Part shown: piece after piece, positions 1-36,473 of the stretch
How positions within the stretch are numbered: the stretch's first letter is position 1
Layout of the letters: every line of letters starts with the position of its first letter
IMG/VR virus record: IMGVR_UViG_3300045988_146535
Reading direction: 5' to 3' (one strand)
Origin: a virus
Lineage: Duplodnaviria; Heunggongvirae; Uroviricota; Caudoviricetes
DNA length: 36,473 bases
Program-made: the position numbers and the translations under genes
The notes under the pieces: model-generated
The model's input: only the letters and a program-made list of their open reading frames with translations
The model's database searches: none
Told to the model about the DNA's origin: nothing

Positions 1-160
1 GATGAAAAGACTGTAGGCTGAACTTTTGTCAGCCTATTTATGTTCTTACTACTCTACATTACCTTCGTCATATCTGTATCCATGCAGCCATGTTAAAAAA
101 TCAACAGAAAAAACCATAAAATCTTCTTCGTATAATGTGTCAGGTATATTTTTTATTGAA

Positions 161-276
161 CTTTGTGCCACTGATTTTATCTTCAAAATCAACTCACATT
201 CTGCACAGTTCAACGAATTACGTTGCAGAGCGGTGTTCCGGTCATTTGTTGATACGCGTACATACCCAATAAGCAT
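161..276 (-). pseudogene. Remnant of a Pin/Gin/Hin-family serine DNA invertase (N-terminal ~38 codons only; frameshifted, then unrelated AT-rich sequence)
   Basis: Minus-strand translation from ATG at 274-276 gives MLIGYVRVSTNDRNTALQRNSLNCAECELI, the canonical invertase N-terminus from memory; after a single-base slip the -1 frame still reads EDKISGTK, then similarity ends near 161. The listed ORF 49-312 does not continue as a recombinase. Confidence 0.6.
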
Positions 277-330
277 GGTAGCTCCCCCTGGCAAAAGCAG
301 GAATGATGCCATTTGCTCGTTATTTCTGCA

Positions 331-356
331 TTTTCATAAACGTTGGTTTGGGAGAA
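331..356. repeat. Left crossover site of the invertible tail-fibre segment (26 bp, imperfect dyad)
   Basis: ttttcataaacgttggtttgggagaa; its reverse complement matches the right site at 2179-2204 in the first 14 positions and about 21 of 26 overall (hand alignment). Confidence 0.6.
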
Positions 357-824
357 GGCTCTGCATTACCTGTTGGTGTCCCTGTTCCGTGGCCTTCAGC
401 CACTCCGCCAACAGGCTGGCTGAAATGCAACGGAGCAGCTTTTTCTGCTGAAGAATACCCGGAACTGGCAAAGGCTTACCCGACAAATAAATTGCCAGAT
501 TTACGTGGTGAGTTTATTCGTGGCTGGGATGACGGGCGTGGTATTGATGCTGGACGTGCTTTATTGAGCCTTCAGGCTGGGATGCTGGAAAAACACCGCC
601 ATATTGTTGTTGCCAATGATGGTTACGACACAAAAGATGAATGGGAACTGGCTACGATTTTCAAAAAAACATACACACAAGGACGGGGACTTGATGCCAC
701 AAATACAGGAGGGAGTCTGATCCCATCACCGACACTTCATTCACGAGGGAGTATCGGTAATACTGGCGGGAGTGAGACCCGTCCACGAAATATTGCATTT
801 AACTTTATCGTGAGGGCTGCATAA
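345..824 (+). CDS. Alternative tail-fibre C-terminal variable segment (silent orientation; no own start, expressed only after inversion)
   Basis: ORF 303-824; from the crossover site it reads NVGLGEGSALPVGVPVPWPSATPPTGWLKCNGAAFSAEEYPELAKAYP, a tail-fibre C-terminus-like sequence. Confidence 0.55.
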   Translation, partial: GLGEGSALPVGVPVPWPSATPPTGWLKCNGAAFSAEEYPELAKAYPTNKLPDLRGEFIRGWDDGRGIDAGRALLSLQAGMLEKHRHIVVANDGYDTKDEWELATIFKKTYTQGRGLDATNTGGSLIPSPTLHSRGSIGNTGGSETRPRNIAFNFIVRAA

Positions 825-1426
825 TGGATAACGCAGTATTAAATAGCGAGTTTATTGCCACGAAGGCGGGGAATATTACCGTCTATAACTACGATGGTGA
901 AACTCGGGAATATATTTCTGCATCAACTGAATATCTTGCAGTGGGTGTCGGTATTCCAGCATATTCCTGTTTAGACGCTCCTGGTACATATAAGGCTGGT
1001 TATACAATTTGCCGTTCTGTAGATTTAAATTCATGGGAATATGTGCCAGACCATCGCGGTGAAATCGTCTATAACACCGAAACGGGAGATGCCAAAGAAA
1101 TCACAGCACCGGGTGATTACCCCGAAAATACAACCACTATCGCCCCATTAACGCCATACGATAAATGGGATGGTGAGAAATGGGTGACCGATACTGAGGC
1201 ACAGCATAGCGCCGCAGTAGACGCGGCAGAAGCACAGCGTCAGTCACTGATTGATGCTGCAATGGCTTCCATCAGTCTGATTCAGCTGAAATTACAGGCC
1301 GGACGGAAGTTGATGCAGGCAGAAACAACCCGGCTTAACGCTGTGCTGGATTACATTGACGCGGTGACGGCAACAAATACCAGCACAGCGCCGGATGTCA
1401 TCTGGCCTGAACTGCCGGAGGCGTAG
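824..1426 (+). CDS. Tail-fibre assembly protein (partner of the silent fibre segment)
   Basis: 200 aa; C-terminus TSTAPDVIWPELPEA resembles the end of the minus-strand Tfa (TSGAPDIEWPTPP); convergent with it. Confidence 0.65.
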   Translation: MDNAVLNSEFIATKAGNITVYNYDGETREYISASTEYLAVGVGIPAYSCLDAPGTYKAGYTICRSVDLNSWEYVPDHRGEIVYNTETGDAKEITAPGDYPENTTTIAPLTPYDKWDGEKWVTDTEAQHSAAVDAAEAQRQSLIDAAMASISLIQLKLQAGRKLMQAETTRLNAVLDYIDAVTATNTSTAPDVIWPELPEA

Positions 1427-1841
1427 GCCATTCAATATCTGGCGCCCCGGAAGTATCGACCAGTTCCAGTGCGTCCAGATAATCCAGCCACAAATTATAT
1501 TGCGCCAGCTCGTCCCCCTTCAGGCGACCAATAGCTGCTTTACCAGGCCATTGCCTACTGTTCATGTATTCGTTGGCATGGTTAATCAATAATTGCCTCT
1601 CTGATTCGGCCTGTTCAATAAGTTCCTCATGTGATGGTGGAGGTATTTCAGCCCATGTGGGAAAACCATTTTCCCCTGCAACTCGGATTTTCCCTTGTGG
1701 CGGTTCCGCCATATATTTTACAGAAATGTCATCAGGAATATCTAATGCATCAGCAGGCCATGTTCCATTTACTTCATAAGTGTTTTTTAAATTAACAGCA
1801 TAAAAAGCATTTTCCGAAGGGGAATAAATATATTGATTCAT
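1398..1841 (-). CDS. Tail-fibre assembly protein (Tfa), expressed orientation
   Basis: 147 aa directly downstream of the tail-fibre gene on the same strand; Tfa-like C-terminus. Confidence 0.7.
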   Translation of the reverse strand: MNQYIYSPSENAFYAVNLKNTYEVNGTWPADALDIPDDISVKYMAEPPQGKIRVAGENGFPTWAEIPPPSHEELIEQAESERQLLINHANEYMNSRQWPGKAAIGRLKGDELAQYNLWLDYLDALELVDTSGAPDIEWPTPPAVQAR

Positions 1842-1842
1842 A

Positions 1843-2481
1843 TTATCTTCCTATTGCGATAATCATAGTTCCATACAAACCATTTCCGGTTGATACTTTT
1901 AAAGTTACTGATGTCCTTGTTGTCGTGTACCCCATAAGTTTAAAGGTCGGAGCAGCCGTTAATGAGCCATCTGACCATAAGGCACTAACAGCTAGTGCGC
2001 CTGAAGGAAATGCAATAGGGAAATTACCTGTAGTTCCGTTAGTGTCCGCCCCATAAACATTCATCGAAAACATTTGGACAATATGACCACTTGGTAACTG
2101 AAACCAGTTTTTGCCAGATGGAAATGCAGACATATCTGGTATCTGATTTTCCCCTGTTCCCACATTCCGTTTTGCCGCTTCTCCCAAACCAAGGTTTTCG
2201 AGAGCCGTTTTCACCGTGCCATCCGATTTGATATCGCCAAACGGATTTTTGCGACTTAACAGCAGCGCACGAAGCGCGGTAAGCAGCTGGTCGTGCCTCT
2301 CCTTCTCCAGGCTGGCACCGGATGCCTCCACCACGCTACAAAGCTCTTCCTGCAACATGTCAAAGTAGTCATCATCCAGATCGGTGGCAGGCGTGCCGGT
2401 CTGGGGGTTGCCACGGGTAAAACCGTTCTTACCCGCGCCGAACTTATCCTTCTGCGCGGTTTTCGTGTCTATGCGATGCAT
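1843..2481 (-). CDS. Side tail-fibre protein (constant N-terminal part outside, variable C-terminal part inside the invertible segment)
   Basis: 212 aa; crossover site falls at residues ~94-101; position after the baseplate genes. Confidence 0.7.
2179..2204. repeat. Right crossover site of the invertible tail-fibre segment (26 bp, imperfect dyad), inside the tail-fibre gene
   Basis: ttctcccaaaccaaggttttcgagag; half-sites TTCTCCCAAACC / GGTTTTCGAGAG around a central AA; overlaps the codons for ENLGLGE. Confidence 0.6.
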
Positions 2482-2484
2482 GGA

Positions 2485-3069
2485 TTACTCCGGATATTTA
2501 AAAATTACGTAGGTATGAGACGGACAGAGTTTGTTAAGCACACATTCGACAACGGTGTCGCCCCAGATACGCAGTGCGGAATCACAGGGATCGCCACATG
2601 TCATCCAGGTGGTGTTTGTGGCGGCTGGCATGTTGACCTGCCAGTAATACCGCCATTCCGGCGCATTCACCGCGTCAGTACAGGCCGATGAGCAGGTGAA
2701 CGTGCTTTTGTCGTATCGCGTGATGGTAGCGTCTGGTCTGCCCAGGGCAGCAAGCTGTGCAAGATAAAAATTCTCGTTGATGCCGCCCGCCAGGTTAACC
2801 TTCGCATCCAGCCGTTGCTGACGCTGGCGAAGGGTCTGTGTCCCTGCGGGAATACATTCATCCGGCAGACCGCACAGACGCTCCCAGCGGTTTATCAGTT
2901 CAGTGGTGGTGCGCGGATCCAGCTCCCGCATCAGGGCATCCGCACGCTGATGAACGCGGGTTAATGACGGTGCCGCACCGGCAATCGACGGATCGCTGGC
3001 TGACCACGCCGGACCGGGGGGCAACAGTGCCGACAACAGACGGATGTAATCATCGTTTGTCACGTCCAT
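2485..3069 (-). CDS. Mu gp48-like tail/baseplate protein
   Basis: 194 aa following the baseplate J-like gene in the Mu-type tail gene order. Confidence 0.6.
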
Positions 3070-4118
3070 GAAATCGTCCCCAGTACCGCCAGTTCATTTT
3101 TTGCAATGGAGATATTGTCTGCCGGTGCAAGCAACTGATGGCTGTATTCCCCGTTCGCACCGGAAATCGCCTCACTGATACGCGATACCTTCAGTTCTCC
3201 CTGCGGATAACCATCACGCAGCAGGAACGAACGCAACTCCGCGGTGATGGCAGCCCGTATTTCCGGTGTGTCCGGCGTCACGCGGATATGAAAATCCACC
3301 GTATGTGCCACCGGCCTGAACACATACAAATCAGAGCCTGCCACCGGGGCCAGTGGCCCGATATGTTGTCTTGCCGCCGTTTCCGTTGATTCTTCCGGAA
3401 TGGGATTAATCAGGTCACTGCTGGCAATCATCACACCGACAGTTCCCGTTCCCATCCAGTGACGGTATGTCCATGCGCGGGTAATGCCGGGCACTTCTTT
3501 AGCCCAGACGACATAGTCCCCGTCAGCCCCGCCCTGCGGCGTCCAGTAATACCGCTCAATGACGCGGGCGCGCCACGTTTCCAGCTCTTCAGTATCAAAT
3601 CCGCCTGTCAGGGTGTCAGCCACACCGGAAGACGGCAGACCATTCACCGGCGTGACCAGGATTAATGCCGTACCGTCGTCAGCGTTACCGACCGCGCCTG
3701 CACTTGAGCAGGCGATCGGCACGCGCAGGACACCACCGGAGCTGGTTGCATCGGCAGTTGCCGTGTACTGAACCAGGTCATCGCGCTGAATAACACTCCC
3801 GGCGGTCACCTTCAGGCCATCGCTGACACCTTCCCAGCGCATATACCCGCTGGCAGCCGTGGCCCCCTTGCGCGGACACCGTTTCATCGCAGCATGTCGC
3901 GCCAGCCAGGACTCATCGCACAGGTCAGGCAGCATGTTCATTGCCAGATAATCGATGTACCCGTAAACCGTATGCAGCGCCGCCGCATACACCTTTGCCC
4001 GCACGTCTTCATCCATGCGCCGGAGCGTGTCGCTGACGTCCAGCCTGGCGAATAAATCGTTACGGAGCATACTGATATTTTCTGCCAGCGTCGGGCGCTG
4101 AAATTCACTGTCCGCCAT
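3060..4118 (-). CDS. Baseplate J-like protein (Mu gp47-like)
   Basis: 352 aa; position and size in the Mu-type baseplate module. Confidence 0.65.
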
Positions 4119-4533
4119 GCGTTATCGCACTCCACAGATCATCAAAAGAAATCATTACCGGTCCGTCACGACGCCAGAGGGTGATACTGTTACCCAGTTC
4201 ATTAATCCCGGTGCGGCGGATATCCAGATCAATACGGGACACCACGCCGTCATCAATCATCCATTGCAGGCATTCGCGGATATACCCCCTTACCGTCAGC
4301 ACCAGCTGATTGGTCAGTTTGCTGCGCTGAAGCAGCCACAGTCGGGAGCCGTAACGGTCATTCTGTACCGCAGGCCAGGTATCCCCCCACCATCCCATCG
4401 GGACGTCGGCGTTGTCATCAGGCTCCGCCCGCCGCCAGGTAAACAGGGAAATCACCACGGCGCGGGTCAGCGGATCCAGCGGTGCGCTGGCGCAGGTGCG
4501 TTTACCGTTCACCGTCAGCCACAGTTCCATCAT
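4105..4533 (-). CDS. Baseplate protein (Mu gp46-like)
   Basis: 142 aa between the gp45-like and J-like genes. Confidence 0.6.
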   Translation of the reverse strand: MMELWLTVNGKRTCASAPLDPLTRAVVISLFTWRRAEPDDNADVPMGWWGDTWPAVQNDRYGSRLWLLQRSKLTNQLVLTVRGYIRECLQWMIDDGVVSRIDLDIRRTGINELGNSITLWRRDGPVMISFDDLWSAITHGGQ

Positions 4534-5078
4534 GCCTCCATCGCTTTATCAGGTTTGTCGGTGTTACTGCCCTGACCGTTCTCTCTGTGACGATGCCCGT
4601 TATAGGCAAGCCGCATCGCTGACATGGTGGTGCCGCTGGAGTCGCACAGGTCTTTCACCTGTCCTGTCACTTCCAGGTCCATTTCAAAACGTGCTTTAGG
4701 TGAATTGCGAAACGTGATCGTTTTACCTGCACCGTCCACCACGATCCCCTCCCGGGTCAGCGTCACGGACTGCCCCTGATCGTCATAGACAGCCACCTCA
4801 CCAGTCTGCAGCCCTTTCAGGCGGTAGCGCCGGTCCGACACCGTAACAACCACCGCATGAGAACGGTCACCATCCGGAAACAACACCACCGCTTCCGCAC
4901 CGCTGTTTGCTCTTGCGGTAAAACCGTAGGGTTCAAGATGTTCAACCCCGGCTTTGGGTTCACCGGCAATCAGGGACACATCCACGGTCTGACATTTCGT
5001 GGCGGCACTGATGCTTTTCACCACCGCCCGCCCAATCAGGCCGAGGAGTTGTCGCTGTATGGTTTCAATCGCCTTCAT
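4530..5078 (-). CDS. Baseplate assembly/spike protein (Mu gp45-like)
   Basis: 182 aa; overlapping stop/start coupling with neighbours. Confidence 0.6.
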   Translation of the reverse strand: MKAIETIQRQLLGLIGRAVVKSISAATKCQTVDVSLIAGEPKAGVEHLEPYGFTARANSGAEAVVLFPDGDRSHAVVVTVSDRRYRLKGLQTGEVAVYDDQGQSVTLTREGIVVDGAGKTITFRNSPKARFEMDLEVTGQVKDLCDSSGTTMSAMRLAYNGHRHRENGQGSNTDKPDKAMEA

Positions 5079-6157
5079 CAGAACGGGTCCTCCTGTACTC
5101 TGGCTTTTTTCTTTTTCCGCGCGCCGGGGGCTTCGGGTTCAGGCAGATAAGCATCAGGTGGGCCGACACGGATTTCCGTCAGGGTGCCATTCTGGTCCTG
5201 AGTAAACGTGACTTCCGAGACAAGCAGTTCGGTATTGTCGAAACCACAGACCGGATCGAAGACAATCACCCGCTGGTTGGGCTGCCACAGCGTACCGTTA
5301 CCCTGTCGCCAGCCCTGCACCACATAGGTGGTTTCATCCGTCCGCGCCGCCCGTTGTCGGGCTTCAAAGTCAGCACGCGCAATACAGCCTGCCCCCGTAG
5401 CCTGCCCTGTCTGCCTGATATACATCGGACGGTAACGGGCAATAAATGCATCCTCTGTGCGGGCCCGCAGCGCGGTGGTGGTGGCCTCACCGAAATCATC
5501 GTCGTTTCCGGCACGCTGCCCCGCCACCTGGTAAACTGAAAACCGCTCCCGGATACTCTTCTCCGTATCACAGGAAAGGATGTTTTCCCCAAGTACCAGC
5601 GCGGTATGTGCCTGCGTTGAGCCAATACCACCAATCACCAGCCTGCCGTGCGGGTCGTCATAAGCCAGCGCCTGCTGCTGACCGAGTATTTTGTTGATCA
5701 CCTCGATCACCGTTTCACCGTGATCAGGCTGGACATCCGGAATAACACCCGACGGCGCATCGCTGTTCACCACCTCAATGCCGAAAGGCGCAGCAAGCGC
5801 CTGCGCAATCTGTACCAGCGATCGTCCGTTAAACTGTGTCGGTTCGGCTGCACAGTCAATCAGGTCAGCAGTCAGACTACGTCCGGCAATACCGGTGCTG
5901 ACCGAACGGGCATCGTAACGAACGGGGGTCGCCTCCACCCAGCCGGTGATCACCAGCTCATCACCAATCAGCACTTCCACTTTTGAACCATTTTTAATGC
6001 GCGGCTGAAGCGTGGTGATACCCTCATCACCCGGCCACTGGCGGGTGATCTCCACGCTGAAATCCCGCGCCAGCCGTTCAATACCGGCACCGATGCGCAC
6101 CGATGTCCAGCCATTCCACTCCCGGCCATTTACCCGTAGCGTGACATTGTCGTTCAT
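5078..6157 (-). CDS. Baseplate hub / tail protein (Mu gpP-like)
   Basis: 359 aa; position after the DNA-circulation gene. Confidence 0.6.
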   Translation of the reverse strand: MNDNVTLRVNGREWNGWTSVRIGAGIERLARDFSVEITRQWPGDEGITTLQPRIKNGSKVEVLIGDELVITGWVEATPVRYDARSVSTGIAGRSLTADLIDCAAEPTQFNGRSLVQIAQALAAPFGIEVVNSDAPSGVIPDVQPDHGETVIEVINKILGQQQALAYDDPHGRLVIGGIGSTQAHTALVLGENILSCDTEKSIRERFSVYQVAGQRAGNDDDFGEATTTALRARTEDAFIARYRPMYIRQTGQATGAGCIARADFEARQRAARTDETTYVVQGWRQGNGTLWQPNQRVIVFDPVCGFDNTELLVSEVTFTQDQNGTLTEIRVGPPDAYLPEPEAPGARKKKKARVQEDPF

Positions 6158-7482
6158 TGCACTGGCACCTTCAGAGGGATCACCGGCACAAAGCCGGGAT
6201 GCGTAATGGCATTACGCCGGATAATGTCCGCGTCACGCGCCGCGTTATCAAACCAGGTCGCCGCCAGCACCAGCGCGGGTAAAACCTCATCCGGTGTGCG
6301 CTGAATGATCCGTGCAGACTGTTCAAGGCGCGTGTTGATATCCGCATTCAGATCTGCTTTCACCCGGCGCAGCGCCAGAAACAGCGCATCGCTGGTTGTA
6401 CGGGACAACTCCTTATCAATTGCCGTATTCAGTGTGTCGCGAATGTCAGTCAGTTCTTCCCACGTCGGCAGGTCAACCGTGTTTTTCACCGCCGGTGCAT
6501 TGTTCAGTGCCGGATGCGTGACGGAAGGCCAGCCAGTGCTCTGCGCGGGTGTTGTTGCCTGCCCCACTGCGGAATTCTGCATCACCGCGGAAGTTGTTGG
6601 CGCAGGCAATCGGGTGACGGCATACGCCGCTTCGCTGATTGCGGTCGTACGAAGGGTGCTGGCAACCACGTTACGCTGCTGCGTCGCCGTGGCGGTGGTT
6701 TTACTGTCCGTTTTCCAGACGCCGCGCGGTTGCAGATCGCTGCCGAGGCTGACACCGGAAAGCGTTTTGATCATGGTGACCAGGTCGCTGGCGTTACCAT
6801 AAAGGCGTTTCCCGGTACGCCACATTTTCTGCACCTGCTCAACGAAATTTTTGCCTGACGATGGCGGCGGCAGAAGTACCGAGATATCCCCCTGCAACAG
6901 CCTGGCGGCATCCGATACGGCAGAATCCACCACTTTCATCGCATCAGAAACATACCCCAGCATTATGCTGGCATTACCGATAACGTCGTTCTGCACGAAA
7001 TCCGCCACACCATCGATACTGAAACCGCTGAAGCTGTCACTGATGCAGTCATCCAGTGCAGAACAGGATGACATCAGCGTCTGCGCCGTCGCCGCACCTG
7101 ATGTGGGGTAAGAGAGTTCTCCTGCTTCGACAAACTTCAGGTCAAAGCGGACAATACGCCCTTCACTTTTCGATGTGCTGACCCGAACTTCCCCGTCAAC
7201 ACAGACTTTCAGCTCACCGTATGTCGGATGGACAAGCGTGCCGGGACCGGGTTTATTCAGCGCGTCAATCAGGCGATCGCGCTGGTCAAAGCAGTCATCT
7301 CCCACCACATAAGCCGTGATGGACGGGCGGAAAGTGACTTTTCCCAGATCTTCGGTATAGGGTTTGTCGCGGTTCGGGTATTCGTGCGTTTCCACACGGC
7401 GACCTGTTCCCGCACTTTCTTCTTCGACCTTAAACGGCACGCCGCGAAATGACGCGTCCTGAAGCCTGTCTTTCCACGTCAT
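6154..7482 (-). CDS. Mu-like DNA circulation protein (tail component)
   Basis: 442 aa; N-terminus MTWKDRLQDASFRGVPFKVEEE...HEYPNRDKPYTEDLG typical of this family; follows the tape measure. Confidence 0.7.
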   Translation of the reverse strand: MTWKDRLQDASFRGVPFKVEEESAGTGRRVETHEYPNRDKPYTEDLGKVTFRPSITAYVVGDDCFDQRDRLIDALNKPGPGTLVHPTYGELKVCVDGEVRVSTSKSEGRIVRFDLKFVEAGELSYPTSGAATAQTLMSSCSALDDCISDSFSGFSIDGVADFVQNDVIGNASIMLGYVSDAMKVVDSAVSDAARLLQGDISVLLPPPSSGKNFVEQVQKMWRTGKRLYGNASDLVTMIKTLSGVSLGSDLQPRGVWKTDSKTTATATQQRNVVASTLRTTAISEAAYAVTRLPAPTTSAVMQNSAVGQATTPAQSTGWPSVTHPALNNAPAVKNTVDLPTWEELTDIRDTLNTAIDKELSRTTSDALFLALRRVKADLNADINTRLEQSARIIQRTPDEVLPALVLAATWFDNAARDADIIRRNAITHPGFVPVIPLKVPVQ

Positions 7483-7502
7483 ATATACTCCGAAAATTAA
7501 AA

Positions 7503-7530
7503 AGCCACCTATTAGAAGGTGGCCTTGTAA
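7503..7530 (-). terminator. Intrinsic terminator for the moron gene
   Basis: Minus-strand hairpin GCCACCT-tctaat-AGGTGGC followed by TTTTTAATTTT. Confidence 0.5.
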
Positions 7531-7543
7531 TGAATTTTATTAA

Positions 7544-8074
7544 TTAGCGAGTCAGAAACAACGAATCTTTATACTTTTGCTGTTGTTCATTTAAATACTT
7601 AGCTGTTTCATCGCTGGCAAATGGAAATATTACCGTATTTTTAGGCATGGTAATTTCTTTTTTGTCCAGCGTCAGAGTAAACATAGGAACATACTGAGCA
7701 GAGTAACGCACCGCAGAAACGAGCTCTAGTTTAGACTCTTCAACAACACTTAAATTATCCAGGCTAACTTTCTCTTCATCTTTTTTCTTTGACGCATTTA
7801 AAGTTTTTATTACTTTATTTAATTTCTCCTGAAAATCCTCCTTAAAGTTTTCAGGATTGCCGTCGACAACAAGAATCTGTTCACCCTGATTATCTGGAAA
7901 AATAATCTTTGCACTTATCAATTTATTTTCTTTATAAACATCACCAAGTTTTATGGCTCCTCCAGATAACTGAATAATATGTTCATCTTTAAAGGAGATG
8001 TTGCCAGAGATTATGAGAGATGAAAAAATAGCCGCTGCTCCAAGAATTACACTTGCTGTGATATAGCCTTTCAT
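7544..8074 (-). CDS. Secreted/exported hypothetical protein (moron in the tail module)
   Basis: 176 aa; N-terminal signal-peptide-like MKGYITASVILGAAAIFSSLIISG; visibly AT-rich; own promoter-like sequence (TTGTAA-16-TAGAAT) upstream and terminator downstream. Confidence 0.65.
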   Translation of the reverse strand: MKGYITASVILGAAAIFSSLIISGNISFKDEHIIQLSGGAIKLGDVYKENKLISAKIIFPDNQGEQILVVDGNPENFKEDFQEKLNKVIKTLNASKKKDEEKVSLDNLSVVEESKLELVSAVRYSAQYVPMFTLTLDKKEITMPKNTVIFPFASDETAKYLNEQQQKYKDSLFLTR

Positions 8075-8165
8075 TTTTCGCCTATTAACATTTTTCTAAA
8101 TGTGCATTAATTCTATCACTCTATTTATGACTTACAACCAGCAATACCTGTGAGGGGAATCCTGG

Positions 8166-9998
8166 CTACCAAAATCGGGTATAGCCAACATCGTGATTTA
8201 TATCAATGCCACTGGAGCGTGTTTCCGTAACCCGCATACCTGATGGCATATTTATAAATGATACCTTGATCTCACCATCAACTTTTGGCGCGGTAGCTTT
8301 ATTAATCATGAAAGGATTCGGGCCTGTGGCACCGGAGGCGTTGTTTGCCTGAGCCGGATCCACCTCCGGATAAGGAGTGTATCCCCGTGGCGGTATTCCC
8401 GTCCCATAAGCATCATAAGCACCCGCGCCCCACTGCGCCGAGTTAATGGCATCGACCGTGTCACCGGAACTGTCGGTAAACCACTCAATAATTGGCTTCA
8501 GCTTATCCCACATATCCTGAAACCACTTAACAACCGGTCCCCAGTTATTGATCACCATCCCCAGCGGCGACCAGGCAAAAACCTTCTTCAGAAGTTCCCA
8601 GCCAGCCTCAAAATAAGGACTAATGGTTTCCCAGAGCTTCTTGAAATAAGGTCCGACAACATCCCAGTTAGTGATAATTAATCCCGCAGCCAGGGCTATC
8701 GCCGTCGCAATCATGCCAATCGGCGTCATCGACATAATCCTGCTGACAATACTGATGGCACCGCCAACGCCCATCAATCCCAGTTTCAGAATCGCAAGAC
8801 CGGCAGCAAGCCCGACGACGCCGCGAATAACCCGGGGATTTTCATCCGCAAACTTCGTGAATTTTTCCCCCAACTCCCCCAGCCATTGCGTGATATTTTT
8901 GGCGTCACCAGAAAATGCGCCGCCAATAGCCGCAAGGCCGTTAGTTGCGGTCCCCGTCATTGCCTCCCACAGGTTGGACAGCGTACCAAGCTGGGCCTGA
9001 ACACGTTTATTCAGGCTGGCCTGTTTATTCATCTTCTGCTGGATCTGATCGTAGCCATCCTTTCCTTTATCGATTAGTGCATTGACCACCTGAAGGGTTT
9101 CGGCATCATCACCAAATATTGCCTTAAGTACACCTGTTCGCTTAACGTCGGTCAGTTTTCGCAGCTTTGCCAGTTGCCTGAACATGTTATCAAGACCGCC
9201 AAAACTCCCTTTGCCGTCAGTAAAATCGAGCTGTACCCCGAGTTTCTGGCGGGCCATGACTTTATTGACGTCCCTGATTTTCTTAACGCTTAATCCGGAC
9301 TGGATAACTTTTCGCAGGGCATTACCTGCCGACTCCCCGTTCATCCCCATCTGATCCATCATGACGCTGATGGGGGCAAGGCTCTGTGCAGCCTGAAGAC
9401 CGTCCTTGTTCACCATCTTCAGAACAGAACTGGTTTTAGTGAAGAAGGACAACATGTTGGTATCGTCAACGCCCAGATAAAACGCCTTCTGGATAGTGTC
9501 GAACAGCCCCATCATGTCTTCTGACGCCGTTCCGGTAGCATCCTGCATCTTTGCAGCAAACTCAGCAGCCGCTTCCGGTGTTTTTTTCAGTTGTACCGCA
9601 AGATAAGCTGTCGCTTTACCCACACCACCCAGGATGTTTTCTGCCGGGATCCCCTGACGCACCAGCATCTGCATCATGTTCTGGAAATCAGCCGTTGTAC
9701 CGGGTAGCTGGTTACCCAGGCCAATAGCCAGTTTATTGATGTCCTGAAAGCTCTTTCCAACCTCGCCGTTCGCATCCATCATGGCGACTTTCAGCCCGGT
9801 GGCGGCGTTTTCCTGATCGGCATAAGATTTCAGGGAAAGCGTCAGACCCGCTGCCAGTCCGCCACCAAGCGCCAGCCCACCCTGTGACGCTTCTTCCGCC
9901 TGGCGTTTAAATCCCCGGATTTTCTTTTGCATTTTCGACAGCGCTGGAGAAAGCCTGTCGACACCGGTGATCAACGCCTTAAGCTCAAATTCAGCCAT
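8166..9998 (-). CDS. Tail tape measure protein
   Basis: 610 aa, Gly/Ala-rich with hydrophobic stretches; directly downstream of the frameshifted chaperone pair. Confidence 0.75.
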   Translation of the reverse strand: MAEFELKALITGVDRLSPALSKMQKKIRGFKRQAEEASQGGLALGGGLAAGLTLSLKSYADQENAATGLKVAMMDANGEVGKSFQDINKLAIGLGNQLPGTTADFQNMMQMLVRQGIPAENILGGVGKATAYLAVQLKKTPEAAAEFAAKMQDATGTASEDMMGLFDTIQKAFYLGVDDTNMLSFFTKTSSVLKMVNKDGLQAAQSLAPISVMMDQMGMNGESAGNALRKVIQSGLSVKKIRDVNKVMARQKLGVQLDFTDGKGSFGGLDNMFRQLAKLRKLTDVKRTGVLKAIFGDDAETLQVVNALIDKGKDGYDQIQQKMNKQASLNKRVQAQLGTLSNLWEAMTGTATNGLAAIGGAFSGDAKNITQWLGELGEKFTKFADENPRVIRGVVGLAAGLAILKLGLMGVGGAISIVSRIMSMTPIGMIATAIALAAGLIITNWDVVGPYFKKLWETISPYFEAGWELLKKVFAWSPLGMVINNWGPVVKWFQDMWDKLKPIIEWFTDSSGDTVDAINSAQWGAGAYDAYGTGIPPRGYTPYPEVDPAQANNASGATGPNPFMINKATAPKVDGEIKVSFINMPSGMRVTETRSSGIDINHDVGYTRFW

Positions 9999-10158
9999 GT
10001 GTGCGTTTCTCCTGCTCTATCCTGTTTGCCTGACTGACCAGCAAGGGAATTTCACTGATCGGCTTATTCAGCAATTCGAAGGGATTAATGCGCCAGTAAC
10101 TGGCGCAGTCAAAGAAGCGATCAGTGAGGTATTCAGCCGTCAGGCCTGGAGGAAAAAA
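9991..10158 (-). CDS. -1 frameshift extension of the tail assembly chaperone (long form)
   Basis: Slippery heptamer T TTT TTC at 10152-10158 (minus strand) just before the 0-frame stop; -1 frame stays open to 9991, overlapping the tape-measure start. Confidence 0.5.
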   Translation of the reverse strand, partial: FFPPGLTAEYLTDRFFDCASYWRINPFELLNKPISEIPLLVSQANRIEQEKRTHG

Positions 10159-10409
10159 CCAGCCACAAGCCACGCCGCTGCATTCAGGTCTGCCGGAGAC
10201 ATCTGGTCGACAGAGCTTTGCGGCACTTTCGCCAGCCGCACAATGTATTTCGACACCACATGCGCCAGAAGTCTGACGGACTCATCCTGATTCATCTGGT
10301 AAGGATACCCCAGCTCGCGGACATCCTTCCCGGTGGGTTCATCAAACTCCAGTACGGAGAGTGTCTCGCCATGAGCGATAATCGGTTTCTTTAACTCAAG
10401 CTCTTTCAT
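10140..10409 (-). CDS. Tail assembly chaperone (Mu gp41-like, short form)
   Basis: 89 aa between tail tube and tape measure; ends next to a TTTTTTC slippery site. Confidence 0.65.
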   Translation of the reverse strand: MKELELKKPIIAHGETLSVLEFDEPTGKDVRELGYPYQMNQDESVRLLAHVVSKYIVRLAKVPQSSVDQMSPADLNAAAWLVAGFFLQA

Positions 10410-10765
10410 TACTGGTAATCCCCTTCTTCACCGTGGAACTCAAGATCAACCGTGCCTTCTTCGGCATTATGGTTCGCTTCGCCGTGCAGCCAGGCAGACG
10501 ACAGTACATAGACCTGACCGTTCGCCAGCTCGGCAGTAATGGTCATCTCATCAGACGAGGTGATTTTGCTCACCGGAAAATTCTTCGGCACCTTGAAGGT
10601 CCCTTTGACATAAGGCGCACGGTGAGTTTCCTTGCGGTCCACTGAACCGTCCAGGCCGATGATGTCATCATTGACCGTCCTGTTCATGGGCACCTCAATG
10701 CCGCCGGTCAGCGATAGCTGCTGACCGTCAATTTTGAAATAACAGGTTCCCCCGATACGGGCCAT
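10409..10765 (-). CDS. Tail tube protein (Mu gpM-like)
   Basis: 118 aa immediately downstream of the sheath gene. Confidence 0.7.
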   Translation of the reverse strand: MARIGGTCYFKIDGQQLSLTGGIEVPMNRTVNDDIIGLDGSVDRKETHRAPYVKGTFKVPKNFPVSKITSSDEMTITAELANGQVYVLSSAWLHGEANHNAEEGTVDLEFHGEEGDYQ

Positions 10766-12261
10766 TATGCGGACTCCTCTGAATACTGAAGACGGAACTG
10801 GTTAACCACGGCAAAGACACGCAGCTGGTTAACATAGTCAGGCGGGAACAGCGTGTTCAGGCGGTCCGGATCGCTGGCATCACGCTCCACAACCAGGTAC
10901 TGCTTAAACAGTTCGTAGTTTTCCACGATCCCCACACGCTCAAGCTGACGGTAGGTTGCCAGCAGTTCCCCTTTGATCACCGCCGGAGTGACAATCGCCT
11001 GACCGGGACCAAAGCGGGTACCGTCACTGGCAAGCTTGTGACGCCCGTACTTACTGGTAATGACGGATTTCAGTTTGCGCAGTACATACGCGCTGGTATG
11101 CAGCGTCTCACTGTCGAGGTAGCTGTTATCCGCAACCCCGTAAGCGTTTTTCCTGTACGTGGTGACATCACGCTGAATGCGCAGTACCCCGCTTTCGACA
11201 TACGCCGTTGCCACGCCATGAGACAGCAGGGTCTGTTGTTCGGTCATCGTGAACCGTTTCCCCTTCGGCGCAGGCAGCATACCCACCAGCTCACCGGTCT
11301 GCGTGGGACGTGCCGGATCGTTGCGGATAAACACCGCTGCGCGGGCGGTACGGCTTGCCGCCAGCTCGTCGGCAGGCGTCTGGGTCTCTTTTTCGTACCC
11401 CGCCAGGGTAATGTGCTGCTGGTTAAACTGGTCACCTGCGGTCACCAGTTCTGACAACGTGCCGATCTTTGCCGTATACACATGACCATACAGCTGACGC
11501 GCATAGCTCCAGCGACCGCTGGTATCGTTCATCTCGGTCACCAGCGTGTTAACGGAGGCCGTGTCGTTGAACGGCAGACCGATATAATCAAACGGCTCAT
11601 CCGCCATTGCAGCCACCGCGCCGGTGAGAACAGGAGCCCCCGTTCCGGCGGTCCCCGCCGCCACGGCAATCTGTACGCCCGCTGGCAGCACTTCGCCCCC
11701 ACCAAAGCCGTAGTAATTGAGGCTGACAGGAATTTCATTCCCGCAAAGCCCCTTATGACGCGCGGTCAATGTAACCACGCCAGCCGAAGATGAGGCCGTA
11801 AACGGCAGGGCCGGAACGGCATTGATGGCATCTTTGATACTGCTGGCAATCGTCGCGACGTTATCGCCGTTGGTCACCGGTGCCTGCACGCGGGTACGTC
11901 CCACATAAACATTCACCGTGCCGGTTTCGGTTGCCGCGCCGGTCACCGTCAGCGTAACTGTTGCCGCCGCGCCCGTGGATTCAGGAACGGCAATCACATA
12001 CAGTTCACCAAACGGGTCGGTCTGGCGATAAGCCTCGACCATACGCGCCAGCTGACTTCCCGCACCACAAATCTGGCGTGCATAGTCTGCCGATGGCATC
12101 AGCACCAGACTGTTGGCAACAATCTCTGCACCGTTATTGGCATGACCAATCAGCAGCGATGCCCCGCTGTCCTGTGCAGTATTCGCCGCCTGGTTATCCA
12201 TTTCCGCATAAAACAGCGGAACCAGCGTATTCGACGGAATGGTGTTAAAGCTTATCGTCAT
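10765..12261 (-). CDS. Contractile tail sheath protein (Mu gpL-like)
   Basis: 498 aa; size and position. Confidence 0.75.
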   Translation of the reverse strand: MTISFNTIPSNTLVPLFYAEMDNQAANTAQDSGASLLIGHANNGAEIVANSLVLMPSADYARQICGAGSQLARMVEAYRQTDPFGELYVIAVPESTGAAATVTLTVTGAATETGTVNVYVGRTRVQAPVTNGDNVATIASSIKDAINAVPALPFTASSSAGVVTLTARHKGLCGNEIPVSLNYYGFGGGEVLPAGVQIAVAAGTAGTGAPVLTGAVAAMADEPFDYIGLPFNDTASVNTLVTEMNDTSGRWSYARQLYGHVYTAKIGTLSELVTAGDQFNQQHITLAGYEKETQTPADELAASRTARAAVFIRNDPARPTQTGELVGMLPAPKGKRFTMTEQQTLLSHGVATAYVESGVLRIQRDVTTYRKNAYGVADNSYLDSETLHTSAYVLRKLKSVITSKYGRHKLASDGTRFGPGQAIVTPAVIKGELLATYRQLERVGIVENYELFKQYLVVERDASDPDRLNTLFPPDYVNQLRVFAVVNQFRLQYSEESA

Positions 12262-12415
12262 CGGTGTTCACCTTTTTATTCACGCGCCGGATATCACCCG
12301 CTGCTTCACGGCGCAGCCAGTAGTTGTTCTCATCAACATTTCGCCCCTCGGCGGGCAAAAGGTCGCCGCGGGCAGGGTCAGGCACTGACCGCCCTTTAAC
12401 AGCTTTCACAAACAT
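12245..12415 (-). CDS. Small hypothetical protein upstream of the sheath gene
   Basis: Hand-translated 56-aa ORF MFVKAVKGRSVPDPARGDLLPAEGRNVDENNYWLRREAAGDIRRVNKKVNTDDKL; below the ORF-track length cut-off. Confidence 0.35.
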   Translation of the reverse strand: MFVKAVKGRSVPDPARGDLLPAEGRNVDENNYWLRREAAGDIRRVNKKVNTDDDKL

Positions 12416-12423
12416 GAGGATCC

Positions 12424-12984
12424 TCAGGAAGGAAGGGTTATTTCGGTGTGATGTTCGATATCGCCGTCAGGCCCGTTACCGGGCTCGAGATAATCAACAT
12501 CAATCGCCAGCGTTTGCAGTTCATCCAGACTGTTCAGATCATCCTGCTGGCGGGTATCGTCTTCAGTCAGCTCTCTGATGACCGAAAAATCGAACTGATA
12601 AATCAGCTCATGACGATTCATATCCAGCAGCGTGCCGCCGTCATAGGTAATCGGGTTACCGCACGCCTCCGGGTTCCAGCCCAGCAGAGCCTTAAAGAGC
12701 ATCTGCCGGACATCGTCCACCACATCATACGAGGCAAACTGACCGCGCTCATCACGCCCGTTACTCAGTATGACAACCACGGAGAAACCCTCTTTCAGCT
12801 CCTGCCAGTAGTCGGTCTGGCTTTTATTTTCTCCCGGAGAATCATCACCCGGTACCACATACGCCGCCGGGAGTCTCAGCTTTCCGACCTCCGGCAGATT
12901 TTTGAACTGTGCCGCGCCTGCCACCCGGTTTTCAAAATACGGGCAGCGGGCACGCAGCGCAGCAATAACAGGCGTCAGTTTCAT
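12424..12984 (-). CDS. Virion structural protein (tail completion/joining, Mu gp37-like position)
   Basis: 186 aa in the head-tail joining block. Confidence 0.5.
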   Translation of the reverse strand: MKLTPVIAALRARCPYFENRVAGAAQFKNLPEVGKLRLPAAYVVPGDDSPGENKSQTDYWQELKEGFSVVVILSNGRDERGQFASYDVVDDVRQMLFKALLGWNPEACGNPITYDGGTLLDMNRHELIYQFDFSVIRELTEDDTRQQDDLNSLDELQTLAIDVDYLEPGNGPDGDIEHHTEITLPS

Positions 12985-13487
12985 CTGTGTCGTCGCTCCG
13001 GCTTCAGTGATTTACGTAATTCCCGCGCCAGAAAATAGCGTGTCCAGCTGCGGTTCTTTTCAAGCGTTTCCACCATAAAGTTATTACGTGGAGCCAGCCG
13101 CCAGCCGCTGCCACCGGATGCACCACGATGATGGCTGCGACGACGCTTTGCCCCTCCCCGGACACCAAAAAACAGAAACGCCGGATAGAAGTCACCAGAG
13201 ATCATCCGGTTCCCCTTCCCGTTGCGCTGGTTAGGGGCAATGCGTGTCATAAAACCGGCTCGCTTTTTACTGGCTCTCGGCACCATGTAACCAATCGAAC
13301 GAGCCAGGCGTCCGGTCTGATAACCGGGGTTTTCACCCGGTGCCGACCGCGCACGGCGCATCACCAGCCGACGGGCATCACGCATATGACGCTGACCAAT
13401 CGTGACAAACGCCCGCCGGACACGGGCGCGGTTAAAGCGCATCTCCGCGGGCTGCTGAAAATCAACGTGCAAAAAGGAAGTCGCCAT
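12981..13487 (-). CDS. HK97 gp10-family tail-completion protein
   Basis: 168 aa, basic, with the family-typical GRLARSIGY motif. Confidence 0.55.
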   Translation of the reverse strand: MATSFLHVDFQQPAEMRFNRARVRRAFVTIGQRHMRDARRLVMRRARSAPGENPGYQTGRLARSIGYMVPRASKKRAGFMTRIAPNQRNGKGNRMISGDFYPAFLFFGVRGGAKRRRSHHRGASGGSGWRLAPRNNFMVETLEKNRSWTRYFLARELRKSLKPERRHR

Positions 13488-13872
13488 TGTTGCCTCCGTG
13501 ACTCTGCGTAAATTCGCCCAGCTCCGTACACTCCAGCAGCAGAAAGCGCCGCGCTCCGTTCAGATCACGCTGACGTTTCACGCGGTACACACTGTCACCA
13601 CAGACCACCTCATAATCAGCGGTGATCCCCCGGCGGTAACGAATGGTGATGTAATGGGTGATGGCGTCCCCGGTCTGCGCGGTTTCCTGCCAGGTGGTGG
13701 CACTGGTCTGGATAACCTTCGCCCATGTCCGGAACGTAACCGGGTATTGAGGCTCCACGCCAAAGTTATCCGCGGGCATATCCACCCGCAGGCGGATCAG
13801 GACGCGTTTATTCAGTTCACCGGGGTCCGGCAGAATGTAGGTTGCGCTGGTCTGCGCCTGACGAATTTTCAT
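13462..13872 (-). CDS. Head-tail adaptor / head closure protein
   Basis: 136 aa; position after the gp6-like connector. Confidence 0.55.
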   Translation of the reverse strand: MKIRQAQTSATYILPDPGELNKRVLIRLRVDMPADNFGVEPQYPVTFRTWAKVIQTSATTWQETAQTGDAITHYITIRYRRGITADYEVVCGDSVYRVKRQRDLNGARRFLLLECTELGEFTQSHGGNNGDFLFAR

Positions 13873-14192
13873 TGCGGAAAGTACCTGTACGGGCCGACAA
13901 GCCAGCCAAAACTCTGCGGCATGTCGAGTTTCTCCACTTCCGTAACCGACGAGCGGTTTTCGTAAAAATGGCTGATAAGCATCAGCATCCCCAGACGAAT
14001 ATCATCCGGCAGGTGCAGCCCGTCCGGATCGCTGTCCGGAATGGTTTCATCCGGTGCATAGAGCTTCCGGTTCAGATACGTTTCCGTCCGCTTTTGTGCC
14101 GCACAGGCCAGCAGTTGCAGATGGCGGTCATCAGCATCGAAATCCTCATCCAGCCGGAGTTGGGCTTTAATCTCTTCCATTGTCAGAAGCAT
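13869..14192 (-). CDS. gp6-like head-tail connector protein
   Basis: 107 aa; N-terminus MLLTMEEIKAQLRLDEDFDADD typical of this family. Confidence 0.6.
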   Translation of the reverse strand: MLLTMEEIKAQLRLDEDFDADDRHLQLLACAAQKRTETYLNRKLYAPDETIPDSDPDGLHLPDDIRLGMLMLISHFYENRSSVTEVEKLDMPQSFGWLVGPYRYFPQ

Positions 14193-14194
14193 AC

Positions 14195-14395
14195 TCAGCC
14201 CTCTTTACTGGTCGTGGCTTTTTTCTCTTTTGCCGCTTTACTGCTTTTTGCACTGATTCCGCGCTCTGCTAACCCGGCCTGAAGTGCAATCTCCTGCACC
14301 CGGGCAGGAAGCGCCCCGTCGTCATACTCACCGGCCCGAATGACCTCAACACGCATACCGTCCGGTGACCATTTCAGATCTTGTTTCAGGATCAT
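14195..14395 (-). CDS. Small hypothetical head-module protein
   Basis: 66 aa between capsid and connector genes. Confidence 0.4.
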   Translation of the reverse strand: MILKQDLKWSPDGMRVEVIRAGEYDDGALPARVQEIALQAGLAERGISAKSSKAAKEKKATTSKEG

Positions 14396-14444
14396 GATTC
14401 TTCACCCGTCAGAACAGGGGGCGCGGTTCCGCGCCCCTGAGTGA

Positions 14445-15650
14445 TTACGCCGCTGCAATCTTCAGCAGTTTGATGGCCTGCGAATCGACCAGCATCCCGC
14501 CGGTGCGCTTGGTGGTATAAAAACCGACAAACGGTTTATTGGTGTACGGGTCACGCAGAATGCGGGTGCCGATACGGTCAACGATGGTGTAACCCCGTTT
14601 GAAGTTACCAAATGCAATGGCTTTCGCATCAGCGGCGATATCCGGCATCTGTTCGTTTTCAGCGATACCGTAACCCGCCAGAGAGGACGGCTGCCCCAGT
14701 TCCAGCCCCGGACGCCACAGATAGTTACCCTCGGTGTCTTTCAGCAAACGGATGGCAAACAGGCTGTTGTTGTTCATCATGAACTTCGCGCCGGTGCGGT
14801 GTGCCTTTCGCAGCGTGTAAATCAGTTTGATAATGGCGTCTGCGGTCACCCCCGTCGCTTCGCCGGATACAATATGCTGAAGTTTGCCGAACGCCCGGAC
14901 CTTATCGGTTTCATCGGTGGATTCATACGCCAGGAACCCTTTCGGCTTCTTGGTACCATCGCCGGTGGTAAAGGCAATTTCTTCCTGTTCGGCAAATTCG
15001 GTTGCCAGCTCGCTGTTGATCCAGGTCTCCACGTTGAAGAAGGCATCATCCAGCATTTTCTGGGTAGCCTGCGGGTTGCCGTAGATTTCCCCCATGAAAG
15101 GTTCAATCAGTCCCAGTTTTGAGGTGGCGGTCTGGGAGCGTGCATCAGTCTCGCCAACCCATCCGGAAGCCGTGCCGCCCAGATTCACCAGTTTTTTGTA
15201 GTCGGAACCGCCAACAGTGATTACCGTGGCTTCCTGGCGCATCACCACTTCATCTTTCAGCAGGGTGAGAATGTTGCGATCCAGTGCTTCCGGCACGGCA
15301 TAGCCACCGTCTTCATCGGTGCCCACCTGCAATGCCTTGCGCTCCAGATCGCGCAGACCTTCTTCACGGCCTTTACGCAGGAAGCCCACAAACGCCTCTT
15401 TGTGCTCTGTGGCCAGTTTATTTTGCGCACCACCTGCCGGACGTTTCAGCTCAAGCAGCTCTTTTTCAAGGTCGCTTTTGAGATTTTCCAGCTCGCTGAG
15501 TTTCCCGTTCAGGGTTTCCACCTGTCCGGCAAGTTTGCCTTTTTCCTGCTCAATCGCATCCACGCGCTTGTCGTTCTTTGCCTTGAAGTCGTCAAACTTC
15601 TGCTGCAGCTCCTGCGCGACCTGTTCCACATCTTTAATATCAACCGCCAT
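14445..15650 (-). CDS. Major capsid protein, HK97 family (with N-terminal delta/scaffold domain)
   Basis: 401 aa; coiled-coil N-terminus followed by HK97-like fold region; follows the prohead protease. Confidence 0.85.
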   Translation of the reverse strand: MAVDIKDVEQVAQELQQKFDDFKAKNDKRVDAIEQEKGKLAGQVETLNGKLSELENLKSDLEKELLELKRPAGGAQNKLATEHKEAFVGFLRKGREEGLRDLERKALQVGTDEDGGYAVPEALDRNILTLLKDEVVMRQEATVITVGGSDYKKLVNLGGTASGWVGETDARSQTATSKLGLIEPFMGEIYGNPQATQKMLDDAFFNVETWINSELATEFAEQEEIAFTTGDGTKKPKGFLAYESTDETDKVRAFGKLQHIVSGEATGVTADAIIKLIYTLRKAHRTGAKFMMNNNSLFAIRLLKDTEGNYLWRPGLELGQPSSLAGYGIAENEQMPDIAADAKAIAFGNFKRGYTIVDRIGTRILRDPYTNKPFVGFYTTKRTGGMLVDSQAIKLLKIAAA

Positions 15651-15664
15651 CGTATTCCTCCTGA

Positions 15665-16351
15665 TTAGAAGTTCAGATTTTTCAGTGCATTCAGTGCAGA
15701 GCCCACATCCTCAGCGTCGCGCAGGGACAGTGCGCCATAGCCCCCGGCCATGAATGCTTTGGCCTGGGTACGGGAGAGTCCGACATCACGCAGGACTCTT
15801 TCGATTTTTTTCTGTTCGGGGATTTCCCCGCGGGCCAGTGCGTTCTTGACGTCGCTGATCCGCGCCTCGTCGTTAGACGGGAACGTCACCAGACTGACTT
15901 CCCAGAGGTCGATTTCTTTCAGCAGAAAGGCTTCTTTGCTCCGGTCGTATTCCCAGTCTTTCAGGACGTACCCAATAGAAAGGCCGGTTAACGAACCGGC
16001 CTTCATGTGTGCATGTGCGCGTTTTGCCAAGGGATCATCATCAATGAGCAACCGCCCCCTGACGTAAAGCCCGACATCGTCTTCCTTCATTTCGGTGTAA
16101 ACACCGATGGGCTCATCCATGCGGTGCTGCCAGAGCAGCGCAGGTAACGCTTTTCTGTCACTCCACGCCCGCAGGGAAGCGGCAAATGCCCCTGACATCA
16201 CCACATCATCGTGGCTGTCCTTTACACCAAAGACGGAGCCATACCCTTCAAACTCACCGGAGTCACTGACAGATTTCAGACTCAGCGGTACATCAAGACG
16301 TTGTTTCGTCTGCATTGGCGTTATCCTTCTGCTTACCGGCTTTACTGCCAT
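15665..16351 (-). CDS. Prohead maturation protease, HK97 family
   Basis: 228 aa between portal and capsid. Confidence 0.75.
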   Translation of the reverse strand: MAVKPVSRRITPMQTKQRLDVPLSLKSVSDSGEFEGYGSVFGVKDSHDDVVMSGAFAASLRAWSDRKALPALLWQHRMDEPIGVYTEMKEDDVGLYVRGRLLIDDDPLAKRAHAHMKAGSLTGLSIGYVLKDWEYDRSKEAFLLKEIDLWEVSLVTFPSNDEARISDVKNALARGEIPEQKKIERVLRDVGLSRTQAKAFMAGGYGALSLRDAEDVGSALNALKNLNF

Positions 16352-17534
16352 CGGAGGGTTTCGTGGTCATGTTCATCGGTGTGAGATAGACATCACCACC
16401 GGGACGCGGATTCATATCTTCCAGGTCGCGGCAGTCATTGGGAGAGTAAATTCCCCAATTGATCCCGGTAGCGTAGGCTTCAAAACGGGACTTCATATCC
16501 CCGCGCAGTAAGGCCCCGGCGTTAAATTTGGCGTAATAAACGCCCTGCTTACTTTTTCGTACCAGTCCGGTGTTGATCCGCTGCTCAATGCGGGTCAGAT
16601 ACGGCACCAGTGAATAGTTGATAAATCCCAGCCCCAGCTCTTCGATATTGTTGAAGGTGGCGCGATCGGTGTTCTGCACCATGTGCAATGGCACCCGGAA
16701 CAGACGACAGATTTCTTCAAGCTGAAACTTGCGGGTTTCCAGGAACTGGCTGTCCTCGGCGTTCAGCGCCATCGACTTCCAGTCCAGCCCCATCTCAAGG
16801 ATCATCGGGCGGTGAGCATTGCCAAGCCCGGTGTGACGCTCCTCAAAATCTTTCTTCAGGCGCTCGTAAGCCTGATCTGACAGCGTCTGCTCTGTACGCA
16901 ACACACCCGACGTCACCGCACCATTGCTGAACAGTCTGGCCCCGTGCTCTTCGGTCGCTGCCGCCAGCGATATTGCCTCGCGGGCATAGGCGATGGGATT
17001 CAGCCCCACCAGTCCGTCCAGCGTCAGCGTGCGCACATGCCAGATATCTTCCTGGCTCAGCACATCCGTGGAGCCGTCCGGGAATGTGACCTGATAGACC
17101 GGCTCCCAGCTACTGTTAAGCTTCGGTACCACACAGCCGGGATCGACGGGTAGCAGTTCAGCCACTTCGCCAAATGCTTTCACTTTGTAGGCGTAAAAGT
17201 TTCCCCGCAGGCACAGACAGGTGACCACCAGCTCCCAAAACTCCTGCGGCGTCATATAGCCATTGGGATGCGTGGAAATCAGCTTATGCAGACGTTCGCC
17301 GGTGGCTCTCTGTTTCAGGTTGCCGTTCAGGTGATACAGGTTGCAGGGCAACATCCCGACCGACTCTGCCAGCACCCTGACGCAGGAAAAAACCGCCGTC
17401 AGTCGCATGGCCCGCTGACTGCTGATCTGCTTTCCGGTATAGGTGTCGTAGGACAACCCGATGGCATCCGCCAGCTCTGCTGGCGTGGTCACCGGTGCGT
17501 CACTTTTTCGTTGAAATAATCCCGAAAAGAACAC
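16293..17534 (-). CDS. Portal protein, HK97 family
   Basis: 413 aa downstream of the terminase large subunit. Confidence 0.8.
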   Translation of the reverse strand: MFFSGLFQRKSDAPVTTPAELADAIGLSYDTYTGKQISSQRAMRLTAVFSCVRVLAESVGMLPCNLYHLNGNLKQRATGERLHKLISTHPNGYMTPQEFWELVVTCLCLRGNFYAYKVKAFGEVAELLPVDPGCVVPKLNSSWEPVYQVTFPDGSTDVLSQEDIWHVRTLTLDGLVGLNPIAYAREAISLAAATEEHGARLFSNGAVTSGVLRTEQTLSDQAYERLKKDFEERHTGLGNAHRPMILEMGLDWKSMALNAEDSQFLETRKFQLEEICRLFRVPLHMVQNTDRATFNNIEELGLGFINYSLVPYLTRIEQRINTGLVRKSKQGVYYAKFNAGALLRGDMKSRFEAYATGINWGIYSPNDCRDLEDMNPRPGGDVYLTPMNMTTKPSDGSKAGKQKDNANADETTS

Positions 17535-17716
17535 TATTTACCTCCGCCGACAGACGGCTGTGTACGGTCGAGATATCGCGCCACCAGCCACGACCAGAAC
17601 AGGCACAACGCCCCGGCAACAACAAACCCCGCCGGGGGATAAATCAGCCAGGCACCATACGCCAGCAAAAGCGCCCCCAGCACGCCCACCAGAGGCGCGA
17701 GAATCAGCATGATCAT
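17534..17716 (-). CDS. Small hydrophobic hypothetical protein
   Basis: 60 aa, two predicted transmembrane stretches, between terminase and portal. Confidence 0.35.
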
Positions 17717-17727
17717 AATTACCTCAG

Positions 17728-19461
17728 TTAAAGCGAGCGGATCCCATAGGACTCAATGTGGTCAGACAGCGTGTCTTCTTTCTCGTACAGCATGGCTCTG
17801 CCAACCGCCATAATCAGCGCAACTGCACCATCGATTTTGTTTTCCGCCTGCTCTTTGACGGGCTTCACCACATCATCGTTACCCGGAATGGTTTTGCCGA
17901 CCACGTTGCCAATACACCAGGTCATGATGGGATTGCCATCATGATGAAAGCGCCCCGATTCAATTGCCGCTTCCAGCTCTTTCATCGGGTCGGACATGTT
18001 GGTGTAGTTCTGAATGATAGTGATGGGGTTCAGGTCTTCATCAGCAAGGTCATGTGAGAGCCCGGTCGCCCCGAAGGGGTCGATGGGTGACTCGCTGACC
18101 GGGCTGATTTTGTTCGCCGCTTTGGCCTCCTCGAGGATGTAGCGATAATCCACCTCTGCACCATCGGTAACGGTCAGAACGCCCATTTCCACCCATTTCT
18201 GAAAGCGTTCGGCTGTCCGTCGATCTTCATTTTTCTCGACGCTGTACACCGTGTCATACGGTACCCAGAAACGCGGGGCCACACTGTAGTAATGCGTTTT
18301 ACCGTCAATCTCGCGGGTATAAAGTCGCGCCATGCTGTTCATATCCAGCTTACGCGCCAGGTCAAAGGCCAGAATGCACGGCTGCCCCTCGAACTGCTCA
18401 AGGGTCAGTGATTTATCCTCGCAGCTCTGCCAGCTCACCAGGTTGAAATACGCCGAACGCGCCGACACCCAGATATTGAGGTGTTTTGTTTTAAAGACGT
18501 TTGCCAGACGGGCGTTATTTTTCGCACGCTGCTGCTGACTTAACAAAAATTCGCGATAAACCGACACGCCAATATTTGGATTGGCTTTTTCCAGCACCTG
18601 CGGGTCGGTCCAGTCGTCACCTTCATCAACGGTATAGATGATCCCGAACAGTTCATCGTTAGGCACCGAGCCGTTGAGCATCTCGATGACTTCCCGCCGT
18701 TTGTCGTAGCACGGCCCCTCAATGTTGTACCCGGCGGTAGTGATAGCCCACATCAGTGGCTGACGTCGCGCCCCCATCCCGGTAAGCATCGTGGTGTAAA
18801 GCGCATCTGTGGCGTGCTCGTGATATTCATCCACCACCGCACAGTGGGGTGATGAACCATCACCGGGGTTACCAATCAGCGGTTCAAACCGCGCCCCATC
18901 CTCCGGACGGTTCATGTTTGAGGCGTTAACCTCAATCCCGAACGCTTCCGTCAGCATGGGTGTGCGTTTACACATCAGTCGCGCCGGGCGAAAGACTTCC
19001 CACGCCTGTTTCTCTGTCGTGGCACCGGAATACACTTCCGCGCCAAACTCGTTATCACAGGCAAAACAATACAGGGCAACACCGGCAGAGATTGCCGATT
19101 TGCCGTTCTTACGGGGGATTTCGGTATACACCTCCCGGAAGCGGCGCAGCCGGGAGCCTTTATTGACCCAGCCAAACGCGCAGCAGATCACAAAGAGCTG
19201 CCACGGCTCCAGCGTGATGGGCATCCGTTTAAATGCCCACTCACCCTTGGTGTGCGGCAACAGCTGAATAAATTTGGCGGCCCGTTCAGCCAGATCCTTG
19301 TCGAAGCGGTAACGAAACGACTTACTTTTTTCCGCCATCAGGTCGTCAAGATGGCGCTGGCAGGCCTGAATCACAAACTGGCAGGCCACAATCTTTCCGC
19401 GCACGACATCCCGGGCATACTGATTGGCAGCATTTACGTTGGGGTAAGATTTCCGGCTCAT
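17728..19461 (-). CDS. Terminase large subunit
   Basis: 577 aa; ATPase and nuclease regions; follows the small subunit. Confidence 0.85.
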
Positions 19462-19961
19462 GACTCGATAATTTTCAGAAACGGGTTAGTGGCTTTCTTC
19501 TTCCCCGCCAGGCCAATCAGACGCTGGCGGCTGCTGGGGTCGAGTCCGAGCATTGCCCCCGTACTGCTCATCTCGGACTCCTGTTCTTTTTTGGCGGTCA
19601 GCTCCGGATTTTTGACCATGCCGCCCATTGCACCGGTGATGGTGTTGCCCTGTCTGGCAATATTTTTCACGGCACGTCGCCAGAACTCATAGGCCACGCA
19701 CCACCGCTCAAGCACTGCGAGGTCAGTCACGCACAGCAGGCCCTGACCGCAGAGTTCTTTGGTTGTCAGTTGCCACATGATCGTAGCGAGAGGAAGCTCT
19801 TCTTCAGCGAACCACTCCGGTGGCTCAACACCTTTGATGGGCGTAAAAACAGGTTCATCTTTGTTCAGGGCTCGCTTGCCGGGGTTTCCGGCCAGCGCCT
19901 TGCGCGCCGTTGGCTTAGGGCGACGCCCGGAACGCCCCGCCGTTCCAGCCATATGCGGCAC
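19458..19961 (-). CDS. Terminase small subunit
   Basis: 167 aa, basic N-terminus; stop/start overlap with the large subunit. Confidence 0.7.
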
Positions 19962-20077
19962 TCCTGGTTAAATTTCATTTTTCGCGGGTATAAAAAAACG
20001 ATGGGGCGGGCAGTCCGGAAGACGTCAGGTCACAGGGATTTGACCCGCCCCTCCCCTCTGGCAGTGGGAACTGGTTC

Positions 20078-20428
20078 TCACTTCAGCCGTTCACGGGCCG
20101 TCTTCGCCTTATGACACGGCCAGCACAGGCTCTGCAGATTGCTGTCGGCATCTGTGCCGCCATGCGCTTTAGGGATGATGTGGTCAACGGTTTTCGCCTC
20201 ACGTACCACACCAGCACGCAGACATAACTGACACAGTCCTTTATCACGCTTCAGCACGCACGCGCGGATAACATCCCACTTCGAACCGTAGCCGCGCTGG
20301 TGACGGGATTGTCCAGGTTTGTACTGCTTCCAGCCTTCGCTTTTGTGGCTTTCGCAGTAGCCTGACGGGTCTGTGGTTGTAGAGCGGCAGCCGCGAACAC
20401 GGCAGGCTTTTGGTGTTCGTGGTGGCAT
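20078..20428 (-). CDS. HNH endonuclease (packaging-associated)
   Basis: 116 aa with Cys clusters and HNH motif (VDHIIPKAHGG...N...LC..CH); sits just upstream of the terminase genes. Confidence 0.8.
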   Translation of the reverse strand: MPPRTPKACRVRGCRSTTTDPSGYCESHKSEGWKQYKPGQSRHQRGYGSKWDVIRACVLKRDKGLCQLCLRAGVVREAKTVDHIIPKAHGGTDADSNLQSLCWPCHKAKTARERLK

Positions 20429-20557
20429 GATAGGCTCCCCTCGTAAATGAGGTGATTCACAAAATGAAACAAAAAAAGCACTGGTAGTACCAGCATCCTA
20501 AATTACAGATTCCATAACATGCTCAATGCTGCTAATGGCAAGAAAGGATGTTTTTAA

Positions 20558-20770
20558 ATGACAAGCGATAATCTGGACTCCAAGCCCACAATTGAAGATG
20601 TTGATTTCAAGCATTTGATCTGCGTCGCAGGAGGAATCATCGAGGATCTAAAAGGCCCATTTATATTCAAGGCTCCAGAAAATATTAGGCGATTACTTAA
20701 TCATAAGGGAGTGAATGAAATAAGTAATCTCTCTCAAAAATTTAATGCAGATTCTCCATCTTGCTATTAG
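20558..20770 (+). CDS. Hypothetical small protein (AT-rich island)
   Basis: 70 aa; AGGA-like ribosome-binding site upstream; convergent with the 197-aa membrane protein gene; stem-loop at 20776-20803 after the stop. Confidence 0.4.
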   Translation: MTSDNLDSKPTIEDVDFKHLICVAGGIIEDLKGPFIFKAPENIRRLLNHKGVNEISNLSQKFNADSPSCY

Positions 20771-20846
20771 AGTTCAGCAGCAGGCACTCAGTGAATGCCT
20801 GCTGTAACGACTACTCCAATAATAATGGATGCTCTATGGATACATA

Positions 20847-21440
20847 CTAAAATATGGATGTTAAATAATTGCTAAGTCTTTTTGCATTCTTACAGAATGC
20901 CAAAGCATCTTCCTGAGTACATAAGAGCTTTCCTTGGGATATAGGCTTAATAGACTCTCCTGTTTTTTCATAGAGCTTAACAATGTCACTAGAAATTTTG
21001 TTTGCAGATTGGACATTTTTCAAGGCAGCGATACCTGAAGCCCGCCCTAAAGATGTCCCGTTGATCTCAATCCCCTTTTTAGATGCAAGCGTTATAGCGG
21101 TTAACTCCAATTCGCGCCAAGCTGAAAGTACAGCAACATTAGGCTGAGTACTAGCAAGACTCTCAAAAATATTGAAATTCTCAATGAGTTGAGTCGGCAG
21201 GACAGGATTTGTTCCAGGTAAATTTTTAATAACCTCTATACTTTTAGATTCTATTTCAAACATTTCTTTTTTAAATTTAATCTCATAGTCACCTAGCTTA
21301 ACTGTATTAAGACGACCTAAAACCATTATTATTTCTTTTTTTAAAGTAAAAAAGACAATCAAACAAGCAAGAACAATAAATAAAACATTGCCTTCTTTAA
21401 GAAGCATCTCTATCCAGTAAAAAAAAGTATAGTCCGTCAT
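20847..21440 (-). CDS. Membrane-anchored hypothetical protein (moron downstream of the lysis cassette)
   Basis: 197 aa; N-terminal transmembrane segment LFIVLACLIVFFTL; visibly AT-rich. Confidence 0.6.
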   Translation of the reverse strand: MTDYTFFYWIEMLLKEGNVLFIVLACLIVFFTLKKEIIMVLGRLNTVKLGDYEIKFKKEMFEIESKSIEVIKNLPGTNPVLPTQLIENFNIFESLASTQPNVAVLSAWRELELTAITLASKKGIEINGTSLGRASGIAALKNVQSANKISSDIVKLYEKTGESIKPISQGKLLCTQEDALAFCKNAKRLSNYLTSIF

Positions 21441-21634
21441 TTTCAGTTCTCAAATAGAAATAGTTCTCTCAGTATACGTATATTGAACTCTGCTATCACT
21501 TAGTTTATACAACGTTATGCTGGCCACACGCTCGTAGTTGACGTGCATGTGGCTACTCGCTATTTTAGGTATTTGGGACATCTTCATTAATGCTGAACAG
21601 GCACTTCTTGCTGCGGTCTTTCCACTTTACTGCT

Positions 21635-21892
21635 TCATGGCTCACTCTTCTCTGCTTCAATTTTACGAATATCAGCCTTATCCCTATTACAGGCAGCCAG
21701 CACTGACAGCAGGCTCACGTTTAAATCCAGACTATCTTTGTAAGTCAGCGGATCAGGAATAGCTGGCTGTGGGGTTTCAGCGGTCAGGTTCGCCGGTAGT
21801 GGTACCGCCGGAACTGGCACGTAAATTGTCCGCGTACCGGCGCAGCCGCTCAGTTGCACGAGCAGGAACAAGACGGGAAGCGCAATCATCAT
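21635..21892 (-). CDS. Rz1-like outer-membrane spanin lipoprotein (overlapping Rz in another frame)
   Basis: Signal peptide with lipobox LVQLSGCAG and Pro-rich body; start taken at the internal MMIALPV of ORF 21635-21958. Confidence 0.55.
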   Translation of the reverse strand: MMIALPVLFLLVQLSGCAGTRTIYVPVPAVPLPANLTAETPQPAIPDPLTYKDSLDLNVSLLSVLAACNRDKADIRKIEAEKSEP

Positions 21893-22169
21893 TCTCAACA
21901 GCCACTTTGATATCTTCCTGGGTTCTCTGTGACTCCAGTGCGATCTGCTGTTTTGCATGCTGGTTAGCCTCCAGAACTGTATTTAAGATTTGTATTGATT
22001 GCAGGACGTTATTGGTAATGGCAGTTGCCGATTCAGCATTTTGTACAGCCTCATCAGCACGTTTCTTTTCATGCTGATATTTGCTGTAGTAGTAATTCGC
22101 TGACCAGATGAAAGAGCCAATGACAGTAAAGAAGAAAGCAGAGATAGCCAACTTATAACTCAACTTCAT
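21777..22169 (-). CDS. Rz-like inner-membrane spanin
   Basis: 130 aa; N-terminal transmembrane segment then a charged helical region; immediately after the endolysin. Confidence 0.65.
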   Translation of the reverse strand: MKLSYKLAISAFFFTVIGSFIWSANYYYSKYQHEKKRADEAVQNAESATAITNNVLQSIQILNTVLEANQHAKQQIALESQRTQEDIKVAVENDDCASRLVPARATERLRRYADNLRASSGGTTTGEPDR

Positions 22170-22629
22170 TTACCACCCCACCAGCCTCTTTAAATCGGGC
22201 AATCAGGTCACCGATTCTATGTTCATACTGACCGTAACCAGCACCCGGCAATGAAGCCCAGATATTGCTGCAACGGTCGATTGCCTGACGGATATCGCCG
22301 CGATCAATCATCGGTAAAGCGCCACGCTCTTTAATCTGCAGCAATGCCACTGCGTCCTGGTTTTTGGGGGAGAAGTCTTTCAAACCAAGCTGTTTACGGT
22401 AAGCATCCCACCAACGGGAAAGAAGCTGGTAACGTCCGGCGGCTGTTGATTTGAGTTTTGGGTTCAGCATGACAAGTTTGCGAGGATGATCGGAGTAATC
22501 AGTGAACAGTTCGCCCCCCACAATAACGTCATAACCGTGGTTACGTGTCGGTTGTCGCCCGTTATCCGTTCCTTCTGACCAGGCCACCATATCTAGGAAA
22601 GCTTTACGCTGGGGATTTAGTTCCTGCAT
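22153..22629 (-). CDS. Endolysin, lambda R-type lytic transglycosylase
   Basis: 158 aa; long identical runs to lambda R as recalled (QRKAFLDM.AWSEGTDNGRQ.TRNHGYDVIVGGELFTDYSDHPRKLV.LNPKLKST.AGRYQLLSRWWDAYRKQLGLKDFSPK). Confidence 0.9.
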   Translation of the reverse strand: MQELNPQRKAFLDMVAWSEGTDNGRQPTRNHGYDVIVGGELFTDYSDHPRKLVMLNPKLKSTAAGRYQLLSRWWDAYRKQLGLKDFSPKNQDAVALLQIKERGALPMIDRGDIRQAIDRCSNIWASLPGAGYGQYEHRIGDLIARFKEAGGVVNEVEL

Positions 22630-22632
22630 AAA

Positions 22633-22959
22633 TTACTCCTTCGAGCTACCAAATTTGTTACCGATTACTCGCATTGCAGCCCCACGAATAGCATCGACAC
22701 CGATCAGCCCAACGCCGCCACCAATGGCAACAGAAAGCGATTTAGGCCATCCGACATACTCAAGAGCGGATGCAAAAGTCAGCGTCAGAGCACCACAGAG
22801 CAAAATCTCGAGCGTTTTTCGTTTCCAGCCACCACCACTGCCAAAATAGGCAATACGTAAACCAGCCATAACGATCGACATAATCACTGCGCCCAGCGGT
22901 GTGTCTCCACGCCACCAGCTCTGGACCAACTCCAGCCAGGTATTTGGGTTATGAGGCAT
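22633..22959 (-). CDS. Holin
   Basis: 108 aa with hydrophobic transmembrane segments, immediately upstream of the endolysin. Confidence 0.7.
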   Translation of the reverse strand: MPHNPNTWLELVQSWWRGDTPLGAVIMSIVMAGLRIAYFGSGGGWKRKTLEILLCGALTLTFASALEYVGWPKSLSVAIGGGVGLIGVDAIRGAAMRVIGNKFGSSKE

Positions 22960-23178
22960 TTGTAGTTATCTCTCACCTCGCCGATACAGGAGGTGCAAAT
23001 TGAGGGAGTACCACGAACCGCAAATCAGAAGCGGAAACGTAAAAGAAGCCGAGCCAATGGATAAGTACTAGATAGAACAAGCCCAACGAATACCAAGGCC
23101 CAGAAACGACAAAACCCGCTCAATGGCGGGTTTAAGCTGTGTGGCGACGTAACCACTCTTAACACGATACAATACTTT

Positions 23179-23207
23179 TTGCGTACGCGTTAGCATTTTA
23201 GTAATAT
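23179..23207 (+). promoter_or_regulatory. Candidate sigma-70 promoter for the accessory operon
   Basis: TTGCGT (23179-23184), 17-bp spacer, TAATAT (23202-23207), about 30 bp upstream of the ATG at 23241. Confidence 0.3.
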
Positions 23208-23240
23208 TCTGAAGTACGTTTATCTATTGAATCTATACAA

Positions 23241-24350
23241 ATGAAGAAAATCGAAAAACTGTTCACTGAAGTAATACGGAAGTTGCGCCATAAGAAATTT
23301 ATGCGCTCGATAGCTAGTAAAAGAAGCACAACAGAAAGAAAGCTAAAACGTAATGGAAGTTTAAAAAAAATCGCTCCAGAGAAAATACTTGCTCCAACCA
23401 TACTTGATATTTACAAGGCGGAATATCATGAGAATGTGGTTAATTTTATAGAAAAAATAGAAAACAAAGCAAAGACAGGAAATAAAAAGATATATATATG
23501 TTTTAGAAATACAATTCATATATCGGCTGCTGCTGGCTTATTTCTTCTTGCAAAACTAGAGACGTTAAAAAGCAATCATAGGGACTTAAAATATATCGTA
23601 GCCAAACCGCCAATCAAAACTTCATCAAAAGGAGAACAGCACGTTGTTGATTCTGTTTTGAACAGAATCGGAATCTATGCAGCATTAGGTGTTAAATCAA
23701 GAGAAATGAGAGAAACTCCGTCTGTAAAATGTTGGGAGGTAATTCGTGGCGAACTAGTAGATTCGGAAATTGCAGGAAACTTATTAGAAACAATCACAGA
23801 AAAAATGGGTACCGATTATACAGATTTATATCGTCCCTTGATAGAAGCCATGTCTAATTCAGTAGAACATGCATATCGAGACGATTTATATGACTCAAAT
23901 AAAAATAACAATAAAAATAAATGGTGGTGCTTTGCTGCAATTATGAACAACAAGTCAATTATGAACAACAAGTTAATATTACTAATTTGTGACCTCGGTG
24001 TAGGTATACCTAAAACGTTAAAACTTACTCAAGGTGAAAAGGTTCTTGCAAAGCTAACCGAGTTCCTTGGTAAGCCATTAGTCCTTGATTCAGAACATAT
24101 AAAAGCCTCATTGCAGGTTAAACGAACCCGAACAAAGCTTGGATACAGAGGGAAAGGAGGAACTGATTTACAATCTATCATAGAAAACTTTGAAAATGCA
24201 CAATTACGAATTATATCCAACAAAGGAAATTACAGATATACTCATCGTAAGAAAGCAAGACCAGAGTTAATGTGGGATGCCAAACATTCCATCAACGGTA
24301 CTATAGTTGAATGGAGCGTACCGCTACCAAATGAAGGAGACTCTCAATGA
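23241..24350 (+). CDS. GHKL/HATPase_c-type ATPase (RsbW-like serine-kinase fold) with an uncharacterised N-terminal region
   Basis: 369 aa; N-box-like EAMSNSVEHAY, G1-like ICDLGVGIP (DxGxG) and G2-like GYRGKGGTDL; visibly AT-rich; opposite strand to the flanking late genes. Confidence 0.6.
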   Translation: MKKIEKLFTEVIRKLRHKKFMRSIASKRSTTERKLKRNGSLKKIAPEKILAPTILDIYKAEYHENVVNFIEKIENKAKTGNKKIYICFRNTIHISAAAGLFLLAKLETLKSNHRDLKYIVAKPPIKTSSKGEQHVVDSVLNRIGIYAALGVKSREMRETPSVKCWEVIRGELVDSEIAGNLLETITEKMGTDYTDLYRPLIEAMSNSVEHAYRDDLYDSNKNNNKNKWWCFAAIMNNKSIMNNKLILLICDLGVGIPKTLKLTQGEKVLAKLTEFLGKPLVLDSEHIKASLQVKRTRTKLGYRGKGGTDLQSIIENFENAQLRIISNKGNYRYTHRKKARPELMWDAKHSINGTIVEWSVPLPNEGDSQ

Positions 24351-24664
24351 AAACCTTATTTATCAAGGACTTTTCAAGATTCCCGGGGCCTAGATACGAA
24401 AGGTTAGGTGAAAACAGTGGCGAAAAATTCCGCGATTTATTTTTGATACCAGCACTTAACGAAAATCCAGACTTAGTCATTGACTTTGATGGTGTTTTTG
24501 GCTATGGCTCATCTTTCCTTGAGGAGGCCTTTGGAGGTTTGGTGCGTAAAGGGATAGAGCGCGAAAAATTGGAGAAGCTTAAGAAGAATCTCAAAAGTAA
24601 AGATCAATACATTATTGAGGAAGTAATTTCATATATTGATGATGCTCTGCGAGATCTAAAATAA
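24347..24664 (+). CDS. STAS-like small protein (DUF4325-like, anti-sigma-antagonist fold)
   Basis: 105 aa; VIDFDGVFGYGSSFLEEAFGGL matches the DUF4325 core pattern as I recall it; start overlaps the stop of the upstream gene. Confidence 0.5.
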   Translation: MKTLFIKDFSRFPGPRYERLGENSGEKFRDLFLIPALNENPDLVIDFDGVFGYGSSFLEEAFGGLVRKGIEREKLEKLKKNLKSKDQYIIEEVISYIDDALRDLK

Positions 24665-25125
24665 TGGACACTGACGTTACTCAGAATTTATGGACAATGC
24701 CTGCAACGATTATAGCGATTGTTGGCATTTTTTTAACAATATTAGGCTGGATAGTTACAGCAATACTTACTCGCATTAACAATGCGAAGAATTTAAAAAA
24801 ACTAGAAATAAATAGACTTATTGATGAGTTATTTTATAAATTAGATTTTATTTATAGCGAAATGCTTGAATTGCTGCGAGACGATAAAAAAGACAAACAA
24901 GTCCTATATTACATTTTTACATCATCAGTAAGGCATGTTGAGTTTATTTGCGAGCGAATTGAACTATTAGACAACAAAAAAAACAAAGACAATGGATTAA
25001 TATCTGAATTAAGACAAGCATGTACTAACGATGCGAAATATGAAAAAGAAAAAATTGGAACAACATTACATGAAATCCAAAGCGCTAATGAAAAACTCAA
25101 AAACAAATATCTGAAATCATTTTAA
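24664..25125 (+). CDS. Membrane protein (one N-terminal transmembrane helix, charged coiled-coil-like C-terminal region)
   Basis: 153 aa; transmembrane segment ATIIAIVGIFLTILGWIVTAILT; ATGG overlap with the upstream stop. Confidence 0.55.
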   Translation: MDTDVTQNLWTMPATIIAIVGIFLTILGWIVTAILTRINNAKNLKKLEINRLIDELFYKLDFIYSEMLELLRDDKKDKQVLYYIFTSSVRHVEFICERIELLDNKKNKDNGLISELRQACTNDAKYEKEKIGTTLHEIQSANEKLKNKYLKSF

Positions 25126-25131
25126 TTAAAA

Positions 25132-25157
25132 AAGAACCGGCTAAGCCGCCGGTTCTT
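25132..25157. terminator. Bidirectional intrinsic terminator between the accessory operon and the Q-like gene
   Basis: AAAAAA-GAACCGGC-taagcc-GCCGGTTC-TTTTTT; A-run and T-run flank a GC-rich stem. Confidence 0.7.
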
Positions 25158-25159
25158 TT

Positions 25160-25519
25160 TTAATTTATTACACAAAGGCAGCCTTCAATAAATCCAATGG
25201 CCATTTGTAATTCTTTTCTAATTGTACCATCAGAATACTTCCTCTTTTTAGCAATAGCACGAAGTGAGATGCCAACAACAAAGTGAGCAATTATCAGCTC
25301 ATACTCTTCCGGCTTATATTTACGCAACCTAGCCACACAACTATCTATCATGATGCCTTCATCATCATCACACTGGAGACGTGACTTTTTACCGTGTGGT
25401 AAAAGTCCCTTGAAACCAGCCGCTATCGGCTGCCAGTCCACACCACTGTTATCTGCTGCCGCCCATGCTCCCCAGCGGTCCAAAACTTCATACATATCAC
25501 GCATCAACCTTCTCCACAA
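25160..25519 (-). CDS. Putative late-gene antiterminator (Q-like)
   Basis: 119 aa; position between the replication/accessory early genes and the lysis cassette; HTH-like LRKYKPEEYELIIAHFVVGISLRAIAKK. Confidence 0.45.
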   Translation of the reverse strand: MWRRLMRDMYEVLDRWGAWAAADNSGVDWQPIAAGFKGLLPHGKKSRLQCDDDEGIMIDSCVARLRKYKPEEYELIIAHFVVGISLRAIAKKRKYSDGTIRKELQMAIGFIEGCLCVIN

Positions 25520-25521
25520 AA

Positions 25522-26517
25522 TCAGGCCAGCACACCAATTGCCAACGCACGATCGATAAAACGAAATATCAGCTCCAGCTGGGAGCCATACATCTCTTCA
25601 AATGCCACGGTATCCGCATGCAGCTCGTCGTGATGCTTTCTGCACAAAGGCAACACAAAGAGGTCATGCGCTTTTGTACCCATTCCACCCTGGCCGTGAC
25701 CTATCAGGTGGTGGGGATCATCAGCAGGCTTTCCACAACATGCACACGGCTGTGTCTTAACCCAGCGCGTGTACTTTTCATTAACCCAGCGGCGACGTTT
25801 GGGGCGTAACATAAAAGACTCCGGCGACTCCGGATCCACTTTCAGCGTCAGCACCTTTTTCGCTTTATCCTGGATGATGCTGGTGGCAGGAACCGAAGGC
25901 ACAAAGTCACTTTCCCGGGTGACAGACGGCACAACAGGCTTCGGTAATCTCAGTGCCTTACGGGCTGCACTTTCCGGTAAGGCATCCGCCAGATCATTAC
26001 GAATCAGCCACCAGCACAGTTCCGGCATTGTCACAACGTGACTATCATCAAAACCGAGATCCCGACGCACAACAGACAACACCCAGCGGGCACAGTTATC
26101 CGTTGCCATTGATTCCAGCCGTTCCGTGAACTGATCGCGCAGCTGGTTATCGCAGTGCCAGCACAGACGGATTGCGCCCGGCGCGTGTCGCATTGTGGCC
26201 ATGTTCTCGCTGTGCCAGTCGGAATGAGGCCACTGACAGCCCTTTTCACGAAGTAACCAGCTTTCAAGACATTCCACGCCACCAGCACGACGGATCACTG
26301 CCTCATTGCGGAACACGGCCCGAACGGCAGGATCATCCGCCAGCGGTTGTGATGCCGCCGGAACGGCACCACTGGCGAAAGATGAATAACGTTCCGGCTC
26401 AGGCTCCAGCAGGACACGCCCCTGCATAAACAGGGGCATCAGCTCTGAACCTGGTCTGAACAATACGATCCCCATACGCGGGGCAATTTCAGGGGTCAGT
26501 AGTGCTCTCACGGTCAC
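25522..26517 (-). CDS. DUF968-like protein with C-terminal HNH-like Cys/His motif
   Basis: 331 aa; C-terminal CACCGKPADDPHHLIGHG...CRKHHDELH. Confidence 0.5.
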   Translation of the reverse strand: MTVRALLTPEIAPRMGIVLFRPGSELMPLFMQGRVLLEPEPERYSSFASGAVPAASQPLADDPAVRAVFRNEAVIRRAGGVECLESWLLREKGCQWPHSDWHSENMATMRHAPGAIRLCWHCDNQLRDQFTERLESMATDNCARWVLSVVRRDLGFDDSHVVTMPELCWWLIRNDLADALPESAARKALRLPKPVVPSVTRESDFVPSVPATSIIQDKAKKVLTLKVDPESPESFMLRPKRRRWVNEKYTRWVKTQPCACCGKPADDPHHLIGHGQGGMGTKAHDLFVLPLCRKHHDELHADTVAFEEMYGSQLELIFRFIDRALAIGVLA

Positions 26518-26518
26518 C

Positions 26519-27349
26519 TCAATGAACGGTATCGAGCAGCTTTAACAGCTCAGGGAATCGGGATTCGAAGAAATGCGGCTGCGTCTCGCGCGGATTTGCG
26601 GGACTGGTGATGTTCTTGCCGAACATGCAGCCTTTCGCTGTCAGCGACCAGAATTTTTTGATGTTGTTAATCGCGGTACGGCTGTATCGTTCGCGTTGTT
26701 CAACGATCCCCAGCTTCACCATCTGGTGATATGCCTGATTAGCCGTCAGGCGGATACCATACTGCTTCAGCAGTGCACTCAGCGACAGCGTGGGGCGACT
26801 TGAGCCATCGTGTGCATCAGCAGGAGCATCAATGGCATAGCGCGGTGCCAGATTCGGTAAGCCAACAGCCTCCTGGAGTTTCTGACAGGCCCCAAGCACA
26901 GATGAGTTAGACAGGTTTAACTCCCGACGCATAAAGTCCAGCAGAATCACTCCAGCCTGCATCTTGTCAGCAGCCTGTCCGGATAATTTTTCCGGTGCGC
27001 TGGTTACCATGTCGAAAGTACGGATCACCTTCAGATGGAATGACGGGCTGATCCACATTGCATAGGCATACACCAGTTCCTTACAGACATACGTCCCCTG
27101 ATTATTTCCGCCGCGAATAACGTTAACTGGCTCTATATTGACCGAGTTGCAAATCTGCAACTCGCTTATTAAACGTTCAGTTTGCTCATTGCGGAGCCAG
27201 AATGCAGGCTTATGCTTATCCAGAGAACCGGCAGCCCTGTGCAGATCGTTCAGGCTGTAACGCCCATAAGCATCACGACGAACTTCAATACCATCAATGA
27301 CCATCAGATTATTCATACTTCGTTTCTCCTCTTGATCAGGCGGCTGCAC
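26519..27349 (-). CDS. KilA-N domain protein (possible antirepressor-type regulator)
   Basis: 276 aa; N-terminal MNNLMVIDGIEVRRDAYGRYSLNDLHRAAG is KilA-N-like. Confidence 0.6.
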   Translation of the reverse strand: MQPPDQEEKRSMNNLMVIDGIEVRRDAYGRYSLNDLHRAAGSLDKHKPAFWLRNEQTERLISELQICNSVNIEPVNVIRGGNNQGTYVCKELVYAYAMWISPSFHLKVIRTFDMVTSAPEKLSGQAADKMQAGVILLDFMRRELNLSNSSVLGACQKLQEAVGLPNLAPRYAIDAPADAHDGSSRPTLSLSALLKQYGIRLTANQAYHQMVKLGIVEQRERYSRTAINNIKKFWSLTAKGCMFGKNITSPANPRETQPHFFESRFPELLKLLDTVH

Positions 27350-27725
27350 CCGCCGTTTTCTCGTACTTACTGATAGTGATCTCGACCTTCCCTTCCGGGA
27401 TAACCGGTCCCCACTCCACCAGCATTCTTTTCACCTGGCTGTCGTCTTCCCACACACCCGCGTGGGTCAGGGCGTCAAACAGCGCCTTGTTATAGTTGTC
27501 CAGATCGCGGATCCGGTTATCCGGAGGAAACAACACAATCTCCACTGAAGCAGGTGCCGACGTTGGTTTCGGCAGACGACGTAACTGCTCAACTATTGCT
27601 GCGCACGCCGCGCTCTGGAATTTTCGCCCCGCCGCACTTATCAGGCTCTTACCAGCGAATGCCCCTTTGTTGGGGTGTCGCCAGTAGGTGTTCACGCTGG
27701 GTGGAAAAGGCAGAATCAGCTTCAT
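27336..27725 (-). CDS. rusA: Holliday-junction resolvase RusA
   Basis: 129 aa; RusA-like DLDNYNKALFDALTHAGVWEDDSQV core. Confidence 0.75.
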   Translation of the reverse strand: MKLILPFPPSVNTYWRHPNKGAFAGKSLISAAGRKFQSAACAAIVEQLRRLPKPTSAPASVEIVLFPPDNRIRDLDNYNKALFDALTHAGVWEDDSQVKRMLVEWGPVIPEGKVEITISKYEKTAGAAA

Positions 27726-28081
27726 ACTTTCACCCCCCTCTCATGTAACCAGTGGGCTGCACGCAGCCTGGCGTTTTCCTCACCGGCAAGCAGTGAGCGG
27801 ATAATCCCGACCGCCTCGCTGTCGTCATCCTTCACCGCGGTATGAAGCGTGATGCCCCGGGCCACGCCACGCTTTATCGTGATGACGCCTTTTTTCTCCA
27901 GTGCGCGAAGATGCTCCACCGCTGCATTCACTGAACGGTATCCCAGCATGGTAGCCACCTCCTGATTGCTTGGCGGGAAGCCACGTTCTTTCTGGTAAGA
28001 AATCAGCATATCCAGCACCTGCTGCTGGCATTGAGTTAACGTCGTCATTAAGCCCCCACGTAATTCCCTGACAGATACCAC
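27722..28081 (-). CDS. LexA-N-like winged-helix DNA-binding protein (no peptidase domain)
   Basis: 119 aa; LTQCQQQVLDMLISYQKERGFPPSNQEVATMLGYRSVNAAVEHLRALEKKGVI resembles the LexA DNA-binding domain. Confidence 0.5.
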   Translation of the reverse strand: MVSVRELRGGLMTTLTQCQQQVLDMLISYQKERGFPPSNQEVATMLGYRSVNAAVEHLRALEKKGVITIKRGVARGITLHTAVKDDDSEAVGIIRSLLAGEENARLRAAHWLHERGVKV

Positions 28082-28536
28082 TCTTCACCCGATGCAGCGC
28101 GCTTGCTGCTTTTCCGTAAGCACCGCTCACGACGCGCCAGAAAATTGTTTCGTTCTGGCTGGGAGTGGCTTTCACGGAATGCCTCCATCCACACCGTTGC
28201 AGCTCGACGGAATAAGCCCCTGGACTCCAGTTCTTCAGCCTGGCGGGTCAGGCACAAAATCGCCCGGGGGTCGTTAGTGCCGACATAGAAATTGCGCACA
28301 GGTCTGGTTTCACAAACTGGTTCCGGCTCCTGCGATATCTCAGCCTGGCGCGGGAAATGTCTGCGTGTATCCTCTTCACAACGGTGAGCCACACGCCCAC
28401 TCTGACGTAACTTGCTTGCTGACTGCAGAACTCGCTGCCGTGAGTAACCTGCAAAAGCATCCGCAATGTCTCCGGAAGTACACCCCGGATGGGCTTCAAT
28501 GAATTTCTGAACGTCATTCAAAAGACTCATGCTCAC
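28048..28536 (-). CDS. Hypothetical protein in the replication module
   Basis: 162 aa, basic C-terminus; ORF only. Confidence 0.35.
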   Translation of the reverse strand: MSMSLLNDVQKFIEAHPGCTSGDIADAFAGYSRQRVLQSASKLRQSGRVAHRCEEDTRRHFPRQAEISQEPEPVCETRPVRNFYVGTNDPRAILCLTRQAEELESRGLFRRAATVWMEAFRESHSQPERNNFLARRERCLRKSSKRAASGEEWYLSGNYVGA

Positions 28537-29474
28537 CCCCTGAATCCTGCCGGGATCTGGCTGTAGTCCACATTGTCGTAACTGGCTTTGAAGTACGGGT
28601 CTTCGCGTTTTTCTGTGTGCGTGCTGACGGACGGCGATAAGCGCAGGGAAAGCTCATCCCATTTTTCCCGCAACTTCGACGGGCTGAGCACGTTACGGCA
28701 CCAGAACGGATCGCGGCTGACGCGGCTGTACATCTCGCAGATTTGTTTGTGAGTACGACCATCCTGCACACACATCAGGCGAATTTCGTTTGCCCAGGCT
28801 GTCCAGTTCGGTTCTTTGGGACGAACCACCTCGCCGTCACATTCGGCAGCCTGCTCGTACAGGGCGATGATTTTTTTCCAGAGCCACTGTGCGCAGATCA
28901 AATCATCCGGCGTTCCCCACTGGCGCTTTTTAGGGCTGAATACAACCGCATCAGGATGGCGAGTTAAAAAATCCTGTTCATCCGTCTGCGTGTCCGGTTG
29001 CGAAGCGTCCGGACGAGAAGGTTTTTTATCTGACGGATCATGTTTTGATTTTACTGACGGATCCCCGCCAGATTCTGACGGGTGAAAACCCGATTTTTTG
29101 CCAGATTTCGACGCATCAAATTTTGACGGGTCAGATTTTGATGCGTCAGATTTTGACGGGTCAGAATCTGACAGTTGAGAAAATGCCGCTGCCTGAAGCT
29201 TCGCAACGTTAAGCTGATAAACATTCGACGCATTGCGGTTACCCTGGCGACGCGCCTTACGCGTTAACCAGCCTTCTGCTTCCAGCCGTGCGATAGCCGT
29301 TCTGACGGTACTCATCCCCGCGCCAATCTGGCGGGCAATAGTTTCAATTGATGGCCAGCACACACCTTCGTCATTACTGAAATCAGCCAGGCGGGCCATA
29401 ATTGCCACACTGGATAATTTCATGCCTGACGCTGCGCAACCATCCCATACATAGCCGGTTAATTTAGTGCTCAT
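28533..29474 (-). CDS. Replication initiation protein (N-terminal wHTH, DnaT-like C-terminal domain) containing internal iterons
   Basis: 313 aa; low-complexity SDSDPSKSDASKSDPSKFDASKS linker encoded by tandem DNA repeats; position after cro/cII-like genes. Confidence 0.6.
   Translation of the reverse strand: MSTKLTGYVWDGCAASGMKLSSVAIMARLADFSNDEGVCWPSIETIARQIGAGMSTVRTAIARLEAEGWLTRKARRQGNRNASNVYQLNVAKLQAAAFSQLSDSDPSKSDASKSDPSKFDASKSGKKSGFHPSESGGDPSVKSKHDPSDKKPSRPDASQPDTQTDEQDFLTRHPDAVVFSPKKRQWGTPDDLICAQWLWKKIIALYEQAAECDGEVVRPKEPNWTAWANEIRLMCVQDGRTHKQICEMYSRVSRDPFWCRNVLSPSKLREKWDELSLRLSPSVSTHTEKREDPYFKASYDNVDYSQIPAGFRG
29047..29175. repeat. Iteron-like tandem repeats (candidate replication origin inside the initiator gene)
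   Basis: About 6-7 copies of a GATTTTGACGG-like unit at roughly 15-bp spacing, e.g. agattttgacgggtc, agattttgatgcgtc, agattttgacgggtc. Confidence 0.5.
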
Positions 29475-29483
29475 GACCGACCT

Positions 29484-29822
29484 CTATTTCCCTGAATTTA
29501 CGACGAAACTGTTCGAGCGGGCTGAAGCACTCATGCTCATAGCCTTCTCGGAGATAGATAACCCGTTGTGTTTCCGGCTCCCAACGAATGACTCTGACGG
29601 GCACTCCGTAGTGATCTTTGAACCAGCGGTTAACTTCTCGCAAAGGACTGTCTCCTTCTGCCGGTTGAAATCACCCACAGCCCACTCAGCAAAGCTGTGG
29701 GTTACAATTTCCCTGTCACCTGGTACATTCACTGCATAGCAATACTCCACCCTCGCTTTTCCACCCGGTACAGGAAGCGCAATCAGTTGCGAGCGACGGT
29801 AGTGTGTTGTTAAACTGTTCAT
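29484..29822 (-). CDS. Hypothetical early protein (cII-position), translationally coupled
   Basis: 112 aa; ATGA start/stop overlap with the upstream YdaT-like gene. Confidence 0.35.
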
Positions 29823-30382
29823 GCGTTAGTTTCTCCACAGTCACGACACGCCACGGCGCCCGGAGCTGCACACTCGCGGGCGTCATTACTTTCTGAAATG
29901 CAAAAGATTTTGTAGACCAGTGCTGCATGCTCCTGCAGCTTCGAAATTGAGAGATACAGCTCGTCGTTAATTGCTGTCTTCTCATGCGGTTCCACTACAC
30001 CGTCTTCGATTGCTGAACGAATCTGTCTGGAATAACTGCCAATCTGTTCAATGACTTCCAGCAGGCGCTGGTTGATATCAGCGTTGTCCACATCCTCGAC
30101 GTCAGGAAGAGACACAAAGACGCCATTTGCAGACTGCGCCACAGCATCAGCAATGAAGTGAGTGCCACCAGCACGCTGTAAAACCATTGCCCATCCCAGC
30201 GGGAAAATCTGATCGCCATCTGCACGAAGGCGGTTGAATAAAGCGTTTTCTGTTACATCGAGCCAGTCAGCCGCTTCAGCGTAACCCCCCGGCAACGCCG
30301 CGATAGTTTTTCTGACAGCTTTCACGTACCACTCAGGCTGTTTTTCTATTTTCCAGTGATGCTTACCCACGATTAGCCTCAT
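29819..30382 (-). CDS. YdaT-like early regulatory protein
   Basis: 187 aa immediately downstream of the Cro-like gene; weak resemblance to the YdaT family from memory. Confidence 0.4.
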
Positions 30383-30413
30383 CGTTCTGTGGTTAAAAAT
30401 TGAAAGTGTTCTG

Positions 30414-30614
30414 CTAATCTTTCGGATAGATATCCGGTCTTAAGTCAGATTTCGTAATTGCACCTGACGTGCATTGCTCAAGTTTTTTAGCCAGCACAAA
30501 ACTGGCTTTTTTATAGCCATTGAAAACCAGCCGTAAGTAGCCAGGTGTTGAGCCAACTTTTCCGGCCAACTCGCCCTGCTGTTCTTTGGTTAAAGAGTCC
30601 CAATACGCTTTCAT
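30414..30614 (-). CDS. Cro-like (YdaS-type) HTH repressor
   Basis: 66 aa MKAYWDSLTKEQQGELAGKVGSTPGYLRLVFNGYKKASFVLAKKLEQCTSGAITKSDLRPDIYPKD; GGAGG ribosome-binding site 10 nt upstream; divergent from cI. Confidence 0.7.
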   Translation of the reverse strand: MKAYWDSLTKEQQGELAGKVGSTPGYLRLVFNGYKKASFVLAKKLEQCTSGAITKSDLRPDIYPKD

Positions 30615-30704
30615 ACAATATGTACCTCCGGTATACATATTACATGATTGAAATGAACCTTCAAGATACTTGTACCTTAACGGTACAAGGGTTTTAATTT
30701 TGTT
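30615..30704. promoter_or_regulatory. Immunity-region operator/promoter (divergent pR / pRM-like)
   Basis: Perfect palindrome CTTGTACC-ttaac-GGTACAAG (30669-30689) and imperfect ATGTACC-tcc-GGTATACAT (30620-30638); candidate -10 TTTAAT at 30693-30698 gives a near-leaderless cI. Confidence 0.5.
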
Positions 30705-31379
30705 ATGAAAACAATCCATGACATCCGGCGGTCTAACGCCAGAAAACTGAGAGATGGTGTTGGCGGGAATTCTTCCTTTGCCACTATGATTGATCGCGAG
30801 CCAACCCAGACCAGCAGGTTTATGGGAGATGGTGCTACTAAAAATATCGGTGACAGCATGGCACGACACATCGAAAAATGTTTCGACCTGCCTGTCGGAT
30901 GGCTCGATCAAGAACACCAGACAACGAACATCACAAAAAAACCTGATGTTTCAATCACTAATAAACAAATCACATTAGTCCCTGTCATATCATGGGTACA
31001 GGCCGGAGCATGGAAAGAAGTTGGATATTCTGAGGTTGATTTGAGCACAGCAGAAACGTATCCCTGCCCTGTCCCCTGTGGGGAAATGACTTATATCTTG
31101 CGGGTGATAGGTGATTCAATGATTGATGAGTACCGCCCGGGAGACATGATTTTTGTCGATCCTGAAGTACCTGCCTGCCACGGTGACGACGTTATTGCAT
31201 TGATGCACGATACAGGTGAAACCACCTTCAAAAGGTTGATAGAAGATGGGACACAGCGTTATCTCAAAGCGTTAAACCCAAACTGGCCTGAGCCTTACAT
31301 TAAGATCAACGGTAATTGCTCTATAATTGGTACAGTGATTTTCTCAGGAAAACCAAGAAGATACAAAATCAAAGCCTAA
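30705..31379 (+). CDS. cI-like repressor (HTH plus LexA/S24-type autocleavage domain)
   Basis: 224 aa; C-terminal VIGDSM...GD...V and K-containing S24 peptidase-like region. Confidence 0.8.
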   Translation: MKTIHDIRRSNARKLRDGVGGNSSFATMIDREPTQTSRFMGDGATKNIGDSMARHIEKCFDLPVGWLDQEHQTTNITKKPDVSITNKQITLVPVISWVQAGAWKEVGYSEVDLSTAETYPCPVPCGEMTYILRVIGDSMIDEYRPGDMIFVDPEVPACHGDDVIALMHDTGETTFKRLIEDGTQRYLKALNPNWPEPYIKINGNCSIIGTVIFSGKPRRYKIKA

Positions 31380-31390
31380 TCAATGTTTAT

Positions 31391-31415
31391 GAACCTGCTT
31401 CGGCAGGTTTTTTTA
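31391..31415 (+). terminator. Intrinsic terminator after cI
   Basis: AACCTGC-ttcg-GCAGGTT followed by TTTTTTT. Confidence 0.6.
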
Positions 31416-31418
31416 TAC

Positions 31419-31452
31419 TTGACAATGTACCTTTGAGATACATAATGTACCC
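31419..31452 (+). promoter_or_regulatory. pL-like early-left promoter with flanking operator repeats
   Basis: TTGACA (31419-31424), 16-bp spacer, CATAAT (31441-31446); 8-bp direct repeat AATGTACC at 31424-31431 and 31444-31451 shares the TGTACC half-site of the cI/cro operators. Confidence 0.5.
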
Positions 31453-31572
31453 AAGAGAAACAACAAACAGGCAGGTCGTCCACGAAGTAGCCCCCTGGAG
31501 CATATGAAGTCCAGGATGATTCGTTGAGTCATGTTGTGCCACTAGGCACTCATGTTAAAGCAGGTGTATGAA

Positions 31573-31848
31573 ATGAAAGTCCAGATTTTAAACAATAACT
31601 GTGAAGTCGTTTGGTCATACGACATAGCCGCCCCTGTAGATCAGAGCGGCGATAGCTGGACCAATGGGAAACATCAGATTATGGCTGGAGTTGTGTTCTC
31701 TTTACGCCGTGCTTTGGAACAGGCTGAAGTATTTCCATCAGACCCTGAATGGAAATGGCCTTTTTCTATTTGTCCAAATTCGGAGAGCACATTTCAGAAA
31801 ATTGGTCAGAAAGTCGCACTCGAAGAGCATCAGCCAACTGTTTCCTGA
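31573..31848 (+). CDS. Hypothetical protein, first gene of the early-left transcript
   Basis: 91 aa from the internal ATG with an AGGTG ribosome-binding site (ORF 31552-31848). Confidence 0.4.
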   Translation: MKVQILNNNCEVVWSYDIAAPVDQSGDSWTNGKHQIMAGVVFSLRRALEQAEVFPSDPEWKWPFSICPNSESTFQKIGQKVALEEHQPTVS

Positions 31849-32011
31849 TTTTTTCAGGTAACTCGTCGGCATCGCAGAAACAACAACGCTCGATCATGTT
31901 GAAAGCCGATTCGTAGAACTGTTTCTGCTGAGTGTCGCTGAGACAGGAAAAGAGCGACGTTACGATGATTTTATTAATTGCATTATCAAGTTCTTTTTCA
32001 TCAAAAGTCAT
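31766..32011 (-). CDS. Hypothetical protein (antisense to the early-left transcript)
   Basis: 81 aa; AGGAAA ribosome-binding site 6 nt upstream of the ATG; Cys pairs (CCFC); overlaps the 3' end of the plus-strand ORF. Confidence 0.35.
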   Translation of the reverse strand: MTFDEKELDNAINKIIVTSLFSCLSDTQQKQFYESAFNMIERCCFCDADELPEKIRKQLADALRVRLSDQFSEMCSPNLDK

Positions 32012-32265
32012 TTGATTTTCCTTTTATGTATACGGGCTTAAAAGGATACCACCGAGCCTGAAGTGGTGAAAAGACAGGCACATAACAGCTAAGTATTTTC
32101 AACCAAAGAGAATCCTTAGCGTTGTGGTGAATGCGGCTCAGCGCACGCGGGTTAAGGTTGAGGCTGACAGTCGACCTTCTGTGGATACCCACCCGCCTGG
32201 TGTGCAACCTTCGCCAGGCACCGGGAGGCACCCGGCACCACAACTTTATGCTGTGTGTAGTCCTG

Positions 32266-32310
32266 GCGGTACCAGCTTGTACCCTTGCTTCCGGCTGGTA
32301 CCGTCCTTTT
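32266..32310 (+). terminator. Candidate intrinsic terminator inside the structured early-left leader
   Basis: CGGTACCAGC (32266-32275) pairs with GCTGGTACCG (32293-32302), followed by tccTTTTT. Confidence 0.35.
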
Positions 32311-32448
32311 TACAAAACAGAGAAGAGCATCACCGGACGACGGGCTCATAACCCAATCCATCCGGGCGGCTGCCACCGCAGGTGTTCTTCTCTGTTTTGT
32401 GGAGAAACTAATCGGCCTTGCAGGGTCGATATGATGAGGAGCAGCAAA

Positions 32449-32811
32449 ATGGCTAGCGAACGCAGTACTGATGTGCAGGCATTTATCGGGGAGCTGGACG
32501 GCGGCGTATTTGAAACCAAAATCGGCGCAGTTCTCAGTGAAGTCGCTTCCGGTGTGATGAACACGAAAACCAAAGGTAAGGTCTCACTCAACCTGGAAAT
32601 CGAACCATTTGATGAGAACCGTGTGAAAATCAAACACAAACTCTCATATGTTCGCCCGACTAACCGCGGGAAAATTTCCGAAGAAGACACCACCGAAACG
32701 CCGATGTATGTCAATCGCGGTGGTCGCCTGACTATTCTGCAGGAAGACCAGGGACAGTTACTGACTCTTGCCGGTGAACCTGACGGAAAACTCCGCGCAG
32801 CAGGTCGTTAA
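32449..32811 (+). CDS. YfdP-like protein
   Basis: 120 aa from MASERS; the upstream part of ORF 32131-32811 looks non-coding; size and order match the K-12 CPS-53 yfdPQRST cluster as I recall it. Confidence 0.5.
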   Translation: MASERSTDVQAFIGELDGGVFETKIGAVLSEVASGVMNTKTKGKVSLNLEIEPFDENRVKIKHKLSYVRPTNRGKISEEDTTETPMYVNRGGRLTILQEDQGQLLTLAGEPDGKLRAAGR

Positions 32812-32876
32812 TATCGTTTTTAATTAACTGATTATTTATCTCATCACTGAATATCTTTATATAGTGAGGACTTATT

Positions 32877-33701
32877 ATGTCTCAGAACTTAGACGCAACC
32901 GCAATTAATCAAATCCATGCCCTTATTTCTGCTCAGGGTGTTAATGAAATTATCAGTAAGATTGGTGCCGATGCTGTGGCATTGCCTGAGAATTTCCGCA
33001 TTCATGATCTGGAAAAATTTAATTTAAATCGCTTCCGTTTCCGTGGTGCGCTTTCCACTGCCAGCATCGATGACTTTACCCGTTATTCTAAAGATCTTGC
33101 AGATGAAGGCACCCGCTGCTTTATCGATGCTGATAATATGCGTGCCGTCAGTGTGCTTAACCTGGGTACTATTGATGAACCAGGTCACGCAGATAACACC
33201 GCCACACTCAAACTGAAAAAGACAGCACCGTTCTCTGCTCTGTTGTCTGTTAACGGCGAGCGTAACTCCCAGAAGTCACTGGCAGAATGGATTGAAGACT
33301 GGGCCGACTATCTTGTGGGCTTTGATGCTAATGGTGACGCTATTCAGGCAACAAAAGCGGCTGCGGCTGTCCGTAAAATCACGATTGAAGCAAACCAGAC
33401 CGCTGATTTTGAAGATAATGACTTCAGCGGCAAACGCTCCCTGATGGAGTCTGTCGAAGCGAAGACCAAAGACATTATGCCAGTGGCATTTGAATTTAAA
33501 TGCGTTCCGTTTGAAGGTCTGAAAGAACGTCCGTTTAAATTACGCCTCAGTATTATCACTGGCGATCGTCCTGTACTGGTTCTGCGCATTATTCAGCTGG
33601 AGGCGGTGCAGGAAGAAATGGCTAACGAATTTCGTGATCTGCTTGTTGAGAAATTCAAGGACAGCAAAGTAGAAACCTTTATTGGTACTTTCACCGCCTG
33701 A
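32877..33701 (+). CDS. YfdQ-like protein
   Basis: 274 aa; size and position in the yfdPQRST-like cluster. Confidence 0.55.
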
Positions 33702-33828
33702 TTTCATTACTGCATATGCCCCTGCGGGGGCATTTATGGAAACGTAATTTACTCAATAATCGCCGGATGGTGAGGGATTCTTTTTACCAGAATTCAGCGC
33801 GGTGCAGCGCATATACGTGGAGAACAAA

Positions 33829-34365
33829 ATGTCATTTATTAAAACTTTTTCCGGGAAGCATTTTTATTATGACAGGATAAATAAAGACGACATCGATATT
33901 AACGATATCGCGGTTTCCCTTTCAAATATCTGTCGCTTTGCCGGTCATCTTTCGCACTTCTACAGCGTCGCCCAACATGCGGTTCTTTGCAGCCAGCTGG
34001 TGCCGCAGGAATTTGCTTTTGAAGCGTTAATGCATGATGCAACAGAAGCGTATTGCCAGGACATTCCCGCACCACTGAAACGCCTTCTTCCTGACTATAA
34101 ACAAATGGAAGAAAAAATAGACGCCGTAATCCGTGAGAAATACGGGTTACCCCCAGTTATGAGTACGCCCGTGAAATATGCCGATCTCATCATGCTGGCA
34201 ACCGAACGCCGCGATCTCGGGCTTGATGATGGCTCTTTCTGGCCTGTACTGGAAGGTATCCCGGCAACAGAGATGTTCAACGTGATTCCACTGGCACCGG
34301 GCCATGCCTACGGGATGTTTATGGAACGCTTTAACGAGTTATCGGAGTTACGCAAATGCGCATGA
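33829..34365 (+). CDS. YfdR-like HD-domain phosphohydrolase
   Basis: 178 aa from the ATG with a GGAGA ribosome-binding site; HD-like H...HD motif region (AQHAVLCSQL...LMHDATEAY). Confidence 0.6.
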   Translation: MSFIKTFSGKHFYYDRINKDDIDINDIAVSLSNICRFAGHLSHFYSVAQHAVLCSQLVPQEFAFEALMHDATEAYCQDIPAPLKRLLPDYKQMEEKIDAVIREKYGLPPVMSTPVKYADLIMLATERRDLGLDDGSFWPVLEGIPATEMFNVIPLAPGHAYGMFMERFNELSELRKCA

Positions 34366-34718
34366 ATGTTTTCGAAATGGAAGGGTTTCTTCGTGGGAGA
34401 TGTGTACCGCGAGATCTGAAAGTAAATGAAACAGATGCTGAATACCTGGTGCGTAAATTCGATGCGCTTGAAGCTAAATGTGCAGCACAGGAAAACAAAG
34501 TAATACCAGTGTCAACTGAACTGCCACCAGCAAATGAAAGTGTTTTGTTATTCGATGCTAACGGAGAAGGCTGGCTAATTGGCTGGCGTTCTCTCTGGTA
34601 CACCTGGGGACAAAAAGAAACCGGAGAATGGCAGTGGACATTTCAGGTCGGGGACCTTGAAAACGTCAATATCACTCACTGGGCAGTAATGCCAAAAGCA
34701 CCGGAGGCTGGAGCATAA
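34356..34718 (+). CDS. YfdS-like protein
   Basis: 120 aa; overlapping coupling with neighbours. Confidence 0.5.
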   Translation: MRMNVFEMEGFLRGRCVPRDLKVNETDAEYLVRKFDALEAKCAAQENKVIPVSTELPPANESVLLFDANGEGWLIGWRSLWYTWGQKETGEWQWTFQVGDLENVNITHWAVMPKAPEAGA

Positions 34719-35023
34719 TGACCACTTTTACCGACAAAGAACTGATTAAAGAAATTAAAGAGCGTATCAGCAGCCTTGACGTGCGAGACGATATTGAGCG
34801 CCGTGCTTATGAAATCGCACTCCTATCTCTGGAAGTAGAACCAGATGAACGCGAAGCTTATGAATTATTCATGGAAAAGCGTTTCGGTGACTTAGTAGAT
34901 CGTCGGAGAGCAAAAAACGGCGATAACGAATACATGGCATGGGATATGACTCTCGGTTGGATCGTCTGGCAGCAACGAGCTGGTATCCATTTTTCAACAA
35001 TGTCACAGCAAGAGGTGAAATAA
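34718..35023 (+). CDS. YfdT-like protein
   Basis: 101 aa; ATGA overlap with the upstream gene. Confidence 0.5.
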   Translation: MTTFTDKELIKEIKERISSLDVRDDIERRAYEIALLSLEVEPDEREAYELFMEKRFGDLVDRRRAKNGDNEYMAWDMTLGWIVWQQRAGIHFSTMSQQEVK

Positions 35024-35373
35024 TGGAGCCATACAGCCTCACACTCGATGAGGCCTGTCATTTTCTCAAGATATCCAGACCGACTGCCATTAACTGGATA
35101 CGCACAGGGCGTCTTCAGGCAACACGCAAAGATCCCACTAAGAATAAATCTCCTTACCTCACAACACGACAAGCCTGCATTGCGGCTCTTCAGTCTCCGC
35201 TGCATACTGTCCAGGTGAGCGCGGGTGATGGCATAACAGAGGAAAGAAAATGTCACTCTTCCGCAGAGGTGAAATATGGTACGCCAGTTTCACATTGCCG
35301 AACGGTAAAAGATTTAAACAGTCTCTTGGAACAAAGGACAAAAGGCAGGCGACAGAACTCCATGACAAGCTAA
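35023..35373 (+). CDS. xis: Excisionase (HTH), 3' end overlapping int
   Basis: Starts [31 protein letters not shown] (HTH) at an ATG overlapping the upstream stop; about 116 aa, overlapping the integrase start by ~124 nt. Confidence 0.5.
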
Positions 35374-36413
35374 AGGCTGAAGCATGGCGGGTCAGCAAAC
35401 TTGGTGAAATACCTGATATAACGTTCGAGGAAGCGTGTGTCAGGTGGCTTGAAGAGAAAGCACATAAAAAATCACTGGACGATGACAAAAGCCGGATCGG
35501 ATTCTGGCTTCAACATTTCGCAGGAATGCAACTAAGAGACATTACTGAATCAAAAATTTATTCAGCAATGCAGAAAATGACGAACCGGCGTCATGAGGAA
35601 AACTGGAAACTCAGGGCAGAAGCATGCAGAAAAAAAGGGAAACCTGTTCCAGAATACACGCCAAAACCAGCGTCCGTTGCAACGAAGGCTACGCATCTTT
35701 CATTTATAAAGGCCCTACTAAGAGCCGCAGAGCGTGAATGGAAAATGCTGGATAAGGCACCAATTATTAAAGTGCCTCAACCAAAGAATAAACGGATCCG
35801 CTGGCTGGAGCCCCATGAAGCACAAAGGCTGATTGATGAATGTCCGGAGCCATTAAAGTCTGTTGTTGAATTTGCACTGGCAACAGGCTTAAGACGCTCG
35901 AACATCATCAACCTTGAATGGCAACAAATAGATATGCAGCGCCGGGTGGCATGGATAAACCCGGAAGAGAGTAAATCAAACCGCGCAATTGGCGTTGCGC
36001 TGAATGATACTGCATGTCGCGTATTGAAAAAACAAATCGGGAATCATCACCGTTGGGTATTTGTGTACAAGGAAAGCTGTACCAAACCAGACGGAACGAA
36101 AGCGCCAACAGTAAGGAAGATGCGGTATGACGCAAACACAGCCTGGAAAGCGGCGCTGAGACGGGCTGGTATTGATGATTTCAGATTTCACGACTTGAGA
36201 CACACCTGGGCAAGTTGGCTGGTTCAAGCCGGAGTCCCGTTGTCAGTGTTACAGGAAATGGGAGGCTGGGAGTCTATCGAAATGGTTCGTCGATATGCTC
36301 ACCTTGCACCTAATCACCTTACCGAACACGCACGGCAAATAGACTCGATCCTGAACCCATCGGTCTCAAATTTGTCCCAGTCAAAAAATAAGGAAGGTAC
36401 TAATGATGTGTAA
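35250..36413 (+). CDS. int: Tyrosine integrase (phage integrase family)
   Basis: 387 aa; N-terminus [34 protein letters not shown] typical of P22/SfV-type integrases; C-terminal R...[10 protein letters not shown]...Y catalytic motifs; adjacent to the tRNA 3' end. Confidence 0.9.
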
Positions 36414-36427
36414 CTTATTGATTTTAA

Positions 36428-36473
36428 TGGTGCCGATAATAGGAGTCGAACCTACGACCTTCGCATTACGAAT
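36428..36473 (-). tRNA. thrW: tRNA-Thr 3' portion (partial, runs off the window end); probable attachment site
   Basis: Reverse complement of the last 46 nt is ATTCGTAATGCGAAGGTCGTAGGTTCGACTCCTATTATCGGCACCA, the anticodon-arm-to-CCA part of a tRNA; matches E. coli thrW from memory. Confidence 0.7.

Follow-up and report, generated by a model that had tools for sequence, protein, structure and literature searches.

Two conserved, convergent and overlapping small genes in the sieB-type slot of an SfV-like lambdoid prophage

Beyond the cI-type repressor gene of an SfV-like lambdoid prophage, two small open reading frames run towards each other and overlap at their 3′ ends, which raises the question of whether both are genes and, if they are, whether the overlap couples their expression. 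The window, that is, the whole stretch of 36,473 nucleotides that we analysed, is such a prophage, and positions 31380-32450 are 99.1% identical to Shigella phage SfV. The initial annotation of the window described convergent ORFs of 91 aa (plus strand) and 81 aa (minus strand) that overlap by about 80 nt, and considered either that the two regulate each other or that only one of them is real. We find both ORFs as described, with an overlap of 83 nt. Chance ORFs of this size are frequent in the window (there are dozens in the ORF list), and because such ORFs arise so often here, the presence of two ORFs alone proves nothing. We refer to the two as the plus gene and the minus gene and to the pair as the cassette; the features of the locus, in window coordinates, are as follows.

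30705..31379, plus strand: cI-type repressor, the upstream neighbour (LexA/S24 family, e14 YmfK-like; Pfam Peptidase_S24, 1.5e-26)
31391..31417, plus strand: intrinsic terminator of cI (hairpin 31391-31410; 8-bp stem, then a T run; terminator scan)
31419..31451, plus strand: pL-like promoter TTGACA-16-CATAAT with operator half-sites (promoter 31419-31446; 11/12 matches, promoter scan)
31466..31519, plus strand: pL leader element, AACAGGCAGG..CCACGAAGTAGCC and a hairpin with a GCATAYGAAG loop
31573..31848, plus strand: plus gene, 91 aa (SfV orf33 family, phrog_3195, WP_021563905.1)
31766..31848, both strands: dual-coding 3′ overlap of 83 nt between the convergent plus and minus ORFs
31766..32011, minus strand: minus gene, 81 aa, the ‘cargo’ (phrog_3311; predicted three-helix protein)
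32019..32082, minus strand: sieB-type conserved upstream element, ~65 nt before the minus start (core TGTGCCTGTCTTTTCACCACTTCAGGCTCGGTGGT, hairpin P3, SD)
32099..32314, plus strand: STnc100-like structured non-coding stretch (Rfam RF02076; 41.4 bits against a gathering score of 47; E 2.5e-7)

The repressor gene at 30705-31379, which is named cI in SfV and ymfK or LexA family by PGAP, is followed by its terminator, which carries a terminator annotation in SfV too, and then by the pL-like promoter. The heptamer ATGTACC forms half-sites at 31425 and 31445 in the pL-like site and recurs at 30620 in the cI/cro operator region; it occurs 7 times in the window compared to 2.9 expected, and 3 of these 7 occurrences fall in the cI/cro and pL-like control regions. 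A promoter-like site that bears these half-sites would be expected to be pL/oL. The leader element that follows is kept in five lineages with otherwise unrelated repressors and promoters, and the arm sequences of its hairpin vary by lineage while their complementarity is retained. The plus ORF is the first ORF beyond cI, the cI terminator and the pL-like promoter, in keeping with the proposal that it is the first gene of the early-left transcript, and it occupies the position of N in lambda.

In lambda, rexAB lies between cI and pL and is co-transcribed with cI from pRM. The initial annotation assigned the pair to this rexAB position, but the cassette lies downstream of the pL-like promoter and thus in the position of lambda N and sieB. 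The related suggestion, that the pair sits where prophages carry exclusion genes, fails in its rex form and stands in a broader one, in that the slot is of an accessory or exclusion type and shares an element with lambda and P22 sieB (see below). A rexAB-like two-component exclusion system is hardly credible here: the pair is a two-gene accessory unit adjoining the immunity region, where prophages often put exclusion genes, but the cI terminator (31391-31410) and the pL-like promoter (31419-31446) intervene, so that there would be no co-transcription with cI, the genes are convergent rather than tandem, no RexA/RexB similarity, membrane segment or PADLOC match was found, and a related Salmonella prophage has a 384-aa HSDR_N protein at the true rex-like place, with the cassette after it.

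To the right of the pair, a strong terminator-like hairpin on the plus strand (~32265-32312; −31.1 kcal/mol, z −5.0, with a 13-bp stem followed by CUUUUU) closes the sub-threshold STnc100-like match, and this hairpin is a candidate 3′ end of the immediate-early pL RNA. The STnc100-like match was the sole one in a permissive Rfam search, which gave nothing over either ORF or the upstream element, and the whole window gave no Rfam match at the gathering threshold. A ‘terminator’ that is annotated in SfV (window 31999-32031) is a weak, almost all A-T hairpin that lies across the minus start codon and SD, and we have dropped the terminator reading.

The plus ORF extends from an ATG at 31573 to a stop at 31848, and an in-frame ATG at 31552 yields the 98-aa form that is annotated as orf33 in SfV. 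Its product matches phrog_3195 (E 6.4e-70, residues 1-98 of 98); the MKVQI start is conserved, with a GAGG-type SD in other lineages, and the conserved core of the protein stops at VALEE(H/P), around residue 86. The minus ORF (ATG 32011, stop 31766) is unannotated both in SfV and by PGAP, and its product matches phrog_3311 (E 1.2e-55, residues 1-81 of 81); each of these PHROGs bears the label ‘unknown function’. The good ribosome-binding site claimed for the 81-aa ORF is indeed present, as a strong SD (AAAAGGAAAA at 32025-32016) ~5 nt from the ATG. AF2 predicts helices in the minus protein at residues 5-22, 26-44 and 53-75 with low confidence, as for the AF2 models of the proteins generally (pLDDT 63-65). 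The ‘Cys pairs’ that had been singled out as a feature of this protein are limited to close lineages, in which C43, C44 and C46 are invariant, and distant homologues retain a single Cys. We also considered a zinc-binding Cys-cluster protein and rejected it, since the minus protein has C43, C44 and C46, in close lineages, in place of four conserved metal ligands.

Searches of Pfam, NCBIfam, PADLOC and PDB sequences gave no informative family for either protein, and neither ORF resembles RexA/RexB, a known defence protein, a toxin or an antitoxin above noise (Pfam, NCBIfam, PADLOC). No membrane segment was found in the pair, neither Pfam nor PHROG connects the minus protein with SieB, and the plus protein has neither an arginine-rich motif nor a Pfam family match. 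Homologues of either protein are rare and limited to Enterobacterales prophages; with the plus profile, no more than 17 clusters are matched in a set of 1.84 billion representatives, and a protein-pattern scan of genome contigs yielded no confirmed relative. The cassette is present in 551 of 5426 complete E. coli genomes (~10%). In both of the intact E. coli copies whose annotation we inspected (2/2), the plus gene alone has been called.

Conservation and codon-level selection in relatives had been set beforehand as a check on the pair, and both frames are conserved. They are open in at least 12 diverged lineages (Escherichia, Salmonella, Klebsiella, Yersinia and metagenomes), in which protein identity falls as low as 25-45%. 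In six lineages with 66-77% nucleotide identity, both ORFs are intact with zero indels over the 439 nt from one start codon to the other, and the flanks are unrelated. Eight closer lineages and 2 of 4 distant pairs have exactly 439 nt from start to start, and the other two pairs have 436 and 430 nt; the 439-nt geometry is seen in Yersinia and Klebsiella copies, and the four distant pairs, whose proteins are 25-45% identical, all converge and overlap and span 430-439 nt. The length of the overlap varies from 74 to 176 nt across lineages, and stop positions shift.

We compared the substitutions at each codon position, expressed as mean pairwise difference, in regions counted in nt from the plus ATG. 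In the region that belongs to the plus gene (0-191 nt), the differences at plus positions 1, 2 and 3 are 0.26, 0.16 and 0.46 (chi-square p 4e-5), and the plus-frame pN/pS of 0.34 is the lowest among the six frames. In the region that belongs to the minus gene (258-438 nt), minus position 3 is the most variable, with a difference of 0.54-0.59 versus 0.17-0.18 at minus position 2 (chi-square p 5e-9), and pN/pS (259-438 nt) is 0.28 in the minus frame and 1.41 in the frame of the plus ORF. Within the overlap (192-257 nt), codon periodicity is gone (chi-square p 0.83) and variability is lowest, which fits what dual coding predicts. The most conserved part of each protein is found here: nucleotides 31811-31828, read directly, encode K80-V-A-L-E-E85 of the plus protein and A62-L-R-V-R-L67 of the minus protein, so that VALEE and ALRxRL, the invariant motif of each family, are written on one 18-nt stretch (both are invariant in alignments A1 and A3). 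These patterns of substitution indicate, with high confidence, that both ORFs are genuine genes under purifying selection. We therefore reject the suggestion that only one is real, because each frame is under its own purifying selection and both are kept in every lineage.

The form of this suggestion that best matches existing annotation is that the plus ORF, the only one annotated by PGAP and in SfV, is the gene and that its antisense counterpart is open by chance, owing to the composition of the coding strand. Antisense ORFs are common in the window, and an unselected one is at hand in the 122-aa extended plus ORF of several lineages, which we rejected as coding since its substitutions track the minus frame (plus-frame pN/pS 1.41, as above) and which is, as judged by this ratio, an open frame without selection. 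However, outside the overlap each of the two ORFs has third-position bias in its own frame and a low pN/pS, the minus gene has, over the cassette lineages, an invariant SD and start codon and a conserved upstream element, each ORF has a PHROG family of its own, and both persist to 25-45% identity. The codon-level data in particular strongly disfavour the idea, and we regard it as very improbable.

If both ORFs are genes, their distribution bears on what they do together. Every one of the 165 fetched loci that have the plus ORF has the minus ORF too, and an HMM of the plus domain matched 36 partner ORFs, all of which lie opposite cargo of the minus family (36/36). The minus gene without the plus gene was seen only in a deletion remnant that is joined to part of a tail gene and in an IS3-disrupted copy. 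Among degraded prophages, one (L003) retains the minus gene only and another (L004) retains the plus gene and a truncated minus gene. The cassette is a physically indivisible two-gene accessory unit of lambdoid Enterobacterales prophages, and its exclusive co-inheritance is partly a trivial outcome of the physical overlap.

A small pair that is strictly co-inherited on a mobile element, with opposite expression logic for its two genes, might be a toxin-antitoxin-like addiction module. The plus gene would then be a host-toxic early function like Kil, whose leak is neutralised by the lysogen-expressed minus gene, and kil-type genes do lie nearby in related prophages (KilR in L005). We consider such a module improbable. 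Searches of Pfam, NCBIfam and PADLOC gave no match to a toxin or antitoxin family, and we found neither a recognisable fold nor the co-directional bicistronic operon of type II systems; the two genes of a classical type II pair point the same way and share a transcript, whereas the cassette is convergent. Moreover, the degraded prophages L003 and L004 have each been left with one intact gene with no obvious consequence.

The region upstream of the minus gene places the pair in a wider context. The element in the ~65 nt before the minus start is conserved in all cassette lineages, and more strongly than the proteins; in one homologue the protein is 33% identical and the element ~95% identical. 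Its core, TGTGCCTGTCTTTTCACCACTTCAGGCTCGGTGGT, contains GCCTG/CAGGC and ACCAC/GTGGT, which are able to pair in a pseudoknot-like manner as stems S1 (32079-32075 with 32060-32056) and S2 (32067-32063 with 32052-32048). In an alignment of 14 instances, 97.9% of the S1/S2 cells are paired and there are 3 double-sided changes (GCCTT/AAGGC and ACCGC/GCGGT in one lineage, GCCGGG/CCCGGC in Yersinia), and because the core is nearly invariant, this lends modest support to the S1/S2 pairing. The hairpin P3 follows (32046-32039 with 32026-32019), and its 3′ arm abuts or overlaps the SD (32025-32016). The P3 helix is strongly supported by covariation: 20 different 5′ arms each occur with their own matching 3′ arm (permutation 0/10000), and at three positions three or four kinds of Watson-Crick pair occur. 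Folding energy does not tell the two strands apart, the pL-sense RNA being slightly more stable on average; the small number of G-U pairs in S1/S2 favours the cargo-sense RNA. For the minus gene, a consensus scan did not bring out a convincing sigma-70 promoter. The sequence GGTATCCT (GGTATnCT) in the element fits an extended −10 motif, and a start site at this motif would leave the 5′ arm of P3 outside the mRNA. As a test for an operator, we looked in the window for a second copy of ACCAC-N10-GTGGT and found none beyond chance.

The element is found well beyond the cassette. A blastn search with 55 nt of it matched 153 phage records, including P22, lambda, HK620 and ST104. In these four, ~33-35 nt of the core, with ~94% identity, lie directly upstream of the sieB promoter or gene; in P22 the annotated sieB promoter and the mapped start of the RNA come directly after the core, and in lambda it is upstream of sieB. 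The element also precedes ymfI of e14 (E. coli K-12), SfII_36, a second pair in the Yersinia prophage, and ORFs in Rahnella and E. ruysiae, these last two being the real ones among 120 matches (2/120, the rest chance) to a 16-base element pattern on genome contigs. In a sample of IMG/VR contigs it lies upstream of at least 28 unrelated small ORF families. Because the element precedes sieB, ymfI and many unrelated small ORFs, we take it to mark a hypervariable ‘cargo’ slot in lambdoid prophages, and the minus gene to be one such cargo.

The composition of the slot differs between relatives. SfII, SfIV and PhiR29 share the flanks and have the middle replaced by other genes, and it is because flank-sharing relatives carry other genes here that the cassette can be described as a replaceable accessory module. 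Most cargo genes oppose a convergent pL-strand ORF that overlaps or abuts them, although some of these ORFs are possibly spurious; in the other pairs of the slot the overlap is 4-63 nt long or absent, and N and sieB of lambda lie end to end. In front of the plus domain, homologues may bear an optional N-terminal module, either a C4 zinc finger of the ClpX type (PF06689; 30.3 bits, which exceeds the cut-off) or a ‘MEFKDLP’ module, and these N-terminal modules also occur joined to different C-terminal domains that face other cargo. The same rule is seen in a second family of cargo (MPDKHLITVGEL...), whose partner has one C-terminal domain, with or without the zinc finger. Cargo of the ymfI type occurs with several partner types, and the minus family with the plus domain only. 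Physical overlap alone would likewise hold the plus and minus genes together. The combinations found suggest that the pL-side proteins are modular and that the C-terminal domain goes with the cargo, as might result from a specific interaction.

The alternative is that the two genes are unrelated neighbours whose 3′ ends overlap by compaction, with no coupling, and that they are co-inherited through inseparability by recombination. The shifting stop positions (overlap of 74-176 nt between lineages), the shorter overlaps or abutting ends of the other pairs in the same slot, including lambda N and sieB, and the several partner types of cargo such as ymfI are all consistent with compaction. Compaction would not, however, account for a distance of 439 nt that is fixed in most lineages (436 and 430 in two distant pairs), for the lack of indels in the six lineages aligned at 66-77% nucleotide identity, or for the location of the most conserved motif of each protein on the same 18 nt. 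Similarly, the N-terminal modules of the partners shuffle but the cargo-facing domain never switches partner, and once pL fires, an opposing transcript that crosses the entire gene cannot be without effect. We consider an uncoupled pair unlikely.

We favour instead, as the probable reading, an early pL gene and an antisense-embedded cargo gene in the sieB slot that form a convergent-transcription switch, with the plus protein probably the cognate partner of the cargo. The closest parallels are with sieB. According to Ranade and Poteete (1993), P22 sieB is reportedly expressed from the prophage and countered during the phage's own lytic growth by Esc and the sas antisense RNA. As in the cassette, sieB of P22 and lambda is antisense in the pL operon and convergent with the first pL gene (gene 24 and N, respectively), with the ~35-nt conserved core and a following hairpin immediately upstream. 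The cassette differs in four respects. SieB is a membrane protein of ~160-190 aa, while the minus protein is predicted to be an 81-aa soluble helical protein with no similarity to it; P22 esc uses an in-frame internal start, while the candidate antidote here is a separate convergent gene; and the lambda and P22 genes abut rather than overlap by 83 nt. Finally, the sieB promoter mapped in P22 is located 3′ of the core; in the cassette the hairpin directly adjoins the SD, which leaves no space for a promoter there, and the P22 position has no counterpart.

Similar architecture is found in ymfJ/ymfI of e14, which also has a YmfK-like repressor. The first pL-side gene of e14 converges on an opposite small gene with a 63-nt overlap, and ymfI has the same upstream element, ~80 nt being nearly identical to the window; the proteins of the cassette have no detectable sequence similarity to YmfJ or YmfI. 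Induction of e14 ymfJ comes late in the SOS response, and YmfJ protein has been detected (PMC11002266), and ymfI-ymfJ is among the convergent excludons from RNA-seq in the ExcludonFinder list (PMC12288877).

The cassette also resembles excludons, pR/pL of coliphage 186 and lambda OOP/cII in its predicted convergent transcription units with overlapping 3′ regions. In switches of the excludon type, a strong regulated promoter is expected to silence a weak opposing one, giving complementary RNA; unlike these, the cassette has two conserved protein-coding partners with a dual-coding overlap, and its transcripts are predicted ones. With lambdoid morons and lysogenic-conversion cargo it shares a small accessory gene in a hypervariable slot, oriented against the operon and swapped for unrelated genes, but in the cassette the cargo is accompanied by a convergent partner specific to it and by the structured element that it shares with other cargo, and its own promoter and terminator are putative.

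In the switch that we propose, the plus gene would be the first, and before ~32310 the only, sense ORF of the repressor-controlled pL transcript, and because of this location it would be made upon repressor loss. The minus gene is most likely transcribed separately, against pL, while the prophage is repressed. The un-antiterminated pL RNA, of ~860 nt, would encode the plus protein only, and the same RNA would be a full-length antisense to the minus gene, its SD and its upstream element; since the genes converge and overlap, pL RNA would thus be both plus mRNA and minus antisense. Any plus and minus mRNAs must overlap, because the coding regions do so by 83 nt. The overlap of coding regions itself is perhaps not required, given the 4-63 nt in other pairs and the abutting N and sieB of lambda and P22. 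Upon induction or infection, pL would yield the plus protein and silence the minus gene by collision and RNA pairing, by the logic of excludons or of sieB/sas, and from this double role of the pL RNA, de-repression of pL would be expected to switch expression from minus to plus. By analogy with SieB and Esc, the plus protein would probably be the cognate early partner of the cargo, and perhaps its neutraliser.

Mutual regulation through the antisense overlap, the other possibility raised by the initial annotation, is what we would best infer from the architecture and from the analogy with P22 sieB and e14 ymfJ/ymfI; the timing of transcription and the antisense coupling we infer as well. Our confidence in the expression logic is moderate. 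The biochemistry of an effector plus antidote is speculative, and we have low confidence in an effector or antidote function for these proteins. The sieB-type slot and the element support the interpretation of the minus gene as an accessory gene coupled to the switch between lysogeny and lytic growth.

Prophage genes that are embedded antisense and face a convergent early partner are known as a kind, but this family, its strict pairing and the shared cargo-marking element appear undescribed, and our search of the literature found no paper on this slot. The slot has at least 28 cargo families, optional N-terminal modules of the partners (for instance, the ClpX-type zinc finger), and a pseudoknot-like core with a covarying hairpin at the ribosome-binding site. 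We raise, as a tentative and rather doubtful possibility, that the slot represents an undescribed class in which lysogen-expressed cargo is combined with a cargo-specific pL neutraliser and with a structured element that lets pL silence the cargo. If true, this class would generalise the sieB/esc/sas principle of exclusion with self-immunity.

For annotation, the finding concerns ~10% of complete E. coli genomes, since the 81-aa gene is absent from the SfV annotation and from RefSeq annotation. The cassette also offers a clean natural example of antisense dual coding, in which invariant motifs of two proteins lie on 18 nucleotides. The pair, e14 ymfJ/ymfI and many small ORFs would form one architectural class with sieB, and the element can be used to find such cargo. 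If the reading as cargo and cognate partner is right, the slot would be a compact store of exclusion or host-modulating functions with built-in self-immunity.

The 81-aa minus-strand gene of the cassette, the pair that it forms with the convergent 91-aa plus-strand gene, is headed by a conserved element with a pseudoknot-like core and a covarying hairpin beside the SD sequence. The same element is found 5' of sieB in lambda and P22, of e14 ymfI and of SfII_36, and it also heads at least 28 unrelated families of small ORFs (cargo genes) in lambdoid prophages. Rfam holds no family for the element. Its candidate modes of action are as a promoter, a 5' leader or an antisense-RNA module. The copies in the window and in the comparison loci are:

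32019-32082, minus sense: conserved element upstream of the minus-strand gene
L013 5426-5497 (E. coli K-12 e14), L296 2501-2560, L297 2501-2560 and L299 1506-1574: further copies
L167 3266-3335 (Yersinia), L207 738-792 and L224 ~569-645: further copies

The genes that oppose the cargo, which come first after the pL-like promoter, have features of their own, as does the leader of their transcript.

31466-31519, plus strand: conserved pL leader sequence, just 3' of the pL-like promoter
L172 152-773, and proteins P0064, P0065 and P0066: fused homologues of the plus-strand protein

In these distant homologues, the plus-strand protein is fused at its N-terminus to either a ClpX-type C4 zinc finger (PF06689) or a 'MEFKDLP' module, and both modules also head other pL-first proteins that lie opposite other cargo genes. 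This arrangement hints that the pL-first proteins are a modular, adaptor-like family, possibly one linked to ClpXP. The leader consists of AACAGGCAGG..CCACGAAGTAGCC followed by a hairpin with the loop GCATAYGAAG; it is kept in five lineages in which the repressors and promoters are otherwise unrelated, with compensatory changes in the hairpin arms. In phages that carry no N homologue, the leader may serve as a nut/put-like signal for antitermination or processing.

To the right of the cassette lie a structured non-coding stretch and a gene:

32099-32314, plus strand: GC-rich, STnc100-like non-coding stretch (sub-threshold Rfam match)
32449-32811, plus strand: YfdP-like orf32

The STnc100 match scores 41.4 bits (E 2.5e-7), which is under the gathering score of 47. 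Conservation of the stretch extends to many phages, among them Stx2c-converting phages and ST64B (78% identity). It closes with a very stable hairpin and U run (~32265-32312, z -5.0) that could serve the immediate-early pL RNA as a tL1-like terminator. The SfV record places a 'putative rho-independent terminator' at 31999-32031 (+), where we find a weak hairpin of nearly all A-T pairs overlying the SD and start codon of the minus-strand gene, itself unannotated in SfV; this terminator is probably a misannotation. In the mechanical 226-aa ORF at 32131-32811 (+), the first ~100 codons are an artefact crossing the structured stretch, and orf32 is the real gene. Spurious 'hypothetical proteins' are annotated over the same non-coding part in SfII and some PGAP records.

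The true rex-like position is occupied in one Salmonella prophage, and the gene found there is therefore a candidate prophage defence gene:

L005 2552-3706: 384-aa HSDR_N-domain protein, directly 3' of the repressor gene and co-directional with it

The cassette region is often hit by IS elements and deletions in E. coli genomes (L002 3300-5521; L004 2945-4158), with IS66/ISEc8 just 3' of the cassette, IS3 within the minus-strand gene and a deletion in L003; many of these copies reside in decaying prophages.

Convergent pairs also occur elsewhere:

L167 3336-3826 and 4001-4439: two tandem convergent pairs in one Yersinia prophage
L013 5498-6085: ymfJ/ymfI convergent pair of E. coli K-12 e14, 63-nt overlap

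The Yersinia pairs are a YmfJ-like/77-aa pair and a plus/minus pair, with a separate copy of the element 5' of each cargo gene. The e14 pair resembles the cassette in being convergent, overlapping and 3' of the same repressor type, and the ~80 nt 5' of ymfI are almost identical to the window. Thus, e14 ymfJ/ymfI is a tractable K-12 model of the cassette architecture.

Follow-up and report, generated by a model that had tools for sequence, protein, structure and literature searches.

What does an SfV-type lambdoid prophage make from the GC-rich stretch that separates its pL promoter region from the yfdP-like gene? We addressed this question for positions 32012-32448 of a 36,473-nt phage sequence (the whole stretch of DNA analysed, hereafter the window), which corresponds closely to Shigella phage SfV and is 99.5% identical to it across the leader stretch. 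A preliminary description had seen no gene there and had suggested a terminator, a second inverted repeat enclosing a GC-rich loop, and possibly a small structured RNA or a put-like antitermination element. Judged by sequence comparison, the leader consists of conserved, covarying RNA modules that are read in the + direction from a predicted repressor-controlled pL promoter ~600 nt upstream.

The stretch lies on the predicted pL transcript

The leader is located ~600 nt 3′ of pL and directly 5′ of the yfdP-like gene, whose product matches PHROG 204 and whose start on the + strand is marked by a Shine-Dalgarno sequence (GAGGAG, 32436-41) and an ATG at 32449. The promoter scan placed pL on the same strand (TTGACA at 31419-24, a 16-nt spacer and CATAAT at 31441-46; 11 of 12 matches), and the terminator scan placed the cI terminator (31391-31410) just upstream of it. 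Two copies of a 19-nt operator repeat (ATGTACC..ATACA) overlap pL at 31424-31442 and 31444-31462, and three more occur in the cI-cro intergenic region (30619-30687), which marks pL as a repressor-controlled promoter. The location of this promoter (31419-31446) and its operators upstream of the stretch supports the earlier placement on the early-left transcript. In the SfV annotation the left operon runs orf33-orf32(yfdP)...xis-int, and the SfV record has no annotated N-like gene, in line with the preliminary description. The promoter scan of the window revealed no + strand promoter just upstream of either the core RNA described below or the module that begins at 32048.

Homology among otherwise unrelated phages starts sharply with the latter module, ACCACCGAGCCUGAAGUGGUGAAAAGACAGGCACAUAAC (32048..32086, +), which comparison of relatives recovered in e14, mEp460_4F5, 118970_sal3, phiES15, LLS and F1055. 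In phage LLS it begins ~14 nt past the predicted pL start (TTGACC-17-TAGATT), and the core starts ~190 nt from pL, compared with ~670 nt in the window. At the other end of the leader, sequence and fold indicate a small + strand hairpin (32412-17 with 32424-29) before the yfdP-like gene; relatives carry a hairpin of other sequence (GGCGGUGGCAGCCGCC) in its place. In the e14 prophage, the region homologous to the leader ('ymfH') was grouped in a co-regulated set with ymfJ, xisE and intE (PMC12133099), so read-through past the homologous region occurs in that relative.

The stretch is non-coding

GC content reaches 0.575-0.59 at 32100-32400 versus 0.38-0.47 in the flanks, and for 32012-32448 the predicted folding energy of the + strand is -181.7 kcal/mol (z = -6.75 versus 100 dinucleotide shuffles; - strand, z = -3.44), in agreement with its first description as GC-rich and highly structured. 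The ORFs of the stretch yield only Arg/Cys/Trp/His-rich translations and gave no match in a Pfam search. Comparison of nine homologous leaders (from SfV-type, e14, mEp460_4F5, ST64B, 118970_sal3, LLS, F1055, Kp4866-6 and phiES15) showed no reading frame that was kept open or in register: frames shift between close relatives, multiple stops occur in LLS, F1055, Kp4866-6 and ST64B, and the LLS leader has 5-8 stops in every + frame.

Could a small protein be encoded all the same, in the + frame 32131-32448 (ymfH-like) or in a 74-aa - strand ORF (32152-32376), the structure being incidental? The e14 homologue is annotated as a CDS, ymfH, in RefSeq, many phage records list a 'hypothetical protein', and the - strand ORF matches PHROG 3651 (E 3e-49). 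However, PHROGs are assembled from deposited ORF calls, so that a conserved non-coding RNA can yield a spurious 'family', and PHROG 3651 seems to have been assembled from ORFs called in error. Given the nonsense-like translations, the lack of frame conservation and of Pfam matches, and substitutions that preserve base pairs rather than codons, we rejected the coding readings and assign them next to no probability. The stretch is non-coding, as had been supposed, and ymfH, annotated in the e14 prophage of E. coli K-12, is probably a spurious ORF call that overlies this RNA.

A pseudoknotted core RNA is under selection

A 124-nt pseudoknotted core RNA of the STnc100/PasD class occupies 32121..32244 on the + strand, as identified by the Rfam STnc100 model and by R1, a covariance model of the core that we built from 35 diverse members. 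R1 matched the window in a single copy at 32118-32247 (+; 86.8 bits, E 7e-23). The 5′ strand of helix P1 (32121-29 with 32236-44) leads through an AAU junction into P2 (32133-37 with 32143-44 and 32146-48), which has a bulged A32145 and a UCAGC loop. A pseudoknot pairs AAGGUUG (32154-60) with CAACCUU (32205-11), and two further + strand helices are P4 (32195-201 with 32213-19) and P5 (32221-25 with 32231-35, loop AGGCA). The invariant 21-mer CACCGGGAGGCACCCGGCACC (32219-39) is shared exactly by very different phages across Enterobacterales. Abutting the core, a hairpin of GCUAAGUAUUUUC and GAGAAUCCUUAGC (32088..32120, +; 12 of 13 pairs) is present in the MFE and centroid folds of the whole region and falls in the part aligned to the 5′ end of the Rfam STnc100 model.

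Since MAFFT alone put P4 1-2 columns off, relatives were realigned to the covariance model; such an alignment favours the modelled structure, so that the fairer yardstick is the control with slid partners. Among 106 distinct relatives, 90.1% of the cells in the nested helices were paired versus 42-46% with partners slid, and 21 of the 26 pairs showed compensatory changes. The pseudoknot was retained as complementarity of at least 6 nt in 71 of 86 distinct sequences (mean 6.66 versus 4.72, sd 0.12, after permutation) and was built from 51 different duplex sequences. The core structure, four helices and a pseudoknot, is thus under selection. The expected covariation was found for the stems of this element and of the second one described below, both of which are found again, with compensatory changes, in many other phages, and the suggestion of a small structured RNA holds. 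Two motif-based candidates were discarded: in the invariant GGUGAAU, read as a sigma-70 (-10-like) pause signal, by inspection no hexamer fits NANNAT, and the AUG of a putative Shine-Dalgarno-led mini-ORF (GGGAGG...AUG) is not conserved among members.

The core is a divergent STnc100/PasD relative

A scan at Rfam gathering thresholds returned nothing in the whole window. In the permissive scan, STnc100 (RF02076) aligned over its full model length to 32099-32314 (+) with 41.4 bits (E 2.2e-7), below its gathering score of 47 bits; the same model gave 33.4 bits for phage P1 and 29.2 bits for e14. The Rfam check called for at the outset thus produced a sub-threshold match to the core and no family for the second repeat. 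The alignment to the Rfam consensus nevertheless shows a shared architecture, as does the R1 score: the same P1 with its GGUGAAU start, the P2 hairpin, a P5 hairpin (CCGGG-AGGCA-CCCGG) abutting P1, a terminator 40-70 nt downstream, and residence in prophages of Enterobacterales. The window copy differs in P2 (GCGGC..GC-CGC versus CCCCC..GG-GGG, with full compensation), in a larger P3 and in its location, between cI and yfdP on a repressor-controlled pL transcript and lacking a promoter of its own. The pseudoknot is absent from the Rfam structure line and unmentioned in the report that PasD and STnc100 are structurally homologous (bioRxiv 10.64898/2026.05.13.724894). By these alignments, the first 220 nt (module 1) belong, as a divergent member, to the prophage sRNA family STnc100/PasD, which the preliminary description had not recognised; they represent a variant and not a new class.

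Other copies of the core occupy diverse settings. A terminator-like site follows within 200 nt in 77 of 91 distinct cores, mostly 40-60 nt past the P1 helix, and a promoter of at least 9/12 matches was found in the scan window upstream of P1 in 18 of 89. In most of these 18, the -10 hexamer ends ~8 nt before the scan's reference point, so that transcription would begin near the 5′ edge of the P1 helix. Some phage contigs carry tandem arrays of 3-6 core units at ~255-nt intervals, and every unit examined was followed by a detected terminator. In phage P1, a core without a terminator directly precedes tciA, which suggests that the core has a role independent of the sRNA architecture. Stx2a phage PA2 has a copy after stx2B, in the Q-antiterminated late operon, and most of the other copies that we examined either precede lysis-cassette (holin) or esterase genes or follow stx.

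The core is followed by a conserved linker and a predicted terminator

A single-stranded linker, UGCUGUGUGUAGUC (32249..32262, +), picked out by its conservation, connects the core to a predicted terminator. It is nearly identical in SfV, e14, ST64B, F1055, LLS, Kp4866-6 and phiES15, while the adjoining terminator sequence varies, which makes it a candidate seed or processing site. The window contained no complementary site for it elsewhere beyond chance. The fold places a Rho-independent terminator at 32265..32311 (+), in which GGCGGUACCAGC (32265-32276) pairs with GCUGGUACCGUC (32294-32305) to form a 12-bp stem with a 17-nt loop, followed by U5 at 32307-32311. The terminator scan missed this site only because it limits loops to at most 8 nt. 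The hairpin initially described here is therefore real, with a stem of 12 bp rather than 10 bp and a shift of ~2 nt. Relatives have a hairpin and U-run at the same position built from unrelated stems, such as UGCCCAUC..GGUGGGCA in LLS and GCCCGC..GCGGGC in phiES15. By its G+C-rich hairpin, its U-run and its retained position, 32265-32311 qualifies as a predicted intrinsic terminator, in line with the terminator-type hairpin first proposed.

Two known phage RNAs offered comparisons for a core that ends in a terminator. StxS, the short pR'-tR' transcript of Stx phages, becomes an Hfq-binding sRNA after RNase E processing (PMC7547250) and resembles the leader in concept, as an early-terminated operon leader doubling as an sRNA. 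The two are not homologous: the pR'-tR' region of PA2 has no core, its copy lying past stx2B, so StxS was rejected as a core-containing RNA, and StxS comes from a constitutive late promoter whereas the leader RNA would come from repressed pL. DicF of the Qin prophage and the 'dicF-like region' of P1 likewise end in a GGCGGUAUCAG-type terminator, and DicF too is processed out of an immunity-region operon transcript. The linker and terminator (32252-32306) align weakly to the DicF model (RF00039; 15.9 bits versus a gathering score of 48), a similarity that is mostly terminator stem and too weak for membership, and we found no evidence of an ftsZ-binding seed in the leader RNA.

We then weighed the put-like element raised in the preliminary description. 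Here the core would be a cis-acting processive antiterminator like HK022 put, its nascent RNA binding RNA polymerase so that the enzyme resists 32265-32311 and later terminators and yfdP...xis-int are expressed only from pL-started transcripts. The position agrees with this: like put, the core is a promoter-proximal structured RNA on the early transcript of a lambdoid phage with no annotated N, just before an intrinsic terminator and the whole left operon. The leader of LLS opens at pL itself, in many family members a strong promoter initiates transcription where the element begins, and e14 xisE-intE are co-regulated with upstream genes (PMC12133099). Tertiary structure is important in both RNAs, and a complex fold with a 21-mer invariant across Enterobacterales would suit a ligand as conserved as RNA polymerase.

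However, put is ~70 nt long with two stem-loops (PMC9378689), in contrast to the 124 nt, four helices and pseudoknot of the core. The putL and putR sequences of HK022 are unlike it, and R1 found no match at E<=1 in the HK022 PL/PR regions (loci L124 and L135). Homology to put was therefore rejected, and membership of the HK022 put family was not sustained in either sequence or architecture. Furthermore, many relatives of the core are stand-alone promoter-core-terminator units or tandem units with their own terminators, which leave nothing to antiterminate and depend on effective termination just past the core. Accumulation of discrete small RNAs is documented for the PasD relatives (PMC8550237), and the copy downstream of stx2B sits in an operon already antiterminated by Q, where a second antiterminator would be redundant. 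We consider a put-like function unlikely.

A tRNA-like three-way junction precedes the yfdP-like gene

Downstream of the terminator, model R2 and the fold define a second module, a long-stem three-way junction at 32312..32400 (+). Its outer stem of ~20 bp (~22 bp in the fold) contains in its outer 16 bp the inverted repeat noted previously, which is real and maps 1 nt away from its original coordinates (32312-32327 with 32385-32400). The interior is not the simple GC-rich loop once assumed: it is branched, forming a conserved junction with arm A (CCGGA..UCCGG carrying GGG-CUCAUAA-CCC) and arm B (GCGG-CUGCCA-CCGC), both on the + strand. R2 scored 32310-32403 at 103.3 bits on the + strand versus 33.3 bits on the reverse strand. 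In 17 distinct sequences, 97.7% of cells were paired versus 37-52% when slid, compensatory changes affected 9 of 33 pairs, and none of 500 shuffles reached the observed covariation score. As no Rfam family matched, even in the permissive scan, module 2 is a previously uncatalogued structure and a candidate new RNA motif.

Might the conservation reside in the DNA, as a recombination joint or protein-binding site for lambdoid mosaic exchange to which RNA folding is irrelevant? Many Stx, mEp460 and cdtI phages share 32264-32448 alone, breakpoints fall sharply inside the region, leader homology begins exactly at 32048, and the 21-mer is identical in very different phages. By contrast, compensatory changes in the four helices, the pseudoknot and module 2 are strand-specific RNA signatures, module 2 scores 103 bits on the + strand versus 33 bits on the - strand, and mosaic breakpoints at module borders are no less expected if RNA modules are exchanged. 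This explanation is highly unlikely.

Arm A bears a likeness to initiator tRNA. Its CGGGCUCAUAACCC is identical over 14/14 nt, with three G-C pairs and a 7-nt CAU loop, to the anticodon arm of E. coli tRNA-fMet. Divergent copies retain U-CAU in this loop (CUCAUAA, CUCAUUA and, in phage P1, UUCAUAU), and on its 3′ side (CCCAAUCCA) the arm deviates from tRNA. Klebsiella-type phages carry the module as a unit of 71 nt that has an acceptor-like stem and finishes in NCCA; it lies downstream of Q directly after genuine tRNA genes, much like an element of a phage tRNA array. Unlike a tRNA, module 2 has no D arm and no T-loop sequence, and its 'acceptor' in the window is a ~20-bp stem without a CCA end. 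ARAGORN found no tRNA or tmRNA gene in the window and none at module 2 in related loci, and the Rfam tRNA model matched it neither here nor there; a true tRNA was rejected, the cloverleaf being unrecognised by both.

These features invite the idea that the modules are tRNA mimics or decoys in phage-host conflict, with module 2 imitating the initiator anticodon arm to titrate a host factor (for instance a VapC/MvpT-type anticodon nuclease, MetRS or IF3) and the core serving as a second, unrelated decoy that binds a protein. The identity of arm A to the tRNA-fMet arm, the retained U-CAU, the Klebsiella-type placement beside tRNA genes and the predicted early synthesis from pL are all in keeping with it, and a retron toxin system is set off when the homologous e14 region ('ymfH') is overexpressed (bioRxiv 10.1101/2020.06.22.160242). 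The case is entirely circumstantial: the 3′ side of the arm and the failure of both tRNA searches speak against mimicry, module 2 could simply derive from a tRNA gene that decayed and was put to structural use, and the ymfH effect may stem from an artificial protein of the expression clone. We regard a decoy role as quite improbable.

Discussion

We read the whole stretch as the untranslated, multi-module leader of the pL operon of an SfV-type lambdoid prophage, acting as an sRNA and attenuator, and we give this reading about an even chance. Module 1 (32088-32311) comprises the 124-nt core, the U/G-rich linker and the predicted intrinsic terminator. Most pL transcripts would end at the 32265-32311 terminator, possibly with a cut in the linker, leaving a discrete small RNA in which the linker, the terminator hairpin and the U-tail, on the 3′ side, may together act as an Hfq-type base-pairing module. 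The same terminator would be an attenuator limiting transcription into yfdP-yfdQ-yfdR-xis-int. The probable role of the core and its invariant 21-mer is to bind a factor that is conserved in Enterobacterales, or else to protect the RNA and position it for processing. Module 2, in the yfdP 5′ UTR, probably governs the processing or stability of read-through mRNA; its ~20-bp duplex is in the size range of an RNase III substrate, a suggestion made purely by analogy with the lambda N leader.

Among the relatives, PasD1 and PasD2 of EPEC exist as discrete RNAs, depend on Hfq and have many partners by RIL-seq (PMC8550237). For the leader RNA we infer the 5′ and 3′ ends, Hfq binding and targets. Lacking its own promoter, the copy in the window would be made only when pL is derepressed, unlike PasD, which is expressed in lysogens. 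Several observations count against the sRNA/attenuator reading: the U-tail has only 5 U, the STnc100 match lies below the curated threshold, the linker has no target in the phage beyond chance, and the phage P1 core stands before tciA without a terminator. Conservation is strongest in the core and not in a seed-like single strand, which is atypical of base-pairing sRNAs and is left unexplained by the sRNA model.

A different and rather doubtful view is that the core and the junction are no ordinary base-pairing sRNAs but two portable protein-binding RNA domains, placed by temperate phages of Enterobacterales in their early and late transcripts. The core, through its pseudoknot and invariant 21-mer, would dock onto a conserved host machine (such as RNA polymerase or a ribonuclease) to alter termination or processing, and the junction, as a mimic of the initiator-tRNA anticodon arm, would decoy a host factor, for example a VapC-type anticodon nuclease. 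Were it true, the junction would be an RNA-based anti-defence or translation-control device, and the ymfH retron trigger would be RNA, not protein.

At least part of the stretch is carried by 2786 of 5426 complete E. coli genomes, and most of it by 1814. Annotations usually give a hypothetical protein at this place, and in K-12 ymfH; recognition of the stretch as RNA corrects a widespread annotation error and reframes a published phenotype, that of ymfH as a retron trigger. The STnc100/PasD class has so far been treated as simple Hfq sRNAs; here it displays a conserved pseudoknotted domain with an invariant 21-mer. The core occurs in at least three contexts, as a stand-alone sRNA gene, as a late-operon element and in a pL leader or 5′ UTR, which together with its conservation points to a specific binding partner. 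Finally, a pL leader with a terminator in a phage lacking N frames the long-standing question of how SfV-like and e14-like phages pass their early terminators.

A strand-specific structured RNA on the early-left transcript

The stretch at 32012-32448 (+) shares 99.5% identity with Shigella flexneri phage SfV, where it separates orf33 from orf32 in the leftward early operon. In the window, cI (30705-31379, + strand reading) and its terminator (31391-31410) precede a strong + strand promoter (TTGACA-16-CATAAT, 31419-31446), followed by orf33 (31552-31848, +; PHROG 3195), the stretch itself, and the yfdP-like gene (+, from 32449) with yfdQ (DUF2303) and yfdR (HD phosphatase) behind it. The 19-nt repeat ATGTACC..ATACA overlaps this promoter in two copies, with three more between cI and cro, so that we assign it as the repressor-controlled pL and therefore place the stretch on the early-left transcript, in agreement with the preliminary description. 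A minus-strand 81-aa ORF (31766-32011; PHROG 3311), for which no promoter was found, converges on orf33 with an 83-nt overlap and adjoins the stretch; the counterparts of orf33 and this ORF in the Escherichia coli K-12 prophage e14 are ymfJ and ymfI. Just upstream of the ORF, the hairpin ACCACCGAGCCUGAAGUGGU (32048-32067), read on the minus strand, is terminator-like (ACCACUUCAGGCUCGGUGGU then AUCCUUUUAA). Its sequence is also the beginning of the conserved + strand leader module, and its 5' half presumably resembles the start of lambda nutL boxB (GCCUGAAG).

The GC richness, strong structure and lack of a plausible coding frame originally ascribed to the stretch were all borne out. GC content is 0.58-0.59 inside versus 0.38-0.47 in the surroundings, and the fold z-score is -6.75 on the + strand versus -3.44 on the minus strand. 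A DNA-level reading of the feature is disfavoured as very improbable. No reading frame was conserved across nine homologous leaders and a Pfam search of the stretch's ORFs returned no match, and we give a coding reading, likewise disfavoured, almost no credence. A minus-strand ORF (32152-32376) matches PHROG 3651 (162 aa, unknown function; E 3e-49); it overlies the non-coding RNA in a frame that is not conserved, and PHROG 3651 likely consists of miscalled ORFs. Both stems first described are real, with positions that had been off by 1-2 nt: the stem preceding the T-run has 12 rather than 10 bp (32265-76 with 32294-305) ahead of U5 at 32307-11, while the 16-bp inverted repeat lies at 32312-27 with 32385-400. 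The observation is confirmed as a real feature: on the pL transcript, the stretch was shown to form an RNA that is non-coding and strand-specific, is under structural constraint and contains a conserved terminator.

The core is an STnc100/PasD-class RNA with a conserved pseudoknot

An Rfam scan and covariance analysis had been suggested as checks. A permissive scan aligned the entire STnc100 model to 32099-32314 (+) at 41.4 bits (E 2e-7), under the gathering score of 47, and the helices and a pseudoknot covary. STnc100 is a prophage-associated sRNA, structurally homologous to PasD1 and PasD2 according to a 2026 preprint that describes the function of Pas sRNAs as not elucidated (bioRxiv 10.64898/2026.05.13.724894). 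PasD1 and PasD2 are Hfq-dependent EPEC sRNAs with numerous RIL-seq partners (PMC8550237).

A covariance model of the core (helices P1, P2, P4 and P5; 32121-32244), built from 35 diverse copies, gave a single match in the window (32118-32247, 86.8 bits). Among 106 distinct copies, whose alignment was fitted to the model so that slid-partner controls are the relevant comparison, the four nested helices were 90.1% paired versus 42-46% with partners slid, and compensatory changes occurred in 21 of 26 core pairs. In addition, a segment 3-5 nt past P2 is complementary over at least 6 nt to the P4 loop in 71 of 86 distinct sequences, through duplexes of 51 different sequences; the mean complementary run was 6.66 nt, compared with 4.72 ± 0.12 when loops were permuted among sequences. 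This pairing, formed in the window by AAGGUUG (32154-60) and CAACCUU (32205-11), constitutes a conserved pseudoknot, which the Rfam STnc100 structure line lacks and the 2026 preprint does not mention (bioRxiv 10.64898/2026.05.13.724894).

The exact 21-mer CACCGGGARGCACCCGGCACC of this family is present in at least 120 viral contigs and in at least 120 genome stretches from Enterobacteriaceae, Erwiniaceae and Yersiniaceae. It also occurs in a few assemblies labelled Prolixibacteraceae, Solirubrobacteraceae, Rhodospirillales, Streptomyces, Mucilaginibacter and Vagococcus (loci L253, L261, L278, L285, L292 and L311), which are probably contaminating enterobacterial contigs. P2 of the window core is fully compensated (GCGGC/GC-CGC), which marks a subtype shared with phage P1, whose core is situated between upl and tciA. 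A third subtype (LLS, Kp4866-6) has a GGUGG/CCACC P5 stem and retains the AGGCA loop.

The core is portable across three arrangements

A terminator-like hairpin with a U-run lies within 200 nt of 77 of 91 distinct cores, most often 40-60 nt past helix P1. Of the 89 cores whose upstream sequence was long enough, 18 had a promoter of at least 9/12 in the scan window upstream of this helix. The -10 hexamer of most such promoters stops ~8 nt short of the scan's reference point, so that transcription would begin at or near the first P1 nucleotide. Some contigs carry 3-6 tandem core units spaced about 255 nt apart (250-260), and each array copy examined comes with its own terminator and, at a fixed distance, a -10-like hexamer; several copies lack the exact 21-mer and were detected by the model alone. 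Such arrays are seen in IMG/VR contigs L022 (369-992), L031 (1722-3286) and L064 (4376-5463 and 8376-8519). Genes downstream of cores vary, including four holin families, SASA esterase, TerB/TciA, YfdP and others, and in the Stx2a phage PA2 the core follows stx2B. StxS, in the pR'-tR' region of PA2, was considered as its site and rejected on this location. Given these terminator and promoter, tandem, downstream-gene and PA2 contexts, the core is a portable module found as the 5' domain of a stand-alone terminated RNA, as a late-operon element, or as part of a leader or 5' UTR, the last being seen in phage P1 and the window.

The preliminary description had raised the possibility of an antitermination element like the HK022 put RNAs. 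Position and the absence of N fit antitermination by the core, but homology to put failed and stand-alone terminated units fit such a role poorly, leaving it unlikely.

Leader architecture and a mosaic joint

Nine phages of Escherichia, Shigella, Salmonella, Klebsiella and Cronobacter share one module order: a 39-nt 5' module (32048-86), at which homology begins abruptly; a variable segment; the core; the conserved linker UGCUGUGUGUAGUC (32249-62); a terminator kept in position and replaced in sequence; a long hairpin, missing from phiES15; a small hairpin; and the first gene's Shine-Dalgarno. The entire LLS leader begins ~14 nt past pL, with no gene between. More than 50 Stx2, Stx2c, mEp460, cdtI and other phages share with the window only 32264-32448 (95-97% identity), comprising terminator, junction and yfdP leader below a different upstream sequence, which defines a mosaic joint between core and terminator at 32264. 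The upstream part in mEp460 is a very divergent core (22.7 bits).

Three leaders (L127 2205-2300, L126 2200-2285 and L130 1410-1490), from phages Salmonella F1055, Salmonella 118970_sal3 and Klebsiella Kp4866-6, contain two T-arm-like hairpins, CUGGUUCGAUUCCAG and GUCCGUUCAAUUCGGAC, between 5' module and core. Neither drew a tRNA call in these leaders; they are further tRNA-like fragments. The linker and terminator (32252-32306) weakly match Rfam DicF (15.9 bits, UGGCGGUAcCAG..), which may reflect shared 3'-module ancestry or chance. The phage P1 annotation has a separate 'dicF-like region' in the operon of its core.

The inverted repeat belongs to a tRNA-like three-way junction

The inverted repeat, initially thought to enclose a GC-rich loop, is the outer portion of a ~20-bp stem enclosing two arms, not a simple loop. 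This junction (module 2, 32312-32400) is 97.7% paired versus 37-52% when slid (17 distinct sequences), with compensatory changes in 9 of 33 pairs and a covariation score reached by 0 of 500 shuffles. Its own covariance model scored 103 bits on the + strand against 33 on the minus strand; neither an Rfam family match nor a tRNA-detector call was obtained for it. Arm A bears GGG-CUCAUAA-CCC, and its 14-mer CGGGCUCAUAACCC has, we take it, the same sequence as the E. coli initiator-tRNA anticodon arm. This initiator-like arm suggests action as a tRNA decoy, a role we regard as improbable.

The motif is found in at least 120 viral contigs, either in a leader, as in the window, or as a 71-nt, tRNA-sized unit that immediately follows genuine tRNA genes downstream of Q. 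The unit, found in Klebsiella-type phages (L003 2503-2575; L145, L159, L166, L170, L179), combines an acceptor-like stem of 6 bp with an NCCA end in the layout GGCCUG-A-[long arm with GGGCUCAUAAUCC]-[hairpin]-CAGGCC-NCCA. Its hairpin arm shows compensatory changes (GCUG/CAGC vs GUUG/CAAC), and ARAGORN and the Rfam tRNA model both leave the unit uncalled. Phage P1 (NC_005856) carries the junction twice (2149-2251 and 2426-2628), with a core or core-like start after each copy (AUUGUGGUGAAUGC at ~2243; full core 2499-2628) on the strand opposite annotated plp and upl; its core lacks a terminator, and 25 nt separate the end of that core from the tciA start. Since module 2 lies immediately upstream of the core in P1 and contig L020, the two modules travel together.

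Proposed function and the e14 copy

We propose that pL transcription would largely halt at 32311, or the linker would be cut, yielding an STnc100/PasD-type small RNA; that the same terminator would attenuate yfdP...xis-int expression; and that module 2 would condition the read-through mRNA by processing or stability. This three-part model, evenly poised in our judgement between right and wrong, draws on the promoter-core-linker-terminator layout seen across the family, on the tandem arrays and on the discrete Hfq-dependent PasD RNAs. It does not account for conservation of the core beyond any seed, the invariant 21-mer or the terminator-less P1 core, which together point to a specific partner of the core.

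Prophage e14 holds a 91% identical copy (L125 3579-3890, homologous to window 32046-32438) annotated as the protein gene ymfH, an ORF over the RNA homologue. This copy is decayed, with CCGGGGGCACCCGA as P5 and UUAAUAA as the anticodon-like loop. Overexpression of ymfH is reported to trigger the retron-Sen2 RcaT toxin (bioRxiv 10.1101/2020.06.22.160242), and ymfH falls within the e14 induction gene set with xisE-intE (PMC12133099); it is probably a spurious CDS and not a protein gene. The RNA class itself is known, as one of functionally uncharacterised prophage RNAs; what is new is this variant and its context, a core joined to an uncatalogued tRNA-like RNA module.

Follow-up and report, generated by a model that had tools for sequence, protein, structure and literature searches.

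Two questions are raised by a run of five genes in a 36,473-nucleotide phage DNA (the window, by which we mean the whole stretch analysed): whether they are the yfdP–yfdT cluster of Escherichia coli K-12 and, if they are, whether they act on replication of the host chromosome. The first-pass annotation had proposed both. In the list of open reading frames, the sizes (120/274/178/120/101 residues), order and outer coordinates of the five plus-strand genes at 32449-35023 are as that annotation gave them:

32449..32811, plus strand: yfdP, 120 aa; 98.3% identical to K-12 YfdP; phrog_204; precomputed Pfam assignment PF27127
32877..33701, plus strand: yfdQ, 274 aa, DUF2303; 99.3% identical to K-12 YfdQ; Pfam DUF2303, 309.7 bits; PDB 9o7m 'YfdQ Protein', E=1e-44
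33829..34365, plus strand: yfdR, 178 aa, HD-domain protein; 97.8% identical to K-12 YfdR; phrog_318, E=3e-110; PDB 2gz4, E=3e-14
34356..34718, plus strand: yfdS, 120 aa, with a DUF551 C-terminal domain; 95.8% identical to the K-12 protein; Pfam DUF551; phrog_583
34718..35023, plus strand: yfdT, 101 aa; 96.0% identical to K-12 YfdT; phrog_660

The length of YfdR is counted from the ATG at 33829; the mechanical reading frame opens at a GTG at 33802. The identities listed come from global alignments with the CPS-53 proteins of K-12 DH10B, in which the lengths are equal and there are no gaps. Similarity to YfdP/Q/R/S/T, whose absence had been named beforehand as fatal to the proposal, is thus 96–99% at the protein level, with the genes in the same order. 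At the DNA level, positions 32430-35079 align with K-12 as a single contiguous blastn segment of 2.65 kb with 96.7% identity. The pN/pS ratio between the window and K-12 copies is 0.10, from which we conclude that the five genes are under purifying selection; pS is 0.04–0.05 for yfdP and yfdQ as against 0.14–0.16 for yfdR, yfdS and yfdT. Each ATG is preceded by a Shine-Dalgarno-like purine tract, and matching genomes carry the RefSeq labels yfdP, YfdQ family, yfdR 5'-deoxynucleotidase and yfdT. The description of the genes as coupled holds for yfdR, yfdS, yfdT and the following xis, which overlap by 10 nt (yfdR/yfdS), 1 nt (yfdS/yfdT) and 1 nt (yfdT/xis, stop/start), and fails for yfdP–yfdQ and yfdQ–yfdR, which are separated by spacers of 65 nt and 127 nt, the latter containing a GC hairpin.

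On its sequence, therefore, the block at 32449-35023 is the orthologue of yfdP-yfdQ-yfdR-yfdS-yfdT of K-12 CPS-53 (KpLE1), by homology and not by chance, and the reading frames show all five genes to be intact. These genes are already known: they have names in K-12, and phage SfV carries them too. The observation, though correct, is ordinary. Of 5426 complete E. coli genomes, 3885 carry some of the 3.3 kb region and 1332 have 80% or more of it.

The window is apparently a complete SfV-like prophage integrated at thrW. The following features flank the yfd block:

30705..31379, plus strand: cI-type prophage repressor (LexA/UmuD-like S24 peptidase); Pfam Peptidase_S24, E=1.5e-26; RefSeq 'LexA family protein'; collinear with SfV cI
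31419-31446, plus strand: candidate pL promoter, TTGACA-16-CATAAT; 11/12 promoter match
31424-31442 and 31444-31462, plus strand: two putative operator copies overlapping pL, of a 17-19 nt repeat family
31552..31848, plus strand: small open reading frame, the first after pL and the equivalent of SfV orf33; phrog_3195, E=6e-70; collinear with SfV orf33
32099..32314, plus strand: STnc100-like structured RNA ending in a hairpin and U-run; Rfam RF02076
32307..32405, plus strand: long hairpin with a stem of ~25 bp, just 5' of yfdP; -61.6 kcal/mol, z=-5.8
35023..35373, plus strand: xis excisionase, HTH_17; Pfam HTH_17; phrog_2907 excisionase, E=1e-50; collinear with SfV xis
35250..36413, plus strand: tyrosine integrase (SfV/P22 type); Pfam Phage_integrase, E=3e-48; collinear with SfV int
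36431..36473, minus strand: 3' part of tRNA-Thr (thrW), the prophage/chromosome junction; Rfam tRNA model positions 30-71, ending at the window end

In a 100%-identical genome, int is followed by the tRNA-Thr gene and then by proA/proB. The earlier placement of the block in an 'early-left' operon agrees with this arrangement: as expected of a lambdoid pL operon, the block lies on the same strand as the repressor gene cI, 3' of a predicted operator-flanked and operator-controlled promoter and 5' of xis-int, into which it continues without a break. Three further members of the operator repeat family present at pL lie between cro and cI (30619-30687), and we infer promoter and operator function for 31419..31462 from these sequence matches. 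Inactivation of the LexA-like cI would then release transcription from pL, so that the yfd block, xis and int would be expressed together. It counts against this reading that pL and yfdP are separated by two hairpins with U-runs; read-through from pL into yfdP is assumed. Family searches with the open reading frames between cI and yfdP, that at 31552..31848 included, returned no Pfam or NCBIfam family and no recognisable N-type antiterminator; the equivalent interval of phages ST64B and LLS carries no annotated gene.

Immediately before yfdP is a conserved, structured leader of ~350 nt. Its STnc100-like RNA scores 41.4 bits against RF02076 (gathering 47; E about 1e-7) in a full-length model match that includes the conserved blocks, and the multi-stem fold is kept, with compensatory changes, in ST64B, LLS and sal3. 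The long hairpin that follows is likewise conserved with compensatory pairs, and none of 200 shuffled sequences folds as well. Positions 32264-32448 accompany yfdP in Stx2c and other phages. Among 13 yfdP loci of distant species, however, there were no gathering-level matches to the STnc100-like RNA, and in phiES15 this RNA lies 5' of kil and gam instead of yfdP. These two results rule it out as part of the yfd module; it is an element that certain early-left operons carry in their leaders. A second STnc100-like match, in the yfdQ-yfdR spacer, scored 20 bits (E=0.32) and was taken as chance.

The five genes differ in how closely they keep together. yfdP lies directly 5' of yfdQ in all 63 species loci and all 80 IMG/VR loci, and this adjacency persists to about 40% identity, in genera that include Pseudomonas, Salinicola, Limnohabitans, Hydrogenophaga and Alcanivorax. 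yfdR follows yfdQ in 47 of the species loci and is present in 77 of the IMG/VR loci, while yfdS (5/63 species loci) and yfdT (4/63) are rare. Identities of YfdP and YfdQ co-vary across loci with r=0.86, as against r=0.42 for YfdQ and YfdR. In the species-locus scan a mixed alignment query succeeded; a query derived from 9O7M had found no close relative. The evolutionary unit is yfdP-yfdQ, always together, with yfdR usually next and yfdS and yfdT as exchangeable add-ons.

YfdQ matches DUF2303 (PF10065) over its full length, residues 7-272, far above the cut-off of 26.6 bits. The family comprises 1788 clusters at 50% identity in a search of 1.84 billion representatives; among the 150 matches listed, those of full length run to about 265-300 aa and show neither fusions nor additional domains. 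A homologue is present as 36 chains in PDB entry 9O7M, for which we found no literature, and the publications found for DUF2303 mention it only incidentally. The AlphaFold2 model of YfdQ (pLDDT 74) gave no Foldseek match in the PDB at E<1e-3 and matched only other DUF2303 or unnamed proteins in BFVD. For YfdP, modelled as a single long helix with a meander of three strands (pLDDT 70), Foldseek gave no significant PDB match and a PDB sequence search was also empty. YfdS exceeds the DUF551 (PF04448) cut-off marginally (22.2 against 22.0 bits, residues 50-117), and YfdT has no Pfam family match. Neither of the two has a solved-structure relative and, redundant as they are in the K-12 assay described below, they share no significant similarity (E=0.34).

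The work on YfdR, DnaA and the inhibition of replication to which the first-pass annotation referred is real and is that of Noguchi & Katayama 2016 (PMC4776307). The target of K-12 YfdR is domain I of DnaA; the interaction depends on Phe46 and is specific with purified protein, and YfdR competes moderately with DiaA and DnaB (PMC4776307). Extra copies of yfdQRST inhibit initiation at oriC in vivo and in vitro; the active multicopy set is yfdQ and yfdR with yfdS or yfdT, YfdR alone being insufficient, and for this effect yfdP is dispensable and yfdQ required (PMC4776307). Strains deleted for yfdQRST had neither an initiation nor a hydroxyurea phenotype; the replication effect appeared only when the genes were multicopy or overexpressed, and the authors concede a possible artefact (PMC4776307).

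The YfdR of the window differs from that of K-12 at 4 of 178 residues. By analogy with its 98%-identical counterpart, it would bind domain I of DnaA on the Phe46 face to which DiaA and DnaB also bind and, acting with YfdQ plus YfdS or YfdT, would lower initiation at the host oriC, as in the K-12 experiments. We regard as the best explanation, with a probability of about 0.55, that the window carries a K-12-type yfd block in its native SfV-like early-left operon, where it damps host oriC initiation. The purpose would be to restrain initiation on the host chromosome as part of the phage early programme.

Alternatively, YfdR may be mainly an enzyme, a 5'-deoxynucleotidase altering dNMP/deoxynucleoside pools in phage development, its binding to DnaA being incidental to overexpression. 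The first-pass annotation had placed an HD-domain phosphohydrolase in the cluster, and this is sustained: H50, H69-D70, E73 and D119 are intact, and the same alignment columns are conserved in Atu1052 (labelled a hypothetical protein in its PDB entry, 2gz4), so that a motif and a match to an HD protein of the PDB together predict the domain. The phrog_318 annotation, 'deoxyribonucleoside 5' monophosphate phosphatase', the RefSeq product name and the purifying selection on yfdR point the same way. YfdR nevertheless falls below the YfbR-like cut-offs of Pfam PF12917 (25.2 against 25.9 bits) and of the NCBIfam equivalog NF003009 (20.5 against 122), the latter being the only, and sub-threshold, NCBIfam match of the yfd proteins; we conclude that YfdR, though a relative of YfbR, is not its equivalog. 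[quoted passage not shown] On balance, a mainly enzymatic role seems unlikely to us.

The linkage of yfdP and yfdQ suggests a different functional unit, in which this pair, with yfdR as a frequent partner, would serve host takeover or anti-defence, possibly through a large YfdQ assembly, and the DnaA phenotype would be a side effect. The invariant adjacency, the co-varying divergence, the size of the YfdQ family, the 36 chains of the PDB entry and the want of a fold match for either protein speak for this proposal. It is opposed by the yfdQ requirement in the DnaA-related phenotype, which is genuine (PMC4776307), by the finding of Casjens and colleagues of no link to recombination modules, and by PADLOC, whose defence models match none of the five yfd proteins; we think it rather improbable. 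A fuller version, which we consider doubtful but worth stating tentatively, would take as the fixed unit the structured leader RNA with an obligate yfdP-yfdQ pair, two proteins of no recognisable fold acting together, possibly in a large YfdQ-based assembly, in early host takeover or anti-defence; YfdR would be one of several interchangeable partners and the DnaA effect a by-product. Finally, the genes might be kept for the benefit of the lysogen, as stress-tolerance functions, and not for the lytic programme of the phage. K-12 deletions of yfdQ and yfdS are reported to be sensitive to H2O2 or MMS (cited in PMC4776307; PMC10834534), and the cryptic K-12 copy, without cI, pL and most of the phage, still shows the low pN/pS given above. 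Expression in K-12, however, depends on a deletion that fuses replication-gene iterons to yfdP, a peculiarity of that strain, and in the intact prophage repressor control of the promoter and the terminator-like structures ahead of the block should leave it mostly unexpressed during lysogeny. This makes lysogen benefit a most improbable explanation.

The damping of host oriC initiation by the yfd block thus remains our preferred reading, with the caveat that yfdP, the closest evolutionary companion of yfdQ, is dispensable in the published assay, which may therefore miss the main job of the module; the yfdP-yfdQ linkage and the conserved leader RNA both suggest as much. What the window offers is the 'cryptic' genes of K-12 in an apparently intact, repressor-controlled operon, which is useful as context and of little weight as discovery. 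Here, induction of a real prophage, and not overexpression from a plasmid, could put the proposed shut-down of host replication initiation to the test.

Comparison with known systems places the block as follows. K-12 CPS-53 has the same five genes, with the same lengths, order and strand, but has suffered a 3.2 kb deletion in the immunity region, equivalent to window positions 29242-32429. Lost with it are the 5' end of the O-like replication gene, the cII-like gene, cro, cI, pL, orf33 and the leader RNA, so that K-12 yfdP adjoins the truncated replication gene yfdO; downstream, K-12 has torI where the window has SfV-type xis-int at thrW. Shigella phage SfV is collinear with the window through cro, cI, orf33, the five genes orf32-orf28, xis and int, and SfII and SfIV are grouped with it. 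DNA identity to SfV is about 96% across the right arm and 99.4% in the leader, but SfV covers only 47% of the 24.5 kb queried (12000-36473), which Escherichia phage vB_EcoM-720R4 matches best overall (70% coverage). Salmonella phage ST64B (sb37-sb35) and Escherichia phage LLS (gp39-gp37) have a repressor, a non-coding leader of 600-800 nt, yfdP, yfdQ and yfdR, in a comparison that extends as far as inside yfdR. The RNA architecture of their leaders is that of the window, whereas DNA identity in the leader is only ~77% for ST64B and is confined in LLS to one 62-nt stretch. The YfbR-type 5'-deoxynucleotidases share the HD motif region, which aligns to YfdR residues 41-104, and differ in their much higher reported nucleotide affinity (PMC4776307). 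Among proteins acting on DnaA, for which no sequence relationship to YfdR is expected, DiaA and DnaB use the same Phe46 surface as YfdR, and SirA of B. subtilis uses the equivalent Phe49; lambda P is likewise a DnaA inhibitor, but its target is DnaA domain III (PMC4776307). In each of these cases the resemblance to YfdR is a functional analogy only.

The five genes of interest lie consecutively on the forward strand, each with a RefSeq-consistent start and a Shine–Dalgarno-like tract:

32449–32811 (+), yfdP, 120 aa
32877–33701 (+), yfdQ, 274 aa
33829–34365 (+), yfdR, 178 aa
34356–34718 (+), yfdS, 120 aa
34718–35023 (+), yfdT, 101 aa

When window 32100–35400 was compared with complete Escherichia coli genomes by megablast, strain FDAARGOS_1267 gave a 100% match, and K-12 DH10B covered 32430–35076 at 96.8%; the matched DH10B DNA is annotated as yfdP, YfdQ family, yfdR 5'-deoxynucleotidase, phage protein and yfdT. 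In pairwise alignments, YfdP, YfdQ, YfdR, YfdS and YfdT are equal in length to their K-12 counterparts and 98.3, 99.3, 97.8, 95.8 and 96.0% identical to them, and the substitutions between the two copies give a pN/pS of 0.10. The identity of the genes as yfdP–yfdT is essentially certain. The ORF list and megablast match bear out the first-pass annotation, which had likened both the gene order and the sizes of 120, 274, 178, 120 and 101 aa to those of K-12, as do protein identities of 95.8–99.3%. Its description of the genes as coupled holds for the distal part, where yfdR/yfdS overlap by 10 nt and yfdS/yfdT and yfdT/xis by 1 nt each, but not for yfdP–yfdQ and yfdQ–yfdR, whose spacers are 65 and 127 nt long, the latter containing a GC-rich hairpin.

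The window is a prophage, collinear along its right arm with Shigella phage SfV through the lysis genes, Q, the replication genes, cro, cI, orf33, orf32–orf28, xis and int. The elements that place the block are as follows:

30705–31379, LexA-like S24 repressor gene, upstream of the block
31419–31446, predicted near-consensus promoter, upstream of the block
36431–36473 (−), 3' part of a tRNA (Rfam tRNA model positions 30–71), within which the window ends

This tRNA corresponds to thrW in FDAARGOS_1267, where proA and proB come next, and it marks the prophage attachment site. Two copies of a 17- to 19-nt repeat overlap the promoter, and three more lie between cro and cI. This arrangement of repressor, predicted promoter and repeats is the layout expected of OL/pL and OR, so that the early-left label given to the block on first reading is justified by sequence. 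Convergent ORFs at 31552–31848 (+) and 31766–32011 (−) overlap by 83 nt and belong to one PHROG family each (phrog_3195, E = 6e-70; phrog_3311, E = 1e-56); RefSeq annotates the forward-strand ORF only. Elsewhere, an AT-rich island at 23241–25125 (+) has a GC content of about 0.35, compared with about 0.55 for the late genes on either side. Its three ORFs, which lie on the strand opposite to their neighbours, encode 369 aa (no Pfam match), 105 aa (STAS-like DUF4325) and 153 aa (no Pfam match). The island has no significant PADLOC match and resembles an inserted moron or cargo segment.

K-12 DNA matches window 28045–29241 and then 32430–35079, so that the equivalent of 29242–32429 is missing there (at about 4001 in the K-12 locus, L001). 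This 3.2-kb gap in CPS-53 takes in the 5' end of an O-like replication gene, a cII-like gene, cro, cI, pL, orf33 and the leader, and by this alignment the K-12 cluster is a deletion derivative. TCA[GA]ATTTTG repeats at 29116–29155, inside the O-like gene, are probably origin iterons; the deletion sets them beside yfdP, where they are the 'SrsR boxes' described in the K-12 yfdO/yfdP spacer (PMC9181523). Regulation through these boxes therefore looks like a K-12 peculiarity.

The K-12 cluster was isolated by Noguchi and Katayama in 2016 as a multicopy suppressor of hda-185 over-initiation (PMC4776307). [quoted passage not shown] DnaA pulled down YfdR alone, through domains I–II and dependent on Phe46 (PMC4776307). 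The first-pass statement that overexpression inhibits host initiation through YfdR and DnaA is thus accurate, and the interpretation built on it is supported. In the prophage, inactivation of the repressor would allow transcription from the putative pL, expressing the block along with xis and int; YfdR would take up the domain I surface of DnaA and, with YfdQ and YfdS or YfdT, would lower host initiation, as the K-12 proteins do when overexpressed. We put the probability that damping of replication is the real function of these genes at about 0.55. Deletion of the genes gave no phenotype, and the authors concede that overexpression may mislead (PMC4776307). A stress benefit to the lysogen appears very improbable. 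That YfdR is instead a nucleotide-pool enzyme is unlikely. It carries an HD signature (H50, H69-D70, E73, D119) and matches Atu1052 (PDB 2gz4, listed as a hypothetical protein; E = 3e-14), in line with the HD-domain phosphohydrolase of the first-pass annotation. Its score falls slightly under the Pfam YfbR-like cut-off and far under that of the NCBIfam YfbR equivalog.

A function yet to be described, centred on YfdP and YfdQ, is similarly unlikely. These two genes form the fixed core of the block. Of 80 IMG/VR loci whose yfdQ is near-identical, all carry yfdP and 77 carry yfdR, yfdS and yfdT being variable. Across 63 loci of different species (YfdQ 41–99% identical), including Pseudomonas, Salinicola, Limnohabitans, Hydrogenophaga and Alcanivorax, yfdP lies directly upstream of yfdQ in every case; yfdR comes next in 47 of them, and yfdS and yfdT occur in 5 and 4. 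The divergence of YfdQ is matched much more closely by that of YfdP (r = 0.86) than by that of YfdR (r = 0.42). Relative to K-12, pS is 0.035–0.054 in yfdP/yfdQ and 0.14–0.16 in yfdR/yfdS/yfdT, a discontinuity suggestive of a recombination joint within the yfdQ–yfdR spacer. From the locus counts, divergence tracking and jump in pS, we conclude that yfdP–yfdQ is the core, yfdR a frequent partner at a recombination-prone spacer and yfdS/yfdT mosaic. Casjens and colleagues report that the same trio is frequent in early-left operons and that a role as recombinases is improbable (PMC12315714). Six loci carry a repeat-protein gene between yfdQ and yfdR; in several species (L085 5823–6932, L093 5848–6663, L098 5848–6375, L102 5890–6678 and L127 1855–2640), the insert encodes tandem 'TGITSLPxxLSVGGxLxL' repeats, leucine-rich-repeat-like, and a conserved C-terminal domain.

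YfdQ matches DUF2303 over its full length, and its family comprises 1788 clusters at 50% identity; full-length members of about 265–300 aa show no sign of added domains among the 150 clusters listed. By sequence search, it is 38% identical (E = 1e-44) to PDB 9o7m, a 274-residue 'YfdQ Protein' with 36 chains, which suggests a large homo-oligomer; a literature search found no paper on this entry. AlphaFold2 models of YfdQ (pLDDT 74) and YfdP (pLDDT 70) had no significant fold match in the Foldseek copy of the PDB (entries to April 2026, without 9o7m). YfdS has a marginal DUF551 match. Neither YfdP nor YfdT matched a family in the local Pfam copy; a precomputed table assigns YfdP to the newer PF27127. 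A few database proteins (clusters P0011, P0073 and P0160) combine PF27127 and PF10065 (YfdQ) in one chain of 166–284 aa, and probably result from deletions or frameshifts, not from natural fusion.

The interval from pL to yfdP contains no recognisable protein family. Upstream of yfdP lies a conserved structured leader of ~350 nt at 32099–32448 (+), in three parts:

32099–32314 (+), STnc100-like RNA (41.4 bits against a gathering threshold of 47, E about 1e-7), with a hairpin and U-run at its end
32307–32405 (+), very stable long hairpin with a ~25-bp stem (z = −5.8)
immediately before the yfdP ribosome-binding site, short hairpin

Its architecture is common to ST64B, LLS and 118970_sal3, with compensatory changes at 18 of 93 predicted pairs in five sequences only. 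The RefSeq 'frameshifted hypothetical protein' pseudogene at 32124–32434 (+) (4025–4335 in locus L002) is probably a mis-annotation, because it coincides with this structured RNA and matches no protein family. The STnc100-like part is independent of yfdP: phiES15 has it ahead of kil and gam, and at gathering level it is absent from 13 distant yfdPQ loci. STnc100 has been connected with PasD, a prophage sRNA, in a 2026 preprint. Possible roles for the leader are those of an sRNA, a processing site or an RNA antiterminator. The stretch from the repressor gene to yfdP (31380–32448) has no recognisable gene for an N-type antiterminator, and ST64B and LLS have no annotated gene in this interval (L147 1047–1861; L149 1041–1668), although it does contain terminator-like hairpins. 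The early-left operon may depend for its expression on an RNA element, perhaps put-like.

The block as such is already known: its genes are named, its phenotype is published and it is very common, at least 80% of the query being matched in 1332 of 5426 complete E. coli genomes and some part of it in 3885. What remains new is the orphan yfdP–yfdQ pair and the conserved leader RNA. SfV orf32–orf28 correspond to yfdP to yfdT, and Noguchi and Katayama, noting these homologues, proposed a role in an ancestral propagating phage (PMC4776307).
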